This document shows, in pieces, positions 1 through 64,000 of a stretch of DNA of 64,000 nucleotides (positions within the stretch are counted from its first letter, which is position 1; every line of letters begins with the position of its first letter). The stretch comes from Candidatus Moraniibacteriota bacterium (GTDB taxonomy: Bacteria; Patescibacteriota; Minisyncoccia; Moranbacterales; UBA9337). Below the pieces are notes generated by a model. That model saw nothing but the letters and a program-made list of their open reading frames with translations, did not search any database and was not told the DNA's origin. The DNA is taken from the NCBI GenBank assembly GCA_028695135.1, contig JAQVJM010000004.1, positions 1,696-65,695 of the forward strand. The letters are read 5' to 3'. The translations under genes were made by a program, and so were the position numbers.

Positions 1-1
1 G

Positions 2-835
2 GTGGTGAATCTGGATATGGAAAAGCCCGAAGAATACCTCGACTGTAAAGCCGAAAGTATTTTCGGCTACAGTCTCAAAATCCAAAATTCAAAATTCCAA
101 ATTCCGAATAAATCAAAAATTCCAAATCAAAAATTCCAAACTGTCATAGCTGAAGATATCGAGCTGGGAGTAAAAAATTCAAAATTCGAAATTCATTCGC
201 CACGGCGAACAAAATTTTTGATCAATCTGATCGGAGACTTCAATATCGAAAACGCATTGGCGGCGATATCGGCGGGAGTAGCGCAGGGGATAAGCCTGGA
301 GGTCTGCGCCAAAGCCCTCGGTAAAATCAAAGGCGTTCCCGGAAGGATGGAGAGCGTCTCCAATGACAGAGATTTCAATATAATTGTCGATTACGCCGTG
401 ACTCCGGATTCGCTGGAAAAACTCTACGCTCTTTTGGATAGGATAAACTATAAAAAAGGAAAAATTATCGCGGTTTTCGGCGCTTGCGGGGAAAGAGATA
501 GAGGAAAGCGTCCGATCATGGGAGAAATCGTCTCGCGGTTCGCCGATTATGTCATTGTCACGAATGAGGATCCCTACAATGAAGATCCCCGAAGGATAAT
601 CGATGAAGTTGCCGGCGGAGTCAAAGGGAAAAAAGAAGGAAAAAATTTCTTCAAAATTTTTGACAGGAGAGAAGCGATAAGAAAGTCTTTGGAATTGGCC
701 ATGCCGGGGGATTTCGTTGTTATAACCGGCAAGGGGGCGGAGGAAACGATGGCGGTAGGTAAAAAGAGAATCCCCTGGAACGACAAAAAGGTCGTTTTGG
801 AGGAGTTGGCCCTGTTGACAAGAAATCAAAAATAG
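2..835 (+). CDS. murE: UDP-N-acetylmuramoyl-tripeptide ligase (MurE-type), C-terminal part; 5' end lies outside the window; an in-frame AT-rich repeat insertion sits in codons ~25-70
   Basis: Mur ligase C-terminal motifs DYAVTPDSLEKL, GACGERDRGKRP and VTNEDPYNEDP; ORF is open from the window edge. Confidence 0.8.
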   Translation: MVNLDMEKPEEYLDCKAESIFGYSLKIQNSKFQIPNKSKIPNQKFQTVIAEDIELGVKNSKFEIHSPRRTKFLINLIGDFNIENALAAISAGVAQGISLEVCAKALGKIKGVPGRMESVSNDRDFNIIVDYAVTPDSLEKLYALLDRINYKKGKIIAVFGACGERDRGKRPIMGEIVSRFADYVIVTNEDPYNEDPRRIIDEVAGGVKGKKEGKNFFKIFDRREAIRKSLELAMPGDFVVITGKGAEETMAVGKKRIPWNDKKVVLEELALLTRNQK

Positions 836-873
836 GTCATACTTTCCGGTTAGTCTTAATCCTAATCGGAAAT

Positions 874-1380
874 ATGATCATAACTCCCTTGGAAAAACAT
901 ATCCGGAACATAGAGAAAGAGAAGAAAAAGATATTTTTGGAGGCGATACGCTTTTTCTATGGAAACGATCGAAAACTTTTGAACTATTATCTTTTAACCG
1001 CAACTCTTTCTTTTGCGGCGCTTATTTTTTCAAGCTGGATGGACATCGGAGAAAGCCCCGCTTTTGCAATCGTAAATTTTCTGCTTGCGGGCGTTTTTGT
1101 TTTGAGCCTCGCCGAATATCTCAACTTTGTAGAAAAGTCGGAGAAAAAGTATAAGAATATTTTTTCCGACCTGGATCTCAAATATGACCAGGAGATTTCG
1201 ATTTTCAGGGATTTTTATTCCGGCAAGATAGACGAAAATGAATTGAGAAACTTTTATCTGGAAAGAGAAAATCTTTTGGAAAAATATTTTTTGTCCGTAG
1301 AAAGAAGGGATGTCGCGGAAAGATGGCTTATTTTCATAGGGCTGTCTCTGGCCGTGATTCTTATTTTTTTGAACTTTTAA
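874..1380 (+). CDS. hypothetical membrane protein
   Basis: 168-aa ORF with two hydrophobic segments, followed by a rho-independent terminator. Confidence 0.5.
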   Translation: MIITPLEKHIRNIEKEKKKIFLEAIRFFYGNDRKLLNYYLLTATLSFAALIFSSWMDIGESPAFAIVNFLLAGVFVLSLAEYLNFVEKSEKKYKNIFSDLDLKYDQEISIFRDFYSGKIDENELRNFYLERENLLEKYFLSVERRDVAERWLIFIGLSLAVILIFLNF

Positions 1381-1400
1381 TCTGTTTTTAAAGATATCCG

Positions 1401-1440
1401 GATCAAAAAACTCCTTTTGCAATAAGGAGTTTTTTTTATT
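1401..1440 (+). terminator. rho-independent terminator (AAAAAACTCCTT-loop-AAGGAGTTTTTTTT)
   Basis: perfect 10-bp stem plus T-run seen in sequence, between convergent genes. Confidence 0.65.
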
Positions 1441-1446
1441 TTTTAT

Positions 1447-1899
1447 TTATCCCAGAATTTTTATCAGAAGCATAGTGGACAAGAATCCGACTATCGCTCC
1501 GGCCATCACTTCGCTGGCGCGATGCCCCATACGCTCTTTGAGATCGGGATATTTTTTATTGTCTATGTTCAATCTTTCTTTGATGAGATTTATATATTCG
1601 CTGTGGTTTCCCATATAGACGCGGAGGCGGGTGGCGTCGTCAACGACTATTACGGCCATAACAACGGCAACGGCGAACGCTCCCGAGTCTATTCCGGCGT
1701 AATAGCCGACGGAAGTCACCATGGAAGTCATAAGAGCGGTATGGACGCTGGGCATATGGCCGTAACTCATGGCATGGTGCAAGGTGTATCGGAAATCTTG
1801 GCCGTGGCGGAAATAAAAGATGATGAACTTTATTATCCTGGAGACGAGAAGGACTAGAACGGGTATTATGAAAACGTTAAATTTCGGATCGTAAGGCAT
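1447..1899 (-). CDS. divergent PAP2 (acid phosphatase/haloperoxidase-related) family membrane protein
   Basis: motifs MPSVHTA and GHRASEV, hydrophobic profile, 150 aa. Confidence 0.7.
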   Translation of the reverse strand: MPYDPKFNVFIIPVLVLLVSRIIKFIIFYFRHGQDFRYTLHHAMSYGHMPSVHTALMTSMVTSVGYYAGIDSGAFAVAVVMAVIVVDDATRLRVYMGNHSEYINLIKERLNIDNKKYPDLKERMGHRASEVMAGAIVGFLSTMLLIKILG

Positions 1900-2069
1900 A
1901 TGATTGAAAATATTAATTTTTAAGTGAATTAATTATACTATAAAACGCTCTTTTTATCTATTTTTTGGTATTTTGTTATTGTCAAAAATGATGTATACTT
2001 GAATTAAGTTTAAATATTAATTAAAAAACTTTTGGATCGTTTATAAAACATCCAAGAGTATGAAAAAGT

Positions 2070-2633
2070 ATGTTTATAGGATTGATTCTTCTGGGAATCT
2101 TGGCAGTCGCGTTTATTTGGGTGATTGCTCTTTACAACGGCCTTATCAGGCTCAAAAACAGGGTGGATGAAGCTTGGAGCGATATCGATGTCCAGCTTAA
2201 GAGGCGCTATGATCTGATCCCCAATCTTATCAGCACCGTAAAGGGATATGCCGCGCATGAAAGCGCGACCTTTCAAAAAGTGACCGAAGCCAGAACGGCC
2301 GCCATGACCGCCCATGAATCTGGAGACGCCAAAGCTCAAGCTAAGGCGGAAAACATGCTTTCTGATACGTTAAAGTCGATATTTGCTCTAGCCGAAAATT
2401 ATCCGGATCTAAAGGCCAATCAGAGTTTTTTGGAACTGCAGAGAGAGCTCTCTGACACGGAAGACAAGATCCAGGCTTCCAGAAGGTTCTATAACGGAAA
2501 CGTCAGAGATTTCAACACGAAGATCGAGCTCTTTCCGAACAATATAATCGCCGGAATGCTGAAATTCACCAAAAGAGAATTCTTTGAGGTTGAGAATGAG
2601 AAGGAGAGAGAGAATGTGAAAGTAGAGTTCTAA
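2070..2633 (+). CDS. lemA: LemA family protein
   Basis: N-terminal TM segment plus conserved LemA segments (LIRLKNRVDEAWSDIDVQLKRRYDLIPNL, SRRFYNGNVRDFN). Confidence 0.85.
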   Translation: MFIGLILLGILAVAFIWVIALYNGLIRLKNRVDEAWSDIDVQLKRRYDLIPNLISTVKGYAAHESATFQKVTEARTAAMTAHESGDAKAQAKAENMLSDTLKSIFALAENYPDLKANQSFLELQRELSDTEDKIQASRRFYNGNVRDFNTKIELFPNNIIAGMLKFTKREFFEVENEKERENVKVEF

Positions 2634-3105
2634 TAAATCCGAAATACGAAGTGCGAAATTCGAAACAAATCAAAATGACAGAAAACAAAAATACAAAAAA
2701 ATTTGATTTAGAGGATCGCACTTTTAAATTTGCTAAAAATGTCAGAGTATTTGTCAAAAAAATTCCCAAAAGCATTTCTAATTTTGAAGATGGGAAACAG
2801 CTGGTGCGTTCCTCCGGTTCTGTTGGTGCGAATTACATAGAGGCCAATGAATCTTTAGGTAAGAAAGATTTTCTGATGAGAATTAAAATTTCCAGAAAAG
2901 AGGCTAAAGAAAGTCGATTTTGGTTAAATTTAATAGATATTGGCAATGAGAAAGAATTGTAAAAGGAAAGAAATGATCTTGCCAATGAAGCGACAGAACT
3001 AATGATGATATTCGGACCCATTATTAGAAAATCAGAATAAGTTTAGAATTTTAATTTTTAGTTATTATTTCGGATTTCGAGTTTCGAATTTCGTATTTAA
3101 GACTT
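2634..3105. mobile_element. small cargo element: four-helix-bundle (23S rRNA intervening-sequence family) gene flanked by ~30-bp imperfect terminal inverted repeats built from CGAAAT(A/T)CGAA units
   Basis: left end CCGAAATACGAAGTGCGAAATTCGAAAC (2636-2663); right end TTTCGGATTTCGAGTTTCGAATTTCGTATTT (3063-3093) is its approximate reverse complement. Confidence 0.55.
2651..2962 (+). CDS. four-helix-bundle protein (23S rRNA IVS-associated protein family)
   Basis: family-typical segments EDRTFKFAKNV..KIPK, GANYIEANE, SRKEAKESRFWLNLI; 103 aa. Confidence 0.75.
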   Translation: MRNSKQIKMTENKNTKKFDLEDRTFKFAKNVRVFVKKIPKSISNFEDGKQLVRSSGSVGANYIEANESLGKKDFLMRIKISRKEAKESRFWLNLIDIGNEKEL

Positions 3106-4005
3106 ATGGCTACCTTGTATAATCAATCAGACAGGAATAAACGCTTGACCTGGATCTATATCACAGGCTTTTTGGTGTTTGTCATCGGCGTGGGATATGT
3201 TTTCGCCGGGGCGATGGGAAACAGCTGGATACTTTACGGAGCGGTCATATTTTCCGTGCTTATGAGCTTCTCTTCTTATTGGTGGAGCGACAAGATCGTT
3301 CTCTCTATGAGTGGAGCCAAAGAAGTCACCCGTGAGAACGCCAAGGAGATTTATCGCATCGTTGAAAACCTCTGTATAACTGCCGGGCTTCCGGTTCCCA
3401 AGATTTATATTATTGAAGACAGCGCTCCCAACGCTTTCGCGACTGGTAGAGATCCCGAGCATGGAGTCATATGTTTTACGACCGGGATCATCCAAAAACT
3501 TGAGAAAGCGGAATTGGAAGGGGTTGTTGCTCATGAGCTTTCCCACATAGGCAATCGCGATGTACTCCTCTCGACAGTCGTTGTCGTGCTTGTCGGATTT
3601 GTAACGCTTCTGGCTGATTGGTTCCGCCATTGGGCTTTTTGGGGAGGAAGGTCGAGAAACAACGAAGGCGGAGGACAATTGCGCCTGATACTGATCGTTC
3701 TGGCGATCCTGCTTTCCATACTGGCTCCGATCGCGGCGATGCTGATGCAATTGGCGATTTCGAGAAAGAGGGAATTTCTGGCCGATGCAGATGGGGCGCT
3801 TCTTACTCGTTATCCCGAAGGGCTGGCGAGAGCCTTGGAAAAGATCTCTTCCGACCAAGAACCGCTGGAAGCGGCCAATCGCGCCACGGCTCATCTCTAT
3901 ATCGCCAATCCTTTCAAAGGCAAAAAAGCCTCCAAGTTTTTTATGACCCATCCTCCGATCGAGGAAAGGGTGGCTAAATTAAGAGGATTGGATGTAAATA
4001 GTTAA
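3106..4005 (+). CDS. htpX: zinc metalloprotease HtpX (M48 family)
   Basis: HELSH zinc motif, N-terminal TM helices, HtpX-like length and C-terminal MTHPPIEERV. Confidence 0.9.
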   Translation: MATLYNQSDRNKRLTWIYITGFLVFVIGVGYVFAGAMGNSWILYGAVIFSVLMSFSSYWWSDKIVLSMSGAKEVTRENAKEIYRIVENLCITAGLPVPKIYIIEDSAPNAFATGRDPEHGVICFTTGIIQKLEKAELEGVVAHELSHIGNRDVLLSTVVVVLVGFVTLLADWFRHWAFWGGRSRNNEGGGQLRLILIVLAILLSILAPIAAMLMQLAISRKREFLADADGALLTRYPEGLARALEKISSDQEPLEAANRATAHLYIANPFKGKKASKFFMTHPPIEERVAKLRGLDVNS

Positions 4006-4015
4006 TATAAAAATT

Positions 4016-4414
4016 ATGGCTCCAGAAAAAACCCCGCTTCCGGATGAAGCAGGGAGAAGGGACAGAACTTCTTATGACATCATAATGAGCTGTTTCGGCA
4101 ATCAAGATAAATTTGAGGCCGAAGTTTTTTCAATAAAAAAGCGGATGGAGGAAGAAACCGGAAAAAAAATAAAAGTGGACAAAGATTTTGTCAATATCGT
4201 GTTTGAAAATTATCCCGACAAAGAATTTATCAAAGAAAAAGCTACGGCCTTGCTGGCTCAAATCAAGGGAGTATTAGATGAGCCGGAGAAAAAGAATTTC
4301 GGTATGGACGTAGGAAGAAACAATAAAGAGAGAAAAAAATTAAGTGATGATCCGATTCATAAAAAAGGTGCTTGGCATAATCAAAAAAGATTGGGGGAAG
4401 ATAAAGATGATTAA
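4016..4414 (+). CDS. hypothetical protein (possible antitoxin partner of the downstream ORF)
   Basis: 132-aa ORF with 6-nt spacing to the next ORF; no recognisable motif. Confidence 0.4.
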   Translation: MAPEKTPLPDEAGRRDRTSYDIIMSCFGNQDKFEAEVFSIKKRMEEETGKKIKVDKDFVNIVFENYPDKEFIKEKATALLAQIKGVLDEPEKKNFGMDVGRNNKERKKLSDDPIHKKGAWHNQKRLGEDKDD

Positions 4415-4419
4415 TTTCT

Positions 4420-4860
4420 ATGCAGTTCAAACGGCCGGAAAATACGGATAAATATTATTGGACCCGTCACAGTATCGGGAAGATGATGCAATACGGACTG
4501 AGCGCCCAGAGAGTGATCAGGGTTATCAGAAGTTATACAAGGATAGAGGAGGGCATAGCGGAAAACACGATTGCGGTGATGCAGCCGACTTCCACCCGCA
4601 GGGACAAGGATGGAGAGCTTAAGTGGAACCAGGAGATATGGGTGATGTATCAGCTCCGACGCAAGGTCGGAGCAAATTCCAAAAAACAAATTCCAAATTC
4701 CAAACAAATCTCAAAATCAAAATTCAAAAATCGAAAAACAATTCCAAATTCTGCGAATGGAAAAATTCGCATCATCAGCGCTTGGAAGTTTCCGGGAATG
4801 AGTCCGAAAAGCAATCCGATTCCCAGGGAAATATTGGAGGAGATTGAGGATGTATTATAA
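4420..4860 (+). CDS. DUF4258-like putative toxin-domain protein with an in-frame AT-rich repeat insertion (codons ~85-120)
   Basis: N-terminal TRHSIGKMMQYGLSAQRVIRVI resembles the T-x-H-[AS]-x-x-R-M-x-x-x-G-[IL]-S-x-x-x-V signature of DUF4258; the repeat segment translates as NSKKQIPNSKQISKSKFKNRKTIPNS. Confidence 0.45.
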   Translation: MQFKRPENTDKYYWTRHSIGKMMQYGLSAQRVIRVIRSYTRIEEGIAENTIAVMQPTSTRRDKDGELKWNQEIWVMYQLRRKVGANSKKQIPNSKQISKSKFKNRKTIPNSANGKIRIISAWKFPGMSPKSNPIPREILEEIEDVL

Positions 4861-4861
4861 T

Positions 4862-4895
4862 AAAAAACCTCCCGAGCGGGAGGTTTTTTACGTCC
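4862..4895 (+). terminator. rho-independent terminator (CCTCCCGAGCGGGAGG + T-run)
   Basis: 8-bp GC stem and T-run directly after the stop codon. Confidence 0.65.
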
Positions 4896-4902
4896 AGTAT
4901 CA

Positions 4903-5106
4903 TTATGCGATACGTGAAACTTTTGTAGCGTTAGGCCCCTTTGGGCTGTCGCTAACTTCGAATTCAACTTGGTCGCCTTCTCTTAAGTCATTGAACTCTA
5001 CCCCTTGCAGTTCGTTCGAATGAAAGAATAGATCCTTTTCTTCTCCATCACGGGAGATGAAACCGAATCCACGATCAGTTAATCGAGTAATTTTACCTTT
5101 TTCCAT
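4903..5106 (-). CDS. cold-shock protein (CspA family)
   Basis: 67 aa MEKGKITRLTDRGFGFISRDGEEKDLFFHSNEL... with RNP1-like GFGFI; start taken at the internal ATG (the listed ORF extends further upstream). Confidence 0.85.
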   Translation of the reverse strand: MEKGKITRLTDRGFGFISRDGEEKDLFFHSNELQGVEFNDLREGDQVEFEVSDSPKGPNATKVSRIA

Positions 5107-5444
5107 TTTATTACTTGATAATTTTTTACATACAAGCGATAGATGCAAAAGATAAAATTCGACTGATTCACCATGTATTGCAAACGATTGTATTTTCAAA
5201 TCATAGCATTTGGGGCGCATTTTGTCAATAACAGAAAAGACAAAATCACAAAAAGTCTTGATTAAATATTTTTTAGATGTTAATATGATATTCGTTGAAA
5301 ATGGATAATTTTACGGCTCTCTTGCCCGCTTGCAACTCTATATAAAAAATCGCAAGCGGGTCTGGTGGTCAGCCAACCAGAGACTGACCAACCTCCGGGC
5401 AGCATCCATGCAACGAAAAAATATAACAACAAAATGATAATTAT

Positions 5445-5516
5445 GGCCCGTTCGTCTAGTGGTTAGGACACCAGGTTTTCATCCTGGCAACAGGGGTTCG
5501 ATTCCCCTACGGGCTA
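5445..5516 (+). tRNA. tRNA-Glu (anticodon UUC)
   Basis: cloverleaf GGCCCGU/ACGGGCU acceptor, anticodon arm CCAGG-UUUUCAU-CCUGG, T-arm AGGGGTTCGATTCCCCT; near-identical architecture to E. coli tRNA-Glu; CCA not encoded. Confidence 0.9.
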
Positions 5517-5525
5517 CAAGTAACA

Positions 5526-5556
5526 AAAAGCGCCTATTTAGTAGGCGCTTTTTGTT
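5526..5556 (+). terminator. rho-independent terminator after tRNA-Glu (AGCGCCTA-TTTAG-TAGGCGCT + T-run)
   Basis: perfect 8-bp stem followed by TTTTTGTTGTTTT. Confidence 0.65.
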
Positions 5557-5574
5557 GTTTTGTATTTCTATGGT

Positions 5575-5680
5575 GGGGAATCGAAGGGTGTGAGCAGGCG
5601 CGATTGCCCAGGCTTCGAGTCGCCTGCCTACCGGCAGGCAAGTAGCTAGGAGGACTCCCCTGCGGGCTAACAATTTAAAA
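5575..5680 (+). other. GC-rich structured element of unknown function (hairpins GCCTGCC-TACC-GGCAGGC and CAGGCG...CGCCTG); its 3' end imitates the tRNA-Glu 3' end
   Basis: about 100 nt of ~60% GC in a ~35% GC region; ends GACTCCCCTGCGGGCTAA versus the tRNA GATTCCCCTACGGGCTAC. Confidence 0.3.
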
Positions 5681-5699
5681 ACTTGATTTTTTGGCCGAA

Positions 5700-5711
5700 A
5701 TGGTGTATAAT
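5700..5711 (+). promoter_or_regulatory. possible extended -10 element (TGgTGTATAAT) upstream of ORF 5759
   Basis: TG-N-TATAAT motif 45 nt upstream of the start codon; no clear -35. Confidence 0.3.
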
Positions 5712-5758
5712 TATAACAGTTAAAAAACGGGTGCAAAAGCCCGTTTTTTATCGTTTAT

Positions 5759-6421
5759 ATGGCCGATTTAAGACAAAAATACAAAAAAATATCATCTGTT
5801 GCGGGCGCCGGAACCAAAAAAGCGCTTGTTTTGAGCTGGAAAAAATTCGAAGACCTGATCAATATGGAAGAGACTGCCTTGAAAAAATTTTTGACAGTTT
5901 TTGTCTTAATCTTTGCTCCGGTATTTTTATTTATGTTTCTTGTCTCCATAAACCGGATAGAGAATGAATTGCTTTCCATCAAACCTGTCGAAATAATGGA
6001 TCATACCGATCATGAATTGGAGAGACAGATAAGGAAAATGACAGTTGGCTATCCTATTGAAAATATGAGCCGATATATCGCAAGCGAAGACAGGGAAGTG
6101 GCGGCTTTCATAGTTTCCATCGCCAAAAAAGAAAGCAATTGGGGATTGAGAACTCCCAAGCTTGACGGAAAAGAATGTTATAATTATTGGGGATTCAGGG
6201 AACAAAGAGAAAGGATGGGAAGCGGAGGACATACCTGTTTTGACAGTCCCAAAGATGCGGTGAGATCGATAGCCAGAAGGATAGAAGATTTGAGAAATAA
6301 AAATATAAATACGCCGGAGGAGATGATCGTTTGGAAGTGCGGATACAGTTGCGAGAGCCATAGCCCGCAAAGTGTCCAAAAATGGATCAATGATGTAAAA
6401 TTTTATTATAATAAGATATGA
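5759..6421 (+). CDS. hypothetical membrane-anchored protein
   Basis: 220-aa ORF, one N-terminal TM helix, Cys/Trp-rich C-terminal domain. Confidence 0.5.
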   Translation: MADLRQKYKKISSVAGAGTKKALVLSWKKFEDLINMEETALKKFLTVFVLIFAPVFLFMFLVSINRIENELLSIKPVEIMDHTDHELERQIRKMTVGYPIENMSRYIASEDREVAAFIVSIAKKESNWGLRTPKLDGKECYNYWGFREQRERMGSGGHTCFDSPKDAVRSIARRIEDLRNKNINTPEEMIVWKCGYSCESHSPQSVQKWINDVKFYYNKI

Positions 6422-6427
6422 AAAAAG

Positions 6428-7408
6428 ATGGAAAATAATAATAAAGAAAAAGAGATAAACTATATCCAAATCGTAAAAGATTCCCTGAAAATCACCTGGG
6501 AAAATAAATTTTTATGGTGGTTCGGCTTGCTTATCTCTCTGGGGGGAGGAGGAATGTCGGGACTGAATTATTCTTTTGAAAACGAAGAAGCAGAGGAAAT
6601 ACCGCCGGAGACGATAGAAAATCTCAGATATTTTTGGAGCATCTATCGAGAATGGATAATTGCGGGACTAGTTGCTTTGTTCTTGCTGGTTTTCATTTTT
6701 TATATTTTGAGCGTCATCGGAAGAGGAGGTCTCATAAGTTCATTGCTCAAGATGACCAAAAACGAAAAAGCCGATTTTTCTTCCGGATTCAAGGCGGGAA
6801 AGGATTTTTTCCTGAGAATATTTATCCTTAATGTTTTTTACGGCATGGGACTTCTGGCCGTAGCCGTTGTTATGATTTTTCCGATTGTCAGGCTGGCCTA
6901 TCTCAAGGTTTACGGACCAGCCTTGATATTGGTTATTGCGGCGGTTCCTATCATCATCTCTATTATTATTCTGGCGAGTTTTCTAAAGATTTATTCCCAG
7001 ATCTATCTGGTCGGAAGCGGATTGGGAATTTTTGAATCGATAAGATCAGCTTATGCAGTTCTCAAGAAAAATATAAAAGAGAGCCTGATAATGGGGATTG
7101 CAAGAATGATATCAGGGATCATAGCCGGAATGTCTCTCCTTATTTTATTTTTGATTATTATCGCCTTCTTTTCAACCATAGGCTTTTTGGCTTATTTTTC
7201 CATAGGTTATGCGGGAGCGATAGCGGTAGCGATTCTCGGAATATCGACCCTGGTAGTTGTCAACTTCATATGGCAGTCGGCTTTCAATGTTTTTCTGCAA
7301 TGCGCATGGATCTTGTTTTTCAATAAAATTGCGGCAGTTGAAGACAAAAAAGAGGAAAAACTCAAAGAAGAGGCTAAAGAAAAAATATTGGAACTGGAAA
7401 AAGTTTAA
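6428..7408 (+). CDS. hypothetical polytopic membrane protein
   Basis: 326 aa, about 6 predicted TM helices, lysine/glutamate-rich C-terminus. Confidence 0.55.
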   Translation: MENNNKEKEINYIQIVKDSLKITWENKFLWWFGLLISLGGGGMSGLNYSFENEEAEEIPPETIENLRYFWSIYREWIIAGLVALFLLVFIFYILSVIGRGGLISSLLKMTKNEKADFSSGFKAGKDFFLRIFILNVFYGMGLLAVAVVMIFPIVRLAYLKVYGPALILVIAAVPIIISIIILASFLKIYSQIYLVGSGLGIFESIRSAYAVLKKNIKESLIMGIARMISGIIAGMSLLILFLIIIAFFSTIGFLAYFSIGYAGAIAVAILGISTLVVVNFIWQSAFNVFLQCAWILFFNKIAAVEDKKEEKLKEEAKEKILELEKV

Positions 7409-7423
7409 GCATAAAAAATAGAA

Positions 7424-7458
7424 AAGCGCTTGTAAGAAAGCGTTTTTTTGTTTTTTAA
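7424..7458 (+). terminator. rho-independent terminator (AAAGCGCTT-GTAAGA-AAGCGTTTTTTTG)
   Basis: stem-loop plus T-run between convergent genes. Confidence 0.6.
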
Positions 7459-7471
7459 ATTTTCCTTTTCC

Positions 7472-8461
7472 TTATCTTATCACGCAATTCCGATTGTCGG
7501 TACTTTGCCCTAGAGAACCGATGCCCATCCCTCCGAGCAGGCTTCCGTTGGGAGTGAGATTCCTAAGATTGTCTCTAAGATCCTGAGAATAATCGCATAT
7601 TTCGCTGTTTATTTTATTCTGTATGCTTTGTCTGGCGTTTCCTATTCCTTGCTTGATTACCGATGAGGCGATTTTTCCGACGGCTATTCCCGCCATCTCG
7701 CCTACGTCTCCGGCATTGGCGAGAATGAGATTGTCCAAAGTGTTGGCCGAAGAGGTAATATCGGAAATCAAAGTTCCGGGAGCTATGACTATGCCATTTT
7801 CTTTTTGTCCTATATAACCCTGATAAGCCAAAGCCTGAGCTTCGGCTTTCTTTTTCTCTTCTTCAAGCTTTTTTTCGTATTCGCTCTGAGCTATCAGGGC
7901 GTAAGCGATCGGGTTATTGTTGGGCTTCATAGCTTCTGTGTAAGCGTCCCAAGATCCTTCATTAAACATCGAAACAAAATCGCAGGCATATTCTTCAAAA
8001 GTTGACTGCATGGAAGTCAAGTCCACTTCCACATTTACGCTTTCTTTAGCTCCCGCGCTCCGCCATTCAGCAAAGGATTCTCCTCCCGGACAGGCGGATG
8101 TGAAATTTCCGGATGTTTTTCCTCGGGTCGTAATGGTGAAAAAATCATTCATATGGGCCTGTGTGCTGGCATGGGGGCTTTTGAAAAGATAATCTTCCCA
8201 ATCCTGGATGAAGAGAGCTCCGGCCTGAGTAGTTCCAGCAACAATATTATTGACGGTATCCACGATCAGATCCAGGGCGGCTTTTTTGAGAGCGGCCAAA
8301 AGAGCGGCTCTCACTTGCAGGGAAACTTCTTCCATCATCTGTTTCTGGAATTGGGCAATAGTATCCGGCCAAGCAACAATTGCGGCGGAAGCGGGACGCG
8401 AAAGGGATAAATTCAAGCACATCGCCAAAATGATCGTTATAATCGCTATTTTTTTGCTCAT
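7472..8461 (-). CDS. hypothetical secreted protein (signal peptide)
   Basis: N-terminal MSKKIAIITIILAMCLNLSLSRPASAA signal peptide; no TM helix elsewhere; in an operon with the 8486-9589 ORF. Confidence 0.55.
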   Translation of the reverse strand: MSKKIAIITIILAMCLNLSLSRPASAAIVAWPDTIAQFQKQMMEEVSLQVRAALLAALKKAALDLIVDTVNNIVAGTTQAGALFIQDWEDYLFKSPHASTQAHMNDFFTITTRGKTSGNFTSACPGGESFAEWRSAGAKESVNVEVDLTSMQSTFEEYACDFVSMFNEGSWDAYTEAMKPNNNPIAYALIAQSEYEKKLEEEKKKAEAQALAYQGYIGQKENGIVIAPGTLISDITSSANTLDNLILANAGDVGEMAGIAVGKIASSVIKQGIGNARQSIQNKINSEICDYSQDLRDNLRNLTPNGSLLGGMGIGSLGQSTDNRNCVIR

Positions 8462-8485
8462 ACTTTATAATTTTTTTTATGCTTC

Positions 8486-9589
8486 TTATTCCGCGCTTTT
8501 TTCTTCCGAACTGGATTCCGAGCTTTCTTCCGCTTCAGAATTTTCCTCATTTTCCTTTTCTTCGGAAATATCTTTATTATCCAAAGAAACGTTGTTTGAA
8601 GTAGAATTTCTTTTTAAAAAACGGCTTTCAACTTTTTCGGAAAAATCAGTTGTCATAACCATCAACCTTTCCACTCCCGAGAAGCTTAGCATAGAAGCGA
8701 TCGGATCGTTCATATCAATTTTTACTTTATCTTTGAGGGATATGGCGTATTTGGCCAATTGCAATCCTTCGATATGGATGTCAATGGCACTTTCCGGAAC
8801 TTCTATCTCATTGAGAAGATCCAGAATGGTCTGCCCCCTCTCGGCCAAGTCATTGAAGTATTCTATCTCTCCCGGGTTGGATGATACCGCACCTATTTTG
8901 GATACGAATTCGTTAAAAAATGATTTTATGGATTCTTCGCTATTTATATCGTGAGGAAGGTTATTCGCCACTATGTAAAAAACGGCAGAAAGATATTCTT
9001 CTTCATCTTTTTTAATCTGTTGCGCCCTTTTTTCTTCGCTCAAGTTAGAATAATTCTGCTCTTTTATCTTTATTTCATCCTTGTTCACTTCGGGAAGCTC
9101 ATCTTCTTTTATATTTTCGCTCAAGCTTTCTTCTATCATCGCGTTTATAGTTTCCATAGAGACTGCTTGCCCTACGGCTGTGTTATTTTCCGAAGCCAAC
9201 GCAGCCAGCTTAGCTGATATTTCTTCGGTGAGATTATCGCTTTTATAGATATCGCTTTCTATAGAAGTTGCGTTTTTTGTTTTTTCTTCCGTAATTATCT
9301 TGTCTCCCGGTGCCGGTTTCAAGGGGTCATATCCGCTTTTTACTTCAGCGCCATCGGAATAGCCGTCTCCGTCAGTGTCAGGATTTTTTGGATCCGTTCC
9401 GTAAGTCAATTCCTCGCTGTCGCTCAATCCGTCTTGATCAAAATCATTGAATAAATTGTATTTCCCCAAGGAGTTTTCCTGGGCAAATATTGAAGCTGAT
9501 ATTCCAAAGACTGTTATCAGGAAAAAAATAAAAAAAGATTTTTTTACCTTATCCGCCGGCAAATATATTTCTTTTATTCCCATATTCAT
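8486..9589 (-). CDS. hypothetical secreted protein with calcium-binding DxDxDG (thrombospondin-type-3/dockerin-like) repeats and an acidic C-terminus
   Basis: signal anchor then DQDGLSDSEE and DTDGDGYSDGAEV motifs; very acidic low-complexity tail. Confidence 0.55.
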   Translation of the reverse strand: MNMGIKEIYLPADKVKKSFFIFFLITVFGISASIFAQENSLGKYNLFNDFDQDGLSDSEELTYGTDPKNPDTDGDGYSDGAEVKSGYDPLKPAPGDKIITEEKTKNATSIESDIYKSDNLTEEISAKLAALASENNTAVGQAVSMETINAMIEESLSENIKEDELPEVNKDEIKIKEQNYSNLSEEKRAQQIKKDEEEYLSAVFYIVANNLPHDINSEESIKSFFNEFVSKIGAVSSNPGEIEYFNDLAERGQTILDLLNEIEVPESAIDIHIEGLQLAKYAISLKDKVKIDMNDPIASMLSFSGVERLMVMTTDFSEKVESRFLKRNSTSNNVSLDNKDISEEKENEENSEAEESSESSSEEKSAE

Positions 9590-9711
9590 AATTTTTTTGT
9601 TTTAACCGCAAGATTTATTTTCTTCAAAAATTATACCATAAGTCCTCTTGATTTGCCAATAATTTTAATGATATGCTTATTTTATAGGAAAAAGAAAAAA
9701 TTTTTTAAAAA

Positions 9712-11349
9712 ATGATGAAAAAAATACTTAATTACCCCTTTATCTTGGTAGAAAAGATAGAAAATTACCCGACCAGCTTTTTATTTTGGTCGATTTCTTT
9801 TTTGAGCATAATTTTTTCCAGGGTCTTGGTGGAAAATTGGCTGTCCGGAATGGTCAATAATTCTGGAGATTATTTTTTCCACCATGTATATTACACATTC
9901 GTTTTTTTTCTGTTGGTCTATTTGATTTTTTTGGGATTGGTGTATAGATTTCTGAAAGTTCCGATAGCCAAGGCTTCCAACGTATTGCTTTTCGGATATC
10001 TTCTGATAATCACCCCTCCTATTTTTGATTATTTGATATTAGGAGACAAGTTTTATCTCAGTTTTTATGGAATCTACGGATTGGAAGAGATGATCAAAAG
10101 ATTCCTGACCTTTTTCGGGGACAGTCCTGATTTCGGAGTTACCTATGGGGTAAGGATAGAGATAGCCTTGACGGTCTTTTTGATCTTTTTCTATGGATAC
10201 GCAAAAACAAAGAGATGGATCATGTCCCTTTCGCTGGCTTTGCTGGCTTATACGATATTATTCGTTTTGGGAACTTTCCCTTCTTGGATCGCGATAATAA
10301 TAAAAGGATTTCCAGCCGGATTTTTAAATGTCGATGAAATACAGATAGTGCAGATGTTTTTGTCTCCGGCTGATATTTTTTCTCGAAGCGTGGGAAGTTT
10401 TACGAACGCTCTTAGCGTTAAATTGAGCATGATTTATTCTCTCCTGCTTACGGCGGTTATTTTGGCGGGATCCTACTTCCATCATAAGGAAAAGTTTATT
10501 TCTTTCCTCGGAAACATAAGGCCGGTCCAAATAATCTATCATATCGGACTATTTGTCATAGGAATGGGACTGGGGATAAAATTTACCGATGTTTTTTGGA
10601 ATGTCGATTTTTTCAATATATTGGGATTTCTGAATTTGGCCTTGGCGATAATTTTTGCCTGGCTGGCTTCGGTTGTAGCAAATGATTTCGGCGATGAAAG
10701 AATAGACGCTATAACGAACAAGAGCCGTCCTTTATCGCAAAAAACCTTTTCCAAAGGGCAATACGCGGCAATCGGAGTCTTACTTTTCATATTTTCCTTG
10801 CTTCTTTCTGCGGCTATAAATCCCAAAGTGGCTATGATTTTGGCGGCCTACCAGGCTCTGGCCTGGCTGTATTCGATGCATCCCTTCAGGCTCAAAAGAA
10901 TTCCTTTAGTAGCGTCCTTCTTGAGCGCTATAACGACAATACTGGTTCTATTTTCTGGATTTATGGTAGCTACGACAGATCAAAATATCATCGATATACC
11001 GACCCAGTTGATTTGGCTTTTGATTTTTTCCTTCACGCTTTCACTGCCGATAAAAGATCTCAAAGACATAGAAGGGGACAAGAAGTATGGAGTTTTTACC
11101 ATTCCGGTTATTTTTGGAGAATATTGGGGAAAAATAATAATAGGAAGCGGAATTTTTATTTCCTATATTTCAAGCGTTTTTGTCTTGAGGGAGTTCAGGC
11201 TGGTTTTTTGGGCGATCTTGCTGGGAGGAATCTCTTTTTGGATAGTAGTTTTATCCGGAAAAAATAAGAGGATAACCAACAGAAACGTCATTTGGTGGGC
11301 TATTGCGCTGGTGGCAATATATGCCGGTATAATTTTCAGATATATATAA
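9712..11349 (+). CDS. UbiA-family prenyltransferase fused to a ~270-aa N-terminal polytopic membrane domain
   Basis: C-terminal half carries both UbiA Asp-rich motifs (ANDFGDERIDAITNKSRP; KDLKDIEGDKKYGVFT); 545 aa with at least 14 hydrophobic helices. Confidence 0.7.
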   Translation: MMKKILNYPFILVEKIENYPTSFLFWSISFLSIIFSRVLVENWLSGMVNNSGDYFFHHVYYTFVFFLLVYLIFLGLVYRFLKVPIAKASNVLLFGYLLIITPPIFDYLILGDKFYLSFYGIYGLEEMIKRFLTFFGDSPDFGVTYGVRIEIALTVFLIFFYGYAKTKRWIMSLSLALLAYTILFVLGTFPSWIAIIIKGFPAGFLNVDEIQIVQMFLSPADIFSRSVGSFTNALSVKLSMIYSLLLTAVILAGSYFHHKEKFISFLGNIRPVQIIYHIGLFVIGMGLGIKFTDVFWNVDFFNILGFLNLALAIIFAWLASVVANDFGDERIDAITNKSRPLSQKTFSKGQYAAIGVLLFIFSLLLSAAINPKVAMILAAYQALAWLYSMHPFRLKRIPLVASFLSAITTILVLFSGFMVATTDQNIIDIPTQLIWLLIFSFTLSLPIKDLKDIEGDKKYGVFTIPVIFGEYWGKIIIGSGIFISYISSVFVLREFRLVFWAILLGGISFWIVVLSGKNKRITNRNVIWWAIALVAIYAGIIFRYI

Positions 11350-11355
11350 AAAAGC

Positions 11356-12255
11356 CTAAAATATCTTTGAAATCAACTTCCATTTCTCCAGGGATAATTC
11401 CTGGGCGCGGGCGGTCGGCGATATGCCGGCCTTTTTTAATTTTTCTTCCACAGCCATTTTGTCCAAATGGAGGCTGTTGGAAAGATTATTGGCCAATGTT
11501 TTTCTACGGGCGCAAAATCCTGCCCTTACTGTTTGGAAAAATTTTTTCTCTCGTTCTTTTTGTTCCGCGCTCTGCGCTCCACGTTTTGCGATTTGCGATA
11601 TACGGATGACTGCGCTTTCTACTTCGGGCGAGGGATTGAAATTTTCTTTTCCAACCGCAAAAAGAACTTCAGCACTTCCGTAATATTGGACGGATACGGA
11701 AAGCTTGCTCATTTTTCCCGGAACCGCGACAATTCTTTCGGCCACTTCTTCCTGGACCATCAGGACTATTTCTTGAGGAGGAAACTCAGATTCTAAAAAA
11801 AGTCTTATGATTTTTGAGGTGATGTAGTAGGGTATATTGGCTATCAGCTTGTAGTTTTTAGCTTCATTGGCTTTTAGCAAAGAAGGGAGATTTATGCTTA
11901 ATATGTCTCCTTGGATTATCTCGACATTCTTATTATTTTTAAATTTTTCTTTTAAGGCGGGGACAAGAGTGTCGTCAATTTCGATTGATATTACCTTTTT
12001 GGCTTTTTTTGCCAATGTTTCGGTCAAAATTCCTTCTCCGGGACCGATTTCCAATACCAAATCATCTTCGGTTAAATTGGCGTATTTGATTATTCTGTTT
12101 ACAATCTCGAGATTATTAAGAAAATTTTGACCTAGTTTCTGTGGCATATATTTTTTGTAGTTTAAGTTTCCGTTACGGTTTTGCGCGAATACTATTTTTG
12201 CTTGCTTTACATTCGCTTCGCTCATACGGAAGCCACAAAAATAATATTCGCGCAA
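11356..12255 (-). CDS. rsmA: 16S rRNA (adenine1518/1519-N6)-dimethyltransferase RsmA/KsgA; the start may be the internal ATG at 12147
   Basis: QNFL start motif, SAM-binding LEIGPGEG, ANIPYYITS; the first 36 codons of the ORF are an atypical extension. Confidence 0.85.
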   Translation of the reverse strand: MREYYFCGFRMSEANVKQAKIVFAQNRNGNLNYKKYMPQKLGQNFLNNLEIVNRIIKYANLTEDDLVLEIGPGEGILTETLAKKAKKVISIEIDDTLVPALKEKFKNNKNVEIIQGDILSINLPSLLKANEAKNYKLIANIPYYITSKIIRLFLESEFPPQEIVLMVQEEVAERIVAVPGKMSKLSVSVQYYGSAEVLFAVGKENFNPSPEVESAVIRISQIAKRGAQSAEQKEREKKFFQTVRAGFCARRKTLANNLSNSLHLDKMAVEEKLKKAGISPTARAQELSLEKWKLISKIF

Positions 12256-12329
12256 AAAGTTTCAATGCTCGGTTTTGAATTATAATTAAGTCTAGCGCAG
12301 TTAGCGGGAAAAATAAAGACCTGCGGAAT

Positions 12330-12357
12330 TAAAAAACACCCCTTTCCCAGCCGGGAT
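12330..12357 (-). terminator. rho-independent terminator on the minus strand (CACCCCTT-loop-AAGGGGTG + T-run); member of the GC-rich palindrome family
   Basis: 8-bp GC stem; on the minus strand it is followed by TTTTTT. Confidence 0.6.
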
Positions 12358-12385
12358 AAGGGGTGGCTACTCTGCAAAGCCGATA

Positions 12386-12562
12386 CTATTTACTAAAGAG
12401 AAATAGTACGGGTGCGCTTCCAAGGAATAATACTGCGAAGTTCATCAGAACTTCTTCCCAAAAAGTCGCGTGATAAATCGACCCTTGTATCGCCTCAATG
12501 GACGTTAGGATTACTGCTAATACTGCCTCCGCCAATATTATTATAATCAAGTTAACAAACAT
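12386..12562 (-). CDS. small hydrophobic protein (58 aa, two TM helices)
   Basis: strong SD AAGGGAGGTG 5 nt upstream of the ATG at 12562; its own terminator downstream. Confidence 0.45.
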   Translation of the reverse strand: MFVNLIIIILAEAVLAVILTSIEAIQGSIYHATFWEEVLMNFAVLFLGSAPVLFLFSK

Positions 12563-12650
12563 GACACCTCCCTTAGTTATTTTGCATGATTTGACCTTAA
12601 TTAACTTCAAGTAATAATAACAGAAAAATAGTATTGCGTCAAGGCGTGCA

Positions 12651-12679
12651 TTGACTAGCCACAGAATTACTACTATAAT
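12651..12679 (+). promoter_or_regulatory. consensus sigma70-type promoter (TTGACT-17-TATAAT) upstream of typA
   Basis: -35 hexamer at 12651-12656 and -10 at 12674-12679 with exact 17-nt spacing. Confidence 0.55.
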
Positions 12680-12745
12680 AAGAAAGCTGTGTGAGAAACG
12701 CGCAGTTTTTATTTTCTTATTAAAAATAATATTTAATCAGCTTAA

Positions 12746-12773
12746 ATTATAAAGCATTTTGCATTTTGCATCT
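12746..12773 (+). repeat. heptanucleotide tandem repeat (GCATTTT)x4 in the typA 5' leader
   Basis: GCATTTTGCATTTTGCATCTTGCATTTT, 20 nt before the GTG start. Confidence 0.7.
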
Positions 12774-12792
12774 TGCATTTTAAATTTTCAAC

Positions 12793-14577
12793 GTGGACAT
12801 CAGAAACATTGCTATCATCGCCCATGTGGATCATGGAAAAACTACCATAACGGACGCGATAATGAAGCAGACCGGAGTAGCGGAAGAAGGTGTAAGTATG
12901 GACAGCAACGATCTGGAAAAAGAAAGAGGGATCACGATTTATGCCAAAAATACTGCCATAATATACAAAGGAAGCAAGATAAATATCGTTGATACTCCCG
13001 GGCATGCCGACTTTGGAAGCGAAGTGGAGCGGGTCTTGCGCTCTATCGATTCGGTCGTTTTGGTCGTGGACGCTCAGGAAGGTCCTATGCCTCAGACCAG
13101 ATTCGTGCTAAAAAAATCTTTGGAATTAGGACACAAACCGATAGTGGTCATAAACAAGATAGACAAGCCGGCGGCAAGGCTGGGGCAGGTGGAAGATGAG
13201 ATCCTGGAACTTTTTATGGAATTAGGAGCCGATGACGAACAATTGGATTTTCCTGTAATTTACAGCATTGCCAAACAGGGAATAGCCAAAAACGATCCGA
13301 ACGACCAATCCGGCGACATGGGTCCGCTTTTGGAAAAAATAATAGAGTATGTGCCCGTAGCGAATAAGAACGATGATCTTTCCTTACGGCTCCAACCCTT
13401 CTCTTTGGCTTATGACGATTATCTGGGGAGGTTGGCGGTGGCGAGGATCTATGAAGGGATTTTGAAAAATGGTCCGGTTTTCGTAAAGTCTCCAAACGGA
13501 GAAACGAGGAATTCAAAAATCATAAAAATATTTTCTTTTGAAGGAACTCGGAGAAAAGAAGTCGAAGAAGCCCGTTCGGGAGACATAGTCATGGTTGCCG
13601 GAGTGGAGGATATCGATATAGGGGAAACCATCTGTCTTGATGAACGGTCAGAATCTCTTCCTGCCATAACAGTGGACGAACCGACTATCGCTCTTGAATT
13701 TCTTGTCAACAATTCTCCTTTTGCGGGTAAGGAAGGAGAGTTTGTCACAAGAGAGCAGATAAGAGAAAGGTTAAAAAAGGAACTGGAAATCAATGTCGGG
13801 CTCAAGGTTGATTTTTCCGGAGAAAATTTCAAGGTGTTCGGACGCGGAGAATTGCATATTGCGGTACTTCTCGAAAATATGAGAAGAGAAGGGTTTGAGA
13901 TCCAAGTTTCACAGCCCCAGGTAATAATGAAGGAAATCGGCGGGGTTAAAAGCGAACCTTTCGAGGAGCTTACCATCACCGTTCCGGAAGAATTTTCCGG
14001 ATCAATCATCGAGAAACTAGGCAAAAGAAAAGGAGCGATGAAAGATATGAAATACGAGACGGACGGAGTGAGGATGATTTTTGAAATTCCCACCCGGGGG
14101 GCCCTAGGGTATCGCAGTGAGTTCGTGGTGGATACCAAGGGAGAAGGTATACTGGCCAGCCGGTTTTTGGAATTCCGTCCTTATGCCGGAGAGATCAGAA
14201 GACGCGCGGCAGGATCGATGATTTCAGGAGAAAGCGGGAAAGCTCTGGGATTTTCTCTCTTTAACCTTCAACAGCGCGGAGCGCTTTATATCGGTGCCAG
14301 CCAGGAAGTTTATGAGGGACAAGTTATCGGAAACACTTCCAAGGGGGACGAGATGACAGTTAATCCCATAAAGGGAAAGCATCTTACCAATATGCGCGCC
14401 AGCGGGAGCGACGACGCGATATTGCTCACTCCTCCGATAGGGATAACCATAGAAAAAGGCTTGGAAATAATGAGCGATGATGAATATTTGGAAATTACGC
14501 CCGAAAATGTCAGGCTTAGAAAAAAATATCTGACGGAAAATGAAAGAGTGAAGGCAAACAGGAAGAAAGGCAAATAA
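12793..14577 (+). CDS. typA: translational GTPase TypA/BipA
   Basis: [10 protein letters not shown]1 motif, [14 protein letters not shown]; 594 aa with EF-G-like domain order; GTG start. Confidence 0.9.
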
Positions 14578-14617
14578 AACTTCAAATAATATTTTAAATC
14601 AGAGCCTTCTGTTTTTG

Positions 14618-14750
14618 AGTTGATAATCTACGGACGTAAGTACGAACGTACTTACGTCCGTAATTACGTCATTAAAAAAGAGACGTCCGACGTATGCAGA
14701 CGTCGGACGTCTGTGAGAATCTGTGAGAAAAATAGAGACAAGGCATGCCT
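14618..14750. repeat. cluster of three perfect palindromes (16-bp, 12-bp and 12-bp stems) between the convergent typA and phosphohexomutase genes
   Basis: GGACGTAAGTACG-AA-CGTACTTACGTCC; GACGTCCGACGT-ATGCAG-ACGTCGGACGTC; AGAGACAAGGCA|TGCCTTGTCTCT (the last is a minus-strand terminator with a T-run); the first has a relative at 30078. Confidence 0.6.
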
Positions 14751-14793
14751 TGTCTCTATAAATGTTAAGATCTGATTTTTCGACTAATTTTTT

Positions 14794-16149
14794 TTATCCT
14801 TTAATTATCCCCAGAATCTCTTTTAATTTTTCTTCCATCAGCTCTTTATTATCCGCTTCGAGATTGAGCCTTAGAACCGGTTCGGTGTTGGAAGGCCGGA
14901 CGTTAAACCACCAGCGGGAACCTTTCTCTTTATTCCAATAGCTTATCTTCACGCCGTCCAATTCATCCAGTTTGCCATCCTTATATTTTTCCTTAAGCTT
15001 AGTAAGAACCGCATCCTTATCATTAACTTCACTATTTATCTCTCCGCTATGATAATATCTCCTTAATTCCTTAACTAATTCCGAAATCGGTTTTCCGGTC
15101 TCTGCTAGCAGGTTCAAAATATAGATGGCCGGAAGCGATCCCGCTTCGGCATTGAAATTTTCCTTGAAATAATAATGTCCGGAAAGCTCGCCGGCAAAGA
15201 CCGCTCCGTCCTCCAACATCTGTTTTTTGATCAGAGCGTGGCCGACCCGGCATTCATTGGCCGTTCCCCCGTTTTCTTCTATGATTTCCCTTACCGCCAT
15301 CGAGGAGCGCAAATCGTAAAGGATCGTGGCTCCGGGATTTTTTTCCAAAATTATTTTGGCGATCAGGCCGGTTAACAGATCCATCGGGATTACTTCTCCT
15401 TTTTCATCGATAAAACCCACCCGGTCGGCGTCTCCATCGTAAGCGATTCCCAGATCAGCCTTTTCGGAGATGACCTCTTTTTGAAGCGCTTCAAGAGTTT
15501 CCAGTTTTAGGGGGTTGGCTTCATGATTCGGAAACGAGCTGTCGAAGTCATCATAAAGAGTTTCAATTTCGAGATTCTGAGGGAATTTTTTATAGATTTC
15601 CAGCTCCAATATTCCCATCGCGTTGGCGGTGTCGATTATAAGCTCGAATTTTTTATCTTTTATATTCAAAAAACCGGAAAAATATTCAAAGTATTCGTTT
15701 TTTATGTCTTTCGAGAACGTTTCCCCTTTATTTTTTTCGGAGATTTCAAAATTATCACTCATAACCATATCCTTTATTTCCAAAAGTCCGCTGTTTTCTC
15801 CGACAGGCACAGCGTTTTTACGGCAAAATTTCATCCCGTTATATTCTTTGGGATTATGGGAGGCGGTGAGCATTATGCCTCCGTCCACATCCATTTTTCC
15901 GGAAGCGAAATATACCATCGGGGTGGTGGCAAGTCCCAGATCATAAGCATCGGCGCCTTCATCGGTTATCCCTCTTTTCAATTCTTCGAAAAGGGAAGGG
16001 CTGGACTCCCTGATGTCTCTGCCGATAACGACATTTTTAGCTCCCAGGAACTTGACGAAAGCTCGGCCGATTTTGTAAGCGATTCCTTCATTAATTTCTT
16101 CCGGATAGATTCCACGGACATCGTAGGCCTTGAATATTTTTTCTTGCAT
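14794..16149 (-). CDS. phosphoglucomutase/phosphomannomutase (alpha-D-phosphohexomutase family)
   Basis: active-site TASHNP, KAYDVRG N-terminus, metal-binding DGDADR; 451 aa. Confidence 0.85.
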   Translation of the reverse strand: MQEKIFKAYDVRGIYPEEINEGIAYKIGRAFVKFLGAKNVVIGRDIRESSPSLFEELKRGITDEGADAYDLGLATTPMVYFASGKMDVDGGIMLTASHNPKEYNGMKFCRKNAVPVGENSGLLEIKDMVMSDNFEISEKNKGETFSKDIKNEYFEYFSGFLNIKDKKFELIIDTANAMGILELEIYKKFPQNLEIETLYDDFDSSFPNHEANPLKLETLEALQKEVISEKADLGIAYDGDADRVGFIDEKGEVIPMDLLTGLIAKIILEKNPGATILYDLRSSMAVREIIEENGGTANECRVGHALIKKQMLEDGAVFAGELSGHYYFKENFNAEAGSLPAIYILNLLAETGKPISELVKELRRYYHSGEINSEVNDKDAVLTKLKEKYKDGKLDELDGVKISYWNKEKGSRWWFNVRPSNTEPVLRLNLEADNKELMEEKLKEILGIIKG

Positions 16150-16274
16150 ATTGAGCTGAGTTAAAAATTAAAAATTCAAATTTCAAAATTATAGTTTAAA
16201 TAATTTTCAAATTAAAATTAATCTTGTATTTATATTTTATAACGCATCTGATTTATTTCCAAACTTTTTTAAAA

Positions 16275-16305
16275 CCCCTTCCAACGATTTCGCCGGAAGG
16301 GGCAG
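16275..16305 (-). terminator. minus-strand rho-independent terminator (CCCCTTCC-loop-GGAAGGGG + T-run); GC-rich palindrome family
   Basis: 8-bp stem and T-run immediately after the stop of the 16321-16539 ORF. Confidence 0.55.
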
Positions 16306-16320
16306 GGATAGGGCAGGGAG

Positions 16321-16539
16321 TCAGATTGTTTTTACGAAATTTTTTGGCAGTGAAAAGAGGGGGCCGTCCTCTTTGCCGACTATCAGCTTGGGCAATTCGC
16401 CTTTTTGCAGAGGCAGCCTCTCTCCGAACAAAAAGACTCCGGAAGTTTCATTTATCTGTCGCAGTTCTCTCCTCCATGAAAGAATTTTTTCCGGAATGCT
16501 TACTTTGACAGGGACTTTTTCTGTTGTCTTTATGGCCAT
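16321..16539 (-). CDS. small hypothetical protein (72 aa)
   Basis: SD AAGGAG 6 nt upstream of the ATG at 16539, own terminator; sequence MAIKTTEKVPVKVSIPEKILSWRREL... Confidence 0.45.
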   Translation of the reverse strand: MAIKTTEKVPVKVSIPEKILSWRRELRQINETSGVFLFGERLPLQKGELPKLIVGKEDGPLFSLPKNFVKTI

Positions 16540-16808
16540 TGCGCGCTCCTTTTTTAATTTTTTTTCTTTTATCCCCATTTCATTATTGACGCTTATGGAT
16601 CCAAAAGTCAAGATTTTGCTCAAAAGGGTCTGATGAGATATAATATAATAAATTCAAAATACAAAGTTAAAAATTCAAAGTGCATGATTTAAGAAAGATT
16701 AACGCTATGGCATGGCCAGGCAGTAATTGGAAATAAAATTTAAAATAAAAAAGCGCCGATATCCGAATCATCAGTCCTTATTCGCGTATCGGATCAGCCT
16801 TATAAAAA

Positions 16809-18908
16809 ATGAAAAACGATTTAAAAAGCTTATTTGATCCGAAATCGATCGCTGTTGTCGGGGCGAGCGAAACGGAGGGGAAAATAGGATTTATAATTGC
16901 AAAAAATATTTTAAAACTGGGATTTAAAGGCGAAGTTTTTTTAGTTAATCCCAAATACGATAAATTATTCGGGGAAAAATGCTATGCTTCTTTGAATGAT
17001 ATCAAGCCCTCACCCCTAACCCCTCTCCCGGAGGGAGAGGGGAATCCTGTTGTCGATCTGGCGATAATCGTCATTCCCTCAAAATTTGTAAACCAAACCA
17101 TCGGGGAGGCCAAAGGAAAAGTGAAGAACTTCACGATTATTTCCGCCGGATTTTCGGAAACCGGAAAGGAAGGTAAAAAGAGGGAAAGAGAGCTTTCAAC
17201 ACTGGCAAAAAAGAATAAGTTAAATATTTTGGGACCGAACTGCTTGGGATTCATATCTCCTAAATTGAAATTAAACGCGTCTTTCGCCGGAGGGCTTCCG
17301 GAGGAGGGCAATGTCGCTTTCGTTTCCCAGTCGGGAGCGCTGGCCGTGGCTGTGATGGATGTGGCCAAAAAAGAGGAGATAAAATTTTCCAAAATAATTT
17401 CCATCGGAAACAAGATGCAGATAGGAGAGGCCGAGCTTATGGATTATCTGGAAAACGACGAAGACACGAAAGTTATAGCGATGTATCTGGAGGGAATCAG
17501 CAATGGCAAAAAATTCATAAAAATCGCTCGAAGAGTTTCCCGAAAAAAGCCGATCGTTGTTTTGAAATCGGGCAAGAGCGAAAAATCCCAAAAGGCGATT
17601 TCCTCGCATACGGGAGCGCTGGCGGGAAGCGACGAGATAATGGATGCGGCTTTCCGCAAGGCTGGAATAATAAGAGCTAATAATTTGGAAGAATTTTTCG
17701 GTTTTATAAAATTAGCTTCCAATTTCGGATCGGTAACAAGCCCTAAGACAGCCATCATAACCAATGCCGGAGGCCCGGGAGTCCTGGCCACGGACAGTTT
17801 CCATGGAAAAAATTTGGAACTGGTCGAATTTTCGGAAAAAACGAAAAATAAATTCAGGGAATTTTTGCCGGAAGAGTCTTCGGTGGAAAATCCGATCGAT
17901 CTTCTCGGCGATGCGAGAGAAGACCGGTATCAAAAAGTTTTGGAAATTTTGGATCAAGAGGATATCGGAAACATAATCTGCCTTATGACGGCTCAGGATC
18001 AGACTCCTACCGAAAAAATCGCCGAGACCCTTATTGATTTTTCAAGAAAATCTTCAAAAAACATCATTCCCGTTTTTGTGGGCGGGGAAAAAATGGAGAA
18101 GACATTCAAGATTCTTAACGACAACGATATGCCCAATTTTTCTTTTCCCAAGGAAGCTGTGGACGCCCTGGATCATTTCTATAATTGGTACATGAATAAA
18201 AGAAACGATCGGGAAAAAGAAATTCCGGATGAAAACGAAAGCAAAGAAGATATTTCCCGGATGATAGATAGCGTAAAGAAGAATAATAGAAGCGCGCTTC
18301 TCTTCGGCGAAGCGGCTGAAATCATGAAAAAATACAAAATTCCGGTCGTTGATTTTTCAAATATCGCGCTGAATGAAAAGATGCATTCCCGAATTGATTT
18401 TCCTGCTACGCTAAAAGTTGACAGCGACAAGGTTCTTCACAAGACTGATAAGCAGGGGCTCGTTCTGAATATCAAAAACATGGACGAGCTGGAGGAAACG
18501 ATCGGGAAAATGAGGAAAAATTTTCCCAAAGAAAATCTGATAATACAGCCGATGATAAAATATGAATCGGAAATAATTCTGGGAATGAAAAGAGATCCGA
18601 TTTTCGGACCGGTGATAGTTTACGGTCTGGGAGGAATCTATACCGAAGTTTTTAAGCTGGTTGATTTTTTGATTCTTCCGCTTTCCAAAAATGAGATAAA
18701 AAGAAGCCTCGAAAAAAGCAAAATCGGATTTTTGTTCAAAGAGACCCGAGGAAAGAAAATGGCGAATATCGATGAAATGGCCGGACTGATTTTCAATTTT
18801 TCCCGTCTGGCCAGAGATCAGAAAGATATAAAAGAAATTGATATCAATCCGCTTCTGATAGATAAAAAAGGAAAGATTTTGGCGGTGGATGTGAAAATAA
18901 TTTTATAA
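16809..18908 (+). CDS. acetate--CoA ligase (ADP-forming), fused alpha/beta (NDP-forming acyl-CoA synthetase)
   Basis: CoA-binding N-terminus (SIAVVGAS), succinyl-CoA-synthetase-like flavodoxin domain, His-loop SSHTGALAG, C-terminal ATP-grasp; 699 aa. Confidence 0.85.
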   Translation: MKNDLKSLFDPKSIAVVGASETEGKIGFIIAKNILKLGFKGEVFLVNPKYDKLFGEKCYASLNDIKPSPLTPLPEGEGNPVVDLAIIVIPSKFVNQTIGEAKGKVKNFTIISAGFSETGKEGKKRERELSTLAKKNKLNILGPNCLGFISPKLKLNASFAGGLPEEGNVAFVSQSGALAVAVMDVAKKEEIKFSKIISIGNKMQIGEAELMDYLENDEDTKVIAMYLEGISNGKKFIKIARRVSRKKPIVVLKSGKSEKSQKAISSHTGALAGSDEIMDAAFRKAGIIRANNLEEFFGFIKLASNFGSVTSPKTAIITNAGGPGVLATDSFHGKNLELVEFSEKTKNKFREFLPEESSVENPIDLLGDAREDRYQKVLEILDQEDIGNIICLMTAQDQTPTEKIAETLIDFSRKSSKNIIPVFVGGEKMEKTFKILNDNDMPNFSFPKEAVDALDHFYNWYMNKRNDREKEIPDENESKEDISRMIDSVKKNNRSALLFGEAAEIMKKYKIPVVDFSNIALNEKMHSRIDFPATLKVDSDKVLHKTDKQGLVLNIKNMDELEETIGKMRKNFPKENLIIQPMIKYESEIILGMKRDPIFGPVIVYGLGGIYTEVFKLVDFLILPLSKNEIKRSLEKSKIGFLFKETRGKKMANIDEMAGLIFNFSRLARDQKDIKEIDINPLLIDKKGKILAVDVKIIL
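17005..17050 (+). repeat. GC-rich palindromic element inserted in frame in the ACS gene (CCCCTCTCCC-GGA-GGGAGAGGGG)
   Basis: 23-nt perfect palindrome at 17020-17042, translated as PSPLTPLPEGEGNP between conserved blocks. Confidence 0.7.
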
Positions 18909-19071
18909 AAGCAGATTGATGCGGATAAAGATATGGATTAATGTGCAGACATATTGTTTTTTATAAAATGTGTTCGTATTTCTGGATCCCGGATTCCTCC
19001 AGAGGCGGACAGGCAAGTCCGGGATGACATTTGATGATATAGTTAATGCATAAGCTGTATATCGCAGGGAA

Positions 19072-20799
19072 ATGAATTGGAAAATAAAAGAAAATAAAAA
19101 AGATTTAAAAACCGACGATAAAAACAGCCGGCCTTTTTCTTTGCATCCGGTCGTTTTGAAGATTTTGGCGCAAAGAGGGATAACAGGATCAGACGAGATA
19201 AAATCTTTCATTTTTCCCGATTATGACAAAGGGGTGCACAGCCCTTTTCTTTTTGAAAAAATGGAAAAAGCTATGGAGAGGCTGAAAAAGATTGACAGGA
19301 AAAAGGAGAAGATCCTAGTTTTCGGGGATTATGACGCCGACGGAATAACTTCGGCACTGATTGCCAAGAAATCTCTGGAAGAAGCCGGATTTGAAACTTT
19401 TGTCTATATTCCCCATAAAGAAAAAGAAGGGTATGGGCTTAACAGGAAAGCGATGGAAAAATTTCTGGAAAAAGGGGTGCGTTTGGTGGTTACCACCGAT
19501 TGCGGGATAGCCAACAAAAAAGAAATTGAGGATATGACAGGCCGGGGAGTCGATTTTATCGTGACCGACCATCATCACATCCCTCCGGAAATTCCCGATG
19601 CGATAGCGATCATCAATCCGAAGATGAAAGATTCCGGCTATCCTTTCGAGGATCTTTCCGGAGCGGGAGTTTCTTTCAAGTTCGCCCAAGCCGTTTATGA
19701 AACTTTTATTCCGGAAAAAAAAGAGCAGATAAAATGGCTTTTGGATCTGGTCGCCATAGGAACCGTAGCTGACCTAGTATCCCTCAGAGGGGAAAACAGG
19801 ATATTGGTAAAATTTGGTCTTTTAGTCCTTTCCAAGACCAAAAGAGTCGGTCTTCAGGAGATGTTTAAAGTCGGAAGGATCCTGGTCGATGAGAATAATT
19901 TTCCCGATTCCCAGAAGATTTCTTTCCAGATCGCTCCGAGAATAAACGCTGCCAGCCGGATGAGTCATGCCGAAAAAGCCCTTTTCCTCCTAGCGGAAGA
20001 TGATAGAGTGAAGGCCAGGGATATGGCGCTGGAATTGGAGGCGCAAAATTCGAGCCGGCAGAAAGAGACACAGCAGGTAGTTGCGGAAGCGGAGAAAATC
20101 GTAAGCAATATTTTCAAGGACAGAAACTTCATCTTTATCGCCAATGAGAATTTCCCGATAGGCACTGTGGGATTGGTTGCGGGAAAACTGGCGGATAAGT
20201 TCAGGCGTCCGGCGGCTATTCTTAAGAAAGGAAAAAAAACGAGCAAGGGATCTTTCAGGAGCATCTCTCAAATAAACATAATAGAGAATATAGAAAAATG
20301 CCGGGATCTGCTCCTTAAATATGGGGGCCATTCCCAGGCGGCGGGAATCACGATCAAGAATGAAAATCTGGAAAAATTTTATGACAAGATGGACGAAATC
20401 ATAAGCGAAGAGATAAAGGAGTTGGATCTGTCTCCGGAGGTGGAGGTGGATATGGAAATTTTCCCCGGGGATATAAGCTTCGGATTGGCGGAGGATCTCA
20501 AAAAGCTCGAGCCTTTCGGGCAAGGGAATAGGGAGCCTGTCTTTTTGATGAAAAATTTGTCGATCAAGGAGCTCAAGTGGTTGGGAAACGGGGAGAAACA
20601 TCTCAAATTGTTCCTCCAGCCGAAAAACAAAAGCCCCAAAATTTTTGAGGCGATCGGCTTTAGCATGCTCGAAAAATTCGGCGACATAAAGATCGGAGAA
20701 ACTATCGATCTGGTCTTCAATCTCGGCCAGGACGAATGGAACGGGAACAAGAAGATTCAGATGAAAATAATTGATTTGAAAACTTCGAAAACCGATTGA
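19072..20799 (+). CDS. recJ: single-stranded-DNA-specific exonuclease RecJ
   Basis: DHH motifs (FGDYDADGITS, VTTDCG, DHHH), DHHA1 domain GGHSQAAG; 575 aa. Confidence 0.85.
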   Translation: MNWKIKENKKDLKTDDKNSRPFSLHPVVLKILAQRGITGSDEIKSFIFPDYDKGVHSPFLFEKMEKAMERLKKIDRKKEKILVFGDYDADGITSALIAKKSLEEAGFETFVYIPHKEKEGYGLNRKAMEKFLEKGVRLVVTTDCGIANKKEIEDMTGRGVDFIVTDHHHIPPEIPDAIAIINPKMKDSGYPFEDLSGAGVSFKFAQAVYETFIPEKKEQIKWLLDLVAIGTVADLVSLRGENRILVKFGLLVLSKTKRVGLQEMFKVGRILVDENNFPDSQKISFQIAPRINAASRMSHAEKALFLLAEDDRVKARDMALELEAQNSSRQKETQQVVAEAEKIVSNIFKDRNFIFIANENFPIGTVGLVAGKLADKFRRPAAILKKGKKTSKGSFRSISQINIIENIEKCRDLLLKYGGHSQAAGITIKNENLEKFYDKMDEIISEEIKELDLSPEVEVDMEIFPGDISFGLAEDLKKLEPFGQGNREPVFLMKNLSIKELKWLGNGEKHLKLFLQPKNKSPKIFEAIGFSMLEKFGDIKIGETIDLVFNLGQDEWNGNKKIQMKIIDLKTSKTD

Positions 20800-20922
20800 T
20801 TTCTTATTATTAAGCGCAAAAACTTCTTTTTTGATTGTTTTTGGCATATTTACACACATACACCAGAATATCTCTATTCTGGAAAAACCGCCAAATGTTT
20901 GTGGACATTACCAAAAAAAGTG

Positions 20923-20952
20923 TTGCATCCTTTTTCGGATTTGTGGTATAAT
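20923..20952 (+). promoter_or_regulatory. putative promoter (TTGCAT-18-TGgTATAAT) for the large surface-protein gene
   Basis: -35-like hexamer and extended -10 about 90 nt upstream of ATG 21042. Confidence 0.4.
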
Positions 20953-21041
20953 AATCTTGATAAAAATCTTTTTAAAATATAAATAAAACTTAACAAAAAA
21001 ATTGGCCGGCTTGCTCAGGCAATCTGTCAATAAGACAAAAA

Positions 21042-24000
21042 ATGAAGAAAATGAAAAATCTAATTAACTCGTTGGCGCTTTTGGCAATTCTGTCATTGGG
21101 CGCTTTTTCTGTCGCTGGCGCGCAGGAAGATTCAAGCGCCGATGAGGTAAATGGCAGCAATAATCCGGAAGATGCCATCGGGCTTCAATGGCCTGGGGAC
21201 GAAGCGACCAATGGAGTGGATTGTTTCGATTATTATACCTTTCAGTCGGTCAATGTGAGCATTAATCCGGAAAATGAAATTTACAGACCGAATGAAAGCG
21301 TCAAATTCGTGGGGCATATTACGAATGAAAATGACTATCCGGTCATAGACGGAAATGTCTATGTGCGGATAAGCAGATATAATGAGAACTTCGATACGGA
21401 AGGCCATGACGTAGTCGATGAATTTTTTGCGATGGAAGACATATCTTTAAATAAAAACAGCAGTGAAGATTTTGATTTCACATGGGATATCCCTGAAAAC
21501 ATTTCAGGGGGCGCTTATAATGCCGACCTTTTCTTTTCTGTCGGAAAAAAATTCAACTTGGGCGGATTGCCTTTTTCAAACGAAGTCATAGCGGGGACGA
21601 CGGCTTTTAACATAGAATCTGAAAACTCCAGCCAGATATATTTTAATAGAGACAAGACCATGATTGACGGTTCCAAATATATACATATCGGTTCATGGCC
21701 GAGGGTAGAGAGGAATGCTGATGTGGTTTTTTCGCAAACCTTGACTAATGATTTTGATGAAGATATAGAATCCAATATAACATTCGATACTTATTATTGG
21801 GACAGCTTGAATGAAAAAGACAAGATAAATTCAGAGACTATCTCAGTGAGTATTCCGGCTAATTCCGATAGAGAAATCAAATATACCATTTCCAATGCGG
21901 AGAGATCGGTATATTATCTGCAGACAGCCGCTATTTATAAAGACTCGAAATCAATCGTAAATACACGCTTTTCTGTAAATGATAGCGGTACTCCCCGCTT
22001 GAATTATCCGGCTATAACGAAATTTCCCTTGAAAAAAGGAGACAGTTTCACTCTTTTCTCATGCTTTCATAATACGGGCGGACCGAGCGCAGAGGGCTCG
22101 GTCGAGGTTAGATTGCTTGATAGCAAGGGGAACCTGATAAAAAGCGCTTCTTATGAGGGATTGATTCCTCCGGCTATGAGCGCGGTGAAAGAAGATATGA
22201 CTGCTTCCGGCGATTATGAAGATCTTGTTTTGGAGGCTTTTATAAAAGATAAAAACGGAAAAACCATAGATGAATATTCGGTAAAATATTCTTGCGATAA
22301 GCTGGGAGTCTGTAAAGAAAATGTTGCAAAAAGTCAGATTAAAAATAAGTTAAGCAGTCTGGATAAACTGTTTTATGTTTTCTTGGCTATAGCCGTAGTA
22401 TTTATATTGCTTATAATTATAAAAATCAAGCGAGGGGGGAAATTTATAGGGATGTTATTGTTCGCCCTTATTTTAGGAAGTGCTATCTTTTCCGCCAATC
22501 AGGCTTCGGCTGCTTCTGTCAATTCTTCCAAGGCTTATGATCATAGGTTTCATTTTAAAAGCACTCCCGTGTATATGAATATTGATGAAGGAACTGTGAC
22601 TCTCCATAATATTGTAAATGGTGCTTCCAGCATAAGTTGTGGAGGCTCTACGACTTACACATATGCCCCGACGCTTGAATTTTCCACATCGGGAGGCGAT
22701 TGGGACACTCCTTTTGGAAGATTCTGTGCTGACATCTACAATCCTGCATGTTTCGGATCCAATATAGTTACTCCCAATGCAGGCTCATCTCAGATAATAT
22801 ACTCGTCGCAAAACGGTCATTATGGCTATATTTATTGGACAGCGCAGATACCGACCGTGAGTTTAAGTTCCAGCAACACTTCCCTAGTAACCTGTAGCGG
22901 AATGACCTGTACGGCTCGACCGGGAGCGAGCGGAACGGCAAGCATAACTGCCAGTTTCGGAGGTTCCACTGCCAAGATATGGTCCGGAATCAGACTTTTT
23001 TATGATTCAGGGACAGTTCCGACAGAATTGGCAAATGGCTTATGGGGAATGCCGGCAAGGGTTCTAAACCGTTATTTTACTTCGCCAAGCGACAGAAATG
23101 TCGGTACCGCCAGCGGAGCGATCAGCACCAATTGGGAATCTTATCTTAATGGAAACGGAAAAAATACTTTAACCTTGGATGCCAAGTCGGTTTCGTGGAA
23201 TCTTACAGTCGGAAGCTGTGCCGTGAACGGTTCTTGCGGAACGAATGATCAAACCTATGCCACAACAACAACCTCTTGGCCTTCGACATCGAGTACGGCT
23301 TTCTGCGCTACGGGAACCGCTCCTTCTTCTAACCCGTCTTTTCCAGCTATGGGATCAAGCGTTACATGGAATTGCGCAGGCCAAAACGGTGGAACATCTG
23401 TAAGCTGTACGGCTGAAAGAAAATTGAATGGGGCTTGCGGAACTCGATCGGATAATTATTCCGCTACGGCCGACCCTCCTTATCCTTATACGACAACCGC
23501 TTGGCCGACAGGGTCTTCTTATTGTGCCAGTGGGACAGCTAGCGCCTCCCCGTCTTTCCCGGCGGCCGGATACAATGTTTCTTGGACTTGCAACGGAGCT
23601 TATGGAGGGACAAATGCCAGTTGTTCCGCAAGCAGAGTCGCTATTCCGGCTCCCACACTCAATCTTTCCGCTACGCCTCTGAATATCGGTGCAGGAGCAA
23701 GTACGACTTTAGCCTGGACGCCGACCAACGTTTCCTCTTGTACCGCCAGCGGGGCATGGAGCGGAGCAAAATCAACCGCAGCAAACTCTACCGAGTCGGT
23801 CACTTTGAATAATTCCGGAAATTACACATTTACTCTCACTTGTGCAGGAATAAACGGAACGAATATAAGCAGAAGTATTACTGTTACAGTTTCAAGCTGT
23901 GGAAGCAATGCCCGGACTTATCCTTATTCGACAACAACATGGCCGTCGACGGACATTTCCGCCTTCTGTTCATCCGCAAGTCCTGCTATCAGCAGTATCC

Positions 24001-24704
24001 CGAGTTTTCCTGCCGAGGGCGGAACTGCGACTTGGCAGTGCGGATATGGAAACACCGGAACTGACTTTAATCCAGTCGTGGATTGTTCGGCGAGAAGAGA
24101 AGCCTATGTTCCAGCACCGACCGTTTCGCTTACGGCTAATCCGGAATCTATTGAAGCGGGGGGAAATTCCAATTTGACATGGACAACCGCCAATGCCAGT
24201 TCCTGCTGGGCATCAGAAGGAACTACAGGTTGGGAAGGTTGGAGGTCCAATACGGGGGGAACGTGGAACACGGGCACTTTGAATAATATTGGAGAGTATA
24301 GATATATGATCGAATGTTGGAATAGCAACGGAGATCTTGCTACAAGTCAGGCTACTCTTAGGGTAAATCCTGCTAATCCCTGCGGGAATGGAGTATTAGA
24401 TCCAGGTGAAACATGTGATGACGGAAATACCATAGACGGGGATGGATGTAGCAGTACTTGTCAAACTGAATGTATTCTTGGCCAGAACTATGATTGCGCG
24501 TATTCTCCTACTGGACAAGCATGCGATGCAAGCAACTGCGGTACGACCATCACTACCAGTTATGCTAATTGTTATGATAGGTGTGATTCTACTACTACTG
24601 TTTCAAAAAGTCTCTGCGGAAGTTTATGCGTAGATCAAACTACAACTTGTCCGGCATGTCATACCTCAACAACCGAAGTCGGCGAGTGGACCGAAGTCAG
24701 ATAG
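21042..24704 (+). CDS. large cell-surface protein: signal peptide, AT-rich N-terminal domain, internal TM pair / second signal peptide, Ser/Thr/Cys-rich tandem repeats, Ig-like domains and a C-terminal cysteine-rich CxxCDDGN..DGC repeat
   Basis: N-terminal signal peptide; about 70-aa Cys-containing repeat x3 ([18 protein letters not shown]...); [24 protein letters not shown] repeat; 1220 aa. Confidence 0.7.
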
Positions 24705-24730
24705 GGATTCGAGATAAAAACAAAAACCGA

Positions 24731-24762
24731 GAAAACAGCCCTGAAAAAGATAGGGGCTGTTT
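24731..24762 (+). terminator. rho-independent terminator (CAGCCCCT-loop-AGGGGCTG + T-run)
   Basis: seen directly after the surface-protein stop. Confidence 0.65.
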
Positions 24763-24829
24763 TTTTGTAAATAAAATTCGAGGAAATGCCGATTTGAAAA
24801 ATAAATCGAATTAAGCTAATATTTAATAG

Positions 24830-25972
24830 ATGTCAGATAAAATTATGCTAGACAGGCTTTTAAAATTAGATTGGGTGCTTAATATTTCCGCTTTTTTGCT
24901 TTTAGGTATAGGGCTCTTGGCTCTTTACAGCATTTCTTTGTCCGAAAAAGAAACCGGGGGTATAAATATTTTTTTCAGACAGGCCGTTTTCTCTTTGATG
25001 GGGCTATCCGTATTGATAATTTTTTCCTTCGTCGACTACAGGCATTTCAGATCCTACAGCACGATAATATATTTTTCTATGCTGGTTATATTACTTGCGG
25101 TTCTTGTTTTGGGATCCGTAGTCAGGGGGACGACGGGATGGATAAGTGTCGGCTCCGTAAGCGTTCAGCCGGTTGAGCTGGCCAAGATTTTTCTAATCCT
25201 ATCTCTGGCCAGCTTCATAACGAAAAGCAAAGGAATCCTGAGCGAGGCTTCCAGATTGACAGTGGCTTTTGCATTAGGCGGAGCGGCTGTTTTTTTAGTC
25301 TTGATGCAACCGGATTTCGGAAGCGCCTTAGTCCTGATGATCATATTGCTGGCGATGGTTCTTCTCTCCGGAATAGGATGGAAATATTTGGCGGTAATGT
25401 TTTTTTTGGGAATGGCGTCGATAATCCTAGGGTGGTTCTTGCTTGCCGATTATCAGAAGGACAGGCTTATCAACTTTGTCGATCCTGGCAATGATCCCAA
25501 AGGAAGCGGATATAATGTGATCCAATCGGTGATTGCGGTAGGATCGGGAGGTATGAGCGGAAAAGGGCTGGGGCACGGCTCGCAATCCCAGCTTAATTTT
25601 TTGCCGGAAAATCATACCGATTTCATATATGCGGTTATCGTTGAAGAATTCGGGGTATGGGGTTCAGGGGCGATACTCTTTCTTTTTTTTATAATATTTT
25701 ATAGAATGAAAAAAATTGCTGAAACTTCCATCGATAATTTCGGATATCTCATAGTCGTAGGAAGCATGGGGATGTTTTTTATCCAGATAATGATAAATGT
25801 GGGAATGAATATCGGAATAATGCCGGTAACCGGAATTCCGCTGATATTTTTGAGTTACGGAGGAAGTTCCCTGGTCTCATCCTTTATGATTTTGGGAATT
25901 CTTAATAATATTTATATTACGGGAAAATCGACGATCAAAGGAAAGGTCGATCCGGATTATGAATTCAATTGA
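24830..25972 (+). CDS. SEDS-family peptidoglycan glycosyltransferase (FtsW/RodA)
   Basis: 10-TM profile, conserved QPVELAK(I), PENHTDFI, GIPLIFLSYGGSS segments. Confidence 0.85.
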   Translation: MSDKIMLDRLLKLDWVLNISAFLLLGIGLLALYSISLSEKETGGINIFFRQAVFSLMGLSVLIIFSFVDYRHFRSYSTIIYFSMLVILLAVLVLGSVVRGTTGWISVGSVSVQPVELAKIFLILSLASFITKSKGILSEASRLTVAFALGGAAVFLVLMQPDFGSALVLMIILLAMVLLSGIGWKYLAVMFFLGMASIILGWFLLADYQKDRLINFVDPGNDPKGSGYNVIQSVIAVGSGGMSGKGLGHGSQSQLNFLPENHTDFIYAVIVEEFGVWGSGAILFLFFIIFYRMKKIAETSIDNFGYLIVVGSMGMFFIQIMINVGMNIGIMPVTGIPLIFLSYGGSSLVSSFMILGILNNIYITGKSTIKGKVDPDYEFN

Positions 25973-25998
25973 TTTTCGGTAAATTTTTATTTTGAGTA

Positions 25999-26026
25999 TT
26001 GATTTTTAAACCAGTCTGTGTATAAT
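25999..26026 (+). promoter_or_regulatory. putative promoter (TTGATT-16-TGtgTATAAT)
   Basis: extended -10 seven nt before ORF 26034. Confidence 0.4.
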
Positions 26027-26033
26027 AGCTATT

Positions 26034-26333
26034 ATGAAAGGACAAGAGCGCGGCTTAAAACATTTGACCAAGTGTCCATTGTGCAAGGCGAAGTACAGCC
26101 ATTCGCAAGCTTCTGTGTTGGAAGAAAATGAGATGAGGACGGTTTTTCATCTGACTTGCAGCAAGTGTAACAGCGCGGTTCTGGCTTTCGTTTCGAGCAG
26201 CCAGCAAGGTATAGTCAGCTTGGGAGTGGCGACCGATCTTACCGGCCAAGAAGCCAAAAAAATGATCAAGGAAAAGCCGGTGAGTCCCGAACAAGTTTTG
26301 AAGGTTTACGAATATTTTAACCCCCGCTCTTAA
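26034..26333 (+). CDS. hypothetical zinc-finger-like protein (two CxxC pairs)
   Basis: CPLC...CSKC spacing; 99 aa. Confidence 0.45.
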   Translation: MKGQERGLKHLTKCPLCKAKYSHSQASVLEENEMRTVFHLTCSKCNSAVLAFVSSSQQGIVSLGVATDLTGQEAKKMIKEKPVSPEQVLKVYEYFNPRS

Positions 26334-26452
26334 ATGTTCAAATTTAAGTCGAGGGATATTTACCGGTAAATAAATTTTTTAAATAATTTGAAATTTGATT
26401 TACAGAAAGGATAATAGGAAATTTTTCTGTGGATGAGTTTCTTTTTTTGTTT

Positions 26453-27148
26453 ATGCAAGATATAGTTTTGAAAGCAACTTCCAGGGATTTGGAAAAGAAC
26501 AATCTGGAAGGCAATAGGAGCAAGGGATTGGTGCCGGCTGTTCTGTATGGCCAGAAGGCGGAAAATATGAATCTGTGGGTCGATTTGAAAAATTTTATGA
26601 AAGCTCACAAAAAAGCCGGAGAAAACACTATCATAGAGCTGGAGATCGATGACAAGAAGAAGGAAAATGTCCTTATTTATGATTTTCAAGAGGATACTTT
26701 GACGGGCGATCTGCTTCATGTAGATTTTTACAGAGTCGATATGTCCAAGAAAATCGAAGCCGAGATCCCTATCAATTTCGTAGGTGAATCTCCGGCAGTC
26801 AAAGAGCAGGGAGGAGTTTTAGTCAAAAATATTGACGAAATCGAAGTCAGATGCTTGCCCGGGGATATTCCCCAAAGCTTTGATGTCGATGTTTCCGTGT
26901 TAGCTACCTTCGAAGATCGCATAGCGGTCAAAGACTTAAAAGTTTCGGATAAGGTGGAGATAGATATTGATCCGGAAACGGTCATTGCGTTGGTGACTCC
27001 TCCGAGAAGCGAGGAAGAGATGGCCGCGCTTGATGAAAAGATCGAAGAAGATGTTTCTAAGGTTGAGGGAGTAGAAAAAGAAACCAAGGAAGAAGAAGGT
27101 GAAGAAGCGAAGGAAGGCGAGAAGCCGGCTGAGGAAAAATCTGAATAA
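26453..27148 (+). CDS. rplY: 50S ribosomal protein L25 / general stress protein Ctc, with acidic C-terminal tail
   Basis: L25 core (GLVPAVLYG, beta-barrel plus Ctc C-domain); start taken at ATG 26453 (ORF track begins at 26429). Confidence 0.8.
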   Translation: MQDIVLKATSRDLEKNNLEGNRSKGLVPAVLYGQKAENMNLWVDLKNFMKAHKKAGENTIIELEIDDKKKENVLIYDFQEDTLTGDLLHVDFYRVDMSKKIEAEIPINFVGESPAVKEQGGVLVKNIDEIEVRCLPGDIPQSFDVDVSVLATFEDRIAVKDLKVSDKVEIDIDPETVIALVTPPRSEEEMAALDEKIEEDVSKVEGVEKETKEEEGEEAKEGEKPAEEKSE

Positions 27149-27167
27149 GGAATTAAAAAAACTTCCG

Positions 27168-27200
27168 ATAGGCGCCCCGTTCTTGCGGGGCGTTTTTTTA
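27168..27200 (+). terminator. rho-independent terminator (GGCGCCCCG-TTCTT-GCGGGGCG + T-run)
   Basis: seen after the rplY stop. Confidence 0.7.
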
Positions 27201-27204
27201 TTCT

Positions 27205-27278
27205 TCTACGAAATTACCTGCCCGAAATGCTACGCATATCGTTGCAGGCGGGCAAATCCATTGCAAATATACGAATTA
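27205..27278 (+). repeat. copy A of a ~70-95-nt intergenic repeat family (core ...TACCTGCCCGAAATGCTACGCATATCGTTGCAGGCGGGCAAATCC-TTGCAAAT-TACGAAT)
   Basis: about 90% identical to copy B at 28596-28680; the two flank the 27338-28600 gene as direct repeats. Confidence 0.7.
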
Positions 27279-27337
27279 AGATTGACTGTTAAAATATATC
27301 TTTTCGAGAAATTTGATTTATGCTAAAATGAGTACTG

Positions 27338-28600
27338 ATGAAAAATGAAATAAAAAAGAACACAATTTTATCCATAGCTTTTTTGCTATTGGTTGCCCTG
27401 GTGCCTTTTCAGATAAAAGGCGTTTTTTCAAATCAGAATTTCAGCTTGGTTCTTGCCGAAGAGGATGCAGATGCGGTCAAAGATGACATTAAGGATCTGG
27501 AAAAGAAGAAAGAAAAAGAGCTCGAAGCCCAGCAACGGTATGAAGGGGATGTCAATAGGCTTCAGGGAGCGGTTTATAGCACGCAAAAAGACATAGAGGC
27601 GACGGAATCCAAAATAGAAACTGCCGAGGAGACTATCAAAAGAAAAGAAAGAGAAGTGGAGATGTTGAATAAGAACATAGAACTGAAGAAATTGACGCTC
27701 AAAAAAATGGTTTGGGAAGTATATTATAATTCGGAGCAACCGCTCCTCTACCTTCTTTTGCGGGAAAACGGTCTTTTTGAGTCTATTACCAGCAAGGATA
27801 ATTTTTTGACCCTGAAAAAAGACATTCTTTTGATAGTTGATGAAATAGAACAAGCCAAAGGAACGATAAAGAAAGAGCAGGAAGAACTGGAGAAGAATAA
27901 AGTAGAGCACGAAGAGCTTTTGTGGGTAAAAGAAGCGCAAAAGAACAATCTTGTGAGCGAAAAGCAGGTTTTTGAGAAGAAAGTGGAAGAAAAAAGGCTT
28001 ACTGTGGCGGAAATCGACGCTAAAATTTCCAAACTGAGAAGCACCCTTTCCAGTTTCCTGGGCGAATCGTTTGATGCCAGCGATATCGTGGAGGCCATAG
28101 AGTTTGCCAGTAAAAAAACAGGAGTGCGCAAGGAGTTCCTGATGGCGATGCTCGATAAGGAGAGCGATCTGGGAAGATTTACGGGAGGGTGTACTTATAA
28201 AAATACAAGAATTAGAGATGAAAATCCTGATGATAAATCAGCTTTTAAGGATATATGTGAAGAGTTGGACTATGATTATAAAAAGATGAAGGTATCATGT
28301 GCTTTAAGTTATGGGTATGGAGGAGCAATGGGTATAGCTCAGTTTATGCCAACAACATGGAATGGTTATCGGGATAGAATTACCAGATACACTGGACATA
28401 ATCCGCCTGATCCATGGGATCTAACAGACGGGGTGGTTGGAATGGCTATTAAGTTGGAGGATGCTGGCGGTGATAAGAAAAGCGGAGAATATAAGGCGGC
28501 AGCTATGTATTATTGTGGAGGAAATTGGAACAGAGATGTTTGTCATAATTATGCTAGCACTGTTATCAGCTGGTCAAGCGGGTATGATGATTATTTTTAA
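27338..28600 (+). CDS. secreted coiled-coil protein with a C-terminal lytic-transglycosylase-like domain
   Basis: signal peptide; ~250-aa heptad-rich region; C-terminal GIAQFMPTTW (SLT-type motif); codon/base composition of the last ~400 nt differs from the surroundings. Confidence 0.6.
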   Translation: MKNEIKKNTILSIAFLLLVALVPFQIKGVFSNQNFSLVLAEEDADAVKDDIKDLEKKKEKELEAQQRYEGDVNRLQGAVYSTQKDIEATESKIETAEETIKRKEREVEMLNKNIELKKLTLKKMVWEVYYNSEQPLLYLLLRENGLFESITSKDNFLTLKKDILLIVDEIEQAKGTIKKEQEELEKNKVEHEELLWVKEAQKNNLVSEKQVFEKKVEEKRLTVAEIDAKISKLRSTLSSFLGESFDASDIVEAIEFASKKTGVRKEFLMAMLDKESDLGRFTGGCTYKNTRIRDENPDDKSAFKDICEELDYDYKKMKVSCALSYGYGGAMGIAQFMPTTWNGYRDRITRYTGHNPPDPWDLTDGVVGMAIKLEDAGGDKKSGEYKAAAMYYCGGNWNRDVCHNYASTVISWSSGYDDYF

Positions 28601-28680
28601 CAACCCGCAAATTTACCTGTCCGAAATGCTACGCGTATTGTTGCAGGCGGGCAAATCCTTTACAAATCTACAAATTTTTT
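28596..28680 (+). repeat. copy B of the intergenic repeat family (full form with internal hairpin)
   Basis: CAACCCGCAAATTTACCTGTCCGAAATGCTACGCGTATTGTTGCAGGCGGGCAAATCCTTTACAAATCTACAAATT. Confidence 0.7.
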
Positions 28681-28754
28681 GGATCAAGGCCTCTCACTAC
28701 TGATTTTTTATTGAGATAAGCATATTGCGCAGTTTAATTTTGTGTGGTATTTTT

Positions 28755-28850
28755 TATAAGCAACCCACGAATTTACAAATCCTTTACAAATTTACAAATT
28801 CTATCGTTAAAAAATAAATTCGTATATTTGCAGTTGGCTTGTAAACTAGC
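28755..28850 (+). repeat. copy C of the intergenic repeat family (short form lacking the 35-nt internal hairpin; three TACAAAT units plus a TTTGCAG..TTGTAAA tail)
   Basis: CAACCCACGAATTTACAAATCCTTTACAAATTTACAAATTC...TATTTGCAGTTGGCTTGTAAACTAGCGG; co-linear over ~95 nt with copy D at 61788. Confidence 0.7.
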
Positions 28851-28881
28851 GGATTTTAATTATTTATTTTCTATAAAGAGT

Positions 28882-29949
28882 ATGAAATACGAAAAAGAAT
28901 TTCCCTTGTTCAAAACGAAAATGGAGGGGGTTAATGAAAAGTTCGATTTGTCAAAAACTGAAGATCGATCTAGATATTTTCAAGCCAAGGCCGGCGATGA
29001 AATAGGAAAATTGAAAAATTTTTTTGCTGATGGCAATACTTTCATCGCTTATCTGGTGGCCAAAAAATCTGCCGGAAAGGGAACTTATACCAAATTAATG
29101 AAAGAAATTTTCGGCGATGTGATAGAACATATTTCCGCCGGTGATGTTGTAAGAAACACTTACAAGATTTTTCAGGAAGACTTGCCCGAGAAAGAAGAAA
29201 TTATGAAATATCTGCAGGAAAGATATCGAGGGTATATGTCCCTGGATGATGCCGTGGACGCTTTACTTGGAAAATCCCAGGATAAACTATTGCCTACGGA
29301 ACTTATCCTGACTCTTATCGAAAGAGAGATTGACAAAGTTCCGAGAAAAACTCTGTTTATAGATGGATTGCCTAGAGATATGGATCAAATTTCCTACTCA
29401 TTGTTTTTTAGAAATCTGATCAATTATAGGCAGGATCCGGATTTTTTTGTAGCCATTGATATCCCGGAATCCATAATTGATGAAAGAATGAAATATAGAG
29501 TGGTTTGTCCAATTTGCCAAACGCCAAGAAACACAAAATTATTCGCTACTCAGGATGTCGAATATGACGAAAAGGATAAGAAATTTTATCTGCTTTGCGA
29601 TGAGCATAAAGTTCGCATGATTGGAAAAGAGGGAGATGAAGCCGGAATTGAAAGCATCAGGGAAAGGACGGACAGAGACCAAAATTTGATTGATAAGCTG
29701 TTTGCCATCCACGGAGTCCCCTTGATATTGTTAAGAAACGCCATTCCGGTTGATAAGGCCAAAGATTATGTGGATGACTATGAACTGACGCCTGCTTATT
29801 CTTACAAAGCTGGCAAAAACGGAAAGGTTGAAATAATAGAAAGCCCATGGACGGCTATGGATGACGAAGGTGTCGAAGTCAATTCTTTATTGGCGCCACC
29901 GGTCATCGTTTCTTTGATAAAAAGCCTGGTTAAGGAGTTGAAGCTGTAA
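28882..29949 (+). CDS. divergent adenylate-kinase-like NMP kinase (P-loop, NMP-binding DGLPRD, zinc-ribbon LID) with N- and C-terminal extensions
   Basis: Walker A AKKSAGKGT; LFIDGLPRDMDQ resembles the AK (L)DGFPR motif; CPICQ...C..H lid; start taken at ATG 28882 (the ORF track start 28744 overlaps repeat C). Confidence 0.5.
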   Translation: MKYEKEFPLFKTKMEGVNEKFDLSKTEDRSRYFQAKAGDEIGKLKNFFADGNTFIAYLVAKKSAGKGTYTKLMKEIFGDVIEHISAGDVVRNTYKIFQEDLPEKEEIMKYLQERYRGYMSLDDAVDALLGKSQDKLLPTELILTLIEREIDKVPRKTLFIDGLPRDMDQISYSLFFRNLINYRQDPDFFVAIDIPESIIDERMKYRVVCPICQTPRNTKLFATQDVEYDEKDKKFYLLCDEHKVRMIGKEGDEAGIESIRERTDRDQNLIDKLFAIHGVPLILLRNAIPVDKAKDYVDDYELTPAYSYKAGKNGKVEIIESPWTAMDDEGVEVNSLLAPPVIVSLIKSLVKELKL

Positions 29950-29998
29950 ATCCCGATGGAATATTGGAATGATTTACTATCGCTTTACATATATTTGC

Positions 29999-30033
29999 GA
30001 AGGCAGGATTTGATCCCGCCTTCTTTTTTCAGG
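29999..30033 (+). terminator. rho-independent terminator (AAGGCAGG-loop-CCCGCCTT + T-run)
   Basis: seen after the 28882-29949 gene. Confidence 0.55.
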
Positions 30034-30077
30034 TCAAACCCGTCTATCTTTTAAAAGGTTCGCGGTTATTTTTTTAT

Positions 30078-30104
30078 GACGTAAGTACGTACATACTTAC
30101 GTCC
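30078..30104. repeat. palindrome GACGTAAGTA-CGTACA-TACTTACGTC, relative of the 14622-14650 palindrome
   Basis: 10-bp perfect stem sharing the GACGTAAGTAC arm with the element downstream of typA. Confidence 0.6.
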
Positions 30105-30196
30105 GCTTCTCTTATTGACTTATGCTCCATTTATATTTACGATAGATGATAGTTGAATACTTGAGGGAAGGAGGAAGCTGAAAAAAGGAGTGTAAT

Positions 30197-30367
30197 ATGG
30201 AAAGTGCAGACGGAAAAAGAGGGGGGATGGTTATGAAAAAACGTTTTTTCAGGATCAGGAAGAAAAGCGGAGAGAAGAGAGATATTCTTCTGGTAGAAGA
30301 TTACTACATCAAAAGTCTTGTCGAAAGATTTTTTGAGCTATCTTCTTGCCCTGTTACTTTCCACTGA
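30197..30367 (+). CDS. small basic protein (56 aa), unlisted in the ORF track
   Basis: ATG preceded by SD AAAGGAG at -8; MESADGKRGGMVMKKRFFRIRKKSGEKRDILLVEDYYIKSLVERFFEL...; a stem-loop follows. Confidence 0.35.
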   Translation: MESADGKRGGMVMKKRFFRIRKKSGEKRDILLVEDYYIKSLVERFFELSSCPVTFH

Positions 30368-30435
30368 AAAATGTCATCCGAGGAAGCTGGAAACGGCCGG
30401 CTTCCTCAAAAATTTATCAAATCTGAAATTTTTTT

Positions 30436-31140
30436 ATGAAAAATAGTTTACCCAACCATATTGCGATAATTCCGGACGGCAACCGGCGTTGGGCAAAAAA
30501 GAAAGGCCTGAAACCTTGGGATGGCCATGAGGAGGGGGCAAAGAAGATAGAAGAGCTTGCCAGGGCGGCGCTTAATATGAAGATAAGAAACATATCCTTT
30601 TGGGGATCATCCCTGGGGAATCTGGAAAGAAGGCCGCTTAAGGAAAAAAGGGCGCTTCTCGGAATTTATGAGAGGTATTTCAGGAAGCTTATCGACAGCA
30701 AGGAGGTCCATGATAATGAGGCAAGGATAAATGTGATCGGGCGCTGGAGAGAATATTTCCCGGAAAAACTGAAAAAAATATTGGAAGAAGGGATAGAAAG
30801 GACCAAAAATTACAAGAAGTTCACTTTGAATTTTTTCCTGGCTTATAGCGGAGACGATGAGATGCTGGAAGCGGTTAAAAAAATCGTTAATAAATTCAGA
30901 GAAGAAGCTGAGATAACCAGAAAGACCATAAAAGAAAATTTGATGACCAAGGATCTGCCGGCAGTAGATCTGCTCATAAGGACGGGCGGAGATCCTCATC
31001 TTTCAGCCGGATTTATGATGTGGGATATTGCGGACGCGCAGTTGTATTTTTCCGATGAATTTTTTCCTGAATTCGGCGCTGAAAGATTAAAAGAGGCCGT
31101 TGAAGATTATAAAAAAAGAGAAAGAAGGATGGGAAAATGA
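30436..31140 (+). CDS. uppS: undecaprenyl-diphosphate synthase (cis-isoprenyl transferase)
   Basis: HIAIIPDGNRRWA signature, conserved C-terminal RRMGK-type ending; 234 aa. Confidence 0.9.
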   Translation: MKNSLPNHIAIIPDGNRRWAKKKGLKPWDGHEEGAKKIEELARAALNMKIRNISFWGSSLGNLERRPLKEKRALLGIYERYFRKLIDSKEVHDNEARINVIGRWREYFPEKLKKILEEGIERTKNYKKFTLNFFLAYSGDDEMLEAVKKIVNKFREEAEITRKTIKENLMTKDLPAVDLLIRTGGDPHLSAGFMMWDIADAQLYFSDEFFPEFGAERLKEAVEDYKKRERRMGK

Positions 31141-31271
31141 TCGATTTGAAAAATTTGTGAATAAAAAAATAACAAACAATCATTTGACGCAAGGAGATCT
31201 CATTGCCATATTGCGTAATATGGCAATGAAGGGTTCCTCTGGGACTTGCTTATTAAATTAAAACAAAAATT

Positions 31272-32411
31272 ATGCCATACAAAAAATTAACTTTTTTTCT
31301 CCTGATATTTTCGGCGATATTTTTTTCCGGAAAAGTTTTTGCGTCCCAGGAGAACGTGGATCTTTATCTTTTTTCGGCCGAGGGATGCGCTCATTGCCGG
31401 GACGAGAAAGTTTTTTTGGAAAAAATGGAAGATAAATACGAGAATATTTCCGTTTACGAGTTTGAAATAACCAAGAGCGAGAAAAATAGGAGGATATTCC
31501 AAGAGACGTTAGAAAAGCTGGGAACAAAAAGCAACGGGGTTCCTTTTACCGTGATAGGAGATAAATATTTTATAGGATTCGGCAGTGAAGAAACCACTGG
31601 AAAGCTTATAGAAGAAGCTATTTTGGATGAGATTTCCAATGGTAAAAACGGATTTCAGGATATGGGGAAAATAGATCTTCCGATTTTGGGGGAAGTTGAT
31701 GCTAAAAAAATGTCCCTGCCGGTATTGACTGTCATTGTGGGAGGCTTGGACGGTTTTAATCCCTGCGCTATGTGGGTCTTGGTGTTTTTGATAGGTTTGC
31801 TTTTGGGAATGAAAGATAGAAAAAGAATGTGGATTTTCGGGAGCGCTTTTATAATTTCTTCTTCATTGGTCTATTTCCTCTTTATGTCAGCTTGGCTCAA
31901 TCTTTTCTTATTTTTAGGCGTTATATTATGGGTAAGGCTGATTATTGCCGGAGTAGCTTTTTTTAGCGGGGGGTATTATTTGAGAGATTTCTACGTTAAT
32001 AAAGAAGGGGAGTGTAAGGTTGAAGGAGGGGGAAAGAAGAAAAAAGTTTTTGAAAAACTGCGCGAAATAATCCATGAAAGGAATTTCTTTCTGGCTCTCG
32101 CCGGAATCATAATGCTGGCTTTTGCAGTCAATCTGGTGGAGCTTATCTGCTCGGCCGGACTTCCTGCCGTGTATACCCAGGTTCTGGCTCTTAGTAATTT
32201 GCCTGCCTGGCAGTATTACGCTTATATTTTTCTCTATGTCTTTTTCTTTATGCTAGATGACCTGGCGGTATTCGTACTGGCTATGATTACCTTGAAACAT
32301 ATAGGAATTTCCGGAAAATATAGCCGGTATTCCCGCTTGATAGGAGGAATCCTGATGCTGATTTTGGGATATCTTCTTATTTTTCATCCCCAATGGCTTA
32401 TGTTCGGATAG
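31272..32411 (+). CDS. thiol:disulfide interchange protein: thioredoxin-like CxxC domain fused to a CcdA/DsbD-type transmembrane domain
   Basis: signal peptide, CAHC motif, then 6-8 TM helices with GFNPCAMWVL (Cys in TM1). Confidence 0.7.
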   Translation: MPYKKLTFFLLIFSAIFFSGKVFASQENVDLYLFSAEGCAHCRDEKVFLEKMEDKYENISVYEFEITKSEKNRRIFQETLEKLGTKSNGVPFTVIGDKYFIGFGSEETTGKLIEEAILDEISNGKNGFQDMGKIDLPILGEVDAKKMSLPVLTVIVGGLDGFNPCAMWVLVFLIGLLLGMKDRKRMWIFGSAFIISSSLVYFLFMSAWLNLFLFLGVILWVRLIIAGVAFFSGGYYLRDFYVNKEGECKVEGGGKKKKVFEKLREIIHERNFFLALAGIIMLAFAVNLVELICSAGLPAVYTQVLALSNLPAWQYYAYIFLYVFFFMLDDLAVFVLAMITLKHIGISGKYSRYSRLIGGILMLILGYLLIFHPQWLMFG

Positions 32412-32506
32412 ATCTCCTTTGGCGGGTTTGCAAGCGTTTTTTAAAAATTATATAATTGTATAGAAGCAAGGCTTGATATTCTAATTTTTGTTAGGATTAT
32501 CCAAAT

Positions 32507-33190
32507 ATGGAAGAAGGCGGAGAAAAAAAGAAAAAGAAAAAAAGAAAAATTATTATACCGATAATAATTCTTTTGAGTTTGTTTCTTATGGGAGCGGTTT
32601 TTATCCTCAAAAATGAAGGCGAAGATGAGCAGGCAGAAGATTTGACAATAGAGGAGAGCTCTGTAGGGGCGGTTTCCGAATCGCCTAAGGCTGGCGGAGA
32701 AATTTTTGAAGATTCTGAAGAGACTTCCGCAAAAGATTTATCGGGAATGTCTCAAAGCGAAAATTATAAGATAAATCAGATAAGATTCGGAGGAAGCGTG
32801 GCTTTGGCAGACGAGCAAGAGAGGGGGCTCGCTTTGGAATTGTCAGATATAAAAAGCGAGATGGTCATTTCCAGGGAAAATGAAGAGCCGAAATTTCTTT
32901 TGTCATGGAAAACCAATAAGGCATCCGTTTCAGAAGTGGTTTATGCAAAAGATGATGGAGGCGATATGAAAACCTTCAGGGAAAGCGACTATGGCCTTGA
33001 ACATAGCGTTTCCTTGTCGGATATGGAGCTATCCACTATTTATATCTATAAAATAACCGCCAAAGACAGGTGGGGAAATGAAAAGGTTTCGGATTATTTC
33101 AGCATGTACACGGGAGAAAAAGACGCATCCATATTCGACTTAATAGTAAATTCGATCGAGGAAACTTTCTCTTGGGCGCTGAAAAAATAA
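32507..33190 (+). CDS. hypothetical membrane-anchored protein with poly-Lys N-terminus
   Basis: 227 aa; single TM after the KKKKKKRK stretch; beta-rich C-terminal domain. Confidence 0.45.
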   Translation: MEEGGEKKKKKKRKIIIPIIILLSLFLMGAVFILKNEGEDEQAEDLTIEESSVGAVSESPKAGGEIFEDSEETSAKDLSGMSQSENYKINQIRFGGSVALADEQERGLALELSDIKSEMVISRENEEPKFLLSWKTNKASVSEVVYAKDDGGDMKTFRESDYGLEHSVSLSDMELSTIYIYKITAKDRWGNEKVSDYFSMYTGEKDASIFDLIVNSIEETFSWALKK

Positions 33191-33325
33191 TTCTATTTTC
33201 CGGCATATTTTAAAAAAATGTTAAACCAGAAAATAAGTTATTTATAAAATTTGTTTCCGTTCTTGTATGAATTTCGAAATTTTTTAAATAGAATGCGTTT
33301 TGAGAGCAAATTTAAGGTTTAGAGG

Positions 33326-33353
33326 TTGACAAAAAAAAGATATCTGCTAGTAT
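33326..33353 (+). promoter_or_regulatory. putative promoter (TTGACA-16-TAGTAT) upstream of infA
   Basis: consensus -35 hexamer and -10-like hexamer 140 nt upstream of infA. Confidence 0.5.
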
Positions 33354-33493
33354 GGATAAGCATTATAGTATGTAGATTAAAATTAAATAAAATATAAGCA
33401 AATAGAGGTTTATTCTGGAATTCAAGCATTAGGAATGAAACGTTAATAAAAAATTAACTCCTCTATTTTTGTATTGGAGCATATAATAAAAAA

Positions 33494-33712
33494 ATGACCC
33501 AGAACAAAGAATTAATAAAAGTTGAGGGAGTTGTGCTCGAAACTCTTCCCAGCACCACTTTCAAGGTAAGATTGGAAAACGGCCATGAAGTTTTGGCGCA
33601 TATTTCGGGAAGAATGAGAGTGAACTACATAAAACTTCTTCCAGGAGATAAGGTGGAGATGGAGATGAGCCCTTATGATTTGACCAGAGGAAGGATAACC
33701 AAAAGACTGTAG
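33494..33712 (+). CDS. infA: translation initiation factor IF-1
   Basis: 72 aa, S1-like OB fold, [31 protein letters not shown]. Confidence 0.9.
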
Positions 33713-33868
33713 CCTTTATGAAGTACGAATTTTAAGAATGTACGAATTAGGCGATAAATAATTTTAAGTTGGATTCTTATGATAATTTATATTGATTGGA
33801 TAAATAAAGAATTACATAGCTTATGATATTCGTAATTTCGTATAAGTTCGTAATTCGTAGAGATTAAC
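33713..33868. mobile_element. MITE-like cargo-less element with (T)ACGAATT-unit inverted repeats between infA and rpmJ
   Basis: left GAAGTACGAATTTTAAGAATGTACGAATTAGG; right ATTCGTAATTTCGTATAAGTTCGTAATTCGTAG (reverse-complementary units); same unit family as the TIRs at 2634/3063. Confidence 0.4.
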
Positions 33869-33982
33869 ATGAAAGTAAGAACATCAGTTAAAAAAATGTG
33901 CGCCCGATGTAAGATTGTCAGGCGAAAAGGAAAAATATATGTCCTATGCGTTAATCCTAAGCATAAGCAAAGGCAGGGATAA
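33869..33982 (+). CDS. rpmJ: 50S ribosomal protein L36
   Basis: [37 protein letters not shown], zinc-ribbon L36; unlisted in the ORF track (under 60 aa). Confidence 0.9.
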
Positions 33983-34006
33983 TTTTTTTGATTGATTATT
34001 TTTCAT

Positions 34007-34462
34007 ATGACTGGAGAAAAAAAGATCGTGAAAGAAGATATTAAAAAAGAGGCGGATTCCGTCAAGGAAGCGGAACTTCTTCAGGTTTCTTCCAAGGCGA
34101 GTAAATCAAAGAGAAGTATCTTTAAAGGGCAGGCTCACATTCAATGCACTTACAATAACACCATGATTACTGTAAGCGATATGAATGGGGCGGTTTTGGG
34201 ATGGTCCAGCGCCGGACTCTTGGGATTTAAGGGAGCTAAAAAATCCACTCCCTATGCTGCTACGAGAGTAGCCGCCGATGTTTCTGAAAAAGTAAAAAAA
34301 TATAATCTGAAAGAATTGATGATATTTATAAAAGGAGTGGGCGGAGGACGGGAGTCTTCTATAAGAGGTTTGGCCGGAGCCGGGTTTGATATTTCTTTGA
34401 TAAAAGATATCACCCCGATTCCTCATAACGGTTGCAGAAGGAGAAAACCTCGCAGGGTGTAA
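34007..34462 (+). CDS. rpsK: 30S ribosomal protein S11
   Basis: AHIQCTYNNTMITVSD, GFKGAKKSTPYAA, TPIPHNGCRRRKPRRV; start taken at ATG 34007 (the track uses TTG 33992). Confidence 0.9.
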   Translation: MTGEKKIVKEDIKKEADSVKEAELLQVSSKASKSKRSIFKGQAHIQCTYNNTMITVSDMNGAVLGWSSAGLLGFKGAKKSTPYAATRVAADVSEKVKKYNLKELMIFIKGVGGGRESSIRGLAGAGFDISLIKDITPIPHNGCRRRKPRRV

Positions 34463-34562
34463 TAAAGTAGTAAGCGCAAAGTAGAAGGTAGGAAGCGGAA
34501 TAGGCATAAAAATATAAAAAATATGCTTGACCCATACTACTTACTACTCGCTACATAAATAT

Positions 34563-34949
34563 ATGGCAAGAATAGTCGGAGTAAACATACCGGATGAAAA
34601 AAGAATGGAGATAGCTCTAACATATATTTTTGGCATTGGCAGAGCGTTGAGCGGAAAGATTTTATATAAGTTGAATATCGATAAAGACACTTTGGCCAAG
34701 GATCTCACAACAGAAGAGATCAACAATCTGAAAAACGAGATAGAAAAGAATTATAAAATTGAAGGAGAGCTGAAGCATGAAGTCAGAATGAACATAAGAA
34801 GGTTGAAGGAGATAGGATGCTATAGGGGCTTGAGGCACCAAAAGGGTCTTCCCGCAAGAGGACAAAGGACCAAAACCAACACCAGGACGGTGAGGGGAAA
34901 TGTCCGAAAAACTATGGGAAGCGGGAAACGATCAGTTGAGAAGACGTAA
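34563..34949 (+). CDS. rpsM: 30S ribosomal protein S13
   Basis: [10 protein letters not shown]... GIGR; [20 protein letters not shown]; start at the internal ATG. Confidence 0.9.
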
Positions 34950-35027
34950 TATCCGAATTGGAATTCAAATTTTTTCATCTTAATTCATTCGAAAAAATTC
35001 GTATATAATTAGAACCAAAATTAGCAT

Positions 35028-35660
35028 ATGGCGACAGATTTAAATCCAAAATGCAAAAAATGCAGAAGAGCCGGAGAAAAACTTTTTCTCAAAGGAGAGC
35101 GTTGCAATACGCCCAAATGCGGAGTGATAAGGAAGGCTTATGCGCCCGGAATGCATGGAAGCAAGATGGGGAGGGCTTTGAGCGAATATGGAAAACAGCT
35201 TGAAATGAAACAGAGGATAAAGCGTATTTACGGCGTTATGGAAAGGCAGTTTAGAAAACATTTTGAGGAAGCTAGCAGAAAGCAGGGAGTAACCGGCAAT
35301 CTTTTAATGATGCGTTTGGAGATGAGATTGGACAATGTCGTTTTTAGATTGGGACTGGCGGATTCAAGAAAAGCGGCCAGGCAGATCGTAGGCCATGGCT
35401 CCATTGTTCTGAATGGCAAGAAAGCCAGCATACCTTCGATGAAAGTTAAAATAGGGGATGTTTTGGGGATAAATGTTTCCAAAAAAGATAAAAGATATTT
35501 TCAGGAAAGAGCCAAGATGATGAAAAGAAGCAAAGATATTCCTTCTTGGATAGCGCTTGATCCTTCTAAAATTGAGGGAAGGATTCTTTCTGAACCTGAT
35601 GTTGAAAGCATAGGAGTGAATGTTGATCCTCAGTTGGTAGTAGAATATTATTCGAGATAA
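35028..35660 (+). CDS. rpsD: 30S ribosomal protein S4 (zinc-binding type)
   Basis: N-terminal CKKC...C..PKC zinc cluster, S4 domain LDNVVFRLGLA. Confidence 0.9.
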   Translation: MATDLNPKCKKCRRAGEKLFLKGERCNTPKCGVIRKAYAPGMHGSKMGRALSEYGKQLEMKQRIKRIYGVMERQFRKHFEEASRKQGVTGNLLMMRLEMRLDNVVFRLGLADSRKAARQIVGHGSIVLNGKKASIPSMKVKIGDVLGINVSKKDKRYFQERAKMMKRSKDIPSWIALDPSKIEGRILSEPDVESIGVNVDPQLVVEYYSR

Positions 35661-35730
35661 AATATATATTAATTTATTTATATTTGATAGGCCTAAAATC
35701 TTCGGCCTATCAGTTGGATAACAAAAAAAT

Positions 35731-36717
35731 ATGCAATCAATAACCCTCCCTAAAAAATCTAAATTCATGGAAACCGGAGAAAACAGCGGAAAGTTTATCA
35801 TAGAGGACTGTTATCCCGGATACGGAACAACCTTGGGGAATTCTCTTCGCAGAGTGATTCTTTCTTCTTTGGATGGAGCGGCGGTTACTGCCATAAAGAT
35901 AAAAGGAGTTTCTCATGAATTTTCCACCATAGAGGGAATTTTAGAGGACGTGGTCCAGATAATTTTAAACGTCAAAAAAATAAGATTTAAATTTTTTGGA
36001 GAAGAACCGGTAAGACTCTCTCTTTCCTTTAAGGGAAAAGGGGAAATAACCGCTAAAGAAATAAAATGCACTTCCGATATTGAGGTGGTAAACAAAGATT
36101 TGATTATTGCTACCGCCACTTCCGCCAAATCTTCTTTGGATATGGAATTGGAAGTTGCTCGGGGATTGGGATATGTACCAGTTGATCAGCAGGAAAAAAG
36201 AGAAGAGATAGGATGGATAAATATAGATTCTATCTATACTCCCATTAAAAGAGTGAATTACGAGATTGAGAACATGCGAGTCGGGAAAAGAACCGATTTT
36301 GACAGGATCATATTGGAAATTGTTACAGACGGAAGCATTGATCCTAAGGAGGCTTTTGAAAAATCGGTCAAGATATTGGTTAAGCAGTTTTCGGTTTTAT
36401 CGGAAGGAGTGGATGATTCCCTGGATGAGGGAGAAGATGAGCGAGCCGGAGAGTATGAGGCTATTTTAAATGAGGAAGAAGAAGCCGTGTCAGACGAAAG
36501 CGGATATGAGGACATTGAAGAATTGAGCGTAGAGGAATTAAAAGGACTTTCCACAAGGACGATCAACGCTTTGAAGGATAATAAGATTAAAAAAGTCAAA
36601 GGAATTATTAAATTAACCAATGAGGATCTTGAGCAATTAGAAGGTATGGGAGAGAAAGGGATAAAAGAGATTAAAAAATCTCTGGGCAGCCTAGGACTGA
36701 TATTGAAGAATAAATAA
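35731..36717 (+). CDS. rpoA: DNA-directed RNA polymerase subunit alpha
   Basis: alpha NTD (GYGTTLGNSLRRVLLSS), acidic linker, alpha-CTD helix-hairpin-helix. Confidence 0.9.
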   Translation: MQSITLPKKSKFMETGENSGKFIIEDCYPGYGTTLGNSLRRVILSSLDGAAVTAIKIKGVSHEFSTIEGILEDVVQIILNVKKIRFKFFGEEPVRLSLSFKGKGEITAKEIKCTSDIEVVNKDLIIATATSAKSSLDMELEVARGLGYVPVDQQEKREEIGWINIDSIYTPIKRVNYEIENMRVGKRTDFDRIILEIVTDGSIDPKEAFEKSVKILVKQFSVLSEGVDDSLDEGEDERAGEYEAILNEEEEAVSDESGYEDIEELSVEELKGLSTRTINALKDNKIKKVKGIIKLTNEDLEQLEGMGEKGIKEIKKSLGSLGLILKNK

Positions 36718-36829
36718 TCGAAAGATCCGAAGATGTTCCGATGTTGTTATGTGTTATGATTTCGTAAATATCGGAAGCGAATATTCGGAAAAATTATAAC
36801 GATGCAACAGTCGGAACAGTTACAATAAT

Positions 36830-37195
36830 ATGAGGCATAAAAAAGAAGGGAAAAAATTAAGCAGGGAACCGAGACAAAGAAGGGCGCTTGCCAGCGGGCT
36901 TATATCCAATTTGATATTGAAAGAAAGGATAATCACTACCCAAGCCAAAGCAAAATATATAAAACCCAGGGTGGATAAATTTATTACCAAAATCAAGAAA
37001 GCGGGAACGGATGACCAGAAAAAAGTCGCGGCTATCAGGGATCTGAGGAAGAGCTTAAATGAAGAGTCTGTAAAAAAAATTTCCGGTGATTTTATCAATA
37101 AGTTCGAAGGAAGAAGCAGCGGATATACCCGGATAATAAAATTACCCGGCAGAAAAAGCGACGGAGCTGAAATGGCCGTTATAGAATTTGTATAA
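36830..37195 (+). CDS. rplQ: 50S ribosomal protein L17
   Basis: MRHKK.GKKLSR...RRALASGL; typical length and position after rpoA. Confidence 0.9.
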   Translation: MRHKKEGKKLSREPRQRRALASGLISNLILKERIITTQAKAKYIKPRVDKFITKIKKAGTDDQKKVAAIRDLRKSLNEESVKKISGDFINKFEGRSSGYTRIIKLPGRKSDGAEMAVIEFV

Positions 37196-37221
37196 AACTA
37201 GAAATAAGGGTCTATAAAAAT

Positions 37222-37608
37222 ATGCGAAGAAAATATTATCATATAAGCGCTCAAGGAAAGGTTCTGGGCAGACTGGCCACTCAGTCAGCCAAGATTTTAA
37301 GCGGAAGAAACAAAGTCGAATTTACTCCCAATGTAGATGGAGGAGATTTTGTGATAGTTACCGATTCGGACGGAGTTATAGTAACCGGAAACAAAAGAAA
37401 AGGCAAAAAATATCAGAGCTATTCGGGCTATCCGGGAGGAATCAAAGAGATATCTTTTGAGGATCAGATGAAAAAAGATTCGACCAGAGTCGTATATTCG
37501 GCTGTGCGAGGGATGTTGCCCAAAAATAAGCTCAGAAGTAAAATGCTTAAAAGATTGATTATTTTCAAGAACAGTAACCACAATTATAAAATAGACCAGG
37601 AAATATAG
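37222..37608 (+). CDS. rplM: 50S ribosomal protein L13
   Basis: GRLATQSAKILSG, VDGGDFVIVTDS; classical rplM-rpsI pair. Confidence 0.9.
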   Translation: MRRKYYHISAQGKVLGRLATQSAKILSGRNKVEFTPNVDGGDFVIVTDSDGVIVTGNKRKGKKYQSYSGYPGGIKEISFEDQMKKDSTRVVYSAVRGMLPKNKLRSKMLKRLIIFKNSNHNYKIDQEI

Positions 37609-37618
37609 GAAAATTTTT

Positions 37619-38077
37619 ATGAATGAAGAAAAAATAAGCCGTAAAGCGGTGGAAAAAAAGAAAGATGCCAATAAGTCGGAAAAATATTTTTATGCTGTAG
37701 GAAGAAGAAAGACTTCTGTGGCGCAAGTCAGGATCTTTCCTGAAGATAAGGCTGGCGAAAGCAGCTGGTTCGTAAACAGCAGAAAAATGAAGGATTATTT
37801 TCCTGAAGAGAAGATGCAGTTATTGTTCCTGTCTCCCCTCAAGGAGGCCGGAATGATAGAAAACTTCAGAGTTTCTGTTGTCGTAAAGGGAGGAGGAACA
37901 ACCGGTCAAGTCGAAGCTTCCAGGATGGGAATAGCCAGAGCGCTGGTTGAATTTGATGAAGAACTCCGCCCCGTGTTGAAGGCCAATGGATTTCTTAAAA
38001 GAGACGATAGAAGGGTTGAAAGAAAGAAGCCAGGGCTCAAGAAAGCAAGAAGGTCTCCTCAGTGGAGCAAGCGATAA
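37619..38077 (+). CDS. rpsI: 30S ribosomal protein S9
   Basis: GRRKTSVAQVRI, GGGTTGQVEA, C-terminal KKPGLKKARRSPQWSKR. Confidence 0.9.
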   Translation: MNEEKISRKAVEKKKDANKSEKYFYAVGRRKTSVAQVRIFPEDKAGESSWFVNSRKMKDYFPEEKMQLLFLSPLKEAGMIENFRVSVVVKGGGTTGQVEASRMGIARALVEFDEELRPVLKANGFLKRDDRRVERKKPGLKKARRSPQWSKR

Positions 38078-38389
38078 CCTTTTCAATCGCGGGAAATAAA
38101 AAATTTCGAGAAAATGTTTTATCTGATAAAAATTCGCCTTTTTCCCAAAATTATTGAAAATCTTGACTTTTAAAAGTAAAATAACTTTAGTTAAGGCAAT
38201 TTTTCGTTTTATCTTGAAATAACAGGATCAAAGATTGCCATAAATATGATTTTATTCTAATATTTCAGTTAGCCGTTTCTAAGTTGGGTTAGAAACGGCT
38301 TTTGTTATGGATTAAATTGCAAAAAATGTCTCAGCCCTTTATACTGAATATATGCCTGATACTATGCTTAATACTTAATACACAAAAAA

Positions 38390-39880
38390 ATGAGAGACGA
38401 TATTAGGAAGACCAAGCTTGATAAGCTAGAAAACTTAAAAAATTTCGGGATGAATCCTTATCCGGAAAAAGCCCGAAGAACCCACACTAATAAGGAAGCT
38501 CTGGATAATTTTGATGACGTAAAGGAAGATATTTATTTGGCGGGCAGAGTAGCGTCTCTTCGCCCTATGGGAGGATCCTCATTCGTCCATATTGAAGACG
38601 GAACTGGCAAGATCCAATTATTCTTCAACAAGAAAAACATCGGTGATGATCGATACAAGCTTTTTGTCAAGAATATAGAATTGGGTGATTTTGTCCAAGT
38701 TAAAGGAAAGCTGTTCAAGACCAAGACCGGGGAAAAAACTTTGCAGGCGAACGAATGGAAAATTTTAAGCAAAACACTCGAATCTTTCCCGACCGAATAT
38801 TTCGGTTTTAGAAACGAGGAAGAAAAATTTCGCAAAAGATATCTGGATCTGTTTTTTAACAGGGAAGAGAGGGAAATATTTGTGCGCCGGGCTAAATTTT
38901 GGAAAGCCATAAGAGATTTTATGGTAAGTAAGGGATTTCTCGAGGTGGAGACTCCTTATATTGAAACGACTACCGGAGGGGCGGAAGCGCGTCCTTTCGA
39001 AACCTTTCATAATGATTTTGATATCCCTGTTTATATGCGGATATGTGTAGGAGAATTATGGCAAAAAAGACTTATGGCAGCAGGATTCGAGAAAACCTTT
39101 GAAATCGGAAGAGCTTTCAGGAATGAGGGAACCAGTCCGGATCATTTGCAAGAATTCACCAATATGGAGTTTTACTGGGCTTATGCCGATTATAACGATG
39201 GCATGGAATTGGTTAGGGAGCTGTACCGATTTATCGCCGAGGAGGTTTATGGCAAAACGGAATTTGAAGCCAGAGGACATAAGTTTGATCTGGCTGATGA
39301 ATGGAAAAAAATCGATTATACAGATGAAGTTAAAGAGCAGACCGGAATCAATATTTTGGAGGCTGATGAAAAGGAGCTTAAGAGTAGGCTTGATGAGCTG
39401 AAAGTCAAATATGACGGGGACAATAAAGAGAGATATGTAGATTCTCTTTGGAAATATTGTCGCAAAAATATAGCAGGGCCGGCCTTTTTGATAAATCATC
39501 CCGTTTTTATGTCCCCGCTGGCCAAAAGAAAAGAAGAATCTCCCGAGCAGGCCGGAAGATTCCAGGTTCTCATCGGTGGAGCGGAAGTAGGAAGCGGATA
39601 TTCAGAGCTTAACGACCCGATTGATCAGAGAAAAAGATTCGAGGAGCAACAAAAACTTATTGATGCCGGGGATAAAGAGGCTATGATGCCAGATTGGGAA
39701 TTTGTGGAAATGCTTGAATATGGAATGCCTCCGACCTGCGGATTCGGAGTGGGCGAAAGGCTCTTTGCTTTTTTGGAAAATAAGACCCTTCGTGAAGTGA
39801 CGCTTTTCCCTTTAGTAAAGCCGAAAAAAGAGAAAAAGAATAGTCCAAAAAAGAAAATTCAAAAAGCGGACAAGAAGTAA
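38390..39880 (+). CDS. lysS: lysine--tRNA ligase (class II)
   Basis: OB anticodon-binding domain, class II motifs FRNEG and GxGxGxxR-type (GFGVGERL); 496 aa. Confidence 0.9.
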   Translation: MRDDIRKTKLDKLENLKNFGMNPYPEKARRTHTNKEALDNFDDVKEDIYLAGRVASLRPMGGSSFVHIEDGTGKIQLFFNKKNIGDDRYKLFVKNIELGDFVQVKGKLFKTKTGEKTLQANEWKILSKTLESFPTEYFGFRNEEEKFRKRYLDLFFNREEREIFVRRAKFWKAIRDFMVSKGFLEVETPYIETTTGGAEARPFETFHNDFDIPVYMRICVGELWQKRLMAAGFEKTFEIGRAFRNEGTSPDHLQEFTNMEFYWAYADYNDGMELVRELYRFIAEEVYGKTEFEARGHKFDLADEWKKIDYTDEVKEQTGINILEADEKELKSRLDELKVKYDGDNKERYVDSLWKYCRKNIAGPAFLINHPVFMSPLAKRKEESPEQAGRFQVLIGGAEVGSGYSELNDPIDQRKRFEEQQKLIDAGDKEAMMPDWEFVEMLEYGMPPTCGFGVGERLFAFLENKTLREVTLFPLVKPKKEKKNSPKKKIQKADKK

Positions 39881-39927
39881 AATTTCCTTCCGGACAGGGA
39901 GTGCAGACAGAATTATTCATAAAATTT

Positions 39928-40890
39928 ATGCTTATTGATGACGTGACAATTAATGTCAGAGCGGGAAAGGGTGGCGAAGGCGCCAGCCTTTTTTCGCGCA
40001 TTGCGATGAGCCGAGGCCCTTCCGGGGGAAACGGGGGAAAGGGCGGCAACATAATAATAAAGGGCGTTTCTGATATAGGGGCTCTTAGAAAATTTCGTAA
40101 TAAAAAGGATATCAGGGCGGGAGATGGCAAAAATGGCAGTCAGAATATGCGTACGGGATCCGATGGAAAGGATGAGATCATATTTGTTCCGGCCGGAACA
40201 GTTGTTCACGATATGACGGATAAAAAAAAGAATGAGATTAAAGAGCCGGGAGAAGAAATAATAATTGCTCGAGGAGGCAAGGGGGGATTCGGTAATTTTC
40301 ATTATCGTTCCGGCAGAAATACCAGTCCCGAAAGGGCTAACCCCGGGGAACCCGGAGAGTCCAAAAAAATTAGATTGGAACTTAAGCTTATCGCCGATGT
40401 AGGTTTTGTCGGATATCCTAATGTGGGGAAATCAACTCTTTTGAATGAACTGACAAACGCCTCCAGCAAGGTGGCTAATTATAAATTTACTACCCTGGAA
40501 CCTTACTTGGGAGTTTATTATGAGCTTATTCTGGCCGATATCCCCGGAATAATAAAGGATGCTTCAAAAGGCAGAGGATTGGGGTATAAATTTTTACGGC
40601 ATATCGAAAGAACAAAAACCATTTTCCATTTTGTCGCCGCCGATAGCAGCGATCCTTTGAAAGACTACGAAAGTATCAGAAAGGAATTGGGAAAATACAA
40701 TCCAAATGTGCTAAAAAAGCCGGAGTGGATAATTGTGAGCCGTGCCGATGAAAAGTCTGAAGAAGAAGTCGAAAAAATAGTCAAAGAATTGAAGAAAAAA
40801 AACTCAAAAACGGTCTCTCTTTCTATCTTGGACGATAAGAGCCTTAAAGGAGTGAAAAATATTCTCAATAGTATCAAGGAAAATAAGTAA
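39928..40890 (+). CDS. obg: GTPase Obg/CgtA
   Basis: Gly-rich Obg fold (GKGGEGASL, GGNGGKGGNII), G-domain GYPNVGKST, DIPGII; start at ATG 39928 (ORF track GTG 39901). Confidence 0.85.
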   Translation: MLIDDVTINVRAGKGGEGASLFSRIAMSRGPSGGNGGKGGNIIIKGVSDIGALRKFRNKKDIRAGDGKNGSQNMRTGSDGKDEIIFVPAGTVVHDMTDKKKNEIKEPGEEIIIARGGKGGFGNFHYRSGRNTSPERANPGEPGESKKIRLELKLIADVGFVGYPNVGKSTLLNELTNASSKVANYKFTTLEPYLGVYYELILADIPGIIKDASKGRGLGYKFLRHIERTKTIFHFVAADSSDPLKDYESIRKELGKYNPNVLKKPEWIIVSRADEKSEEEVEKIVKELKKKNSKTVSLSILDDKSLKGVKNILNSIKENK

Positions 40891-40912
40891 TCCAAGCAAT
40901 AAGAAATGTAAA

Positions 40913-41512
40913 ATGAAAAAAATATTGATTGCGACAACCAATAAGAATAAGGCCGATCAATTCAAGAGAATTTTTAAGAGAGAAAAATTTTATCTTAAAA
41001 CGACATTTTTGGTTGAAATGGGGATAAAGGATGATATCGAGGAGGATGGGAAAACATTGCTTGAGAATGCTGAAAAGAAGGCTGAATATTTCGGAGAAAA
41101 AACAGGCCTGCTTACTCTTGCCGATGACTTTGGATTTTTTGTATATCATATGGGTGGAAAACCCGGGATTCATGCCAAGAGATGGATGGAAGGAACTGAT
41201 ACTGATAGGTGCGATGAAATTTTGAAAAGACTTGACGGATTGCTGGAAAAAGATAGGGGAGCCCTCTATGCGGGAGTTATAGCGGTATATGATCCGAAAG
41301 TTAAGAAATTCTGGCATTTCAAGCTTGAAACTAGAGGAAAAGTCTCGAATAAATTTAAAGGAAAAAAAGCATTTGGATATGACCAAATATTTTCTCCTGA
41401 TAAATTTCCAGATAAAACCTATTCGGAATTAAGCGATGAGGAGCTTGAGGCAGTAGGGCATAGGAGCAAAGGAGTGATGGAATTTTTAAAAATATATGGG
41501 AAAAAGTTGTAG
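40913..41512 (+). CDS. rdgB: non-canonical purine NTP pyrophosphatase (RdgB/HAM1 family)
   Basis: ATTNKNKADQF N-terminus, FGYDQIF, GHRSKG motifs. Confidence 0.75.
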   Translation: MKKILIATTNKNKADQFKRIFKREKFYLKTTFLVEMGIKDDIEEDGKTLLENAEKKAEYFGEKTGLLTLADDFGFFVYHMGGKPGIHAKRWMEGTDTDRCDEILKRLDGLLEKDRGALYAGVIAVYDPKVKKFWHFKLETRGKVSNKFKGKKAFGYDQIFSPDKFPDKTYSELSDEELEAVGHRSKGVMEFLKIYGKKL

Positions 41513-41597
41513 CATGTAAGAAGGCAGGATAATTTTTAGGCAGGTGTTTAAAAAATTAATATTTTTTATAAAAAAAAAGATTATTCGGATAGTTGAT

Positions 41598-41622
41598 ACG
41601 ATAAAGCCCCGGTCGTTGCCGG
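41598..41622. terminator. bidirectional rho-independent terminator (GCCCCGG-TCGTT-GCCGGGGC)
   Basis: perfect 7-8-bp GC stem between convergent genes. Confidence 0.6.
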
Positions 41623-41672
41623 GGCCTTATGATATAAGAAAAGTGCTTTTATTGTACGTTTAGTTTCGTATT

Positions 41673-42347
41673 CTAGAATTGAACGTTCGCTGAATATTTC
41701 TGCAGGTTTTTTAGTTGAGCGTCGTTTAGGTTTTTGGAAGCTGAAATAGCTTCTTGAATCAGGCTTTTAGAAAACTCAACGGATGTTCCGACATGTACCC
41801 TTCCCTGAAAGCCTACCTTTTTGCGCAGATAATCTTCAATGTAGATCTTGTGTTCGTTTGTAAGCGAAGAGTCCGGATTCTTTTCCAGATAATGGGCCAA
41901 AGCCCTCCTGGCCAAATGAGTCGTTCCGTCTCCCGCTTGAGCGCTTTCGATGAAAGAATTCTCTGTTTCTTGCGCTTCGGCGACAGGTTGCTTCTGAGTT
42001 ACTGGAGCCTCTGGGGCTTCAGCCGGCATCCCGGTTTCTGGGACTGTTTCCGTATCTTCCGTCCCGGCCACTTCAGCGGATCCGGTTTCGTCAGCGGCAG
42101 CTGATTCCGTTATGTCGCCTTCTTCAGTTTCGCTGGAAGAAAGATCTTCAAGGATCTTTTCGATGTCGCTGCCTCTTTCCGCCACTTCGACGGATTCTTC
42201 TCCTCTTTTAGAATAGGAGTATATCGAGGAAGCGATCAATAAGACTATCAGAATGCTTACAATAATACGGATATTCTCTTGAGCCCATTCTTTTATCTTG
42301 TCCATAGTATTTTGGCCACTCGTTTCATTGTTAAATTCATCGTTCAT
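41673..42347 (-). CDS. hypothetical membrane-anchored protein with acidic linker
   Basis: SD AGAGGTG before the ATG at 42347; one TM helix; E/T/A-rich low-complexity region. Confidence 0.45.
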   Translation of the reverse strand: MNDEFNNETSGQNTMDKIKEWAQENIRIIVSILIVLLIASSIYSYSKRGEESVEVAERGSDIEKILEDLSSSETEEGDITESAAADETGSAEVAGTEDTETVPETGMPAEAPEAPVTQKQPVAEAQETENSFIESAQAGDGTTHLARRALAHYLEKNPDSSLTNEHKIYIEDYLRKKVGFQGRVHVGTSVEFSKSLIQEAISASKNLNDAQLKNLQKYSANVQF

Positions 42348-42565
42348 TTTTTCACCTCTCTTTCTAGTGCTTGCCCTCAAAGAGAGCAAGGCTTATTTTT
42401 AATTTGTTAAGGTACCGCTTGCGTTGAAGACGGCAATTCTATTGCGGGACGCAATGACCGCAATCCATCTGTTTTTTAATTCTAAGGCAATAAAAGGGCT
42501 GAGTCAACTGGACAAATTTTATAAATATTTTATAATTTCTTTTTGCCTAAGTTGAAGATAAGAAG

Positions 42566-43483
42566 TCATATCGTTATTTTACAAACCCTTCTTTTTCCGG
42601 CCAGGTCTTTGTAAAATTTGACCTTGGCTTTCGGAAAATAATTTTTTATGATTTTTTCGAGCTTATTTTTTTGTTCGGGAGAAATTTCAAAGAAAATCGC
42701 AAATCGCAAATCGCAAATCGCAAATCTTTCAGATATCTGCTTCAGCAATTTTTCATAGTGAGCGAGGCCGTAATTTTCAGAATAAAGCGAGGATCCCGGT
42801 TCGTATTTACTTACATCTTTCGGGGAAGAAGCATATATTTTTTTTGAGAGATAAGGAAGATTGGCGGCGATGATTAGCTTATCGAGCTTTAGCTTCGTCA
42901 GCTTCTCAGTTAGCGGCGAAAGGAGACTGCCATGAATGAATTTTATGTTTCGTGCGACATTATGTCTTTTGGAATTTTTTCTAGCTATTTTTAAAGCCAT
43001 TCTCGAAACATCGATTCCGTAAAGCTCATGATTATTATTTTTTGATTCCAATCGCTTTGCGATTGAGACAATGATATTCCCGCTTCCGGTACCTATGTCA
43101 CAAATCGCGTATCGCGTATCGCTCAACTTTTTATTTTTCTTAGTTATCCCAGTATTTTCTTGTCCCTTGTCGCTTGTCGCTTGCTTCAGAACGAGATCCA
43201 CGATCAATTCCGTTTCCGGCCGGGGAATGAGCGTGTGCTTGTTGACCTCAAAATCCAACCCATAAAATTCTTTGTGTCCCGTTATATATGCGATCGGCTC
43301 GTGTTTCATCCTTCTTTTTAAAAATGATCCAAGTTTTGCGTTTTGCGTTTTGCGAATCTCGTATTCAGGATGCGATAAAACAAACTCCCGCGGTTTTTTA
43401 ATCGCATGAGAAATCAAAATCTCCAGGTCTAGTGGAGATAATTTTTCATAATATTTTTTTAAAATGTCGGATATTCTGCTCAT
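42566..43483 (-). CDS. prmC: release-factor glutamine N5-methyltransferase PrmC (HemK); carries three heptamer microsatellites in frame
   Basis: SAM motif DIGTGSGNI, catalytic NLPY (NPPY variant); immediately downstream of prfA on the same strand. Confidence 0.8.
   Translation of the reverse strand: MSRISDILKKYYEKLSPLDLEILISHAIKKPREFVLSHPEYEIRKTQNAKLGSFLKRRMKHEPIAYITGHKEFYGLDFEVNKHTLIPRPETELIVDLVLKQATSDKGQENTGITKKNKKLSDTRYAICDIGTGSGNIIVSIAKRLESKNNNHELYGIDVSRMALKIARKNSKRHNVARNIKFIHGSLLSPLTEKLTKLKLDKLIIAANLPYLSKKIYASSPKDVSKYEPGSSLYSENYGLAHYEKLLKQISERFAICDLRFAIFFEISPEQKNKLEKIIKNYFPKAKVKFYKDLAGKRRVCKITI
42694..42726. repeat. (AAATCGC)x4.7 heptamer tandem repeat inside prmC; related tracts (ATCGCGT)x2.7 at 43104-43122 and (TTTTGCG)x3 at 43334-43354
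   Basis: seen in sequence; all lie inside the prmC reading frame (peptides AICDLRFAIF, RYAICDIG, TQNAKLG). Confidence 0.8.
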
Positions 43484-43564
43484 AAAGATAGAATATTTTT
43501 CATGTTTTTATCTTTCTCGTACTCGATAAATAGTGAATGTTTAATGGCCGATATCATATGTTTT

Positions 43565-44632
43565 TTATGGCTTAACAGCCATCTTCCTCCTGATATCTTC
43601 TTCCTTGAGCGATTCGGTTATATCATCAAGTTCACCGTCAAGGATAACCTCTATATTGTTCCAAGATTGTTTTATCCTATGGTCGGTGATCCTGTCTTGG
43701 GGAAAATTATAAGTTCGGATCTTTTCGCTCCGGTCTCCGGTTCCGATCTGGCTTTTTCTTTGATCTCCAAGCTTTTTGGCTTCCTCTTCTTCCTTTATCT
43801 GGACCAAGCGAGAGCGTAAAACTTTCATAGCCTTATCCTTGTTCTTGTGCTGGGATTTTTCGTCCTGGCAGGAGACGATGAGGCCGGTAGGCAGGTGGGT
43901 TATGCGGACGGCGCTGTTAGTGGTGTTTACGCTTTGCCCTCCCGGACCGGATGAAGCGAAGGTATCGATGCGCAGATCTTTCTCATCGATCTTGATGTCG
44001 ACTTCTTCAGCCTCCGGCAATACGGCGACGGTGGCGGTGGAAGTGTGGATCCGGCCGGATTTTTCTGTTTCAGGGATCCGTTGGACCCTATGCACTCCGG
44101 ACTCATATTTCATTTTTGCATAAACATCTGTCCCGTTGATTTCGAATATGATTTCCTTAAATCCTCCTATTCCGGTCTGGTTCGAATTTAGGACGGAAAT
44201 GGACCATCCGTTTTTTTCGGCAAATCGGCTATACATCCTGAAAAGATCTCCGGCGAAAAGTCCGGATTCGTCTCCTCCGGCTCCGGCTCGGATTTCCACG
44301 ATTACATTTTTGCCGTCATTTGGATCTTTGGGTACCAGTTCCATTTCCAATTTTTTCCCCAGATCTTCCTTTTTCCTGGAAAGTTCGATATTTTCTTCCA
44401 TAGCCATCCGCTTCATTTCCTCGTCAGTTTCGGTATTCATTATTTCGGCGTTACCTTTCATATCATGCTCCGCCTTCTCCAGTTCATTTATGATTACGAT
44501 GATTTCCTCCAATTCCGCCTGTCTTTTGCCCAACTCGGCCATTTTTTTCGAATCGGAAACCAGCTCAGGCGAGCTGAGCTTTTCTTGTATTTCGGCGTAT
44601 TCTTTTTTAACAGCTTCGATCCGCGATTTCAT
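43565..44632 (-). CDS. prfA: peptide chain release factor 1
   Basis: PxT-type domain, GGQ motif ([11 protein letters not shown]); start at the internal ATG 44632. Confidence 0.9.
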
Positions 44633-44763
44633 ATTTATTATTTTAATATTATAAATTCTATATTTATAGAAGGATAAAGTCAATTGGAGCAATATTTCCG
44701 TTTACAAATAGTGAATTGTATCTTAAAATAGGTATTGATGTTTTTATTTTAAAATAATTTTTT

Positions 44764-45501
44764 ATGATTTGGTTTTATACATCATTAAGCGTGCTGGTAG
44801 TGAGCCTGGTTTCTCTGGTGGGAATACTGACTTTTTCTCTCAAGGAAAAGGTTTTGGAGAAAATATTGATCTATCTGGTAAGTCTTTCGGTGGGAACTCT
44901 TCTCGGGGGCGCCTTTTTCCATCTTATTCCCGAGGCTTTTTCAGAAGACGGGTTGAGCGCATCCTTTTTGATACTTTTAGGGATATTGGTGTTTTTTATT
45001 TTGGAAAAAATCGTGCACTGGAGGCATTGCCACGAAGTGGCTTGCGACGAGCATCCCCATCCTTTTTCTTATATGATATTTGCGGGAGACACTCTCCATA
45101 ATTTTATTGATGGAGCGATTATCGCTGCCAGTTTTATGGTAAGCATTCCATTGGGATTGGCCACAACAATAGCGGTCATCCTTCACGAAATCCCTCAGGA
45201 GATAGGAGATTTCGGCTCGCTGGTATACGCCGGCTTTTCCAGATCCAAGGCGTTAGCTTTTAATTTTATCAGCGCTTTGTCTGCTTTTGCGGGGGCTTTT
45301 ATCGTTTTGATAATAGGAGAAAGATTTTTGCAGATGACCGAATATCTGATACCGATAACAGCCGGAGGATTCATCTATATTGCCATGGCAGATCTTATGC
45401 CGGAGATCCATAAGACGAAATCTGCAAATAAATCTTTGATCCAGTTGGCCTTTATTGTTCTGGGACTGGCTGCTATGGCAGCTATTCTCAGGTTAGAATA
45501 A
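44764..45501 (+). CDS. zupT: ZIP-family zinc/metal transporter
   Basis: HNFIDG and HEIPQEIGDF signature helices; 8 TM. Confidence 0.85.
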   Translation: MIWFYTSLSVLVVSLVSLVGILTFSLKEKVLEKILIYLVSLSVGTLLGGAFFHLIPEAFSEDGLSASFLILLGILVFFILEKIVHWRHCHEVACDEHPHPFSYMIFAGDTLHNFIDGAIIAASFMVSIPLGLATTIAVILHEIPQEIGDFGSLVYAGFSRSKALAFNFISALSAFAGAFIVLIIGERFLQMTEYLIPITAGGFIYIAMADLMPEIHKTKSANKSLIQLAFIVLGLAAMAAILRLE

Positions 45502-45506
45502 AAAAT

Positions 45507-46584
45507 ATGCAAGAATCGAAAGATAAGATTAAAATACTCAAAGATAAAATCCCGCTCCTGCGGGACCGTCTTTGACTTTGAGCAGAAAAAACAAAAAATG
45601 AAAGAACTTGAAGATGAAGCTCAACAGCCGGATTTTTGGAAAGACCAGAAAGTCGCTTCTTTAAAAATGAGAGAACTGGAAAATTTAAAAGAAGTTGTAG
45701 AAAAACTGGAAAACCTGGAAAAGAAGATTGGCTATCTGGAGGAAATATCGGAAATTGCGGAAAGCCCGAAGGAAAAAAAAGAAATAAAAGAACAGGTGGA
45801 TTCAGCGGAGAAGGAATCTGACCGATTGGAAGTCGATACTTTATTGGGAGGCAAATATGACCAAAGCGACGCTATTTTGTCGATACACGCGGGAGCGGGA
45901 GGCGTGGACGCCCAGGATTGGGCGGAAATGCTTCTTAGGATGTATATGCGCTGGGCGGAAGAAAAAAAATTCAAATTAAAAATACTGGATGAGTCCAGGG
46001 GAGGGGAAGCTGGGATAAAAAGCGCGACTATTGAAATAAGCGGACCGTATGCATACGGATATTTGAAGGGGGAGGCTGGAACGCATAGGCTAGTAAGACT
46101 GTCTCCTTTTAACTCTGATAATCTAAGGCAGACATCCTTCGCTTTGGCGGAAGTCTTGCCGGTGATCAAAGATTCAGAGGGAGAAAACGTAAATGAAAAA
46201 GATTTAAAAATAGATACTTTCAGGTCTTCCGGCGCAGGGGGGCAGAGTGTCAATACTACCGATAGCGCCGTAAGAATAACTCACATTCCGACAGGTATTG
46301 TCGTAACTTGCCAGAATGAGAGATCTCAATTGCAAAACAGGGAAAAGGCTTTGGAAATTCTTAATTCCAAACTGAGACAAAAGCAGGAGGAAGAAAGGCA
46401 GAAAGAAAAAAAAGAGCTGAGAGGCGAATATCGCAGCGCTGAATGGGGAAATCAGATAAGATCCTATGTTCTCCATCCCTATAAATTGGTCAAAGATCAT
46501 AGGACGGAATATGAGGAAAGCGACGCGGAGAAAGTTTTAGGCGGAAAGCTGGACGGATTTATCCGGGCTTATTTGGAAAAATAA
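45507..46584 (+). CDS. prfB: peptide chain release factor 2 with programmed +1 ribosomal frameshift (leader ORF ends CTT TGA C near 45570-45576; coordinates of the shift +/-1)
   Basis: leader MQESKDKIKILKDKIPLLRDRL then in-frame UGA; the +1 frame continues DFEQKKQKMKELEDEAQQPDFW...SPGGQ-type [11 protein letters not shown]; the ORF track starts only at 45598. Confidence 0.8.
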
Positions 46585-46772
46585 TTATCTTTTTTAGATA
46601 AGATCAAGATCATTATATTTTTTTCTCGAATAAGAATAAGATTATAATTTGTTATTTGGCCTTAAAAGTATTATAATGTTAACAGCGAATTGATATTTGC
46701 TTCTGTTTTAAGATAACTATTAAATTCATTCTGTCAAACTTAAATCCAATGGGTTTGCCAGGATAAAAAAAG

Positions 46773-47549
46773 ATGGATAACAATCAGAACCCCCGCATCT
46801 CCGTTGTAATTCCTACATATAACGAGGAAAAAAGAAAAGAGGCGATGGAGAAACACCTAAAATCTATAGGAGATCATTTTGATAGGCTGGGATTGTCTTA
46901 CGAGATAGTCATAGCTCTTGACGGACCGACTGATAAGACTCCAGAGCTGGTAAAGAGCCATCAGTCCAATCTTAAAAACATAGTTGTTATCGACAGGAAA
47001 GAAAATAAAGGAAAGGGATTTACGGTCAGAGAGGGAATGATGAAAGCTCGGGGGGAGATCCGTATTTTTACCGATATGGACGGCGCCACCCCGATAAATA
47101 TGATTGACAGGTTTATTCCTAAATTCAAAGAGGGATTCGATATTGTTATCGGTTCAAGAGATTTGGAAGAATCCGACGTGAAGGTGAGCCAGCCCATATG
47201 GAAAGTTTTTTTGGGAAATACGGGGAATCTTTTGATCCAATTTATCGGCGGATTATGGGGGATGAAGGATACGCAATGCGGCTTCAAAGCTTTTACTAAA
47301 AAAGCGACGGAAGATATAATCCCCAGAACAACAGTGGATAGATGGGGTCTGGATTTCGAGTTGCTTATGATAGGGAAAAAAAGAGGATACAAGATTTCCG
47401 AAGTCCCAGTAGAGTGGATAGACAGCGGAGACAGTCTGGTGGGGATAAGCGGATATATAAGTACTTTCAGGGATTTGTTCAATGTCAGATGGAATATGAT
47501 AAAGGGAGTTTATCAATTAGATAAATCTGTCGAGGAAATGAAAAAATAA
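46773..47549 (+). CDS. family-2 glycosyltransferase (polyprenyl-phosphate sugar transferase-like)
   Basis: VVIPTYNE, DGPTD and DMDGAT motifs of GT-A fold. Confidence 0.8.
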   Translation: MDNNQNPRISVVIPTYNEEKRKEAMEKHLKSIGDHFDRLGLSYEIVIALDGPTDKTPELVKSHQSNLKNIVVIDRKENKGKGFTVREGMMKARGEIRIFTDMDGATPINMIDRFIPKFKEGFDIVIGSRDLEESDVKVSQPIWKVFLGNTGNLLIQFIGGLWGMKDTQCGFKAFTKKATEDIIPRTTVDRWGLDFELLMIGKKRGYKISEVPVEWIDSGDSLVGISGYISTFRDLFNVRWNMIKGVYQLDKSVEEMKK

Positions 47550-47620
47550 AATTTTTTTATTGATGACGAGCTCGATCGTTACCAGGGATTTAAAATAAAA
47601 AACAAATAAAAAACAAATAA

Positions 47621-48697
47621 ATGAAAATAGAAGTTTCCCAGGAAGAGAAAGATAGGGATAAAAAAAAGGAAAAAAAGCCTCTTTTGAAAAAAATATACGC
47701 TGATTCCGAATTGAGGCAGGATATAGTAACCGGGGATTGGGTGGTTATCGCTACTGGTAGAGCCAAGAGACCGGAGGATTTTTCCAAGAATGAATATAGC
47801 ACCAACAGTTTGGATAATGACACAGAAAACTGTCTTTTTTGCTATCCTGCAAAAAGCAAGCAAGAAAAAGACACTCTTATCTACAGCAGAGAGGATGGGG
47901 AATGGACTTTGAGAGTTTTCCCGAACAAGTATCCGGCTTTTTCTCGAGGGAGAGTTCACAAGCCTGTTGGTGAAGGTCCTTATTTTGCAATGACGGGATC
48001 CGGTTATCACGAAGTTATAGTGACCAGGGATCATTTCAAGCACTTTCCCGACTTGACAGACATAGAGGTAGCGGAGGTTTTCGACGCTTACCAGGACAGA
48101 TATCTGAGTTTGATGAATAAAAAAAGCGTTAATTATATAACCATTTTCCATAATTACGGAAAAGAAGCCGGAGCCTCAATCGCTCATCCGCATTCACAAT
48201 TGATGGCCATACCAGTTATCTCTCCTTATATAAGACAGGAACTTAACGGTGCTGAAATTTACTATAAGAGTAACAAGAGATGCGTTTATTGTACGATAGC
48301 GGATTACGAAAGCAAAAATAAATCCAGAATCGTTTTCGAGAATGATAAATTTATCGCTTTCTGCCCCTTTTCTAGCCGTATCGCATTTGAAATCTGGGTT
48401 ATGCCTAAAAATCATGAACCTTATTTTGAAAGAATAACCGAGGAAGACAAACTTTCTTTGGCGGAAGTTTTCAGAAAAGCTCTTCTAGCCATAAAAAATA
48501 CGGTTAACAATCCTCCTTACAATTTCTATATCCATACCTCTCCTTGCGATGGAAAAGACTACCGTCATTACCATTGGCATATAGAGATTTTGCCCCATAC
48601 CTCTACTTGGGCGGGATTCGAATTGGAAACAGGAATAGAAATCTCCATAATAGAACCGGAAAAAGCAGCAGAAGCTCTGAGAAAAAATTTAAACTAG
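47621..48697 (+). CDS. galT: galactose-1-phosphate uridylyltransferase (HIT-family, GalT-like)
   Basis: CxxC zinc site (CLFC), FENDKF..FCPFSSRIAFE, HPHSQLMAIP (HxHxQ). Confidence 0.75.
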   Translation: MKIEVSQEEKDRDKKKEKKPLLKKIYADSELRQDIVTGDWVVIATGRAKRPEDFSKNEYSTNSLDNDTENCLFCYPAKSKQEKDTLIYSREDGEWTLRVFPNKYPAFSRGRVHKPVGEGPYFAMTGSGYHEVIVTRDHFKHFPDLTDIEVAEVFDAYQDRYLSLMNKKSVNYITIFHNYGKEAGASIAHPHSQLMAIPVISPYIRQELNGAEIYYKSNKRCVYCTIADYESKNKSRIVFENDKFIAFCPFSSRIAFEIWVMPKNHEPYFERITEEDKLSLAEVFRKALLAIKNTVNNPPYNFYIHTSPCDGKDYRHYHWHIEILPHTSTWAGFELETGIEISIIEPEKAAEALRKNLN

Positions 48698-48765
48698 AAT
48701 TTTTTAAATAAAAAATATTTTGAGATGTCGGTTTTGATGAATAAAGCCGAAATCTTTAAAAAAAT

Positions 48766-49209
48766 ATGAAGATACATAAAGATAAAATAGACTTGGAGAG
48801 CAAGACGCAGATTGATTTTATGGACATCACGGACAAAGTTGCCGAAATAATCGATAATTCCGGAATAAGAGAAGGCCAAGTGACGGTATTCTGCCCTCAT
48901 ACTACGATGGGTTTGGCCATCAACCACAATGAATCAATGCTGCTCCAGGACTTTATGAGGATACTTTATAAATTGGTTCCGGTCGAAGATCAATATTCTC
49001 ATGATTTGTTCGAACTGAGAAGCGGAGGAAAAGGATCAGACGGAAGAAGCAACGGCCATTCCCATTCAAAATCCATTTTGATGGGCTCAAGCGAGACAAT
49101 ACCCATAACCAGAGGAAAAATGATGTTGGGCGGGAAGCAAAGCATTTTTGCCGTTGAGTTCGACGGGAGCAGAAAGAGGGATGTCATGATACAAGTTATG
49201 GGAGAATAA
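48766..49209 (+). CDS. yjbQ: YjbQ/UPF0047 family protein (secondary thiamine-phosphate synthase-like)
   Basis: conserved TVFCPHTTMGL and SHSKS.LMGSS segments. Confidence 0.75.
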   Translation: MKIHKDKIDLESKTQIDFMDITDKVAEIIDNSGIREGQVTVFCPHTTMGLAINHNESMLLQDFMRILYKLVPVEDQYSHDLFELRSGGKGSDGRSNGHSHSKSILMGSSETIPITRGKMMLGGKQSIFAVEFDGSRKRDVMIQVMGE

Positions 49210-49234
49210 TAACAATTCTTAATTTATCCAATCA

Positions 49235-49861
49235 ATGAACAGGTTAACCAATAATTTGATGAGAAACGGTTACCTGAAGTCGGATTATGTAATAGAGGCG
49301 TTCGCTAATGTAAACAGGATAGAGTTCGTCCCTCGCGATTTGGAGCTTCAGGCCGATATAGACATGCCTCTGCCCATAGGCTATGGACAGACTATTTCTC
49401 AGCCGACCACCGTGGCTATAATGCTGGAGCTTTTGGATCCGCGTCCGGGCCAGAAGATATTGGATGTCGGAAGCGGATCAGGTTGGACGACCGCTCTCCT
49501 TTCTTATATAGTAGGCGAGAAAGGCAAAGTGATTGCCCTGGAAAGAATAAAGGATCTTTGCGATTGGGGAAGGAAAAATGTCGACAAGATGGGATTTGTA
49601 AGGCGGGGAATAGCGGAATTTTATAACCTAGACGGAAGCGAAGGCCATAAAGCGCGTTCTCCTTACGACAGAATTCTGGCCTCCGCCGCTGCCAATGAAG
49701 TTCCTCAATCACTCAAGGATCAGCTTAAAATAGGAGGCAAGCTGGTTATGCCGGTAAGGAATTATCTTTATTATGCAGAAAAAAAAGGAGAAAAAGAATT
49801 TTATGAAGAAAAATACCCGGGCTTTGCTTTCGTGCCTTTGGTAAAAAAATCAAATAATTAA
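49235..49861 (+). CDS. pcm: protein-L-isoaspartate O-methyltransferase
   Basis: QTISQP, SAM motif LDVGSGSGW, later methyltransferase motifs. Confidence 0.85.
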   Translation: MNRLTNNLMRNGYLKSDYVIEAFANVNRIEFVPRDLELQADIDMPLPIGYGQTISQPTTVAIMLELLDPRPGQKILDVGSGSGWTTALLSYIVGEKGKVIALERIKDLCDWGRKNVDKMGFVRRGIAEFYNLDGSEGHKARSPYDRILASAAANEVPQSLKDQLKIGGKLVMPVRNYLYYAEKKGEKEFYEEKYPGFAFVPLVKKSNN

Positions 49862-49879
49862 AAACCAAACCGATATAAA

Positions 49880-49906
49880 TTAGCACTCTGGATGGGGGAT
49901 TGCTAA
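49880..49906 (+). promoter_or_regulatory. CIRCE inverted repeat (HrcA operator) upstream of dnaJ: TTAGCACTC-N9-GATTGCTAA
   Basis: left half is a perfect consensus, 9-nt spacer, right half has one mismatch to GAGTGCTAA; 145 nt upstream of dnaJ. Confidence 0.8.
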
Positions 49907-50050
49907 TTTTTTAATTTTGGTGTAAGATATTTCCGTAAGTCAAAAGGAAAATTTATATTTTTTGCAAAAAGATGAAAATCGATATTAATTTCAATTTTAT
50001 TTTTATGCGCAATCCGCTTGCTCTTGAAGCTTTTTGCGCTGAGTTATAAG

Positions 50051-51136
50051 ATGGCTGATTACTATAAGATTCTGGGAGTCGATAAAAGCGCCTCCGATGA
50101 TGAAATAAAAAAAGCTTACAGAAAATTGGCGCACAAATATCATCCGGACAAGAAAGGAGGAGACGAGAATAAGTTTAAAGAAATAAACGAAGCCTATCAG
50201 GTCTTATCAGACAAGACTAAGCGCTCGCAATATGATCAATTTGGCCAGACTTTTGAAGGAGCTGGGGGATTTAATAAAGGCGGTTTCGGAGGGTTTTCGG
50301 GATTTGGAGGGCAATGGGACTTTTCCGGGTTTTCAGGACAATCGGAACCCGGAGGTTGGGAGGATATATTCTCCGATATTTTCGGGGGATCCGGAAGGGG
50401 GTTCGGAGAAAAAAGAGGAGGCGATATACAAGTTGACATAGAGATTCCTTTCGAAGAAATGATAAAAGGAACCCAAAAAACCATAAAACTTTACAAAAAT
50501 TCAAGATGCAGTGTTTGCAACGGATCGGGAGGAGAGCCTGGCGCCAAAGAAGAAAATTGTAAAGCTTGCGGAGGAACCGGAAGGATAAGAAAGACAGTAA
50601 GAAGCATATTCGGAGCTATTTCTCAGGAAAGCGTGTGCAAAGATTGCCAAGGGAAGGGAAAAGTTTTTTCCCAAAAATGCAAAGTTTGCGAAGGTTCGGG
50701 AACCGTCAAGGAAGAGAAAAATATCCCCATAGATATTCCGGCGGGCATACAAGACGGCCAGACGATTTCTATCCAGGGTGAAGGAGAGGCAGGGCGTTAT
50801 GGCGCTCCCAGCGGAGATCTGTATGTAAATATTCGCATCATTCCGCACAAAAAATTTGTCCGGAAGGGAGATGATATATTTTCTGAAGAAACGATAAAAT
50901 TTTTTCAAGCTGCTCTGGGAGACCATATAGAAGTGGAGACCGTAGAAGGAAAAGTTTCCATGAAAGTTCCGGCAGGAACGCAGTCGGGAGAGATTTTTAG
51001 GATCCGTTCCAAAGGGGTGCCCCATCTCAGGGGCGGAGGCAGAGGGCATCATATGGTTAAGATTATCGTAGAAATTCCTAAAAAATTAAGCGGAAAAGAA
51101 AAAGAGCTGATCCAGCAGCTCAAAAATTTGGGATAA
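50051..51136 (+). CDS. dnaJ: molecular chaperone DnaJ
   Basis: J-domain with HPD, Gly/Phe-rich linker, four CxxCxGxG zinc-finger repeats, C-terminal domain. Confidence 0.9.
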
Positions 51137-51263
51137 CTGCGCGTTTGATCCATCTTCGCTTGCAGTGCGGGCGGATGGCGGATGCGCCGATGAATAGCAG
51201 CAAAAAATAAAAAATTTTTAAATTTCAGCGGATTTGAAAACAATCTTGTAATTTTTTTAAGAA

Positions 51264-51656
51264 ATGATTTTTTGGAAAAAAGAAGGCGCTAAAATAGGGA
51301 AAATCGGAGAAAGAGAAGCAAAAAATTTCTTAAAGAAGAAAGGATTTAAAATCGTAGATGTCAATTTTCAAAATACCCGGGGCCGGAAAGCGGGAGAAAT
51401 CGACATAGTGGCTCGCAAAGAAAACGAAATCATTTTTGTCGAAGTCAAATCCAGACTGACGGAGGATAGGGAAAGTCTTCCTGAAGAAAATATAACTTTC
51501 AAAAAACTCAAAAGCCTGCAGAGGATAGCCCGGATCTATCTTAAAGAAAAAAATATGGCTGATGCGTCTTATCATTTCGATGCGGTTTCCGTCCTGATTT
51601 CTCCGGAGAGCAAAAAGGTTGTGAAGATATATCATTTGGAAAATATATTCATATAA
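51264..51656 (+). CDS. yraN: YraN-family (UPF0102) predicted endonuclease
   Basis: GE.EA..FL...GF..V..N pattern and EIDIVA...FVEVK core. Confidence 0.75.
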   Translation: MIFWKKEGAKIGKIGEREAKNFLKKKGFKIVDVNFQNTRGRKAGEIDIVARKENEIIFVEVKSRLTEDRESLPEENITFKKLKSLQRIARIYLKEKNMADASYHFDAVSVLISPESKKVVKIYHLENIFI

Positions 51657-51667
51657 GAAGAAGCTTT

Positions 51668-51712
51668 TTGATTTTGGAAAATAGAGGCTTCTGTAGAGGC
51701 CTCTATAGAAGC
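51668..51712 (+). terminator. long palindromic stem-loop/terminator (AATAGAGGCTTCTGTAGAGGCCTCTATAGAAGCCTCTATT)
   Basis: 40-nt near-perfect palindrome after the yraN stop. Confidence 0.55.
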
Positions 51713-51795
51713 CTCTATTGACTTTCCGGCTTTCGAGATGTATATTTGCAAGTCAACGAGGATAGTTTTTTAAAATTTTTTTAAGGAGGGCGCTG

Positions 51796-52212
51796 ATGAG
51801 TAATTTTTTATTAACAGCAACGGTATCTTTGATCTTTCTTTTTATTTATCAGCCGGCCATATCGGCCGAGTATCAAGTGGAAAAAGGGGACGTGATGGGC
51901 AGCATCTCCGAAAAAACCAAGCAGTCCATAGAATGTCTCTGCTATGCCAACGGCATAGATCTTGAGACTCTCAAGATTAAAGCCGGGCAGACAATCATCT
52001 ATCCGAACGAAGATGACTTTATCGAGGCGGAGAAATTCGTTTTTGAGCATATTCTCGGGATGGCTCCCGATCATCCGGATTATAAGTATTTTCTAAAAAT
52101 TCACGGATATCTGAAAATTAGAAAGCTTAAATGCGCGGATGATCAGGAAGGCATTTCCCTGGACGAGGCGGTAGCCTTAGCCGAGGCTAGAAGGGCGCTG
52201 ACATTGAATTGA
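51796..52212 (+). CDS. secreted LysM-domain protein
   Basis: signal peptide; YQVEKGDVMGSISEKT...LKIKAGQTIIYP LysM motif; SD AAGGAGG upstream. Confidence 0.6.
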   Translation: MSNFLLTATVSLIFLFIYQPAISAEYQVEKGDVMGSISEKTKQSIECLCYANGIDLETLKIKAGQTIIYPNEDDFIEAEKFVFEHILGMAPDHPDYKYFLKIHGYLKIRKLKCADDQEGISLDEAVALAEARRALTLN

Positions 52213-52333
52213 TCGGTTCTTTAAGGAGTTTTAACGGTGATGAGCGAAAGCTTGTCGCCGTTTTTTAAATTAAAAAAGCAAGAGTTCCGGCCTTGCGAAA
52301 ATCCTGCCTTTTGATCTTTTCCTCCTTTCCTTT

Positions 52334-52495
52334 TTATAATTTTTTCCCGCAATCCCGGCAATGTTTGTCGCCGTAAGACTTGTAGCGGTCGTGGTCTCCC
52401 ACCGAGCACTTCGGAGAATCGTTCTTCTCTGAGTTTTCACGCGGCTTTCCGCATTCTTTGCAGAACCTTGAATCTTTTTCTCCTTCTCCAAGCAT
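52334..52495 (-). CDS. small zinc-ribbon protein (53 aa; CxxC...CxxC), unlisted in the ORF track
   Basis: SD GGAGG 8 nt upstream of ATG 52495; MLGEGEKDSRFCKECGKPRENSEKNDSPKCSVGDHDRYKSYGDKHCRDCGKKL; minus-strand terminator at ~52277-52305. Confidence 0.45.
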   Translation of the reverse strand: MLGEGEKDSRFCKECGKPRENSEKNDSPKCSVGDHDRYKSYGDKHCRDCGKKL

Positions 52496-52575
52496 AATTT
52501 TTTCCTCCCGGTTGATAAGTATCGGATTTCGATATAGTATTGTAAGCAGATAAAGAAGTCAATAATGTAATTTTT

Positions 52576-54009
52576 ATGAAAAAATATTTTTATATAACAA
52601 CGACCCTTCCCTACGTGAATGATAAGCCTCATATCGGTTTTGCCAGCGAGATCGTTTTGGCCGACGCGCGGGCGCGTTTTGAGGGGTCTTTGGGAAAGGA
52701 AGTAGTTTTTAATACCGGAACGGACGAGCATGGAGCAAAGATCTGGCAGAAAGCTCGAGAAGAAGCAAGAGACGTTCAGGAATATGTGGATGAATACGCA
52801 GCTAAATTTGACGAGCTTAAAAAAATGTTGAATTTAAGCTATACAAATTTTATCAGGACGACTGACGAGAAGCATTTGAGGGCGGTCCGGGAAATGTGGA
52901 AAAGAGTAGATCAAAACGGATATATTTATAAGAAGAAATACAAGATAAAATATTGCATAGGTTGTGAATTGGAAAAGACCGATAGCGAACTTATCGACGG
53001 TTGTTGCCCGCTTCATCCGGGGAAAGAATTGGAAATCATCGAAGAAGAGAATTATTTTTTCAAATTCAGCGCATTTCAAGAAAAACTTTTGGAGCTATAC
53101 AAAGATAATCCAGATTTTGTAATCCCCCAAAAGAGGCTCAACGAAATAAGCTCTTTTGTGGAACGCGGGCTGGAAGATTTTTCCGTTTCAAGGCTCAAAG
53201 AAAAAATGCCTTGGGGCGTGCCGGTTCCGGGGGACGACAGCCAAGTGATGTATGTCTGGTTCGATGCCCTGACCAATTATATTTCCACTCTCGGCTGGCC
53301 GGATGACAAAGAGAATTTCGAGAAATTTTGGGGAACCGAAGAAAACCCGAATGCCGTCCAAATCGCGGGAAAAGACAATCTCCGCCAGCAGTCGGCTATG
53401 TGGCAAGCGATGCTTATAGCCGCTGATTTGCCTACAAGTAAGCAGGTGTTTATTAATGGATTTATAGGGGTAGATGGGCAGAAGATGAGCAAGTCCCTAG
53501 GGAATGTGATTTCCCCAAAAGAAATGGTGGCAAAATTCGGAGTGGACGGAACAAGATATCTTCTTCTTACCAAGGGGACATTCGGAGAAGATAGTGATAT
53601 CTCTTGGGAAAAGTTAACCGGTAAATACAATTCAGACTTGGCTAACGGTTTGGGGAATTTGGTTTCGAGAGTTATTGTGCTTTCTGGAGATTTGGATTTT
53701 AAAACTTCTGGATCCGACTCTGTTTTTTCTGAGGAAGATGTGAAAATGATGAATAAGATGAACATGGATAAGATTTTAGATAATATCTGGAATATTGTGC
53801 GTGAAGATAATAAATATATTGAAGACAGAAAACCTTGGGAGCTAAAGAAAGAAAATCAAGAAGAATTTGAAAAAGTAATGAAAAAACTTGTCTCAGATCT
53901 CTATCATATATCTCAACTCTTAACACCTTTCATGCCGGAGACTTCTGAGAAAATTAAAAAAGCTCTTGAGACAAAAGAAAGAGTTATTTTATTTGAAAAG
54001 ATAAGATGA
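52576..54009 (+). CDS. metG: methionine--tRNA ligase (short form lacking the C-terminal dimerisation domain)
   Basis: HIGH variant PHIGF, zinc knuckle CIGC...C..H, KMSKS. Confidence 0.9.
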   Translation: MKKYFYITTTLPYVNDKPHIGFASEIVLADARARFEGSLGKEVVFNTGTDEHGAKIWQKAREEARDVQEYVDEYAAKFDELKKMLNLSYTNFIRTTDEKHLRAVREMWKRVDQNGYIYKKKYKIKYCIGCELEKTDSELIDGCCPLHPGKELEIIEEENYFFKFSAFQEKLLELYKDNPDFVIPQKRLNEISSFVERGLEDFSVSRLKEKMPWGVPVPGDDSQVMYVWFDALTNYISTLGWPDDKENFEKFWGTEENPNAVQIAGKDNLRQQSAMWQAMLIAADLPTSKQVFINGFIGVDGQKMSKSLGNVISPKEMVAKFGVDGTRYLLLTKGTFGEDSDISWEKLTGKYNSDLANGLGNLVSRVIVLSGDLDFKTSGSDSVFSEEDVKMMNKMNMDKILDNIWNIVREDNKYIEDRKPWELKKENQEEFEKVMKKLVSDLYHISQLLTPFMPETSEKIKKALETKERVILFEKIR

Positions 54010-54482
54010 ATAAAATAGTTTCCAATCTGATCCTGATTTATGATGATAAAAAAATTCTTTTGGGAATGAAAAAGCGGGGATTTGGCGAGGGTAAATGGAA
54101 TGGATTTGGCGGAAAACCTCGTGAAAATGAGACTATAAAAAAAGCAGCAGTGAGAGAGCTTAAAGAAGAAGCTTTTATTGATTTGAAAAATCTCGAAATC
54201 TTAAAAGAGAGAGGAATTATCAATTTTCACTTTGAAGGTAATGATGAGATTCAAGAAGTTCATTTCCTATCTGTTTCCAGCGATGATATTATCGGAGAAC
54301 CTCAGGAAACGGAAGAGATGCTTCCCAAATGGTTTGCGCATAGCGAAATTCCTTTCGGAAAAATGTGGGTAGATGACCCACATTGGATGCCACACTTACT
54401 GAAAGGTAAAAATTTATCCGGAGAGTTTTATTTTAATGAGGATGGAAGTGCTATTTTAGAAAGTAAGTTGGAAGTTAAATGA
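54006..54482 (+). CDS. NUDIX hydrolase (MutT-like)
   Basis: Nudix box GKWNGFGGKPRENETIKKAAVRELKEEA; start overlaps the metG stop (ATGA). Confidence 0.8.
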   Translation: MNKIVSNLILIYDDKKILLGMKKRGFGEGKWNGFGGKPRENETIKKAAVRELKEEAFIDLKNLEILKERGIINFHFEGNDEIQEVHFLSVSSDDIIGEPQETEEMLPKWFAHSEIPFGKMWVDDPHWMPHLLKGKNLSGEFYFNEDGSAILESKLEVK

Positions 54483-54483
54483 A

Positions 54484-54519
54484 AACTCTCTTGAATTATT
54501 TTTCAAGAGAGTTTCTTTT
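54484..54519. terminator. bidirectional terminator (ACTCTCTTGAA-TTATTT-TTCAAGAGAGT)
   Basis: 11-bp perfect stem between convergent genes. Confidence 0.6.
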
Positions 54520-54524
54520 CGGGT

Positions 54525-54803
54525 CTACCAAAATATTATTATGGAAGCCGGCGAGTCGCTTTCTTTCCATTTTTCTTTAAAGCCTTCGAGGAACTCATCC
54601 TTTATTAGTTGGAAAGAAGATGCAACAAGTAAAACAGCTCCCCCAAGTTTATTTTTGTCACAGCCTTTTCTCGTTTTCAGTATTGTGTCAGCCAGTCTAT
54701 GACCCTCCTCTACTGTATGTCCTCCAGTCAGGCCAGATAAGGTACCCCGGAAATCGAAGAGGCCATTTGGAGAACTAATTTTAATTTCTTCTTTTTTGGC
54801 CAT
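54525..54803 (-). CDS. hypothetical protein (92 aa), second gene of a two-gene SD-coupled operon; toxin/antitoxin-like arrangement
   Basis: MAKKEEIKISSPNGLFDFRGTLSGLTGGHTVEEGHRLAD...; ATG lies 2 nt after the upstream stop. Confidence 0.45.
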   Translation of the reverse strand: MAKKEEIKISSPNGLFDFRGTLSGLTGGHTVEEGHRLADTILKTRKGCDKNKLGGAVLLVASSFQLIKDEFLEGFKEKWKESDSPASIIIFW

Positions 54804-54805
54804 CC

Positions 54806-54970
54806 TCAGCCACAAGTTTGTATCAGGGACAATTTTTCTTCCTTTAACAATATAGAAGAGTTACCGATTTTTGTGGTTTTTGGAAGAATTTGCATATAAA
54901 CTTTAAAGCAATTCAAAAAAATTTCCCCTGAACTATCCTCAATTTGAATAATATTCACCTGGTTCTCCAT
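54806..54970 (-). CDS. hypothetical protein (54 aa), first gene of the bicistron; unlisted in the ORF track
   Basis: SD AAGGAGG 7 nt before ATG 54970; MENQVNIIQIEDSSGEIFLNCFKVYMQILPKTTKIGNSSILLKEEKLSLIQTCG. Confidence 0.4.
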   Translation of the reverse strand: MENQVNIIQIEDSSGEIFLNCFKVYMQILPKTTKIGNSSILLKEEKLSLIQTCG

Positions 54971-55071
54971 AATAGACCTCCTTTTTTTGATCTGCGGCTT
55001 TGTTTTGTGTAATATTAATTTATAACAAAGAACAATGAATAATAATAAATAATTTCCATAAAGTCAAGACG

Positions 55072-55920
55072 ATGTTTGATTCACACGCTCATGTAAATTT
55101 CAAGGCCTTTAAAGATGATGGAGACGATGTTATAAAGAGGTCTTTAGAAAGCAATACCTTTATAATTAACGTTGGCTCACAGTACAGTACAAGCCAGCGA
55201 GCTGTTGAATATGCTCAAAAATTTGAAACTGGAGTGTGGGCGGCCGTAGGGATTCATCCGATTCATATAAAAGTTAAAAGTGAAAAGTTAAAAGTCGAAA
55301 GTTCCACCCCCTCTCAATCTCCCCCTCAGGGAAGGGGAGAAGTTTATTTTGAAGAATTTGATTATGGTGAATACAAAAAATTAGCGGAAAATGAAAAAGT
55401 AGTGGCGATTGGAGAAGTCGGGCTGGATTATCATCACTTTGACGGGGTAACCGGAATTTCAGAAATAAAAGAAAAACAGAAGAAAGTTTTAAAAGAATTT
55501 ATCAAGCTTGCTAATGAAGTGAAAAAACCAATGGCTATTCACTGCTGGGATGCTTATGATGATTTATTTGAAATACTAAGAAAGAATCCAATTGAAAAAA
55601 GAGGGGTGGTGCACAGTTTTATTGGAAGCTGGAAGACGGCGCAGAAATTTATTGAAATGGGATACAAAATCGGACTCAATGGAATAATCACCTATTCGGA
55701 ATCTTATGATAAGCTTATCCGAAATATTGACTTGAAAGATGTCTTGATCGAGACTGACTGTCCGTATCTCAATCCCAAACCTCTGCCAAGAGAAGATAGA
55801 AATGAACCGATAAATGTAAAGTATGTCGCCCGAAAAATTTCTGAAGTAAAAGGGATTGAGATTGATGAAGTTGAAAGAATTACAGCCGAAAATGCCAAAA
55901 AATTATTCAAAATAAGATGA
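55072..55920 (+). CDS. tatD: TatD-family metal-dependent DNase/hydrolase; carries an in-frame composite repeat insertion
   Basis: DSHAHVNF start, GIHP, EVGLDYH, HCW(D), HSF(IG) motifs. Confidence 0.85.
   Translation: MFDSHAHVNFKAFKDDGDDVIKRSLESNTFIINVGSQYSTSQRAVEYAQKFETGVWAAVGIHPIHIKVKSEKLKVESSTPSQSPPQGRGEVYFEEFDYGEYKKLAENEKVVAIGEVGLDYHHFDGVTGISEIKEKQKKVLKEFIKLANEVKKPMAIHCWDAYDDLFEILRKNPIEKRGVVHSFIGSWKTAQKFIEMGYKIGLNGIITYSESYDKLIRNIDLKDVLIETDCPYLNPKPLPREDRNEPINVKYVARKISEVKGIEIDEVERITAENAKKLFKIR
55265..55345 (+). repeat. in-frame composite insertion in tatD: AT-rich (AAAGTTAAAAGTGAAAAGTTAAAAGTCGAAAG) unit plus GC-rich palindrome (CTCCCCCTCAGGGAAGGGGAG)
   Basis: translated as KVKSEKLKVESSTPSQSPPQGRGE between conserved GIHP and EEFD blocks. 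Confidence 0.7.
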
Positions 55921-55978
55921 AAAATGACCGGATCAAGAGTCAGAAGTATCCTGAGAGACATTGCCATTTTTAATTTTA

Positions 55979-56007
55979 TTGACATTATCATTTTCTTGTT
56001 CTAAAAT
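55979..56007 (+). promoter_or_regulatory. putative atp-operon promoter (TTGACA-17-TAAAAT)
   Basis: consensus -35 and a strong -10 with 17-nt spacing, ending 6 nt before the atpI-like ORF. Confidence 0.5.
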
Positions 56008-56012
56008 GGAAT

Positions 56013-56279
56013 ATGTTTAGAGAAAATTTGAAATCAGAGGATTTTAAAAAAAAGGAAGAAAAGAAGCAAATTAACAGCCAGTGGTCTGTTTTTTCTTTGG
56101 CAATGGAGTTGGGCTATTTAATTGCTATTCCTTTGGTTGCGACGGCGTTGCTAGGAAGATTTTTGGACAAAAAATTCGATTCTTCACCCTTGTTTTTATT
56201 GGCTGGAGTTTGCATAGCGATTATCTTGACAACATACTTAGTTTACAAAAAAACCATTTCGGTTCTTAACGACGAATAA
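56013..56279 (+). CDS. ATP synthase protein I-like small membrane protein (AtpI/AtpZ-like)
   Basis: 88 aa, two TM helices, located immediately upstream of atpB. Confidence 0.5.
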   Translation: MFRENLKSEDFKKKEEKKQINSQWSVFSLAMELGYLIAIPLVATALLGRFLDKKFDSSPLFLLAGVCIAIILTTYLVYKKTISVLNDE

Positions 56280-56289
56280 CGGAATAAAG

Positions 56290-57066
56290 TTGGGCAATTA
56301 CAATCAAATGGAAATTTCACTGGTTCCAGAATTAATAACTAATTTTGCAGGTTTCCCCGTCACAAACTCTGTTTTGGTGACTGCCATAGTGAGTATTTTG
56401 ATTATCTCAATTTCGCTTTTTATCAAAAAAAATATTTCAATGATACCTAAGGGCTTTCAGAATATAATCGAATATGTTCTGGAGGCTCTTTTAAATTTAG
56501 TCGATAGCGTTACTGGAGACAAAAATCAGACAAAAAAAATTTTTCCTCTTGTGGCTACCATATTTATTTTTGTAATTATTTCAAATTGGATCGGACTGAT
56601 TCCGGCTCTTATACCGGGAGGAACAATAGGCGTCAATCAGATCCATAACGGAGAAAGAATCCTGGTGCCTTTCATAAGGAGCGATAGCGCCGATCTTAAT
56701 ATGACTCTCGCCCTGGCTCTCATTGCCGTAGCTAGCGCTCAATTTATGGGAGCTACAGTGTTGGGCATAAAAAAATATGCCGGAAAATTTTTAGTCAGTC
56801 CTCTCAAAAAGCCCTATTTCATAGGAACATTTGTGGGGATTTTGGAGATTATATCTGAATTTGCCAAGATAATCTCATTTTCTTTTCGTCTTTTCGGAAA
56901 TGTTTTTGCGGGAGAAGTCCTTTTGACGGTTATGTTAATGCTCGTTCCGTATATACTCCCGTTGCCTTTCATATTTCTGGAGATTTTTGTGGGATTTATC
57001 CAAGCGCTTGTTTTTGCTATGCTTACTCTGGTTTTCATGAAGATGGCGACGGAAGAAGCGCATTAG
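56290..57066 (+). CDS. atpB: F0F1 ATP synthase subunit a
   Basis: conserved FRLFGNVFAGEVLL (essential Arg) and PLPFIFLEIFVGFIQALVFAMLT. Confidence 0.9.
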   Translation: MGNYNQMEISLVPELITNFAGFPVTNSVLVTAIVSILIISISLFIKKNISMIPKGFQNIIEYVLEALLNLVDSVTGDKNQTKKIFPLVATIFIFVIISNWIGLIPALIPGGTIGVNQIHNGERILVPFIRSDSADLNMTLALALIAVASAQFMGATVLGIKKYAGKFLVSPLKKPYFIGTFVGILEIISEFAKIISFSFRLFGNVFAGEVLLTVMLMLVPYILPLPFIFLEIFVGFIQALVFAMLTLVFMKMATEEAH

Positions 57067-57140
57067 GATTGATCATTAACCATTGATCATTAATCAATGT
57101 CGAATGTCTAATGATTAATGCTCAATGTTTAATATTTAAT
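57067..57140. repeat. atp-operon spacer motif cluster (TGATCATTAA x2, CATTAATCAATG, CTAATGATTAATG, GCTCAATGTTTAAT)
   Basis: atpB-atpE spacer; palindromic ATTAATCATT-type units seen in sequence. Confidence 0.7.
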
Positions 57141-57205
57141 TAAATTAAGTTACAGTTGGCTAATTCACATTTCCTGTGGATTAGAAACTGTCAACCAAAA
57201 ACTAA

Positions 57206-57478
<273 letters not shown>

Positions 57479-57514
57479 ATTTTTTCAGCTTACGGCTTGA
57501 CGACCGGATACAGT

Positions 57515-57605
57515 TAATGATTCTGATTAATAAAATTAATCATTAATCATTAACCATTGATCATTATCATTTTTCGCTTAGTGCTCAATGTTTAATGTTT
57601 AATAA
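57515..57605. repeat. atp-operon spacer motif cluster (AATTAATCATTAATCATTAACCATTGATCATTA; GTGCTCAATGTTTAATGTTTAAT)
   Basis: atpE-atpF spacer. Confidence 0.7.
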
Positions 57606-57611
57606 AAAACA

Positions 57612-58100
57612 ATGGAATTACTAGAAAATTTAGGGATAAATGGAAAAATATTATTGGCTCAGGTGGTGAACTTCTTCATTTTATTCTGGATCCTAAAAAA
57701 ATTTGCCTATAAGCCCGTTTTAAATTTACTGGAGGAAAGAAGCAAAAAAATTGAAAAAGGACTTAAAGATGCGGAGGTTGCCCGGAAGAAACTTGAAGAA
57801 ACCGAAATTGAAAGTAAAAAAATATTGTCTGATGCCAGAAAACATTCTCGAGAAATAATAAAAGAAGCTGAAATTCGGGCGGAAACCAGCAAAAGGGAAA
57901 TCGCCGAAGAGACAAAGCATAAAGTCGATAAGATGATTTCTGATGCGAAGAAAAAGATAGAAGAAGAGAAGGACAAGATGGTGGTGGAAGTCAAAAATGA
58001 GGTTGCCGACCTAGTGTCTCTGGCTACGGAAAAAGTGCTGGAAAAAAAAGCGGATAGCGAGGATGATAAAAAAATTATTAAAAAAGTTATTGAAAATTAA
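57612..58100 (+). CDS. atpF: F0F1 ATP synthase subunit b
   Basis: single N-terminal TM then a long charged helix; position in the operon. Confidence 0.85.
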   Translation: MELLENLGINGKILLAQVVNFFILFWILKKFAYKPVLNLLEERSKKIEKGLKDAEVARKKLEETEIESKKILSDARKHSREIIKEAEIRAETSKREIAEETKHKVDKMISDAKKKIEEEKDKMVVEVKNEVADLVSLATEKVLEKKADSEDDKKIIKKVIEN

Positions 58101-58144
58101 GCATTAAACATTAATCGTTGAGAATATCGATTAATGATCAATGA
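58101..58144. repeat. atp-operon spacer motif (GCATTAAACATTAATCGTTGAG = reverse complement of CTCAACGATTAATGTTTAATGC; CGATTAATGATCAATGATTGA)
   Basis: atpF-atpH spacer. Confidence 0.7.
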
Positions 58145-58567
58145 TTGATAAATAATGTCATGCGCATCAGCGCCAAGCAATATTCCAAAGCTCTGTATGA
58201 TCTCACTAAGGGCAAGGATGAAAAGGAATTAGATTCCATTGTTTTTAATTTTGCAAGCGAGCTGAGAAGAAGGAGAAAGCTCAATTTATCGGATGATATA
58301 ATGAAGATTTTTTCTGAAATTTATAACAAGGAGAACAGAATTATGGAAGCGGAAATCGTGAGCGCCAGGGAAATCGGCAATGAACAAATGATTGGAATAA
58401 AAAACTTCCTGAAGAACAAATATGGCGCCGATAAAGTCATATTGGATCCAAAAATGGATAAAAATATAAAAGGAGGGATAATAATCAGAATGGGAGAGGA
58501 TATAATTGACGGAAGTATTTTAAAAAAAATGAAGAAGCTTAATAATTTATTAAAAAATAATGTTTAA
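58145..58567 (+). CDS. atpH: F0F1 ATP synthase subunit delta (OSCP), short form
   Basis: operon position between b and alpha; C-terminal GGIIIRMGEDIIDGSI delta signature. Confidence 0.75.
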   Translation: MINNVMRISAKQYSKALYDLTKGKDEKELDSIVFNFASELRRRRKLNLSDDIMKIFSEIYNKENRIMEAEIVSAREIGNEQMIGIKNFLKNKYGADKVILDPKMDKNIKGGIIIRMGEDIIDGSILKKMKKLNNLLKNNV

Positions 58568-58633
58568 ATTTATATGTCGATAGCCGGCGACTGCCCGCCT
58601 ATCGGCGGCAGCCGGTTGCTTAAAATTAAAATT

Positions 58634-60130
58634 ATGAATAAAGATTATATCGTTGAAAAATTAAAAAAGCAGATTGAAAGTTTTAAAGGAGAAATCAGAA
58701 CGGAGAAAATAGGAAGGGTGATAGAGGTGGGAGATGGCGTAGCCAGAATCGAAGGCCTTAGTGAAGCTATGGCTTCGGAGATGATTGAATTTTCAAATGG
58801 AACCATGGGAGTGGCTCTCAATCTGGAGGAAGATCAGGCGGGTGCTATTATTCTGGGAGGATCCAAAGGAATCAAGGAGGGAGATGAGGTAAGGTCTGCG
58901 GGAAAAATCCTTTCTGTTCCTGTGACTGAAAAAATTATCGGAAGAGTCATAAATCCTTTGGGGCAAGCTATAGATGGAAAAGAGGAAATCAAGTCAGAAA
59001 AATATTATCCTATTGAAAAGATCGCTCCGGGAGTTATCGAACGGAGGTCGGTCCACCAGCCGGTTCAGACCGGAATCAAGGCTATTGATTCAATGATACC
59101 CATCGGAAGAGGACAAAGAGAGTTGATAATAGGAGACAGGCAGACCGGAAAAACCGCTATCGCGATTGACGCGATAATCAATCAGGCCGGACAGGATATG
59201 ATTTGTATTTATGTGGCGATTGGCCAGAAAGAATCCAGAGTGGCGAGAATCGTGGCCGAATTGGAAAAAAGAGGCGCTATGGAATATACGACTGTAATTG
59301 TTGCTGGCGCTTCCGATCCGGCGGCATTTTCTTTTATCGCTCCTTATTCTGGAGTCGCAATCGGGGAATATTTCATGGATCAGGGAAAAGATGTTTTAAT
59401 CGTTTATGATGATCTTAGTAAGCATGCTTGGGCATATCGCCAGATTTCTTTGATTTTAAAACGTCCGCCGGGACGCGAGGCTTATCCGGGAGACGTTTTT
59501 TATTTACACTCAAGGCTTTTGGAGAGAAGCGCCAAATTGAACGAAGATCATGGAGGAGGATCGATAACTGCGCTTCCGATTATTGAAACACAAGCCGGAG
59601 ATGTTTCCGCCTATATCCCGACCAATGTAATTTCCATAACAGACGGGCAAATCTTTTTGGAAACCGACCTGTTCAATAAAGGGATGAAACCGGCGATTAA
59701 CGCGGGGCTCAGCGTTTCGCGGGTTGGATCCTCAGCCCAAATAAAAGCTATGAAAAAAGTGGCTGGAAAGATAAGGCTGGATCTGGCGCAGTTCCGCGAG
59801 CTAGAAGCTTTCGCTCAATTTGGTTCGGATCTTGATCAAGACACAAGAAGGCAGATAGAAAGAGGTAAGAGAACCGTGGAAATATTGAAACAGGATCAAT
59901 ATGCGCCCATTAGAGTTGAGAATCAGGTAGCTATATTATACGCTCTTGTGAACGGTTTTATGGATGACGTAGAAGTTGAAAAAATATCAGAATGGGAAGA
60001 AAATTTCCATAAATATATGAAAGCCCAGAGGAAGGATTTATTAGGGCTGATAGCTGAGGAGGGCGATCTTTCGGAAGAGATGGCAAAAGAGTTAGAAGAA
60101 GCGATAAAAGATTACAAGAAGACATTGTAA
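58634..60130 (+). CDS. atpA: F0F1 ATP synthase subunit alpha
   Basis: Walker [16 protein letters not shown], alpha C-terminal domain; start at ATG 58634 (the track ORF begins 58574 and includes an upstream GC hairpin). Confidence 0.9.
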
Positions 60131-60226
60131 ATTAATTATTAAACATCAAACATTAATCATTGAGCATTAAATACCCATATTTTTATATCAATAATGATTG
60201 ATGATGAACAATGAATAGTTAACGAA
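60131..60226. repeat. atp-operon spacer motif cluster (AACATTAATCATTGAGCATTAAAT; CAATAATGATTGATGATGAACAATGAAT)
   Basis: atpA-atpG spacer. Confidence 0.7.
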
Positions 60227-61183
60227 ATGAGCAATGGCAAGGAGATCCGGAGGAGGATCAAGTCGATAAATAACACAGGAAAAATAACTCGGGCAATGGA
60301 GATGGTTTCGGCTGCCAAAATGAGAAAAGCTACCGAAAGCGTCTTAAAGATCAGGGCTTATGCCCATAGCGCTTGGAGCGTCCTTACCAATCTTGCTCGG
60401 GCTTTTGAAAATTATGACCACGGCCTCTTGGAAGTCAGAGAAGTCAAGAGCGTGCTGATAATAGCAGTTACATCCAATAGGGGGCTTTGCGGGTCATTTA
60501 ACGCGCAAATTATAAAAAAAATAAAAGAAGAAATCGGGAATCCTCAGAGCCTGAAAATAAATAGAATCGGGATGAAAAAGATCGAATCGACTGTTGCCGA
60601 TAAAGATTTGAAAATTGATTTTATAACAGTCGGAAGAAAAGGAGAAAATTTGGTGAGAAAACTCGGTAAAGAAATCATAGCCGCTTTCCCCGAACTTACC
60701 TATTTGCCCGGAATTGAAAACGTGAGGCCTTTGTCAAAGATAGTGATTGACGAATACTTGAATAAGAGGTATGACAAGGTGGTGATAGCTTATACGGACT
60801 ATATTTCCACTATGAGGCAGGAGCCTAAAATAAGGCAAGTTCTTCCGGTTTCCAAGATCGATTTAGAAAAACAAATTGCCGAGATGGATAATCTGGCCAA
60901 GGAATATGGATTGAAAAAACCAAAAATGGAGTACAAGGTGGAACCTAACCCGAAAGAAGTTCTGACCCATATTTTTCCGAGGTTGATCGAGATGCAGATT
61001 TATCACGCTATTTTGGAATCCAATGCCTCCAAGGAGTCATCCAGGATGCTAGCTATGAGAAACGCAACTGACGCGGCCAATGAAATGAGCGAGGATCTGA
61101 CATTAGCATACAATCAGATAAGGCAGATGAAGATCACCCAGGAGATCGCTGAGATAAGTGCAGGAAGAGCGGCGCTGGAGTAG
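60227..61183 (+). CDS. atpG: F0F1 ATP synthase subunit gamma
   Basis: N-terminal IRRRIKSINNTGKITRAMEMVSAAKMRKA and C-terminal coiled-coil ITQEIAEISAGRAAL. Confidence 0.9.
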   Translation: MSNGKEIRRRIKSINNTGKITRAMEMVSAAKMRKATESVLKIRAYAHSAWSVLTNLARAFENYDHGLLEVREVKSVLIIAVTSNRGLCGSFNAQIIKKIKEEIGNPQSLKINRIGMKKIESTVADKDLKIDFITVGRKGENLVRKLGKEIIAAFPELTYLPGIENVRPLSKIVIDEYLNKRYDKVVIAYTDYISTMRQEPKIRQVLPVSKIDLEKQIAEMDNLAKEYGLKKPKMEYKVEPNPKEVLTHIFPRLIEMQIYHAILESNASKESSRMLAMRNATDAANEMSEDLTLAYNQIRQMKITQEIAEISAGRAALE

Positions 61184-61208
61184 GATTAAGAATTATGAAT
61201 TAAGAATT

Positions 61209-61790
61209 ATGAATGTGGAATTCGAAGCGACATTTAAAAATATCAGCAAAGATGAATTTAGAGATAAGCTAAGAGATTTAGGCGCTGAAATGGTTAAGGA
61301 AGAATTTTTGCAGAAAAGAAGCACATTCAATGTGCCAAGAGGTTGCAAGATTAATGAAAGCTGGCTAAGGGTTAGAGACGAAGTAGATAAGATAACTTTG
61401 ACATTCAAATCAGGCGGAAAGCAATCCGCCATAGAAGATCAAAAAGAGATAGAGCTTAAGGTTGATAATTATGAAGAAGCTAAAAAATTTTTGGAAGTGC
61501 TGGGTTGCAGAAAGAAATCTTATCAGGAGACAAAGAGAGAAATCTGGAAATTGGATGAAGTAGAAGTTATGATTGACGAATGGCCTTTTCTTGAACCTTT
61601 TGCGGAGATCGAAGGCAAAAATGAGGAAGAAGTAAAGAAAGCCAGCGAGAAATTGGGATTTGATTATAATGATGCAGTTTTTGGTCCGGTTAGCATACTA
61701 TATTCCGAAAAATACGGAGTGACTGAGAAATTTGTAAATAATGAAGTCAAAGAAATTTTGTTTAATGGCGATAATCCATTTATAAGATAA
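61209..61790 (+). CDS. CYTH-domain protein (class IV adenylyl cyclase / triphosphate tunnel metalloenzyme family) inserted in the atp operon
   Basis: EFEATFK N-terminal beta-strand with conserved Glu pair, ESWLRVRD, ITLTFK, EIELKV, EVMIDEWPFLEPFAEIEG; start taken at the second ATG of a 14-nt tandem duplication. Confidence 0.7.
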   Translation: MNVEFEATFKNISKDEFRDKLRDLGAEMVKEEFLQKRSTFNVPRGCKINESWLRVRDEVDKITLTFKSGGKQSAIEDQKEIELKVDNYEEAKKFLEVLGCRKKSYQETKREIWKLDEVEVMIDEWPFLEPFAEIEGKNEEEVKKASEKLGFDYNDAVFGPVSILYSEKYGVTEKFVNNEVKEILFNGDNPFIR

Positions 61791-61885
61791 CCCACGAAAC
61801 TACAAATCCCATACAAATCTACAAATATATAAAAATAAATTTCTCATTTGTAGCTTTGCAGCAGAGTTGTAAATTCGCAGTTAAT
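61788..61885 (+). repeat. copy D of the triple-TACAAAT intergenic repeat family (AACCCACGAAACTACAAATCCCATACAAATCTACAAAT...TTTGCAG...TTGTAAATTCGCAG)
   Basis: co-linear with copy C (28755-28850) over ~95 nt; lies between the CYTH gene and atpD. Confidence 0.7.
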
Positions 61886-61906
61886 AAAATAATTTAAAAA
61901 ACTTAA

Positions 61907-63367
<1,461 letters not shown>

Positions 63368-63458
63368 TTCATCATTTATCATTAAATATTAATCAATCAT
63401 TATGATATGGCTTAATTGTACCCGATGTTTAATGATTAATAATCAATGATTAATTAAA
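63368..63458. repeat. atp-operon spacer motif cluster (ATTAATCAATCATT; CCCGATGTTTAATGATTAATAATCAATGATTAATT)
   Basis: atpD-atpC spacer. Confidence 0.7.
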
Positions 63459-63887
63459 ATGGATAACATTAAATTAAAAATAATAACTCCCGAGAGAATC
63501 ACCTATGAAAGCGATGGCATAAATCAGGCTACTCTTCCGGTTTCGGACGGGGAAGTTACGATTTTGCCGAATCATAGATCGTATATCGCTTCGCTAAAGC
63601 CTGGAGAAGTCATATTGAAAAAAGACGGAGAAGAGATTGATCTGGCCATCTCGGGAGGTTTTATCGAATTTCACGATAATGAGCTTGTGGTTCTGGCGGA
63701 TGAAGCGGAAAGAGCCGAGGAGATTGATTTGGAAAAAGCCGAAGAGGCCAAGAAAAGAGCCGAAGACATCAAGAACAAAGTTATTTCTACAGATGAGGCC
63801 GAATATGCCAGAGTGGCAGCGGCGCTGGAAAAGGAATTGGCCAAGATAAAAGTGGCCAAAAAATATCTGAGAAGAAGAGGGTTATAA
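63459..63887 (+). CDS. atpC: F0F1 ATP synthase subunit epsilon
   Basis: N-terminal beta-sandwich (KLKIITPER...LPNH) and C-terminal helical hairpin. Confidence 0.85.
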   Translation: MDNIKLKIITPERITYESDGINQATLPVSDGEVTILPNHRSYIASLKPGEVILKKDGEEIDLAISGGFIEFHDNELVVLADEAERAEEIDLEKAEEAKKRAEDIKNKVISTDEAEYARVAAALEKELAKIKVAKKYLRRRGL

Positions 63888-64000
63888 TTTTTTATAAAAT
63901 TTAAGATCGTTAACAATTAAACTAAAAAAAATGGAAAGGGAAAATTCAATGGAAACTGAAAAAAACATCGAAGCGATTGCTGAAAGCAATTTTTCTACAT

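Follow-up and report, generated by a model that had tools for sequence, protein, structure and literature searches.

How did a repetitive, A-rich block come to be translated in frame inside murE, and did it reach the gene as a dispersed element? The question is raised by the first gene of the window, which is the whole 64,000-nucleotide stretch of a Candidatus Moraniibacteriota contig analyzed here. A sequence-only reading had described positions 70-215 as one element of about 145 nt, made of decamer units around a unique core, with a second copy in ORF 4420, and had likened it to the Rickettsia palindromic elements (RPEs). The block itself was confirmed: the unbroken ORF at 2-835 carries the Pfam domains Mur_ligase_M (residues 42-91) and Mur_ligase_C (residues 114-245) in one frame on either side of it, and the peptides quoted for the block and for ORF 4420 were correct. 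A homologue search returned 6855 MurE homologues, the best from Candidatus Moranbacteria.

Make-up and history of the murE block

Tandem Repeats Finder (TRF) assigned the block a period of 7 (and 14) rather than 10, at 76-140, and a period of 7 at 174-195 and at 4673-4741 in ORF 4420, in agreement with our own scan; the apparent decamers are overlapping readings of the heptamers AAATTCC and AAAATTC. The supposed core at 141-173 (TGTCATAGCTGAAGATATCGAGCTGGGAGT) encodes TVIAEDIELG, native MurE sequence that is conserved with or without the repeat. There is therefore no single 145-nt element in murE, and the block resolves into two tracts, A and B:

2-835, + strand: 3' part of murE (ORF list); the window begins within the gene, and the frame is unbroken across the repeats
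49-68, + strand: perfect 8-bp hairpin AGCCGAAA-GTAT-TTTCGGCT (hairpin scan), shortly before tract A in conserved coding sequence
76-140, + strand: tract A, about nine imperfect heptamers (CAAAATC/CAAAATT/CCAAATT...), with AAATAAAT as a phase break at the center
141-173, + strand: native MurE coding sequence, the former core (orthologue conservation; model strand E205-215)
174-194, + strand: tract B (TRF), (AAAATTC)x3, translated as KNSKFEI, which opens a native beta-hairpin as its first strand
196-209, + strand: 14-nt palindrome TTCGCC-AC-GGCGAA, 3' of tract B at the turn of the beta-hairpin

Tract A encodes IQNSKFQIPNKSKIPNQKFQ, about 20 residues beyond insert-free orthologues. An insertion of about 40 amino acids in a surface loop had been proposed; the loop stood, as tract A is predicted to be disordered (pLDDT <50 at P0001 residues 188-203, between confident strands), but the length did not. 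Tract B forms a confident strand, E220-224, in the predicted model, and the palindrome that follows it was created by a 9-nt lineage-specific addition. The hairpin at 49-68 may be incidental, since it encodes the conserved KAESIFGY. Because 7 and 3 have no common factor, (AAATTCC)n reads KFQIPNS in every frame: a heptamer array cycles through the three phases every 21 nt and yields one cyclic heptapeptide. The MurE and ORF 4420 copies are thus both read through, as had been claimed, but their being in the same relative frame carries no information. The tryptic peptides FQTVIAEDIELGVK, FQIPNK and IPNQK would span the tract.

Counting residues up to the FNIEN motif in the same way gave 59-60 in insert-free MurE and 80 in the window, so that, compared with many proteins of Moranbacteria and Parcubacteria, tract A is the insertion that had been expected; it is absent from deeper relatives. 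Within one subclade, five orthologues and the window (six genomes) carry the tract at the same 65-nt length with its AAAT phasing, and the orthologues, at about 53-67% protein identity, share its site and internal phase break. DNA identity across the tract is 0.68-0.80, no lower than the 0.58-0.65 of the 3' flank, values that low-complexity A-rich DNA inflates. Together, these shared features indicate an old, vertically inherited tract rather than a recent insertion. Conservation of the segment in orthologues, which would have spoken against a repeat-derived insertion, was found in this subclade, at ~53-67% identity, and not in the many relatives without the tract. The strain-level comparison of tract A consists of one contig, L001, an independent assembly ~98.6% identical to the window, in which the tract is unchanged base for base; as the tract is also shorter than a read, we rejected an assembly artefact. 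Scanning metagenomes with the MurE fragment for closer strains returned nothing above 64% protein identity.

The units themselves have changed. In L090, one half of tract A is homogenized to a perfect (AAATTAC)4 without a change in length, and the tract B site is coded in other lineages by arrays of other units (ATTCAAA, AACTACA, CAAGTTA), giving the peptides SKFKIQN, NYKLQTT or SYKLQVT. As far as these alignments go, the changing units point to concerted evolution in place at both tracts.

Heptamer tracts in other genes and spacers

Similar tracts lie in frame in three further genes of the window:

4420-4860, + strand: gene for a conserved Moranbacteria protein (402 homologues, alignment)
4654-4672, + strand: hairpin CTCCGAC-GCAAG-GTCGGAG (hairpin scan), directly upstream of the ORF 4420 tract
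4673-4751, + strand: heptamer tract CAAATTC/AAAATCA... (TRF, ORF), translated as NSKKQIPNSKQISKSKFKNRKTIPN in the linker of ORF 4420
4752-4771, + strand: palindrome TGCGAAT-GGAAAA-ATTCGCA, closing the ORF 4420 tract
42694-42726, - strand: perfect (GATTTGC)x4.7 in prmC, in frame, encoding RFAICDLRFAIFF, a segment of native length
43104-43122, 43159-43183 and 43333-43354, - strand: three more in-frame prmC tracts (TRF, own scan), with a different unit in each
55268-55340, + strand: in-frame (TAAAAGT)x5 in tatD, with a palindrome (TRF)

The second tract was found where it had been reported, read through in ORF 4420 and ending in a small palindrome. Alignment of this family revealed a hypervariable low-complexity linker that separates conserved N- and C-terminal parts and is present at this position in every orthologue. 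The label DUF4258-like was dropped: no Pfam family matched the window protein at threshold, and five of 26 family members gave a sub-threshold hint (best E 0.011). Short perfect hairpins bracket the in-frame tracts of both MurE and ORF 4420, and a GCGAAT..ATTCGC pair adjoins similar arrays in two putative ORF 4420 orthologues (L098 and L114). The MurE and ORF 4420 tracts have about 23 nt of local match in common and no more. Four different heptamer units occur in prmC alone. In the tatD array, a T-to-G change removes an in-phase stop codon, and the palindrome TCTCCCC-N9-GGGGAGA lies 3' of the array at 55318-55340. The ORFs are continuous across their tracts in all four genes, and the conserved downstream domains imply that repeat-derived DNA is translated in frame in MurE, ORF 4420, PrmC and TatD.

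The related tracts that had been listed elsewhere in the window were confirmed at 2635-2665/3067-3098, 33715-33748/33829-33859, 16161-16221 and 16636-16681. They are given here with the other arrays outside the four genes:

2635-2665, + strand: left array, (AAATNCG)n (TRF, sequence), of an inverted pair around a four-helix-bundle gene
2651-2962, + strand: PF05635 (23S_rRNA_IVP/four-helix-bundle) gene in the LemA-HtpX spacer (Pfam E 2.6e-12)
3067-3098, - strand: right array, AAATNCG units on the minus strand, the inverted partner of 2635-2665
16161-16681, + strand: two A-rich direct arrays flanking a small unannotated ORF
33715-33859, no strand assigned: infA-rpmJ spacer, with inverted arrays of the GTACGAAT type and a predicted long hairpin (fold z = -3.44)
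57068-63458, no strand assigned: ATTAATC-type inverted heptamer arrays in the ATP synthase operon spacers (TRF, fold), at 57068-57140, 57535-57603, 58096-58160, 60138-60215, 61185-61214 and 63359-63458

The PF05635 gene, which probably begins with the ATG at 2676, is enclosed by its inverted arrays in a unit (2635-3098) that sits between lemA and an M48 protease gene, not inside an rRNA helix, and whose flank complementarity is within the highest 3.6% among 505 small genes. All seven PF05635 genes lie between inverted 7-8-nt arrays, and all five that were scored fall in the top 1-5% of the same 505 for flanking complementarity. The two such genes of one genome are flanked by differing units. 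Four states of the LemA-HtpX spacer were seen: minimal, with a direct array, with an empty array hairpin, and with a hairpin that holds a four-helix-bundle gene. Five ATP synthase spacers were folded, leaving out 61185-61214, and four of them reached z values of -2.3 to -6.0, with 63355-63462 at z = -0.38. Known RNA families were considered and rejected: Rfam detected a single tRNA in the window, in agreement with ARAGORN (tRNA-Glu, 5445-5517). A cold-shock-domain (CSD) gene lies at 4903-5220, and the surroundings of the tracts yielded no candidate enzyme.

Period-7 excess, folding and strain differences

The window holds 14 period-7 tracts, compared to a mean of 0.27 and a maximum of 2 in locally dinucleotide-shuffled sequence, which excludes chance as the source of these tracts and of the murE block; every other period from 5 to 12 gave 0-2 tracts. 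In 80 CPR loci, 81 tracts had period 7, 65 had period 14 and at most 19 had any other, and across 1.5 Mb of related CPR DNA, period-7 arrays are the prevailing kind. A further 56 metagenome loci, with 48-64% MurE identity and Moranbacteria-enriched as a set rather than taxon-assigned locus by locus, yielded 82 period-7 tracts in 282 kb and at most six at other periods. Non-CPR control loci of similar GC content had no period-7 tract in 141 kb. The block in murE is one case of a lineage-wide habit of heptamer arrays in housekeeping genes. The sequence-only reading knew of no description of intragenic, frame-preserving spread of a dispersed repeat for this kind of genome; no paper linking heptamer repeats to CPR, Parcubacteria or Patescibacteria was found in the literature searched.

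The units are very diverse, with 69 kinds of canonical heptamer among 125 tracts, and other loci use other heptamers. By a crude longest-ORF gene model, 73 of these tracts (58%) lie within genes, 39 between genes and 13 at the edges of genes, in DNA that is 90% coding; spacers are thus enriched for tracts per base, though the majority lie in ORFs. The A-rich strand is the sense strand in 54 of the 73 intragenic tracts. A heptad repeat of the protein itself was rejected as the cause, since a 7-residue peptide repeat would give a periodicity of 21 nt and not the 7 nt observed; the DNA repeat is primary.

The blocks inside genes are not palindromic. Positions 70-215 have a predicted fold of -13.2 kcal/mol (z = +0.14) and 4665-4790 a z of -0.46, with only tiny terminal hairpins. 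No inverted arms or terminal repeats were reported for the murE block, and inspection of its junctions, AGTCTC/AAAATCC and TTCCAAA/CTGTCA, found no target-site duplication. An array with an adjacent GC hairpin is striking in MurE, ORF 4420 and TatD, but was rejected as a defining architecture because over 181 arrays hairpins adjoin only 13.3%, a weak enrichment over the 9.3% at random positions.

Differences between near-identical loci, called from MAFFT global alignments, were of two kinds. L083 and L085 are identical over 5.9 kb save one 21-nt indel (three heptamers) within murE, and L087 differs from L103 by a 63-nt (9x7 = 21x3) in-frame murE indel containing (CAAATTT)4. Whole-unit copy-number change is thus seen in murE of related genomes; tract A itself is identical in its sole close strain. 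The second kind comprises small, GC-rich palindromic inserts inside arrays: 36 nt added in L001 at the palindrome 196-209, and the 11-nt TGGCTACGCCA that distinguishes L115 from L120. The 36-nt insert has no second copy in ~1.9 Mb of related DNA and was rejected as a dispersed mini-element.

Origin and meaning of the arrays

We give a probability of about 0.6 to the reading that the murE block is two heptanucleotide tandem-repeat tracts made by slippage and filtered by frame and protein tolerance. Slipped-strand mispairing, in replication or repair, would create arrays and homogenize them locally, and Moranbacteria and their relatives would be a lineage in which those of period 7 are strongly favored. 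Inside genes, selection would retain those that leave the frame intact, with a net length that is a multiple of 21 nt or is compensated, whose unit is free of stop codons in all phases and whose cyclic heptapeptide is tolerated. Tolerated arrays would usually have the A-rich strand as sense, giving K/N/Q/S/I/P/F-rich peptides, and would lie in surface loops, as with tract A and the ORF 4420 linker, or, as with tract B, in strand-turn-strand segments with a natural spacing of about seven residues. Slippage is supported by the period-7 excess, the 69 units and the 21- and 63-nt indels of whole heptamers in close strains; the selective filter is supported by the sense bias, the removed tatD stop codon and the low pLDDT of tract A, which we infer to be neutral for MurE function.

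Several observations fit slippage less well. The palindromic inserts that distinguish L001 and L115/L120 are not whole-unit changes and count against it. Judging from the alignments, a tract A fixed at 65 nt and unchanged in L001 looks more like constraint than like free slippage. Generic slippage gives no account of a clade-restricted preference for period 7 and for AAAT-NNN-type units, and the four-helix-bundle genes, always found between inverted arrays, hint at a more specific process. It is conceivable, though unlikely, that an active heptamer-specific process in Moranbacteria and related CPR builds and homogenizes the arrays, perhaps tied to PF05635 cassettes, and rewrites spacers, surface loops and beta-hairpins of essential enzymes. 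If so, one structural site would carry different 7-residue repeat peptides in each lineage, and many housekeeping genes would contain frameshift-prone tracts.

The fixed length and AAAT phasing of tract A across six genomes, its DNA identity relative to the flank and the presence of the linker in all ORF 4420 orthologues would also be expected if both segments were kept for their K/N/Q/S-rich peptide, for example as a flexible or interaction-prone segment, with the repeat as its historical source only; repeats inside Borg ORFs have been argued to be selected disordered regions (PMC9879509). We regard this as improbable, given that the segment is wholly missing from many Moranbacteria and Parcubacteria MurE, that unrelated arrays fill the same site in other lineages, that the predicted disordered loop has no conserved motif beyond what the heptamers dictate, and that composition inflates the identity values.

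The arrays might instead be DNA or RNA binding or processing sites, made or spread by a dedicated system, with intragenic tracts as half-sites or footprints; partners could be PF05635 (Avd-like) proteins, heptamer-binding cold-shock-domain proteins or an RNase III acting on hairpins. The enclosure of all seven PF05635 genes, the complementarity ranks of the five scored, the four states of the LemA-HtpX spacer and the significant folds of four of the five intergenic inverted arrays so analyzed are in its favor, as is the binding of heptamer repeats by cold-shock proteins put forward in the discussion of PMC4679880, given the CSD gene in the window. It nevertheless appears very unlikely, as some 200 tracts face seven four-helix-bundle genes, two of these genes in one genome have differing units, intragenic tracts are direct, unstructured and coding-constrained, and no candidate enzyme turned up near the tracts.

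A non-autonomous RPE- or MITE-like palindrome of ~145 nt, transposed frame-preservingly into murE and ORF 4420, could draw on AAATTCC-type units in two unrelated window genes and at many sites in other Moranbacteria, on the bracketing hairpins, on the palindromic inserts between close strains and on RPEs as the classic in-frame case (PMC10969869), but is highly improbable and, for the block as first defined, largely refuted: its core is native MurE, the blocks neither fold nor have terminal inverted repeats or duplicated target sites, 69 units and a 23-nt match do not make one dispersed family, tract A was inherited vertically at fixed length, the L001 insert recurs nowhere in ~1.9 Mb of related DNA and hairpins are only weakly enriched beside arrays.

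The tracts resemble known systems in part. In many bacteria, heptanucleotides outnumber every other class of long simple-sequence repeat (SSR), with polymerase slippage as the proposed origin (Mrazek et al. 2007, as relayed in PMC4679880 and PMC4692102). The SSRs of Mrazek, Guo and Shah (2007), including cyanobacterial STRR and the Xanthomonas/Nostoc GGGAATC/GGGGAYT repeats, share with ours head-to-tail 7-nt units, an excess of period 7 across the genome relative to neighboring periods, variation in length and sequence among close relatives and inverted pairs capable of forming stem-loops. As those two papers present them, however, they have one or three consensus heptamers and are mainly intergenic, non-triplet units being rare in genes, whereas the units here are A-rich and very diverse, in a CPR host; the predominantly intergenic location seen in Nostoc and Xanthomonas did not hold, with 58% in ORFs. 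Scattered short heptamer arrays (2-6 or more copies) also occur as TAACTGA in marine Beggiatoaceae (PMC4679880), where a single favored heptamer with stop codons accounts for their near confinement to 5' untranslated spacers; the same paper argues likewise that all-phase translatability limits where heptamer arrays can sit. The intragenic tracts here have stop-free units and are translated.

Like the tandem repeats of Borgs (PMC9879509), our tracts are A-enriched, about half lie in ORFs, frames remain intact, disordered segments are added and repeats recur at matching positions of homologous proteins. Borg repeats have units divisible by three and perfect amino-acid repeats; here the unit is 7 nt and imperfect, with a peptide period of seven residues, so that gaining or losing a single unit would cause a frameshift. 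Our tracts are also old, and at some of them the encoded peptide is a structured strand: the disorder that characterizes Borg repeats is predicted at tract A and not at tract B.

With RPEs, the tracts share repeat-derived DNA read in frame at fold-compatible positions of unrelated housekeeping genes; RPEs are ~150 bp, palindromic and in defined families with a conserved peptide, whereas these tracts have no element-length consensus, fold or defined ends. The 23S rRNA intervening sequences of the Leptospira and Coxiella type carry a PF05635 gene. The 2635-3098 unit, and it only, is similar to these in that a long inverted repeat within a transcript holds a four-helix-bundle ORF in its loop, but it lies in an mRNA spacer and its stems are tandem heptamers. 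In Nostoc, small dispersed repeats are said to be tiny palindromic inserts that nest in other repeats, including tandem heptamers, and reportedly form high-copy families of exact 21-27-nt sequences; the 11- and 36-nt inserts inside arrays are reminiscent of these, but differ from each other, and no second copy was found.

The usual view is that genes exclude tandem repeats of non-triplet units or use them as on/off switches. In the very small genomes of this lineage, 7-nt arrays lie in frame in murE, prmC, tatD and a gene for a conserved protein of unknown function, where they supply disordered loops as well as a structured beta-hairpin at one site, with units that differ between lineages at orthologous sites. 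If general, this would give CPR bacteria a separate route for changing their protein sequences, cause annotation artefacts (low-complexity peptides such as KFQIPNS or FGIWNL, long antisense ORFs), possibly place frameshift-prone sites in essential genes, and provide a practical handle on the replication and repair peculiarities of uncultivated bacteria. The four-helix-bundle (Avd-like) genes inside array hairpins offer a testable lead on these abundant, unexplained genes.

Heptamer tracts within MurE

The window opens inside murE, where ORF 2..835 encodes the end of Mur_ligase_M and the full Mur_ligase_C domain in a single frame. Its closest homologues are the MurE proteins of Candidatus Moranbacteria (CPR/Patescibacteria), mostly at 56-68% identity, and a full-length metagenome protein, P0001, is 92% identical. 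Inspection of 70-215 bore out the sequence-only reading of an A-rich, repetitive block. The decamer unit proposed for it was not recovered: Tandem Repeats Finder assigns 76-140 a period of 7 (and 14) and 174-195 a period of 7, and the "decamers" are in fact heptamers, such as AAATTCC and AAAATTC, read with overlap. The features discussed below are as follows.

76-140: tract A, heptamer tract in murE
141-173: segment between the tracts, encoding TVIAEDIELG
174-194: tract B, (AAAATTC)x3, encoding KNSKFEI
196-209: palindrome TTCGCC-AC-GGCGAA
4673-4741: period-7 tract inside ORF 4420..4860 (Tandem Repeats Finder)

Because 7 and 3 are coprime, all three phases are read in every 21 nt, and (AAATTCC)n thus encodes KFQIPNS from any entry frame. 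This phase-cycling explains both peptides quoted in the sequence-only reading, and the "same relative frame" that it saw in murE and ORF 4420 is uninformative, since a heptamer array gives one cyclic peptide in every frame.

The window protein was aligned with 24 orthologues (alignment A1), and about 85 further loci were read at the site. Many Moranbacteria and Parcubacteria MurE proteins run from ...YSLKN directly to ADxLAxNIE with no insert and have 59-60 residues ahead of the FNIEN motif, versus 80 in the window by the same count. Tract A is thus indeed an insertion, of about 20 residues rather than the ~40 first supposed. The "unique core" at 141-173, taken for part of the element, is native and conserved, and is found with or without a preceding repeat. 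In an AlphaFold model of P0001 (mean pLDDT 85.5), tract A (residues 188-203) has pLDDT below 50 and is bounded on each side by a confident strand. Tract B forms a confidently predicted beta-strand (220-224), which pairs as first strand with TKFLINL as second in a strand-turn-strand motif. Nine extra nucleotides between these two strands create the palindrome at 196-209, and strain L001, an independent assembly, carries 36 nt more at this turn, predicted to be disordered too.

Long antisense ORFs were also seen opposite real genes, such as the 216 codons opposite murE (179-829, minus strand). As either strand of a stop-free heptamer tract is open, gene callers may produce spurious "FGIWNL"-type proteins from genomes with such tracts.

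Period-7 tracts in other genes and across the clade

ORF 4420 belongs to a conserved Moranbacteria family (402 homologues), in every member of which a conserved N-terminal part (...EIWVMYQ) and a conserved C-terminal part (IRIISAWKYPGVSPKNNPIP) are connected by a linker that is hypervariable, of low complexity and about 20-90 residues long. Many linkers contain NSKFQIPNSK-type peptides, and some hold nested GC-rich segments (LPAGRQ). The label "DUF4258-like" could not be upheld, as no Pfam match reached threshold and weak DUF4258 matches occurred in only 5 of 26 members. Four in-frame tracts with four different units lie in prmC, three of them in native-length segments, and PrmC orthologues carry 7-residue periodic peptides at the matching C-terminal site. 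One of the four, a perfect (GATTTGC)x4.7 in frame near the C-terminus (42694-42726, minus strand), is a candidate length-variable site, since a one-unit slip would shift the frame. In tatD, an in-frame (TAAAAGT)x5 tract, its in-phase stop removed by one T-to-G change, is followed by a GC palindrome.

A simple scan found 14 period-7 tracts in the window, versus a mean of 0.27 and a maximum of 2 after dinucleotide shuffling within 500-nt blocks; the remaining periods between 5 and 12 gave 0-2 tracts each. The same period dominated in related loci.

Tandem tracts by period in three sets of loci
80 species-level CPR loci around murE (with the window, L001 and locus L002 in the counts): 1.27 Mb; 81 period-7 tracts (65 at period 14); other periods at most 19
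56 metagenome loci with 48-64% MurE identity: 282 kb; 82 period-7 tracts; other periods at most 6
24 non-CPR loci with comparable GC content: 141 kb; 0 period-7 tracts; other periods 0-1

Among 125 tracts, 69 canonical units were distinguished, most of them A-rich and of the type AAA(A/T)TNN. Under a crude longest-ORF gene model with 90% of the DNA coding, 73 tracts lie in ORFs, 39 are intergenic and 13 fall at gene edges, so that tracts are enriched per base in spacers although the majority are still in genes. Under the same crude model, the A-rich strand coincides with the sense strand in 54 of the 73 tracts inside ORFs.

Intergenic arrays and PF05635 genes

Intergenic tracts in the window tend to form inverted pairs, and long hairpins were predicted in four of five folded spacers (infA-rpmJ and three of the ATP synthase operon; z -2.3 to -6.0); the fifth, 63355-63462, gave a non-significant fold (z = -0.38). 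Neither intragenic block folds, with z = +0.14 in murE and -0.46 in ORF 4420. The ATP synthase operon spacers (57067-63458) hold ATTAATC-type arrays, five of six as inverted pairs, with three of the four folded spacers in the same z range. These inverted pairs with significant predicted folds suggest that the arrays may be processing or attenuation sites within the operon transcript. The operon has an unusual insertion between atpG and atpD, an ORF (61158-61790) in which Pfam recognises a CYTH domain (E 2.2e-11); because a heptamer tract (61185-61214) overlaps the annotated 5' end of this ORF, its true start is uncertain.

Seven of seven PF05635 four-helix-bundle (23S_rRNA_IVP / Avd-like) genes found in the window and related loci are flanked by inverted 7-8-nt tandem arrays, in the window (gene at 2651-2962) of the type (AAATNCG)n.

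PF05635 genes with their flanking inverted arrays
Window: 2634-3105
L003: 10872-11261 and 12992-13381
L013: 13153-13551
L033: 4963-5355
L118: 3868-4269
L120: 5562-5930

Flank complementarity was scored for five of these genes, and among 505 small genes all five fall in the top 1-5%. The lemA-htpX spacer houses five of the seven, whose proteins differ greatly in sequence; in other genomes it is minimal, contains a direct array or contains an "empty" inverted-array hairpin (loci L117 and L096). The architecture of PF05635 genes in array hairpins resembles that of the intervening sequences known from 23S rRNA, here in mRNA spacers instead.

Two other repeats were observed in the window. ORF 27338-28600 lies between the two copies (27211-27277 and 28610-28676, 88% identical) of a 67-nt direct repeat that includes an imperfect, GC-rich palindrome, and ACAAATT-type tracts follow at 28768-28800. 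A 28-nt palindrome (GACGTAAGTACG..CGTACTTACGTC) occurs at the distant sites 14631-14658 and 30078-30105 with 93% identity, the former copy within a longer period-12 repeat (14624-14668).

Origin of the tracts and relation to known systems

Tract A is present base for base in L001, which is ~98.6% identical over murE. In a DNA alignment with five orthologues (~53-67% protein identity), its length of 65 nt is unchanged, AAAT recurs every seven bases around a common central AAATAAAT phase break, and its DNA identity (0.68-0.80) is at or above that of the 3' flank (0.58-0.65). Tract A was therefore already in the common ancestor of the subclade and has since been inherited vertically. The sequence-only reading had set a repeat-derived insertion against a segment conserved in orthologues; the latter is half true, tract A being carried by orthologues of one subclade. 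Its variable positions drift in concert within the fixed frame, the second half in L090, a related locus, being a perfect (AAATTAC)4. In deeper relatives, the loop lacks an insert or is filled by arrays of other heptamers (AAGATAC/AAATCTC, AAATTGG, AATCAGG, AATTAGG, AAAAGTT). The tract B hairpin is likewise encoded in other lineages by (ATTCAAA)n (SKFKIQN), (AACTACA)n (NYKLQTT) or (CAAGTTA)n.

Near-identical pairs of loci provide direct evidence of local, unit-wise change. Over 5.9 kb, the sole difference between L083 and L085 is a 21-nt indel in murE consisting of three heptamers (GAATCAG, GAATAAG, GAATAAA). An in-frame indel of 63 nt (9x7 = 21x3) that includes (CAAATTT)4 separates L087 from L103, which share 96.9% identity, and L086 and L092 differ by 102 nt comprising (CAAATTA)3 and a GC palindrome. 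We infer that heptanucleotide simple-sequence arrays would be generated and homogenised by slipped-strand mispairing, and inside genes selection would retain only in-frame, stop-free, tolerated versions. This fits the diverse units, the lack of defined ends, of inverted termini and of target duplications, as well as the absence of folding and the unit turnover at orthologous sites. Simple slippage does not, however, explain the strict length conservation of tract A, nor why small palindromic inserts appear and disappear at arrays. Such GC-rich palindromic inserts, which distinguish close strains and lie at or within heptamer arrays, include the 36 nt of L001 (992-1035 versus window 195-210), which keep the frame at the hairpin turn of MurE, and an 11-nt TGGCTACGCCA inside (CCAATTT)n that separates L115 (position 2413) from L120; no other copies of either were found. 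The slippage step and the cause of period 7 in the clade are both things that we infer, as is the neutrality of tract A.

Heptanucleotide SSR/STRR arrays are the closest known class. According to the summaries of Mrazek et al. 2007 in PMC4679880 and PMC4692102, heptanucleotides are the most abundant long-SSR class in many bacteria, with polymerase slippage proposed as the cause. Unlike these arrays, the tracts described here lie mostly within genes, have diverse units and occur in a CPR bacterium; our limited literature search, which is no proof of novelty, found no paper tying heptamer repeats to CPR genomes. Like Borg tandem repeats, the tracts are A-enriched, lie in ORFs, create disorder and recur at homologous sites; the in-ORF units of Borgs all have lengths that are multiples of three (PMC9879509). 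The comparison with Rickettsia palindromic elements, which are ~150 bp, palindromic and grouped in sequence families with a conserved peptide (PMC10969869), extends solely to repeat-derived DNA being translated within housekeeping proteins and is not supported, as the tracts lack that element size, such a family and palindromicity.

The initial observation was therefore real but mis-parsed, and its best description is as heptanucleotide tandem arrays lying in frame and belonging to a clade-wide pattern, which is of more interest than the single murE locus.

Follow-up and report, generated by a model that had tools for sequence, protein, structure and literature searches.

A putative IVS-type cassette with complementary heptad arms in the lemA-htpX spacer of a Candidatus Moraniibacteriota bacterium

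The DNA analyzed in the present study was a stretch of 64,000 nt (hereafter, the window) from a Candidatus Moraniibacteriota bacterium (assembly GCA_028695135.1, contig JAQVJM010000004.1, positions 1,696-65,695 of the forward strand). The GC content of the window was 40%, and the nearest relatives of its HtpX protein (87% identity) were from Candidatus Moranbacteria/Moraniibacteriota genomes of the CPR. The spacer between lemA and htpX was 472 nt in length and held a PF05635/TIGR02436 four-helix-bundle (4HB) gene, which was placed between two arrays of 7-nt units (arms). The features of the locus are as follows.

2070-2633, + strand: lemA (PF04011, E 9.9e-62)
2634-2668, + strand: left arm, an inverted repeat and period-7 array of approximately five heptads (AAATCCG AAATACG AAGTGCG AAATTCG AAACAAA)
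2675-2962, + strand: truncated 4HB ORF, 95 codons and a premature TAA (PF05635, TIGR02436)
2960-2962, + strand: nonsense codon TAA, codon 96 (the aligned codon of the orthologue L001 is GAA)
2963-3040, + strand: in-frame 3' remnant of the ORF (25 codons, last helix) with the original stop at 3038-3040 (TIGR02436, tblastn)
3065-3099, + strand: right arm, an inverted repeat and period-7 array (ATTTCGG ATTTCGA GTTTCGA ATTTCGT ATTTA; duplex energy)
3106-4005, + strand: htpX, M48 peptidase (PF01435, E 1.1e-32)

The lemA stop codon (TAA, 2631-2633) adjoined the left arm with 0 nt between them, and the htpX ATG was located 6 nt downstream of the end of the right arm. A first-pass annotation of this DNA had placed a PF05635-type gene between lemA and htpX with approximately 0 nt of spacer on each side, and our results agree with both statements. 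The gene matched PF05635 with 48.2 bits (cut-off 33.8, E 1.4e-12) and TIGR02436 with 65.9 bits (cut-off 24, E 3.4e-18). The neighbors with a family match were MurE, DUF212, LemA, HtpX, and a tRNA, and the remaining neighbors had no Pfam match. No + strand terminator was found between lemA and htpX, nor was a T-run terminator, and promoter-like matches were no more common there than in shuffled sequence. An Rfam scan of the 64-kb window detected tRNAs only and no rRNA.

The 4HB protein had initially been described as 103 aa in length; however, that ORF takes as its start a GTG within the left arm, while the family-consistent start is the ATG at 2675. With the internal stop read through, the TIGR02436 profile matched at positions 3-108 of 109 and aligned to residues 14-120 of the product, and the tblastn match of the 4HB protein spanned 2675-3037. 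The orthologue in L001 (GW2011_GWF2_35_54) was an intact protein of 121 aa with GAA where the window has TAA. Since L001 has GAA at codon 96 and the profile match continues through residue 120, the window copy carries a GAA>TAA nonsense mutation. We consider the window gene to be a 121-codon family member truncated by this mutation, namely, a truncated gene or pseudogene; the intact four-helix ORF of approximately 120 aa is interrupted by TAA at codon 96. The window product was 100% identical to P0001, a 95-aa protein annotated by NCBI as 'four helix bundle protein' on 5 contigs. The nearest solved structure was 2rld (E 1.2e-9), and the pI of the 4HB protein was 9.2-9.8.

The arms at 2634-2668 and 3065-3099 were 35 nt each and 80% complementary. 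Their duplex energy was -28.2 kcal/mol, compared with -11.0 +/- 3.0 in shuffled sequences, and none of 1000 shuffles was as good. In the MFE fold of the whole element, the termini paired as 11 + 12 bp with one mismatch, both in the window and in L001. The AAATNCG heptads occupied 2635-2665, with the last one 9 nt upstream of the ATG. The motif CGAAATWCGAA had 3 matches in 64 kb, all within the arms, while 0.17 were expected. These results confirmed the inverted repeats of approximately 30 bp and their CGAAAT(A/T)CGAA units, which the first-pass annotation had described as bracketing the gene. In contrast, the further copies that it had suggested searching for were absent from the window; neither tblastn nor the motif search detected a second copy of the cassette in 64 kb.

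We collected 80 Moranbacteria loci with HtpX. The lemA-htpX adjacency was kept in 77 of these loci, which served as the junction sample. The spacer was empty (1-31 nt, e.g., TTTTAA-A-ATG) in 12 loci, and approximately 38 loci had spacers of 53-272 nt, mostly hairpins of repeated short units that differed between genomes. Eleven loci had spacers of 418-492 nt; nine of them held a 4HB gene, and the other two (L012 and L063) held ORFs other than 4HB. The nine genes belonged to three subfamilies. The gene in L001 was of the window's subfamily, and its orthologous cassette had CGAAAT-type arms. Seven genes formed a second subfamily with GTTCTAG/CTAGAAC heptads, and the gene in L056 represented a third, as a pseudogene with in-frame stops. 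Spacers of 640-860 nt were found in 10 loci; these contained an unrelated gene that encodes a protein of 200-250 aa, mostly with an N-terminal hydrophobic segment, and were rejected as elements for this reason.

A profile search of all ORFs in the 80 loci and the window identified 13 4HB genes. All 13 were flanked by complementary heptad arrays that abutted the neighboring genes, and the heptads differed from one 4HB gene to another (CACAAAC, GACTAAA, TGTATAG, ATTTAGA, and others). The lemA-htpX spacers of L058 (175 nt) and L077 (143 nt) aligned end to end with an ORF-deleted cassette of the window's subfamily (75% column identity), and L058 retained the leader, the ATG, and five codons. Therefore, the suggestion that a MITE-like derivative exists was supported by ORF-deleted forms at the same junction, but not by the element at 33713-33868 to which it originally referred (see below).

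On the HtpX tree, the junction states were patchy, and sister genomes differed. A cassette in L001 was paired with a 153-nt spacer in its sister L003, and a cassette in L020 with a hairpin in L029; another group contained empty junctions (L055 and L042), a hairpin (L066), and a cassette (L056). Thus, the comparison of relatives recommended in the first-pass annotation revealed that, at one and the same junction, some sister genomes carry the cassette and others lack it. The flanking genes of L001 and L003 were approximately 99% identical, whereas the whole spacer differed, and the difference also took in the last few lemA codons and the first few htpX codons. A replaced segment that reaches into the ends of both genes is expected from homologous recombination via the flanking genes. 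From the alignment, the L001/L003 difference looks like allele replacement by this route rather than transposition. A comparison of empty (TTTTAA-N1-9-ATG) and occupied junctions did not reveal a target-site duplication; however, the arm ends, TAAAT...ATTTA, are themselves palindromic and overlap the stop codon.

The window's subfamily (4HB-A) was not restricted to Moranbacteria. It had at least 8000 scored homologues, of which hundreds showed 70-79% identity and almost all had a length of 121 aa; MAGs labelled Planctomycetes and Pseudomonadota were among their sources. In the two contigs with these labels, the gene was located between unrelated genes and had the same CGAAAT-type arms. We surveyed the arms in 80 metagenome loci with a contig GC of 31-66%. 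The upstream flank approximated AAATCCGAAGCACGAAATCCGAAACAAATTCAA followed directly by the ATG, and the downstream flank approximated ATTGTTTCGGATTTCGATATTCGAATTTCGGATTTA; the left arm of the window agreed with the former consensus and its right arm with the right-arm consensus of the family. The first-pass interpretation was to be abandoned if relatives had neither copies nor arms. Both were found, as an orthologue with CGAAAT-type arms in L001 and as a subfamily in 80 loci.

An ungapped complementarity score of at least 12 was obtained in 48 of 74 loci, in 0 of 74 shuffled flanks, and in 0 of 59 control flanks. This score replaced RNAduplex energy, which did not discriminate the flanks from control flanks because GC-rich coding controls fold strongly; strict counts of CGAAA/TTTCG units underestimate the arms. 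The heptad type of the left and right arms was always the same (CGAAAT/CGAAAT in 44 loci, CTAAAT/CTAAAT in 8, and mixed in 0), and four stem pairs switched between G-C (27-28 sequences) and U-A (7-9 sequences) in an alignment of 38 sequences. At leuC-leuD junctions, L133 had CG-type arms and ten others had CT-type arms. The median dN/dS of 4HB-A was approximately 0.11; the protein is under purifying selection overall and is decaying in individual copies. The heptad cores were still conserved although synonymous sites were saturated (pS 0.77-0.86), and, therefore, the arms are selected in their own right. The present results showed that the gene and its arms stay together as a single unit both in inheritance and in their spread across phyla and that the sequence of the arms and their left/right complementarity are both conserved.

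In 30 of 38 loci, the 4HB-A gene pointed in the same direction as both of its neighbors. Its ATG lay a median of 42.5 nt beyond the upstream stop, so that the arm fills the spacer. These results and those of the lemA-htpX junction demonstrated that the cassettes occupy operon spacers and turn over quickly. In single loci, a complement located after the stop appeared able to mask the start codon. We rejected this as a general feature because it was detected in only 5 of 77 loci, compared with 1 of 77 shuffled.

The arms had originally been regarded as TIRs. A DNA transposon or MITE with heptad arms as TIRs, recognized by a trans-acting transposase or by 4HB as a DNA-binding cofactor, may insert into short intergenic spacers by a cut-and-paste or hairpin-directed process. 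We consider this explanation unlikely. It accommodates the conservation of arm sequences across phyla and contexts, the ORF-less derivatives in L058 and L077, and the tandem or remnant arms next to the cassettes of L082, L103, L123, L132, and L151. It also fits several cassettes in one locus; in L142, the spacers downstream of leuC, leuD, and leuB each held a different cassette with heptads of its own, and the third copy was a pseudogene. The dispersal of a TACGAAT heptad family, which reached five copies within 9 kb, points in the same direction. However, no transposase or integrase was found in or beside any cassette in the loci inspected, no target-site duplication was discernible between occupied and empty lemA-htpX sites, and the arm heptads were wholly different between 4HB subfamilies. 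Furthermore, the 64-kb window contained one copy only, and the segment replaced between L001 and L003 included the terminal codons of lemA and htpX, as in homologous recombination. Since neither a target-site duplication nor a transposase was seen and the L001/L003 replacement resembles recombination, the label TIR in the transposon sense is unproven, and we prefer to describe the arms as heptad arrays that form RNA stems. REP/REPIN sequences with RAYT are similar to the cassette in that a gene lies between inverted short palindromic repeats that also occur without the gene. However, RAYT is a tyrosine transposase, whereas 4HB has no catalytic motif, and REPs are single palindromes and not heptad arrays.

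A closer likeness was found in the intervening sequences (IVSs) of 23S rRNA. The 23S IVS of Coxiella burnetii is 428 nt in length and contains a decaying ORF, S23p, which is homologous to 4HB (PMC4990558). Its termini form a stem of 28 bp, the S23p ATG is immediately preceded by 2-3 tandem GACAGAT heptamers, and RNase III cleaves at the first of these repeats (PMC4990558). In CPR bacteria, PF05635 ORFs have also been reported within rRNA insertions (PMC11270868). The cassette shares with the 23S rRNA IVSs of Coxiella burnetii, Leptospira, and the Xanthomonas/Brucella S23p type a PF05635 ORF within a total of approximately 430-480 nt, complementary termini that form a stem of approximately 25-30 bp, and tandem heptamers directly upstream of the ORF. 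A decay-prone ORF, ORF-less versions at the same sites, and a sporadic distribution among relatives are also common to both (PMC4990558, PMC11270868). The window element itself has the terminal stem enclosing the ORF and the tandem heptamers before the start, but it lies outside any 23S/16S rRNA helix. It differs from rRNA IVSs in its position between protein-coding cistrons instead of in helix 9, 25, or 45, in that excision by RNase III is only inferred for the cassette, and in the strong conservation of the arm sequence of its subfamily across phyla.

The statement that this family normally resides in 23S IVSs proved to be an artefact of its name. None of seven conserved 16S/23S motifs was found in approximately 170 loci, and an Rfam scan of 20 loci detected tRNAs only and no rRNA. 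We concluded that the cassette consists of a gene for a PF05635 protein of approximately 121 aa (Avd-like 'IVS protein') between complementary arrays of approximately five 7-nt units, and that it is an IVS-type element outside rRNA, which links IVSs, heptameric repeats, and Avd-like proteins. The results obtained suggest that IVS-type elements live mostly between ordinary genes.

Period-7 arrays were not confined to the cassette. The window contained 27 period-7 tandem arrays, compared with 0.3 in shuffled sequence, and many intergenic spacers held hairpins of period-7 units that were specific to each locus. Five spacers of the atp operon had CATTAAT/CATTGAT units, with arrays bracketing atpE/atpF, and heptad arrays were also detected in frame inside HemK-, TatD-, MurE-, and FemAB-like ORFs. 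The arms of the cassette, therefore, belong to a wider class of such arrays. Moreover, because arrays bracket housekeeping cistrons and occur in frame inside ORFs, they exist independently of the 4HB gene. The arrays inside ORFs resemble the palindromic elements of Rickettsia, which are small palindromic insertions tolerated in frame inside protein-coding genes; however, their sequence and architecture differ, and, to our knowledge, no protein gene is associated with the Rickettsia elements. The hairpins recorded outside the lemA-htpX spacer included the following.

33714-33862, + strand: cargo-less hairpin between infA and rpmJ with TACGAAT-family arms (fold z -3.9)
14630-14670, 36718-36829, and 61791-61912: further hairpins of short repeated units

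The first of these corresponds to the inverted-repeat element at 33713-33868 that had been regarded as a MITE derivative of the cassette built from the same unit. The hairpin is real (z -3.9). However, since CGAAATWCGAA is confined to the arms of the cassette, the hairpin does not carry that unit; its heptads belong to the TACGAAT family (consensus CTCTACGAATTACGAATnnnTACGAATGTACGAAT), and its descent from a 4HB cassette lacks support. The 17-mer GTTCGTAATTCGTAGAG was common to this hairpin and L002, in which arrays bracket lemA. The TACGAAT family was dispersed over at least 10 Moranbacteria loci, including five copies within 9 kb of L039; its arrays bracketed lemA in L002 and pyk in L039, and one was in frame inside the FemAB-like ORF. 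A Nostoc 4HB gene (L182) had (AATTCGT)x4/(ACGAATT)x4 arms.

These arrays raise the question of whether the cassette serves its host. Heptad arrays may be addresses that loop out cistrons in a manner similar to rRNA processing stems, with a pentameric basic 4HB protein binding the heptads, one subunit each, and controlling cleavage, stability, or translation. The abundance of period-7 arrays, the bracketing of lemA (L002), pyk (L039), and atpE/atpF (window), and a different heptad in each spacer of one operon are consistent with such a module, as are purifying selection on the protein and the conservation of heptad cores despite saturated synonymous sites. The basic pI of 4HB (9.2-9.8) and the match between approximately five heptads per arm and homologues that are homopentamers also fit; Xcc0516, a 4HB homologue, is a homopentamer as cited in PMC4990558. 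However, we regard an mRNA-processing or regulatory module that serves the host as quite improbable. The cassette is patchy among sister genomes, with 12 empty junctions, and the ORF is pseudogenised in the window, L056, and the third copy of L142. In addition, the production of S23p in Coxiella was reportedly below detection (PMC4990558).

Heptameric repeats are over-represented in bacteria for unexplained reasons (PMC4692102, PMC4679880). The GGGAATC repeats of Xanthomonas form about 70 convergent pairs (PMC4692102), and TAACTGA heptamers are spread across Beggiatoaceae, Cyanobacteria, and Bacteroidetes (PMC4679880). Similar to the arms in the present study, these heptameric SSRs and cyanobacterial STRR are intergenic tandem 7-nt units, often beside start codons, which often occur as convergent pairs capable of folding into stem-loops and vary in length and sequence between close relatives (PMC4692102, PMC4679880). 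These two studies draw no link to PF05635 or IVSs, whereas the complementary pairs described here enclose that gene. Apart from the description of the Coxiella IVS, our literature search yielded no publication that connects the 4HB gene with heptad arms. A tblastn search of plasmids found 4HB genes mainly in Nostocales, and 6 of the 12 loci inspected had perfect or near-perfect inverted heptamer arrays (scores 26-39); the remaining loci included one-sided or degenerate arrays. The arms were (CAATTCG)x4/(CGAATTG)x4 on pNPUN02 of Nostoc punctiforme and (AATTCAA)x4 in N. flagelliforme and Aulosira. The arrays that flank Nostoc 4HB genes are exactly like known heptameric repeats.

The fold family of the protein also includes Avd of diversity-generating retroelements (DGRs), which forms a basic pentamer and, in partnership with reverse transcriptase, binds nucleic acid (PMC10053308). 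Related 4HB proteins were weakly similar to bAvd and to an Avd PHROG. The window gene may be a leftover Avd gene of a DGR, or a small gene of the usual kind whose flanking hairpins arose by chance or resemble terminators; the genome is rich in intergenic hairpins. We consider both to be highly improbable. In contrast to Avd in DGRs, the 4HB gene occupies operon spacers by itself; neither a reverse transcriptase nor template/variable repeats were found near the cassette, and the neighbors were housekeeping genes in the window and related loci. The arms were co-conserved with the gene in the 80 loci but in none of the controls, no T-run terminator was present, and a PADLOC search of the 4HB protein found no match to an anti-phage defence family.

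We propose that the feature between lemA and htpX is a degenerating copy of a widespread IVS-type stem-loop cassette, which would be excised at the RNA level within an operon spacer, and we assign this interpretation a probability of approximately 0.6. In a lemA-4HB-htpX transcript, the arms would pair into a helix of approximately 23 bp. RNase III may then cut this helix, thereby excising the cassette RNA and separating the flanking cistrons. The base of the helix would bring the lemA stop and the htpX start to within a few nt of each other, as in empty sites; insertion would, therefore, be nearly neutral in operon spacers, as in rRNA helix tips. Close relatives are likely to exchange junction alleles by homologous recombination through the flanking genes. 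The earlier notion of a mobile IVS-like element in protein-gene spacers is retained in this proposal to the extent that the cassette is conserved, occurs in many unrelated contexts on contigs with a GC of 31-66%, and has a Coxiella-like layout; transposon-type mobility is not.

The structure of the arms qualifies this proposal. The consensus helix is made up of CGAA(A)/(U)UUCG blocks of approximately 4-6 bp, which are split by variable and often mismatched triplets, and many copies would, therefore, be poor RNase III substrates. A comparison of G-U and A-C stem counts did not favor RNA over DNA. The window lacked an RNase III signature, a result that is uninformative in a sample of 64 kb. The absence of this kind of 4HB cassette from rRNA genes in the sampled loci and the occurrence of arrays apart from the 4HB gene also weigh against the proposal. 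The conservation of heptad cores exceeds the needs of a generic dsRNA substrate, which hints at a sequence-specific binding partner. This partner is possibly the basic, pentameric 4HB protein itself.

We also considered a wider and more tentative interpretation, namely, that PF05635 cassettes form a distinct class of transposase-less selfish elements with complementary heptad arrays, which are distributed over many phyla and have the intercistronic spacer as their native niche. Three corollaries belong to it. ORF-bearing rRNA IVSs would be rare members that landed in rRNA; the bacterial excess of heptamers (STRR, GGGAATC, and TAACTGA) would largely be the footprint of arms, solo arms, and ORF-less derivatives; and the pentameric 4HB protein would recognize its own approximately five heptads and help to propagate or protect the element. 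Taken jointly, these statements are speculative, and we regard the whole as rather doubtful.

The origin of rRNA IVSs and the role of their conserved ORF were described as unclear in a 2016 study on Coxiella (PMC4990558). One architecture ties together this puzzle and that of heptamer over-representation. The architecture is abundant, with at least 8000 close homologues of the window's subfamily alone, and is found in cultivable cyanobacteria and in ordinary operons. Therefore, the processing of arms by RNase III, the binding of 4HB to heptads, and insertion polymorphism between strains become testable by standard methods. The findings also affect annotation: the arms yield spurious peptides of low complexity, break up operons, and interrupt assemblies, and most members of the family are misleadingly named '23S rRNA-intervening sequence protein' in Pfam.

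Heptad arrays were found in frame inside genes of the window. The HemK/PrmC-like methyltransferase ORF at 42566-43483 (minus strand), whose family was assigned by eye, contains four separate in-frame tandem arrays of period 7, and one example, AAATCGC x5, reads on the minus strand as RFAICDLRFAIF. These arrays resemble palindromic-element insertions within genes. In the ORFs for MurE and a TatD-like protein and in ORF 4420-4860, AAATTCC and AAAAGTT heptads are translated into peptides of low complexity, NSKFQIPNKSKIPNQKFQ being one example. In two related Moranbacteria loci (L015 and L039), MurE has an insert at the position occupied in the window, but of a different sequence.

In-frame heptad arrays (window coordinates)
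42687-42732, HemK/PrmC-like ORF, minus strand
43095-43125, same ORF
43153-43188, same ORF
43326-43364, same ORF
73-200, MurE ORF (2-835)
4670-4750, ORF 4420-4860
55264-55304, TatD-like ORF (55072-55920)

In L039, a FemAB-like protein (ORF 81-1229) and the unrelated MurE (ORF 1345-2751) both contain the inserted peptide WTSNVHNGH(L/S)MS. Its coding sequence is a GC-rich palindrome (GGACGTCC...), which suggests that palindromic insertions of a second family also occur in frame; the window has comparable GC-rich palindromes at 14608-14683 and 30075-30110. Furthermore, a motif of approximately 50 nt, ACCTGCCCGAAATGCTACGC(A/G)TAT(C/T)GTTGCAGGCGGGCAAATCC, is repeated in two consecutive intergenic regions of the window (27210-27250 and 28601-28660).

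Four-helix-bundle (4HB) genes were observed in several operon contexts. The leuC-leuD-leuB operon of a metagenome contig with a GC content of 49% (L142, 2380-5360) carries a distinct 4HB cassette after each of its three genes. In the middle cassette, the left arm is built of GGGTCAG heptads and extends into the 3' end of leuD, where it is translated as GSGIRGRESAGPER. On a Chondrinema litorale plasmid, a 4HB gene (299-655) separates the adaptor gene of an RND efflux operon from the permease gene. Its flanks consist of TAACTGT/ACAGTTA-type heptads, which are near in sequence to the TAACTGA repeats of Beggiatoaceae, Cyanobacteria, and Bacteroidetes (PMC4679880).

Complementary TACGAAT-family arrays bracket two whole housekeeping genes, similar to the processing stems that bracket rRNAs. 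In the ATP synthase operon of the window, hairpins of a single heptad family (CATTAAT/CATTGAT/AATGTTT) occupy five intercistronic spacers. Their arms are also complementary across different spacers, so that cross-spacer pairs could bracket atpE and atpF.

Gene-bracketing arrays and spacer hairpins
3361-3404 and 3874-3908, around lemA in L002 (related Moranbacteria locus)
5990-6023 and 7470-7503, around the pyruvate kinase gene in L039
57067-57140, ATP synthase spacer hairpin, window
57515-57605, same
58095-58157, same
60131-60226, same
63368-63458, same

In Anabaena cylindrica pANACY.01, Nostoc sp. TCL26-01, and Pseudanabaena galeata, a 4HB gene either occupies the interval between cas1 and cas2, in the opposite orientation, or immediately precedes cas1. 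23S_rRNA_IVP was reportedly cas-associated, and these genes may explain that earlier report.

Follow-up and report, generated by a model that had tools for sequence, protein, structure and literature searches.

Repeats of the BoxC/PIT/TMECO class have been known since the 1990s. To our knowledge, neither what they do nor how they spread has been established, and they have so far been treated as strictly intergenic sequences of Proteobacteria and Cyanobacteria. Hairpin-forming repeats within coding genes are represented by the GC clusters and byp elements of yeast mitochondria. Earlier work on BoxC and PIT elements is said to include studies by Bachellier et al. in the 1990s and by Hoyne and Maher in 2000 and 2002. 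The BoxC/PIT/TMECO class has already been described in E. coli (PMC4666352, PMC5100583). The published TMECO consensus is CCCTCNCCC-N3-6-GGGNGAGGG-N3-GGGNGAGGG, with TTA (type A) or CCG (type B) as the second loop, and triplex formation of the E. coli repeats in vivo is undemonstrated (PMC4666352). The HPG1 and HPG2 motifs of E. coli were introduced as 'G-quadruplex-hairpin-duplex switch' motifs (Kaplan et al. 2016, PMC5100583). Here we describe a 39-nt repeat within the gene for a fused ADP-forming acetate--CoA ligase (ACS) of a member of the Patescibacteria, along with a related motif in tatD; both lie in the window, that is, the whole 64-kb stretch of DNA that was analysed.

Several other families share individual features with this repeat. 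As far as it is portrayed in the articles citing it (Ogata et al. 2000, cited in PMC3733652 and PMC3184786), RPE is likewise a selfish palindromic repeat that occurs both within and between genes; its copies in conserved genes keep the reading frame and are tolerated where they fall in loops. It is, however, about 100-150 bp long, restricted to Rickettsia, unrelated in sequence and devoid of triplex architecture, whereas the ACS element has 39 nt and resides in Patescibacteria. GTAG- and CGTC-tagged REPs are also found in frame inside genes (Di Nocera et al. 2013, PMC3733652), and some of the 20-40-nt hairpin repeats comprising intragenic REPs and the Bordetella BRE (PMC3184786) lie wholly within ORFs of known proteins. 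Such intragenic repeats often occupy DNA-repair genes, and the repeat described here is present in UvrC of a Peribacteria genome. The G4 and C-tract repeats of Methanomicrobiaceae and Deinococcus (PMC8044849) resemble it in their interspersed G-tracts, adjacent complementary C-arm and ability to switch between a hairpin/triplex form and G4, but they are archaeal or belong to Deinococcus, place the C-tract differently and are reported from non-coding regions. The coding palindromes of nematomorph mitochondria (Nematomorpha, PMC6649704) are, like the ACS element, hairpin repeats in genes that keep the frame; these palindromes, the GC clusters and the byp elements differ from it in being organellar, far longer or bypassed, and unrelated in sequence.

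The repeat in the acetate--CoA ligase gene

The ACS gene (699 aa; 16809..18908, plus strand; Pfam domains CoA_binding_2, Succ_CoA_lig, Ligase_CoA_2 and ATP-grasp_5) contains the complete inserted element at 17007..17045 on the plus strand, where residues 67-79 read PSPLTPLPEGEGN. The 39-nt unit was set by its conserved R-A-Y tail and by codon alignment with syntenic orthologues, with further support from the triplex scan and six identical assemblies. In order, the element reads CCCTCACCCC-TAA-CCCCTCTCCC-GGA-GGGAGAGGGG-AAT; this sense strand is C-rich, and the minus strand, CCCCTCTCCC-TCC-GGGAGAGGGG-TTA-GGGGTGAGGG, is the G-rich one with triplex/G4 potential. Along the plus strand, the third-strand box CCCTCACCCC (17007..17016), whose minus-strand reading GGGGTGAGGG is the mirror of G-stem 1, is followed by loop 2, TAA (17017..17019), which is TTA on the G-strand like that of TMECO 'type A' (PMC4666352), by the hairpin C-arm CCCCTCTCCC (17020..17029), the hairpin loop GGA (17030..17032), which is the hypervariable position of the family, the hairpin G-arm GGGAGAGGGG (17033..17042), and the conserved 3′ tail AAT (17043..17045), for which the family consensus is R-A-Y.

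The GC-rich palindrome that a preliminary description had reported in this gene is real: at 17020-17042 it has a perfect 10-bp stem, a 3-nt loop and 78% GC, and no chance match is expected from 100 dinucleotide shuffles. Taken there as the whole unit, the 23-nt palindrome is only two thirds of a 39-nt tripartite triplex/G4 motif, and the host gene, given as ~35% GC, measures 41%. The triplex motif was called at 17007-17043 on the minus strand, in a 10/3/10/3/10 register without mismatch, with Watson-Crick pairing of the C-stem and G-stem 1 and reverse-Hoogsteen triplets between G-stem 2 and G-stem 1; by direct reading of the sequence, all ten triplets of the third box are allowed ones (G*G, A*A, T*A). 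An ITxF-like scan of the window found exactly two triplex motifs, one in ACS and the other in tatD, whereas 20 shuffles gave none. The minus strand of 17007-17029, GGGAGAGGGGTTAGGGGTGAGGG, is also a canonical G-quadruplex motif, (G3+ N1-7)x4, one of three G4 motifs in the window. Since the hairpin is accompanied by a third box mirroring its purine arm, the G-rich strand can fold back twice, and its potential for both an intrastrand triplex and a G-quadruplex is perfect as judged from the sequence.

By its letters, the ACS element belongs with the E. coli BoxC/PIT/TMECO repeat, of which it is a variant with 10-nt stems. TMECO and the ACS element have the same order of parts (C-stem, loop, G-stem 1, 3-nt TTA loop, G-stem 2), the same core words (CCCTCTCCC, GGGAGAGGG and GGGTGAGGG) and class II purine-motif triplex potential on the G strand, and both families are very highly conserved in sequence with a variable hairpin loop, the repeat described here being probably interspersed, as TMECO is; the TTA on the G strand places the ACS element in type A. 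To the E. coli HPG1/TMECO type A core, GGGAGAGGG-TTA-GGGTGAGGG, it adds one G on each side of TTA. Because of this one extra G/C per stem (10-nt instead of 9-nt stems), the strict TMECO regular expression has no match in the window, and it matches the ACS element only if loop 2 is taken as 5 nt. HPG1 itself reads GGGAGAGGGTTAGGGTGAGGG, compared with GGGAGAGGGGTTAGGGGTGAGGG on the ACS minus strand, which has a neighbouring complementary C-tract. The setting also differs: TMECO was found in 262 proteobacterial genomes and is 'always intergenic' in E. coli K-12 (PMC4666352), and the HPG motifs, which were proposed to be regulatory, all lie between genes in the vicinity of 3′ UTRs (PMC5100583), whereas the host here belongs to the Patescibacteria, the ACS motif is in coding sequence, and both the ACS and the tatD copies are intragenic and in frame.

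Since the element is common to many unrelated organisms from the same kinds of sample, an error of sequencing or assembly, or a chimera with foreign DNA, might be suspected. Its sequence is, however, identical in six independent assemblies (JGI, ENA, Logan, NCBI), which argues against an assembly artefact; the coding context is also the same in the six contigs, which come from four sources and reach 185 kb, and the reading frame is intact on either side, so that an artefact is vanishingly improbable.

The 13-residue segment is absent from 119 of 119 ACS homologues, two syntenic orthologues among them, and from the solved structures as well. Codon alignment with the two syntenic orthologues (L127 and L128) shows exactly 39 additional nt, or 13 extra codons, which bears out the earlier claim of an in-frame insertion; the insertion is lineage-specific and lies in a variable loop. 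The timing of the insertion and its exact boundaries rest on parsimony, since the closest ACS relatives are 74-76% identical and an empty-site allele is missing; a search of JGI metagenomes for the empty site gave no match, in a collection that appears to lack this organism, its own tatD copy not being returned. At this site, another Moranbacteria homologue (P0118) carries a short insert of unlike sequence, KPALSAG.

In the AF2 model of ACS, the mean pLDDT is 88.9 overall and 56 for residues 71-80, and residues 65-81 are predicted to be coil, so the structural check suggested with the original observation puts the insert in low-confidence coil. The insert is predicted to add a floppy, low-confidence loop of 13 residues and, in this model, would sit in the coil ahead of strand beta-4 of the CoA-binding Rossmann subdomain. 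The loop is probably exposed at the surface, on the side of the sheet that faces away from the CoA site, and the insert is probably neutral for the enzyme, a passenger and not an adaptation.

Copies in other genomes and their reading frames

A search for the ACS-type motif with 33 bases fixed and the hairpin loop free yielded at least 120 genome stretches. Their sources are Chloroflexota, Planctomycetota, Cyanobacteria, Proteobacteria, Myxococcota, Acidobacteria, Spirochaetota and Verrucomicrobia, and also four Patescibacteria MAGs; the identical 36-mer, GGA loop included, recurs in at least six unrelated genomes. Among 133 copies, the hairpin loop has 30 variants, and the 3′ tail is A or G at position +1 in 128, A at +2 in 122, and C or T at +3 in 101. 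Neither a target-site duplication nor a conserved target was found, the flanks sharing 0-1 nt in 128 of the 133 copies. In all ten enzymes checked with Pfam the motif is in frame: UvrC, TsaD, Tgt, a HemN-like protein, GlyS, an AA_kinase protein that carries the identical peptide PSPLTPLPEGEGN, an RlmD-like methyltransferase, an amidohydrolase, an FtsJ/TlyA-like methyltransferase and an E2 acyltransferase. The UvrC, TsaD and Tgt hosts are other Patescibacteria. Type B copies (peptide ...GRGAGGEG...) are likewise in frame in other genomes.

These counts bear on an origin in place, in which an ancestral or convergent low-complexity Pro/Gly linker gained its palindrome by local slippage or template switching. 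The loop is variable, as the insert of P0118 at the same place illustrates, but the segment is missing in all 119 homologues, and template switching does not yield the mirror symmetry of the third box. The identity of a 36-mer in at least six unrelated genomes, and of 33 fixed bases in at least 120 stretches, makes convergence of protein linkers impossible, and an origin in place, with almost no chance of being correct, is effectively refuted.

The genes that harbour copies are unrelated, and the copies occur in both orientations and use all four stop-free frames. Open frames outnumber stop-containing ones by 76 to 10 overall and by 39 to 2 in low-GC loci (P=1.4e-5), where the two stop-containing frames are thus depleted about ten-fold. 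This depletion suggests that intragenic copies are probably translated, and the ACS insert would be among them. The element might instead be excised from the mRNA or skipped by the ribosome, as a GC-rich hairpin in an AT-rich gene whose length is a multiple of three, such that its removal would keep the frame. Precedents for bypass are the mitochondrial byp elements and T4 gene 60. Skipping would, however, tolerate stop-containing frames, which are depleted in low-GC loci, and the ACS element has neither a take-off/landing codon pair nor a ribozyme that could be seen; at gathering thresholds, Rfam has no match at the element, the sole match in the window being a tRNA. We regard an untranslated element as highly improbable. 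In GC-rich viral contigs, where flanking stop-free stretches of 60 codons or more on either side served as a proxy for 'intragenic', element length modulo 3 was not enriched, which indicates that this proxy is unreliable at high GC; the analysis therefore rested on hosts verified with Pfam and on how open frames compare with stop-containing ones. A search of a set of 5.8 billion proteins with a 63-aa concatenation of element peptides gave seven candidates and was uninformative.

The hairpin could also be a regulatory structure selected at its site, either an mRNA pause or attenuator hairpin or a template-strand G4/triplex switch by which ACS expression or replication would be adjusted. The hairpin has a stable RNA fold (-21.2 kcal/mol), G4 motifs as on its minus strand number only three in 64 kb, and a G4-hairpin-duplex switch was proposed for the E. 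coli relatives (Kaplan et al., PMC5100583). Yet the hairpin is followed by AAUCCUGUUGUCG, with no U-run, and is absent from the terminator-scan list, so it is not an intrinsic terminator; the folding z-score against shuffles is just -1.5, and the E. coli PIT, as summarised in PMC4666352, had neither promoter or terminator activity nor an effect in vivo (Hoyne and Maher 2002). The occurrence of the same element in unrelated genes, both orientations and four open frames further disfavours a gene-specific role, and a regulatory structure is distinctly unlikely.

Proposed origin and spread of the repeat

The ACS segment is very probably a copy of a BoxC/PIT/TMECO-class repeat that was inserted at the DNA level and persists as a passenger, with the tatD motif as an older copy of a sister subfamily. 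The unit consists of a 10-bp GC hairpin with a third 10-nt box mirroring its purine arm and a 3-nt tail, and by folding back twice its G-rich strand can form a purine-motif triple helix within the strand or, alternatively, a G-quadruplex. One such copy would have entered ACS in a Moranbacteria-like lineage after the split from its nearest sequenced relatives, and it may have persisted for three reasons: its length equals 13 codons, the landing frame is stop-free and encodes a Pro/Gly-rich peptide, and the landing site would be the coil before strand beta-4 of the CoA-binding Rossmann subdomain. The RPE-like behaviour noted earlier is borne out by in-frame loop insertions in genes plus an intergenic copy in the same genome: the ACS element is in frame, missing from orthologues and placed in a loop, with a size and host other than those of RPE, so the likeness is one of behaviour, not of membership.

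As to how such copies move, a REP/MITE-type miniature transposon could be mobilised by an RAYT/IS200-like tyrosine transposase from elsewhere in the genome or from another cell, be it host or partner. Elements of the single-strand 'peel and paste' kind (IS200/IS605, RAYTs) leave no target-site duplication, and the repeat also has a hairpin core, conserved flanking nucleotides, a 3-nt tail and no such duplication. GTAG/CGTC REPs are in frame in genes in the same way (PMC3733652). REPs are nevertheless defined by a GTAG/CGTC tag, and no GTAG, CTAC, CGTC or GACG lies within 20 nt on either side of the ACS element, which has a third mirror-repeat box instead and was not seen to be associated with RAYTs; its asymmetric layout (box-hairpin-tail) and lack of terminal inverted repeats set it apart from MITEs. 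No Y1 transposase or RAYT is among the gene calls over ~74 kb of contig, and TMECO is not associated with mobile elements (Holder et al. 2015, PMC4666352). A miniature transposon of this type is unlikely. The lack of target-site duplications, terminal inverted repeats, a GTAG/CGTC tag and a nearby transposase favours, for the proposed passenger repeat, a copying step that acts in trans on the folded single strand; by conjecture, it might be performed by a host or HUH-type enzyme, or by repair or template switching. More tentatively, 36-39-nt triplex repeats (BoxC/PIT/TMECO and sister subfamilies) could constitute a cross-phylum class of mobile DNA that regularly enters genes in frame in at least ten phyla, the small genomes of Patescibacteria among them, and gives rise to Pro/Gly-rich loops and linkers in housekeeping enzymes. 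They would be copied in a structure-specific manner without an element-encoded or lineage-specific transposase, and their near-identity in sequence would stem from the machinery and not from descent; we consider this broader proposal possible, though doubtful.

The family is neither new nor special to this type of genome, the BoxC/PIT/TMECO class being known and near-identical copies occurring in many phyla. What survives of its supposedly undescribed behaviour is the presence in Patescibacteria and the in-frame residence in conserved enzymes, both of which appear to be undescribed in the literature searched. The BoxC/PIT/TMECO family extends, with hardly any change, to Patescibacteria and many other phyla. 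Comparison of in-frame copies with element-free orthologues gives exact boundaries (39 nt, no target duplication, R-A-Y tail), and intragenic copies amount to a natural selection experiment in which only translatable frames survive; boundaries and frame selection together make the family's mode of movement directly testable. The insertions add loops of 12-13 residues to conserved enzymes such as ACS, UvrC, TsaD, Tgt and GlyS, and these loops can lead alignment, domain delimitation and structural modelling astray. Repeat copies also account for peptides of the pattern 'PSPxxPLPxGEG / SPSPxGRGVRGEG' that recur in protein databases.

Other copies and hairpins on the contig

The TatD-family hydrolase gene (282 aa; 55072..55920, plus strand) contains a 36-nt triplex motif, CACCCCCTCT-CAA-TCTCCCCCTC-AGG-GAAGGGGAGA, at 55305..55340 on the plus strand, with its hairpin at 55318-55340. 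Its 10/3/10/3/10 layout is that of the ACS element, with one Watson-Crick mismatch, and the motif would be an older, slightly decayed copy of a sister subfamily. The sister element claimed in tatD exists and is lineage-specific and in frame, in a variable loop that is 14-15 residues shorter in the nearest TatD orthologues, but it belongs to a sequence subfamily other than the ACS type, the two copies being dissimilar in sequence. The tatD-type subfamily, with the right-arm consensus GAGGGGGAGA, has 18 matches, all in metagenomes, and is in frame in five of five hosts checked; viral contigs, which were also scanned, gave no full tatD-type motif, just six hairpins on their own that lack the third box. 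Immediately upstream of the motif in tatD lies a heptamer tandem array (TAAAAGT x5.1; 55268..55303, plus strand; translation KVKSEKLKVES). Loop length varies throughout the TatD family, and together with the array in the loop this makes a 'simple insertion' less clean in tatD. The heptamer array resembles arrays in intergenic regions of the same genome.

Both copies inside the window lie in ORFs with Pfam domains on either side. A third, ACS-type copy is intergenic and is found on the same contig ~9 kb past the window (19708-19745 of stretch L255), so ~74 kb of contig hold three family copies (ACS, tatD and one intergenic); with three copies in ~74 kb and the ACS and tatD copies dissimilar, no claim of recent activity in this genome is made. 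The intergenic copy upholds the earlier statement that the family occurs both in and between genes, although not through the terminators named for it. These 'terminator relatives', at 12337-12365 and 16275-16302, have ordinary terminator folds with U-runs on the minus strand and are intrinsic terminators; the triplex-motif scan picked up neither, even when relaxed, and they were rejected as family members. Separately, the segment 16275-16318 unites a C-arm with a G4 motif and may be loosely akin to the triplex-repeat family.

The inserted unit in the acetate-CoA ligase gene

The longest perfect GC-rich hairpin recovered by a hairpin scan of the window (GC content ~40%) lies at 17020-17042 and consists of a 10-bp stem and a 3-nt loop (CCCCTCTCCC-GGA-GGGAGAGGGG); in 100 dinucleotide shuffles no match to this palindrome was obtained, even with up to 3 mismatches tolerated. 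Its host ORF (16809-18908, plus strand, 699 aa) carries the Pfam domains CoA_binding_2, Succ_CoA_lig, Ligase_CoA_2, and ATP-grasp_5, the domain set of a fused ADP-forming acetate-CoA ligase (ACS), and has a measured GC content of 41%, rather than the ~35% given in the preliminary description. The labels under which its homologues are recorded assign the organism to Patescibacteria, within Candidatus Moranbacteria. No fewer than 10 contigs from JGI (one of 185 kb), ENA, Logan, and NCBI (GCA_028718005.1) encode the exact protein, and the element DNA is identical in 6 of these; an artefact is therefore excluded, since the same DNA was recovered from multiple sources.

In an alignment with the best 120 homologues, the segment PSPLTPLPEGEGN, located between SLNDIK and (P)VVDLAII, is present in the query only, and it is also missing from the solved homologues 2CSU, 8WZU, and 4XYL. 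The closest relatives (P0002 and P0004, 74-76% identity) share the gene order (PGM, a small ORF, ACS, RecJ, and further genes). In the codon alignment, the query reads GAT ATC AAG (39 nt) CCT GTT GTC GAT and P0004 reads GAT ATT AAA AAA GAA ATC GAT, a surplus of exactly 13 codons, which bears out the in-frame insertion originally proposed from the sequence.

The palindrome is only part of the inserted unit. Upstream of it lies CCCTCACCCC-TAA, and together they read CCCCTCTCCC-TCC-GGGAGAGGGG-TTA-GGGGTGAGGG on the minus strand, where the last block, GGGGTGAGGG, is the mirror of the middle block and an allowed reverse-Hoogsteen triplet (G*G:C, A*A:T, or T*A:T) occurs at every position. Our own re-implementation of an intrastrand-triplex finder picked up just two motifs of this kind across the 64-kb window, one in ACS and one in tatD, and none in 20 shuffles of it. 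The window contains three canonical G-quadruplex motifs, and the minus strand of the ACS element is among them. A comparison of 133 copies showed a hypervariable hairpin loop, with 30 variants, and conservation of the three bases 3′ of the G-arm as R-A-Y (AAT in ACS); the unit (17007-17045) is therefore 39 nt long, an exact fit to the 13-codon insertion. A pre-existing 39-nt element was inserted at the DNA level, with the reading frame kept by the length of the element.

In an AlphaFold2 model of ACS built from 76 sequences (pLDDT 88.9, pTM 0.87), residues 65-81 are predicted to form a coil flanked by a helix (62-64) and a strand (84-87), with a mean pLDDT of 56 for residues 71-80. In the Rossmann-type CoA-binding subdomain, the insert comes before strand beta-4 (VDLAIIVIP); because ligand sites in Rossmann-type folds lie at the C-terminal ends of strands, we infer that it faces away from the CoA site. 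The insertion is probably neutral for the enzyme.

Relationship to a known interspersed repeat

Judged by its sequence, the ACS motif is a copy of the BoxC/PIT/TMECO repeat of Escherichia coli, and the repeat family is thus already known. The TMECO consensus is CCCTCNCCC-N3-6-GGGNGAGGG-N3-GGGNGAGGG, with a TTA loop in type A; triplex formation was observed in vitro by CD and NMR but not demonstrated in vivo in that study, which reported 23 copies in K-12, described as "always intergenic", and 3610 copies over 262 proteobacterial genomes, along with a link to local genome instability, no promoter or terminator activity, and no established function (Holder et al. 2015; PMC4666352). Compared with HPG1 of Kaplan et al. 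2016 (GGGAGAGGGTTAGGGTGAGGG; PMC5100583), the ACS copy differs solely by one added G on either side of TTA, and therefore has 10-nt stems and does not match the published TMECO regular expression. In-frame palindromic repeats are known as a phenomenon from RPEs, GTAG/CGTC REPs (PMC3733652), and BRE (PMC3184786). In open-access text we found no report that places triplex motifs of the BoxC/PIT/TMECO type within coding sequence, or that describes them from Patescibacteria. The insertion events of an old repeat without an assigned function are now open to dissection.

A loose pattern (CCCTCACCC-N2-6-CCCTCTCCC-N3-10-GGGAGAGGG) matched more than 120 IMG/VR contigs, and a strict form with 10-nt stems and 33 fixed bases (CCCTCACCCCTAACCCCTCTCCC-NNN-GGGAGAGGGG) was present in GTDB species genomes, in at least 120 stretches. 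Among the matches listed, the hosts of the strict form include many Anaerolineae/Chloroflexota, Nostocaceae, Beta- and Gammaproteobacteria, Kolteria novifilia and other Planctomycetota, Myxococcota, Acidobacteria, Spirochaetota, Verrucomicrobia, Margulisbacteria, and four Patescibacteria MAGs (two Peribacteria, one Doudnabacteria, and one Saccharibacteria); an identical 36-mer including the GGA loop occurs in at least 6 of the genomes listed. Neither terminal inverted repeats nor a GTAG/CGTC tag was found, no target-site duplication emerged among the 133 copies compared, and no transposase gene is present in ~74 kb of the contig. Across phyla the stems are nearly identical while the loops are free to vary, which suggests, as a conjecture, that structure-reading machinery acting in trans may be the copying agent.

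In-frame copies in other enzymes

Many strict-form copies lie within long stop-free frames, and all 10 such frames checked against Pfam proved to encode genuine enzymes that carry the element in frame: UvrC (Peribacteria; frame and peptide as in ACS, PSPLTPLPEGEG), TsaD (Saccharibacteria; two copies), Tgt (Doudnabacteria), a HemN-like radical-SAM enzyme, GlyS, an amino-acid kinase (identical peptide, PSPLTPLPEGEGN), an RlmD-like methyltransferase, an amidohydrolase, an FtsJ/TlyA-like methyltransferase, and an E2 acyltransferase (genome stretch L201; four copies of types A and B in inter-domain linkers). When TsaD and Tgt are aligned to solved structures, gaps fall at the elements. All four stop-free frames are in use among the copies. 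When 60 or more stop-free codons are required on both sides, 76 copies occupy open frames and 10 the two stop-containing frames; for loci below 55% GC, the split is 39 to 2 (binomial P = 1.4e-5). Copies within genes survive only in translatable frames, and the shortage of stop-containing frames argues that intragenic copies are probably translated and screened by selection, not removed by splicing or bypassed. We put the intragenic share in low-GC loci at roughly half, with no firm figure because the 60-codon proxy is unreliable in GC-rich DNA.

Several proteins carry multiple copies of both subtypes and in both orientations (TsaD of Saccharibacteria, L175, and of a low-GC genome, L270; Peribacteria UvrC, L130; L201; and L147, a 1485-aa methylase-like ORF), TsaD being an independent target in two organisms. 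The inter-domain linkers of the E2 acyltransferase are apparently made largely of triplex-motif copies, and one large ORF contains about 10.

Other Moranbacteria ACS and TatD homologues (P0118, P0115, P0083, P0122/P0216, P0204, P0161, and P0055) carry differing, lineage-specific, GC-rich-looking peptides, such as KPALSAG (in the same ACS loop), SRLRGNDIK, WILAFAGMT, LDPRIREDD, PPRVDERSSSRVEAG, and PASTRGDLSTRGG. We take these to resemble translations of other widespread palindromic repeats; the peptides suggest that several families of repeat may find their way into coding sequence in this clade.

The tatD motif and hairpins outside genes

The second triplex motif (55305-55340; CACCCCCTCT-CAA-TCTCCCCCTC-AGG-GAAGGGGAGA), in a TatD-family hydrolase gene, shares the 10/3/10/3/10 layout of the ACS motif but differs in sequence, and has one Watson-Crick mismatch. 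The sister element initially described in tatD therefore stands as an in-frame motif of the same layout, but it belongs to a separate sister subfamily, defined by architecture. In the closest orthologues (71-74% identity) the loop, variable family-wide, is shorter by 14-15 residues. The full tatD-type motif is absent from viral contigs, and its pattern has 18 matches in JGI metagenomes, on contigs of low GC; in the consensus of these matches the right arm reads GAGGGGGAGA, from which the window copy differs by a G>A change. All five hosts checked proved to be real proteins (a MiaB-MiaA linker, ComEC, a GT1 glycosyltransferase, a reverse transcriptase, and TsaD). Directly 5′ of the motif, a translated heptamer array (TAAAAGT x5, 55268-55303) resembles arrays filling the intergenic regions of this genome, and the tatD loop therefore has the look of captured intergenic-type DNA.

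Tandem arrays of constant 7-nt period and varying unit (including CAAAATC, AAATACG, GCATTTT, AAATCGC, and ATTAATC) fill many intergenic-looking regions of the window (76-140, 174-195, 2635-2665, 3067-3098, 4673-4741, 12754-12781, 16161-16221, 42694-42726, 43104-43354, 57068-57096, 57535-57571, 58096-58114, 60138-60171, 61185-61214, and 63360-63383).

The preliminary description also regarded hairpins at 12337-12365 and 16275-16302 as terminators belonging to the family. Both fold on the minus strand into a stem with a U-run after it, lie downstream of genes on that strand, gave no motif in the triplex scan, and are ordinary intrinsic terminators. The family does occur both within and between genes in this genome, as had been claimed, but the evidence is a genuine intergenic ACS-type copy on the same contig, ~9 kb beyond the end of the window (L255, 19708-19745; CCCTCACCC-CAG-CCCTCTCCC-GAA-GGGAGAGGG). 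About 50 nt before it, just past a stop codon, lies an 11-bp hairpin (CACCTTCTCCC-TTT-GGGAGAAGGTG; L255 19617-19660); in many other genomes the element is followed by similar "CTCCCTTCTCCC" hairpins, and it is thus often one module of a composite repeat.

At 16275-16318, a canonical G-quadruplex motif on the plus strand, GGGGCAGGGATAGGGCAGGG, overlaps with the terminator hairpin CCCCTTCC...GGAAGGGG; the resulting C-arm and four G-tracts, with no triplex motif by scan, loosely resemble archaeal "G4 with adjacent C-tract" repeats. A 40-nt near-perfect palindrome at 51680-51719 (AATAGAGGCTTCTGTAGAGG/CCTCTATAGAAGCCTCTATT) is also a 12-nt-period repeat, and long palindromes and terminator-like hairpins cluster at 14608-14759, downstream of a BipA-like gene. 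Beyond the window, a 1021-aa leucyl-tRNA synthetase-like call (L255 14709-17774) has a NUDIX Pfam match between tRNA-synt_1 segments, which may represent a domain insertion.

Follow-up and report, generated by a model that had tools for sequence, protein, structure and literature searches.

Introduction

The repeats that come closest to those reported here are the BoxC/PIT/TM (TMECO) elements, which are potential intrastrand triplex motifs; the sequence from E. coli was shown to form the triplex in vitro (Holder et al. 2015, PMC4666352). In E. coli K-12, TMECO motifs are reported to lie always in intergenic regions; in vitro, polymerases are blocked by PIT elements, and the TM loci of E. coli show unusual variability (PMC4666352). 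No link to transposons was found in the literature on triplex motifs. Palindromic repeats located in frame within conserved genes are represented by the Rickettsia palindromic elements (RPE; Ogata et al. 2000), as outlined in PMC3184786. Finally, heptanucleotide repeats are presented as the most abundant class of long simple-sequence repeats (SSRs) in prokaryotes, with slippage proposed for them, in the accounts of Mrazek et al. 2007 given in PMC4692102 and PMC4679880.

Here, we analysed a 64-kb stretch of DNA ("the window") from a Candidatus Moranbacteria genome (CPR/Patescibacteria, ~40% G+C), in which two short G/C-rich motifs were found within genes, E2 in tatD, next to an A/T-rich heptanucleotide array, and E1 in an acetyl-CoA synthetase gene (Table 1). 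Both are like BoxC/PIT/TMECO (Hoyne et al. 2000; Holder et al. 2015) in their plan, which comprises a pyrimidine box, a loop, an inverted purine box, a 3-nt linker, and a mirror purine box with one T, in the size of the boxes (~9-10 nt) and of the whole motif (~36 nt), and in being G/C-rich, multi-copy, and often arranged as inverted pairs. E1 shares with TMECO the type-A TTA linker and the boxes CCCTCTCCC / GGGAGAGGG / GGGTGAGGG, whereas E2 differs from it in the boxes (CTCCCCCTC instead of CCCTCTCCC) and in the linker (TTG/CAA). The TMECO pattern, CCCTCNCCC N3-6 GGGNGAGGG N3 GGGNGAGGG, is matched by neither of them; E1 fits it if the second loop is allowed 5 nt, that is, with 10-nt boxes, while the boxes of E2 are different ones. 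Unlike TMECO, reported as intergenic, both window copies are read in frame within genes, as is about one third of the family elsewhere, E1 and E2 being in ORFs with full-length homology on both sides.

The comparison with RPE, as these are outlined in the source cited above, is of another kind. The likeness lies in a dispersed palindromic repeat, in frame in conserved genes of small-genome bacteria, that adds a surface peptide and leaves the host protein intact; the difference lies in the size of RPE (~105-146 bp, versus 36-39 nt or ~13 residues here), in their A/T-richer composition, and in their lack of a three-box mirror architecture. E2 is in frame as RPE are, outside their size range, and apparently unrelated to them in sequence. 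With REP/BIME and MITE the element has in common that it is short, G/C-rich, hairpin-forming, and dispersed. However, direct reading of 55300-55345 and 17002-17047 revealed no REP tag (GTAG/CGTC), and, unlike MITE, the element has no terminal inverted repeats around its core and no target-site duplication.

Table 1. Position of the motifs, of the array, and of their host genes in the window.
Feature	Position	Strand	Remarks
ADP-forming acetyl-CoA synthetase ORF (host of E1)	16809-18908		E1 in frame, read PSPLTPLPEGEG
E1, canonical triplex motif (CCCTCTCCC type)	17007-17042	-	Perfect, 10 triads, loops 3+3
tatD (TatD-family Mg-dependent DNase/hydrolase, 282 aa)	55072-55920	+	ORF; carries both repeats
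(TAAAAGT)x5.1 heptanucleotide array	55268-55303	.	TRF period 7, 82% matches, score 51
E2, 36-nt potential intrastrand triplex motif	55305-55340	-	10 triads, loops 3+3
Third box CACCCCCTCT (complement AGAGGGGGTG)	55305-55314	+	Mirror repeat of purine arm
Hairpin TCTCCCCCTC-AGG-GAAGGGGAGA	55318-55340	+	10 bp, one C.A mismatch

Results

The tatD Gene and Its Extended Loop

The product of the tatD ORF matched the Pfam model TatD_DNase (PF01026) over positions 1-253 of 253 (E 2.7e-73) and was 100% identical to a TatD-family hydrolase of Candidatus Moranbacteria present on 5 contigs from independent sources. Residues H5, H7, E115, H157, H181, and D229 (catalytic/conserved) were invariant in the TatD alignment, with all the catalytic motifs intact. 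Its closest relatives (P0002-P0009) showed 70-78% identity and shared with the window the neighbourhood metG, NUDIX, (GIY-YIG), tatD, atpI, atpB, atpE. No relative above 78% identity to the window TatD was found in a collection of 5.8 billion proteins, and the source genome of the window is absent from the GTDB representatives and from the metagenome collection that were searched.

A preliminary description of this locus had pointed to an A/T-rich tract followed by a G/C-rich palindrome, read in frame inside tatD, and the letters, the ORF, and the translation all agree with it: the two parts are read together as KVKSEKLKVESSTPSQSPPQGRGE, or, taken separately, as IKVKSEKLKVES-STPSQSPPQGRGE. The segment is specific to this lineage. 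At the loop in question, the nearest orthologues, with the identity and synteny given above, read HPIHLFxSPNVPxEExxxEEFDY and are 14 residues (42 nt) shorter, a gain of 14 aa for the window gene over five syntenic relatives, and a search for the segment as conserved sequence of TatD orthologues detected it in no relative. At the DNA level, homology with the relatives ends at ...CATCCGATTCAT and restarts at GAAGAATTTGATTAT, leaving 84 nt in the window gene versus 42 unalignable nt in the relatives. As these relatives are at most 78% identical and their empty site does not align base by base, the exact boundaries of the insert and the order of events are those that we infer from the sequences.

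The Thermotoga protein TM0667 (PDB 1j6o) aligned with the window TatD in two blocks (residues 1-67 and 101-279 of the latter), separated by 33 residues in the window protein versus 9 in TM0667, i.e., ~24 fewer. On the catalytic face of the TatD barrel, the loop comes directly after the GIHP strand, and the alignment revealed that it is variable and long across Moranbacteria. In an AlphaFold model built with 30 homologues (mean pLDDT 86.4), values below 50 were found only at residues 72-90, inside the inserted segment (residues 67-90), so that the insert is predicted to be disordered. Its translation is suggested by the intact frame; VESSTPSQSPPQGR is one tryptic peptide that would be expected from the translated segment.

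Little was found at the RNA level. The mRNA fold of 55255-55365 was ordinary (z +0.2), and an Rfam search of 54000-57000 with E values up to 1 returned two chance snoRNA-like matches and none at the element. A -1 frameshift signal, consisting of a slippery heptamer and a hairpin, was also considered and discarded, since no suitably spaced XXXYYYZ heptamer is present and the full TatD homology is in the 0 frame.

A Three-Box G/C-Rich Motif in the tatD Loop

The plus-strand letters of E2 are CACCCCCTCTCAATCTCCCCCTCAGGGAAGGGGAGA (as a single 36-mer string, TCTCCCCTTCCCTGAGGGGGAGATTGAGAGGGGGTG), with boxes CACCCCCTCT-CAA-TCTCCCCCTC-AGG-GAAGGGGAGA and translation (S)TPSQSPPQGRGE. Its minus strand reads TCTCCCCTTC-CCT-GAGGGGGAGA-TTG-AGAGGGGGTG, a class II purine motif in which a pyrimidine box is followed by an inverted purine box and by a mirror purine box with one T. 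The palindrome of the preliminary description is thus present as an inverted repeat, an imperfect one (it can be drawn as 7 perfect base pairs closing a 9-nt loop or, if one mismatch is accepted, as a 10-bp stem around a 3-nt loop), but the third box, CACCCCCTCT, had been missed, and with it the triplex-type nature of the element. Assignment to that class is as a potential motif, based on its consecutive Y-R-R' blocks, which agree with the definition of potential intrastrand triplex motifs (ITxF; stems between 6 and 15 nt, one mismatch at most, loops between 1 and 6 nt), and on a stem G+C content above 60%, in line with the G/C-rich stems of triplex motifs.

A three-box scan was written to the published criteria, requiring stems of 8 nt or more with no more than one mismatch and loops between 1 and 6 nt, with G.G-C, A.A-T, and T.A-T as the allowed triads. 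In the 64-kb window it yielded exactly two motifs with 10 or more triads, both of 36 nt, with loops 3+3 and on the minus strand, versus none in 60 dinucleotide shuffles; E2 showed one Watson-Crick mismatch, and its third strand none. The 21-mer of E2 is unique in the window and did not appear in any of 100 shuffles. Local spikes of G+C were too unspecific for locating more elements in the window.

The predicted stability of the E2 hairpin as DNA (-6.5/-7.2 kcal/mol, z ~0) was no better than that of composition-matched shuffles. Its identification therefore rests on membership in a family of sequences rather than on stability, and any structure-dependent role of this copy would be weak.

A Second Copy in an Acetyl-CoA Synthetase Gene

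The minus-strand boxes of E1 are CCCCTCTCCC-TCC-GGGAGAGGGG-TTA-GGGGTGAGGG, that is, E. coli-type boxes with the type-A TTA linker, here with boxes of 10 nt. Its hairpin showed -11.8 kcal/mol, with z -2.9 versus shuffles. In the host protein, E1 corresponds to a clean gain of 13 residues (PSPLTPLPEGEGN), missing in 29 of the 29 closest homologues and also in PDB entries 2csu and 8wzu. The gain is of exactly 39 nt, flanked by the unrelated sequences ATCAAG and CCTGTT, and shows no flanking direct repeats. Hairpins of this canonical type followed by the third box are very widespread: they were detected in 97 IMG/VR stretches, most of them with CCCTCACCCC or GGGGTGAGGG alongside.

A Dispersed Sequence Family

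The 21-mer CCCCCTCTCAATCTCCCCCTC was found in 110 metagenome stretches, corresponding to 97 distinct copies on metagenome contigs; we estimate that ~0.2 occurrences would be expected by chance in a collection of such size. The family was defined by this core followed, after a loop of 0-6 nt, by the arm GAGGGGGAGA, and its consensus is ..CA CCCCCTCTC AA TCTCCCCCTC (loop 0-6 nt) GAGGGGGAGA GG. The right arm is perfect in 40 of the 97 copies and has one mismatch in 36, and "CA" precedes the core in 55. E2 carries the exact 21-mer, and its right arm is one base off the consensus GAGGGGGAGA, as in those 36. A further copy, intergenic, was found in a Parcubacteria genome (L141), where CCTCCCCCTCTCAATCTCCCCCTCAACTGAGGGGGAGA is identical to the window sequence CCACCCCCTCTCAATCTCCCCCTCAGGGAAGGGGAGA at 24 of the first 25 positions. 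The G/C part of the tatD segment is, therefore, a repeat, as had been described, with 97 distinct copies in addition to that of L141, and E2 reads as a slightly decayed copy of this dispersed family.

Many of the intergenic copies are preceded by an A-rich spacer of 15-25 nt and a second, inverted motif. In intergenic copies, GGAGAGG, from the purine arm, is often located shortly before a start codon. No consistent flanking direct repeats were found around the family copies. The exact E2 hairpin had no match in IMG/VR; perfect CTCCCCCTC..GAGGGGGAG hairpins gave 22 matches there, none of them with a third box, and were set aside as they resemble ordinary terminators. A de novo birth of E2 from the native SPNVPPEE codons was rejected in view of the 24/25 match to the 97-copy family; an ungapped 48-nt register does exist in the tatD loop between a relative (L001) and the window.

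The Adjacent Heptanucleotide Array

The letters of the array are TAAAAGT TAAAAGT GAAAAGT TAAAAGT CGAAAGT T, and the five repeats are read in frame in tatD as IKVKSEKLKVES, with a gap of 1 nt to E2. As a 7-nt unit repeated beyond the length expected by chance, the tract falls among the heptanucleotide long SSRs, and it is a simple-sequence repeat, not a dispersed element, on the reading of its letters: TAAAAGT appears as an array nowhere else in the window, and the 12-mer AAAGTTAAAAGT appears elsewhere in it just twice, each time with a mismatch. Arrays of this period are common in the window, at a density of about one per 5-8 kb: TRF detected 12 of period 7, with several more whose period is 14 or 21, and a lag analysis gave 8 regions at lag 7 versus 0-2 at every other lag from 2 to 30. 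Their units are unrelated to each other (CAAAATC, ATTTCGA, CAAATTC, GCATTTT, AAATCGC, CTTGTCG, GTTTTGC, ATTAATC, and others). Most of the arrays are intergenic; prmC (42566-43483, minus strand) contains three that are read in frame.

In these features, namely a 7-nt unit present in few copies, a variety of units within one genome, and positions that are for the most part intergenic, the arrays are like the heptanucleotide SSRs as characterised in the accounts cited above. The tatD array differs from the usual ones in being inside a coding sequence with the frame kept (36 nt). Keeping the frame is unusual for a unit whose length is not divisible by three.

The preliminary description had considered that the tatD segment repeats the two-part architecture of the locus at 17005, and that A/T-rich and G/C-rich repeat types can travel together. 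The parallel holds for the G/C part only, as the sequence upstream of 17007 is ordinary, conserved, native coding sequence with no A/T repeat. The joint travel was not borne out either: E1 and the Parcubacteria copy have no array, (TAAAAGT)n accompanies none of the 97 family copies, and the search for other composite copies produced none with this heptamer tract among the family copies or E1. Arrays of 7 nt were found within 60 nt in 2 of the 97 copies, with other units and on the other side, at about the background rate. The net gain of 42 nt in tatD corresponds to the G/C element (36-39 nt, calibrated on the clean gain of E1) plus one codon; because the G/C element by itself accounts for nearly all of this gain, the A/T tract would stand in for the ancestral loop and not be an addition to it. 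The A/T and G/C parts are two unrelated things, not one composite element.

In-Frame Copies in Other Genes

Of the 97 family copies, 33 have 40 or more codons of open frame on either side of the motif. Ten long host ORFs were identified by Pfam, with the motif within the domain match in most of them: Mfd (two loci), TypA/BipA (two loci, at two different sites), UvrC, a GT1 glycosyltransferase, the Pol I 5'-3' exonuclease, a reverse transcriptase, LysRS, and IMPDH. For TypA, a filled and an empty site could be paired, locus L236 carrying the motif and L254 representing the empty site. The commonest reading of the in-frame copies is TPSQSPP, a frame also used in the window tatD. Since, with the CAA linker (versus TAA in E. 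coli type A), the C-rich strand has no stop in any of its three frames, survival in coding sequence is easy; the G-rich strand of the family motif has one TGA.

Other sequences follow the same plan. A scan of 1.26 Mb around tatD relatives in GTDB genomes revealed ~17 more G/C-rich three-box motifs in CPR loci, about half of them in long ORFs; their boxes differ (e.g., TCCTCCCCTC, CTCCTCTCCC, TTCCCTCCCTA, and TCCCCCCCTT), and the inverted-plus-mirror relation is kept in all. Two other tatD genes contained triplex motifs, a pair in L169 (Magasanikiibacteriota) and another in L176 (a Patescibacteria single-cell genome), in both cases in a different loop, ahead of the GVIHCF strand. In addition, the tatD genes of L006 and L007 (Moranbacteria) contained in-frame copies of another G/C palindrome, CCGCCTCGCGTCGA...CGCGAGTCGAGGCGG, which differ between the two genes in site and are oppositely oriented. 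It is therefore a general phenomenon that short, structured G/C-rich repeats colonise CPR genes in frame, and the data show that the copies in genes persist only where the frame is kept and in loops, giving disordered segments rich in Pro/Ser/Gly/Glu/Arg.

Discussion

Our preferred reading, to which we assign a probability of roughly 0.75, is that two independent and individually ordinary repeat phenomena have gathered in one permissive surface loop of TatD, the G/C-rich one belonging to a family that is apparently common in CPR and groundwater genomes, both inside and between genes. The 36-nt three-box repeat would have inserted in frame into the loop, adding a disordered Pro/Ser/Gly-rich stretch of 13 residues to the protein. 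More generally, triplex motifs would spread at the DNA level, and the survivors would be in frame and in loops because selection removes the copies that break the frame or the folded core. The (TAAAAGT)x5 array, for its part, most likely arose through replication slippage and would have overwritten the ancestral loop, roughly keeping its length. Both events may survive side by side because this loop is among the few places in tatD that are free in length and sequence, and they would be neutral. On this reading, E2 is a tolerated in-frame repeat insertion. No target-site duplication, tag, transposase, or other mobilising gene was found for the element, so that "insertion" is used here as a description, not as a mechanism.

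A variant of this history, which we consider unlikely, would link both repeats without co-mobility: the triplex motif would have inserted first, stalled the replicative polymerase, and provoked the slippage that left the adjacent array as a scar. The array certainly abuts E2, and in the window the arrays at 76-140 and 4673-4704 likewise come directly after hairpins; in addition, DNA polymerase is blocked by PIT/TM elements in vitro, and sequence variability around these elements is raised in E. coli (PMC4666352). Against this stand the near-chance frequency of 7-nt arrays beside family copies (2/97), the absence of an array at E1, and the fact that most of the window arrays are far from any G/C hairpin.

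It is very improbable that the segment is functional, either as an adaptive loop of TatD, such as a new surface for interactions close to the active-site face of the barrel, or as a DNA triplex or mRNA hairpin regulating tatD and the downstream atp operon. The position of the loop after the GIHP strand on the catalytic face, its length and variability throughout Moranbacteria, and the frequent location of the GGAGAGG arm of intergenic copies just upstream of start codons would all be compatible with a function. However, the segment is conserved in no relative, its hairpin has decayed and does not exceed shuffles in stability, the repeat is found in unrelated proteins at unrelated sites, and PIT elements showed neither promoter nor terminator activity in E. 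coli (PMC4666352). A function of the E2 copy is thus unlikely, as it is not conserved, has decayed, and is predicted to be disordered.

The proposal of a single composite mobile element, in which a (TAAAAGT)n-type A/T module and the CACCCCCTCTCAATCTCCCCCTC G/C palindrome move as a unit, is already largely refuted and hardly credible. The two parts are contiguous in tatD, and larger units do exist, as illustrated by the A-rich spacer and second inverted motif of many intergenic copies; nevertheless, neither E1 nor any other family copy has the heptamer tract, the unit of the tract is arrayed nowhere else in the window, and a net gain of 42 nt is too small for both modules as added sequence. Finally, the chance that the segment is missing from the mature protein, as a bypassed or intervening element ("byp"-like, or an unrecognised intron), or that it is an assembly artefact, is negligible: although G/C-rich palindromes inserted into A/T-rich coding sequence are also the form that translational-bypass elements take in yeast mitochondria, this insert has a length divisible by three and no stop codon and leaves nothing to skip, in-frame continuity is the rule in the 33 copies within long ORFs, the identical protein is encoded on 5 contigs from independent sources, and no Rfam family matched.

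Regarding novelty, the element class, the heptanucleotide repeat class, and in principle, the presence of in-frame palindromic repeats in genes (e.g., RPE and others, PMC3184786) are already known. No specific report of triplex motifs or palindromes in CPR coding sequences was found in the literature searched, and we could not find there a description of the CTCCCCCTC-type family, of triplex-type motifs in CPR, or of their frequent translation within housekeeping genes.

Beyond the two independent repeats of the tatD loop, a wider proposal can be made, tentatively and at somewhat less than even odds: G/C-rich triplex-type repeats may be mobile or actively copied DNA that colonises the coding genes of CPR/Patescibacteria on a large scale, in the manner of RPE. 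Different families would keep the three-box mirror/inverted plan, and landings would have been repeated in tatD (at least three times) and TypA (two sites), with others in Mfd and UvrC. If this is true, triplex-type repeats would continually supply CPR proteins with disordered Pro/Ser/Gly-rich loops, and the way in which their three boxes co-vary would suggest that they propagate through a triplex or fold-back DNA intermediate.

The tatD locus alone carries very little weight, being a tolerated 13-residue passenger and a probable slippage array in a floppy loop of a nuclease that looks non-essential. The wider pattern is what matters: BoxC/PIT/TM, so far intergenic curiosities, are seen in several families across CPR genomes, inside conserved genes where they would be translated, and with a presence or absence that differs between orthologues. 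Filled and empty sites provide material for deriving insertion rules, and the pattern explains a class of odd P/S/G/E/R-rich inserts that inflate and confuse the alignment and annotation of CPR proteins. In conclusion, these genomes offer natural material for asking whether the three-box structure itself gets propagated.

Repeats in other tatD genes and at shared insertion sites

Triplex-type motifs were also found in frame in the tatD genes of a Magasanikiibacteriota MAG and of a Patescibacteria single-cell genome, in both cases in the loop preceding the GVIHCF strand; therefore, at least three independent hits have occurred in tatD. Another G/C palindrome family, to which the triplex-type class does not apply, is present in two tatD genes of Moranbacteria, at different sites and in opposite orientations. 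Upstream of tatD, the relatives present a GIY-YIG gene after the NUDIX gene, at the place where the window holds two ORFs on the minus strand, of 96 and 54 aa, neither of them with a Pfam match.

Among the metagenome stretches, the site in domain 2 of TypA/BipA showed the HPLSISPSKEGER motif in L254 and L263 and a different insert (HTTPPAAPLLNQGGE) in L236, while the G-domain site showed the motif in L236 and another insert in L263, which look like repeated hits or element replacement in the same loops. In the reverse-transcriptase genes of L246, L281, and L288, the motif was located at an identical position, immediately ahead of the GLPLGNxTSQ motif, and was read in two different frames.

Heptanucleotide arrays in the window

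Tandem arrays of a 7-nt unit were strikingly common in the window, with unit sequences unrelated to each other. The lag analysis detected eight lag-7 regions, versus 0–2 for each other lag from 2 to 30. The majority of the arrays are intergenic, several of them in spacers of the atp operon, and three separate ones, (GCGATTT)x4.7, (CGACAAG)x3.6, and (GCAAAAC)x3.1, are in frame within prmC; of these, one seems to code for a portion of the methyltransferase core (RFAICDLRFAIFFE). Two others directly follow a short hairpin, and these pairs could be a terminator plus an array, or the consequence of slippage beside a structure. Finally, an A/T-rich three-box match of eight triads is probably due to chance, as shuffles yielded about 0.5 motifs with at least eight triads per window.

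Location of the features described in this section
Feature	Locus	Position	Strand	Remarks
Heptanucleotide arrays	window	76–140, 3067–3098, 4673–4704, 12754–12781, 16161–16191, 42694–42726, 43159–43183, 43333–43354, 57535–57571, 60138–60171, 61185–61214, 63357–63393		
Hairpin plus array	window	46–140		hairpin AGCCGAAAGTATTTTCGGCT
Hairpin plus array	window	4653–4704		hairpin GCTCCGACGCAAGGTCGGAGC
Three-box match	window	19703–19735		CTTTTATT..AAAAAAAAG..GATAAAAT
prmC (release-factor methyltransferase)	window	42566–43483	-	
ORFs upstream of tatD	window	54525–55070	-	
tatD motifs	L169 (MAG)	10486–10570		inverted pair
tatD motif	L176 (single-cell genome)	10644–10679		
tatD (P0041) palindrome, CCGCCTCGCGTCGA...CGCGAGTCGAGGCGG	L006	about 3240–3290		in frame, reads PASTRGDLSTRGG
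tatD (P0084) palindrome, CCGCCTCGCGTCGA...CGCGAGTCGAGGCGG	L007	about 3380–3430		in frame, reads PPRVDERSSSRVEAG

Intergenic motif pairs

Intergenic copies often occurred in pairs, in which one motif type is followed, after an A-rich spacer of 15–25 nt, by a second type in inverted orientation (L141, 273–366; L130, 12442–12541; and many of the metagenome stretches L207–L316), resembling the type A plus B pairs described for E. coli. The purine arm (GGGGGAGAGGAAA) of these intergenic copies lies frequently 5–15 nt upstream of an ATG, and could act as a ribosome-binding site or mask one.
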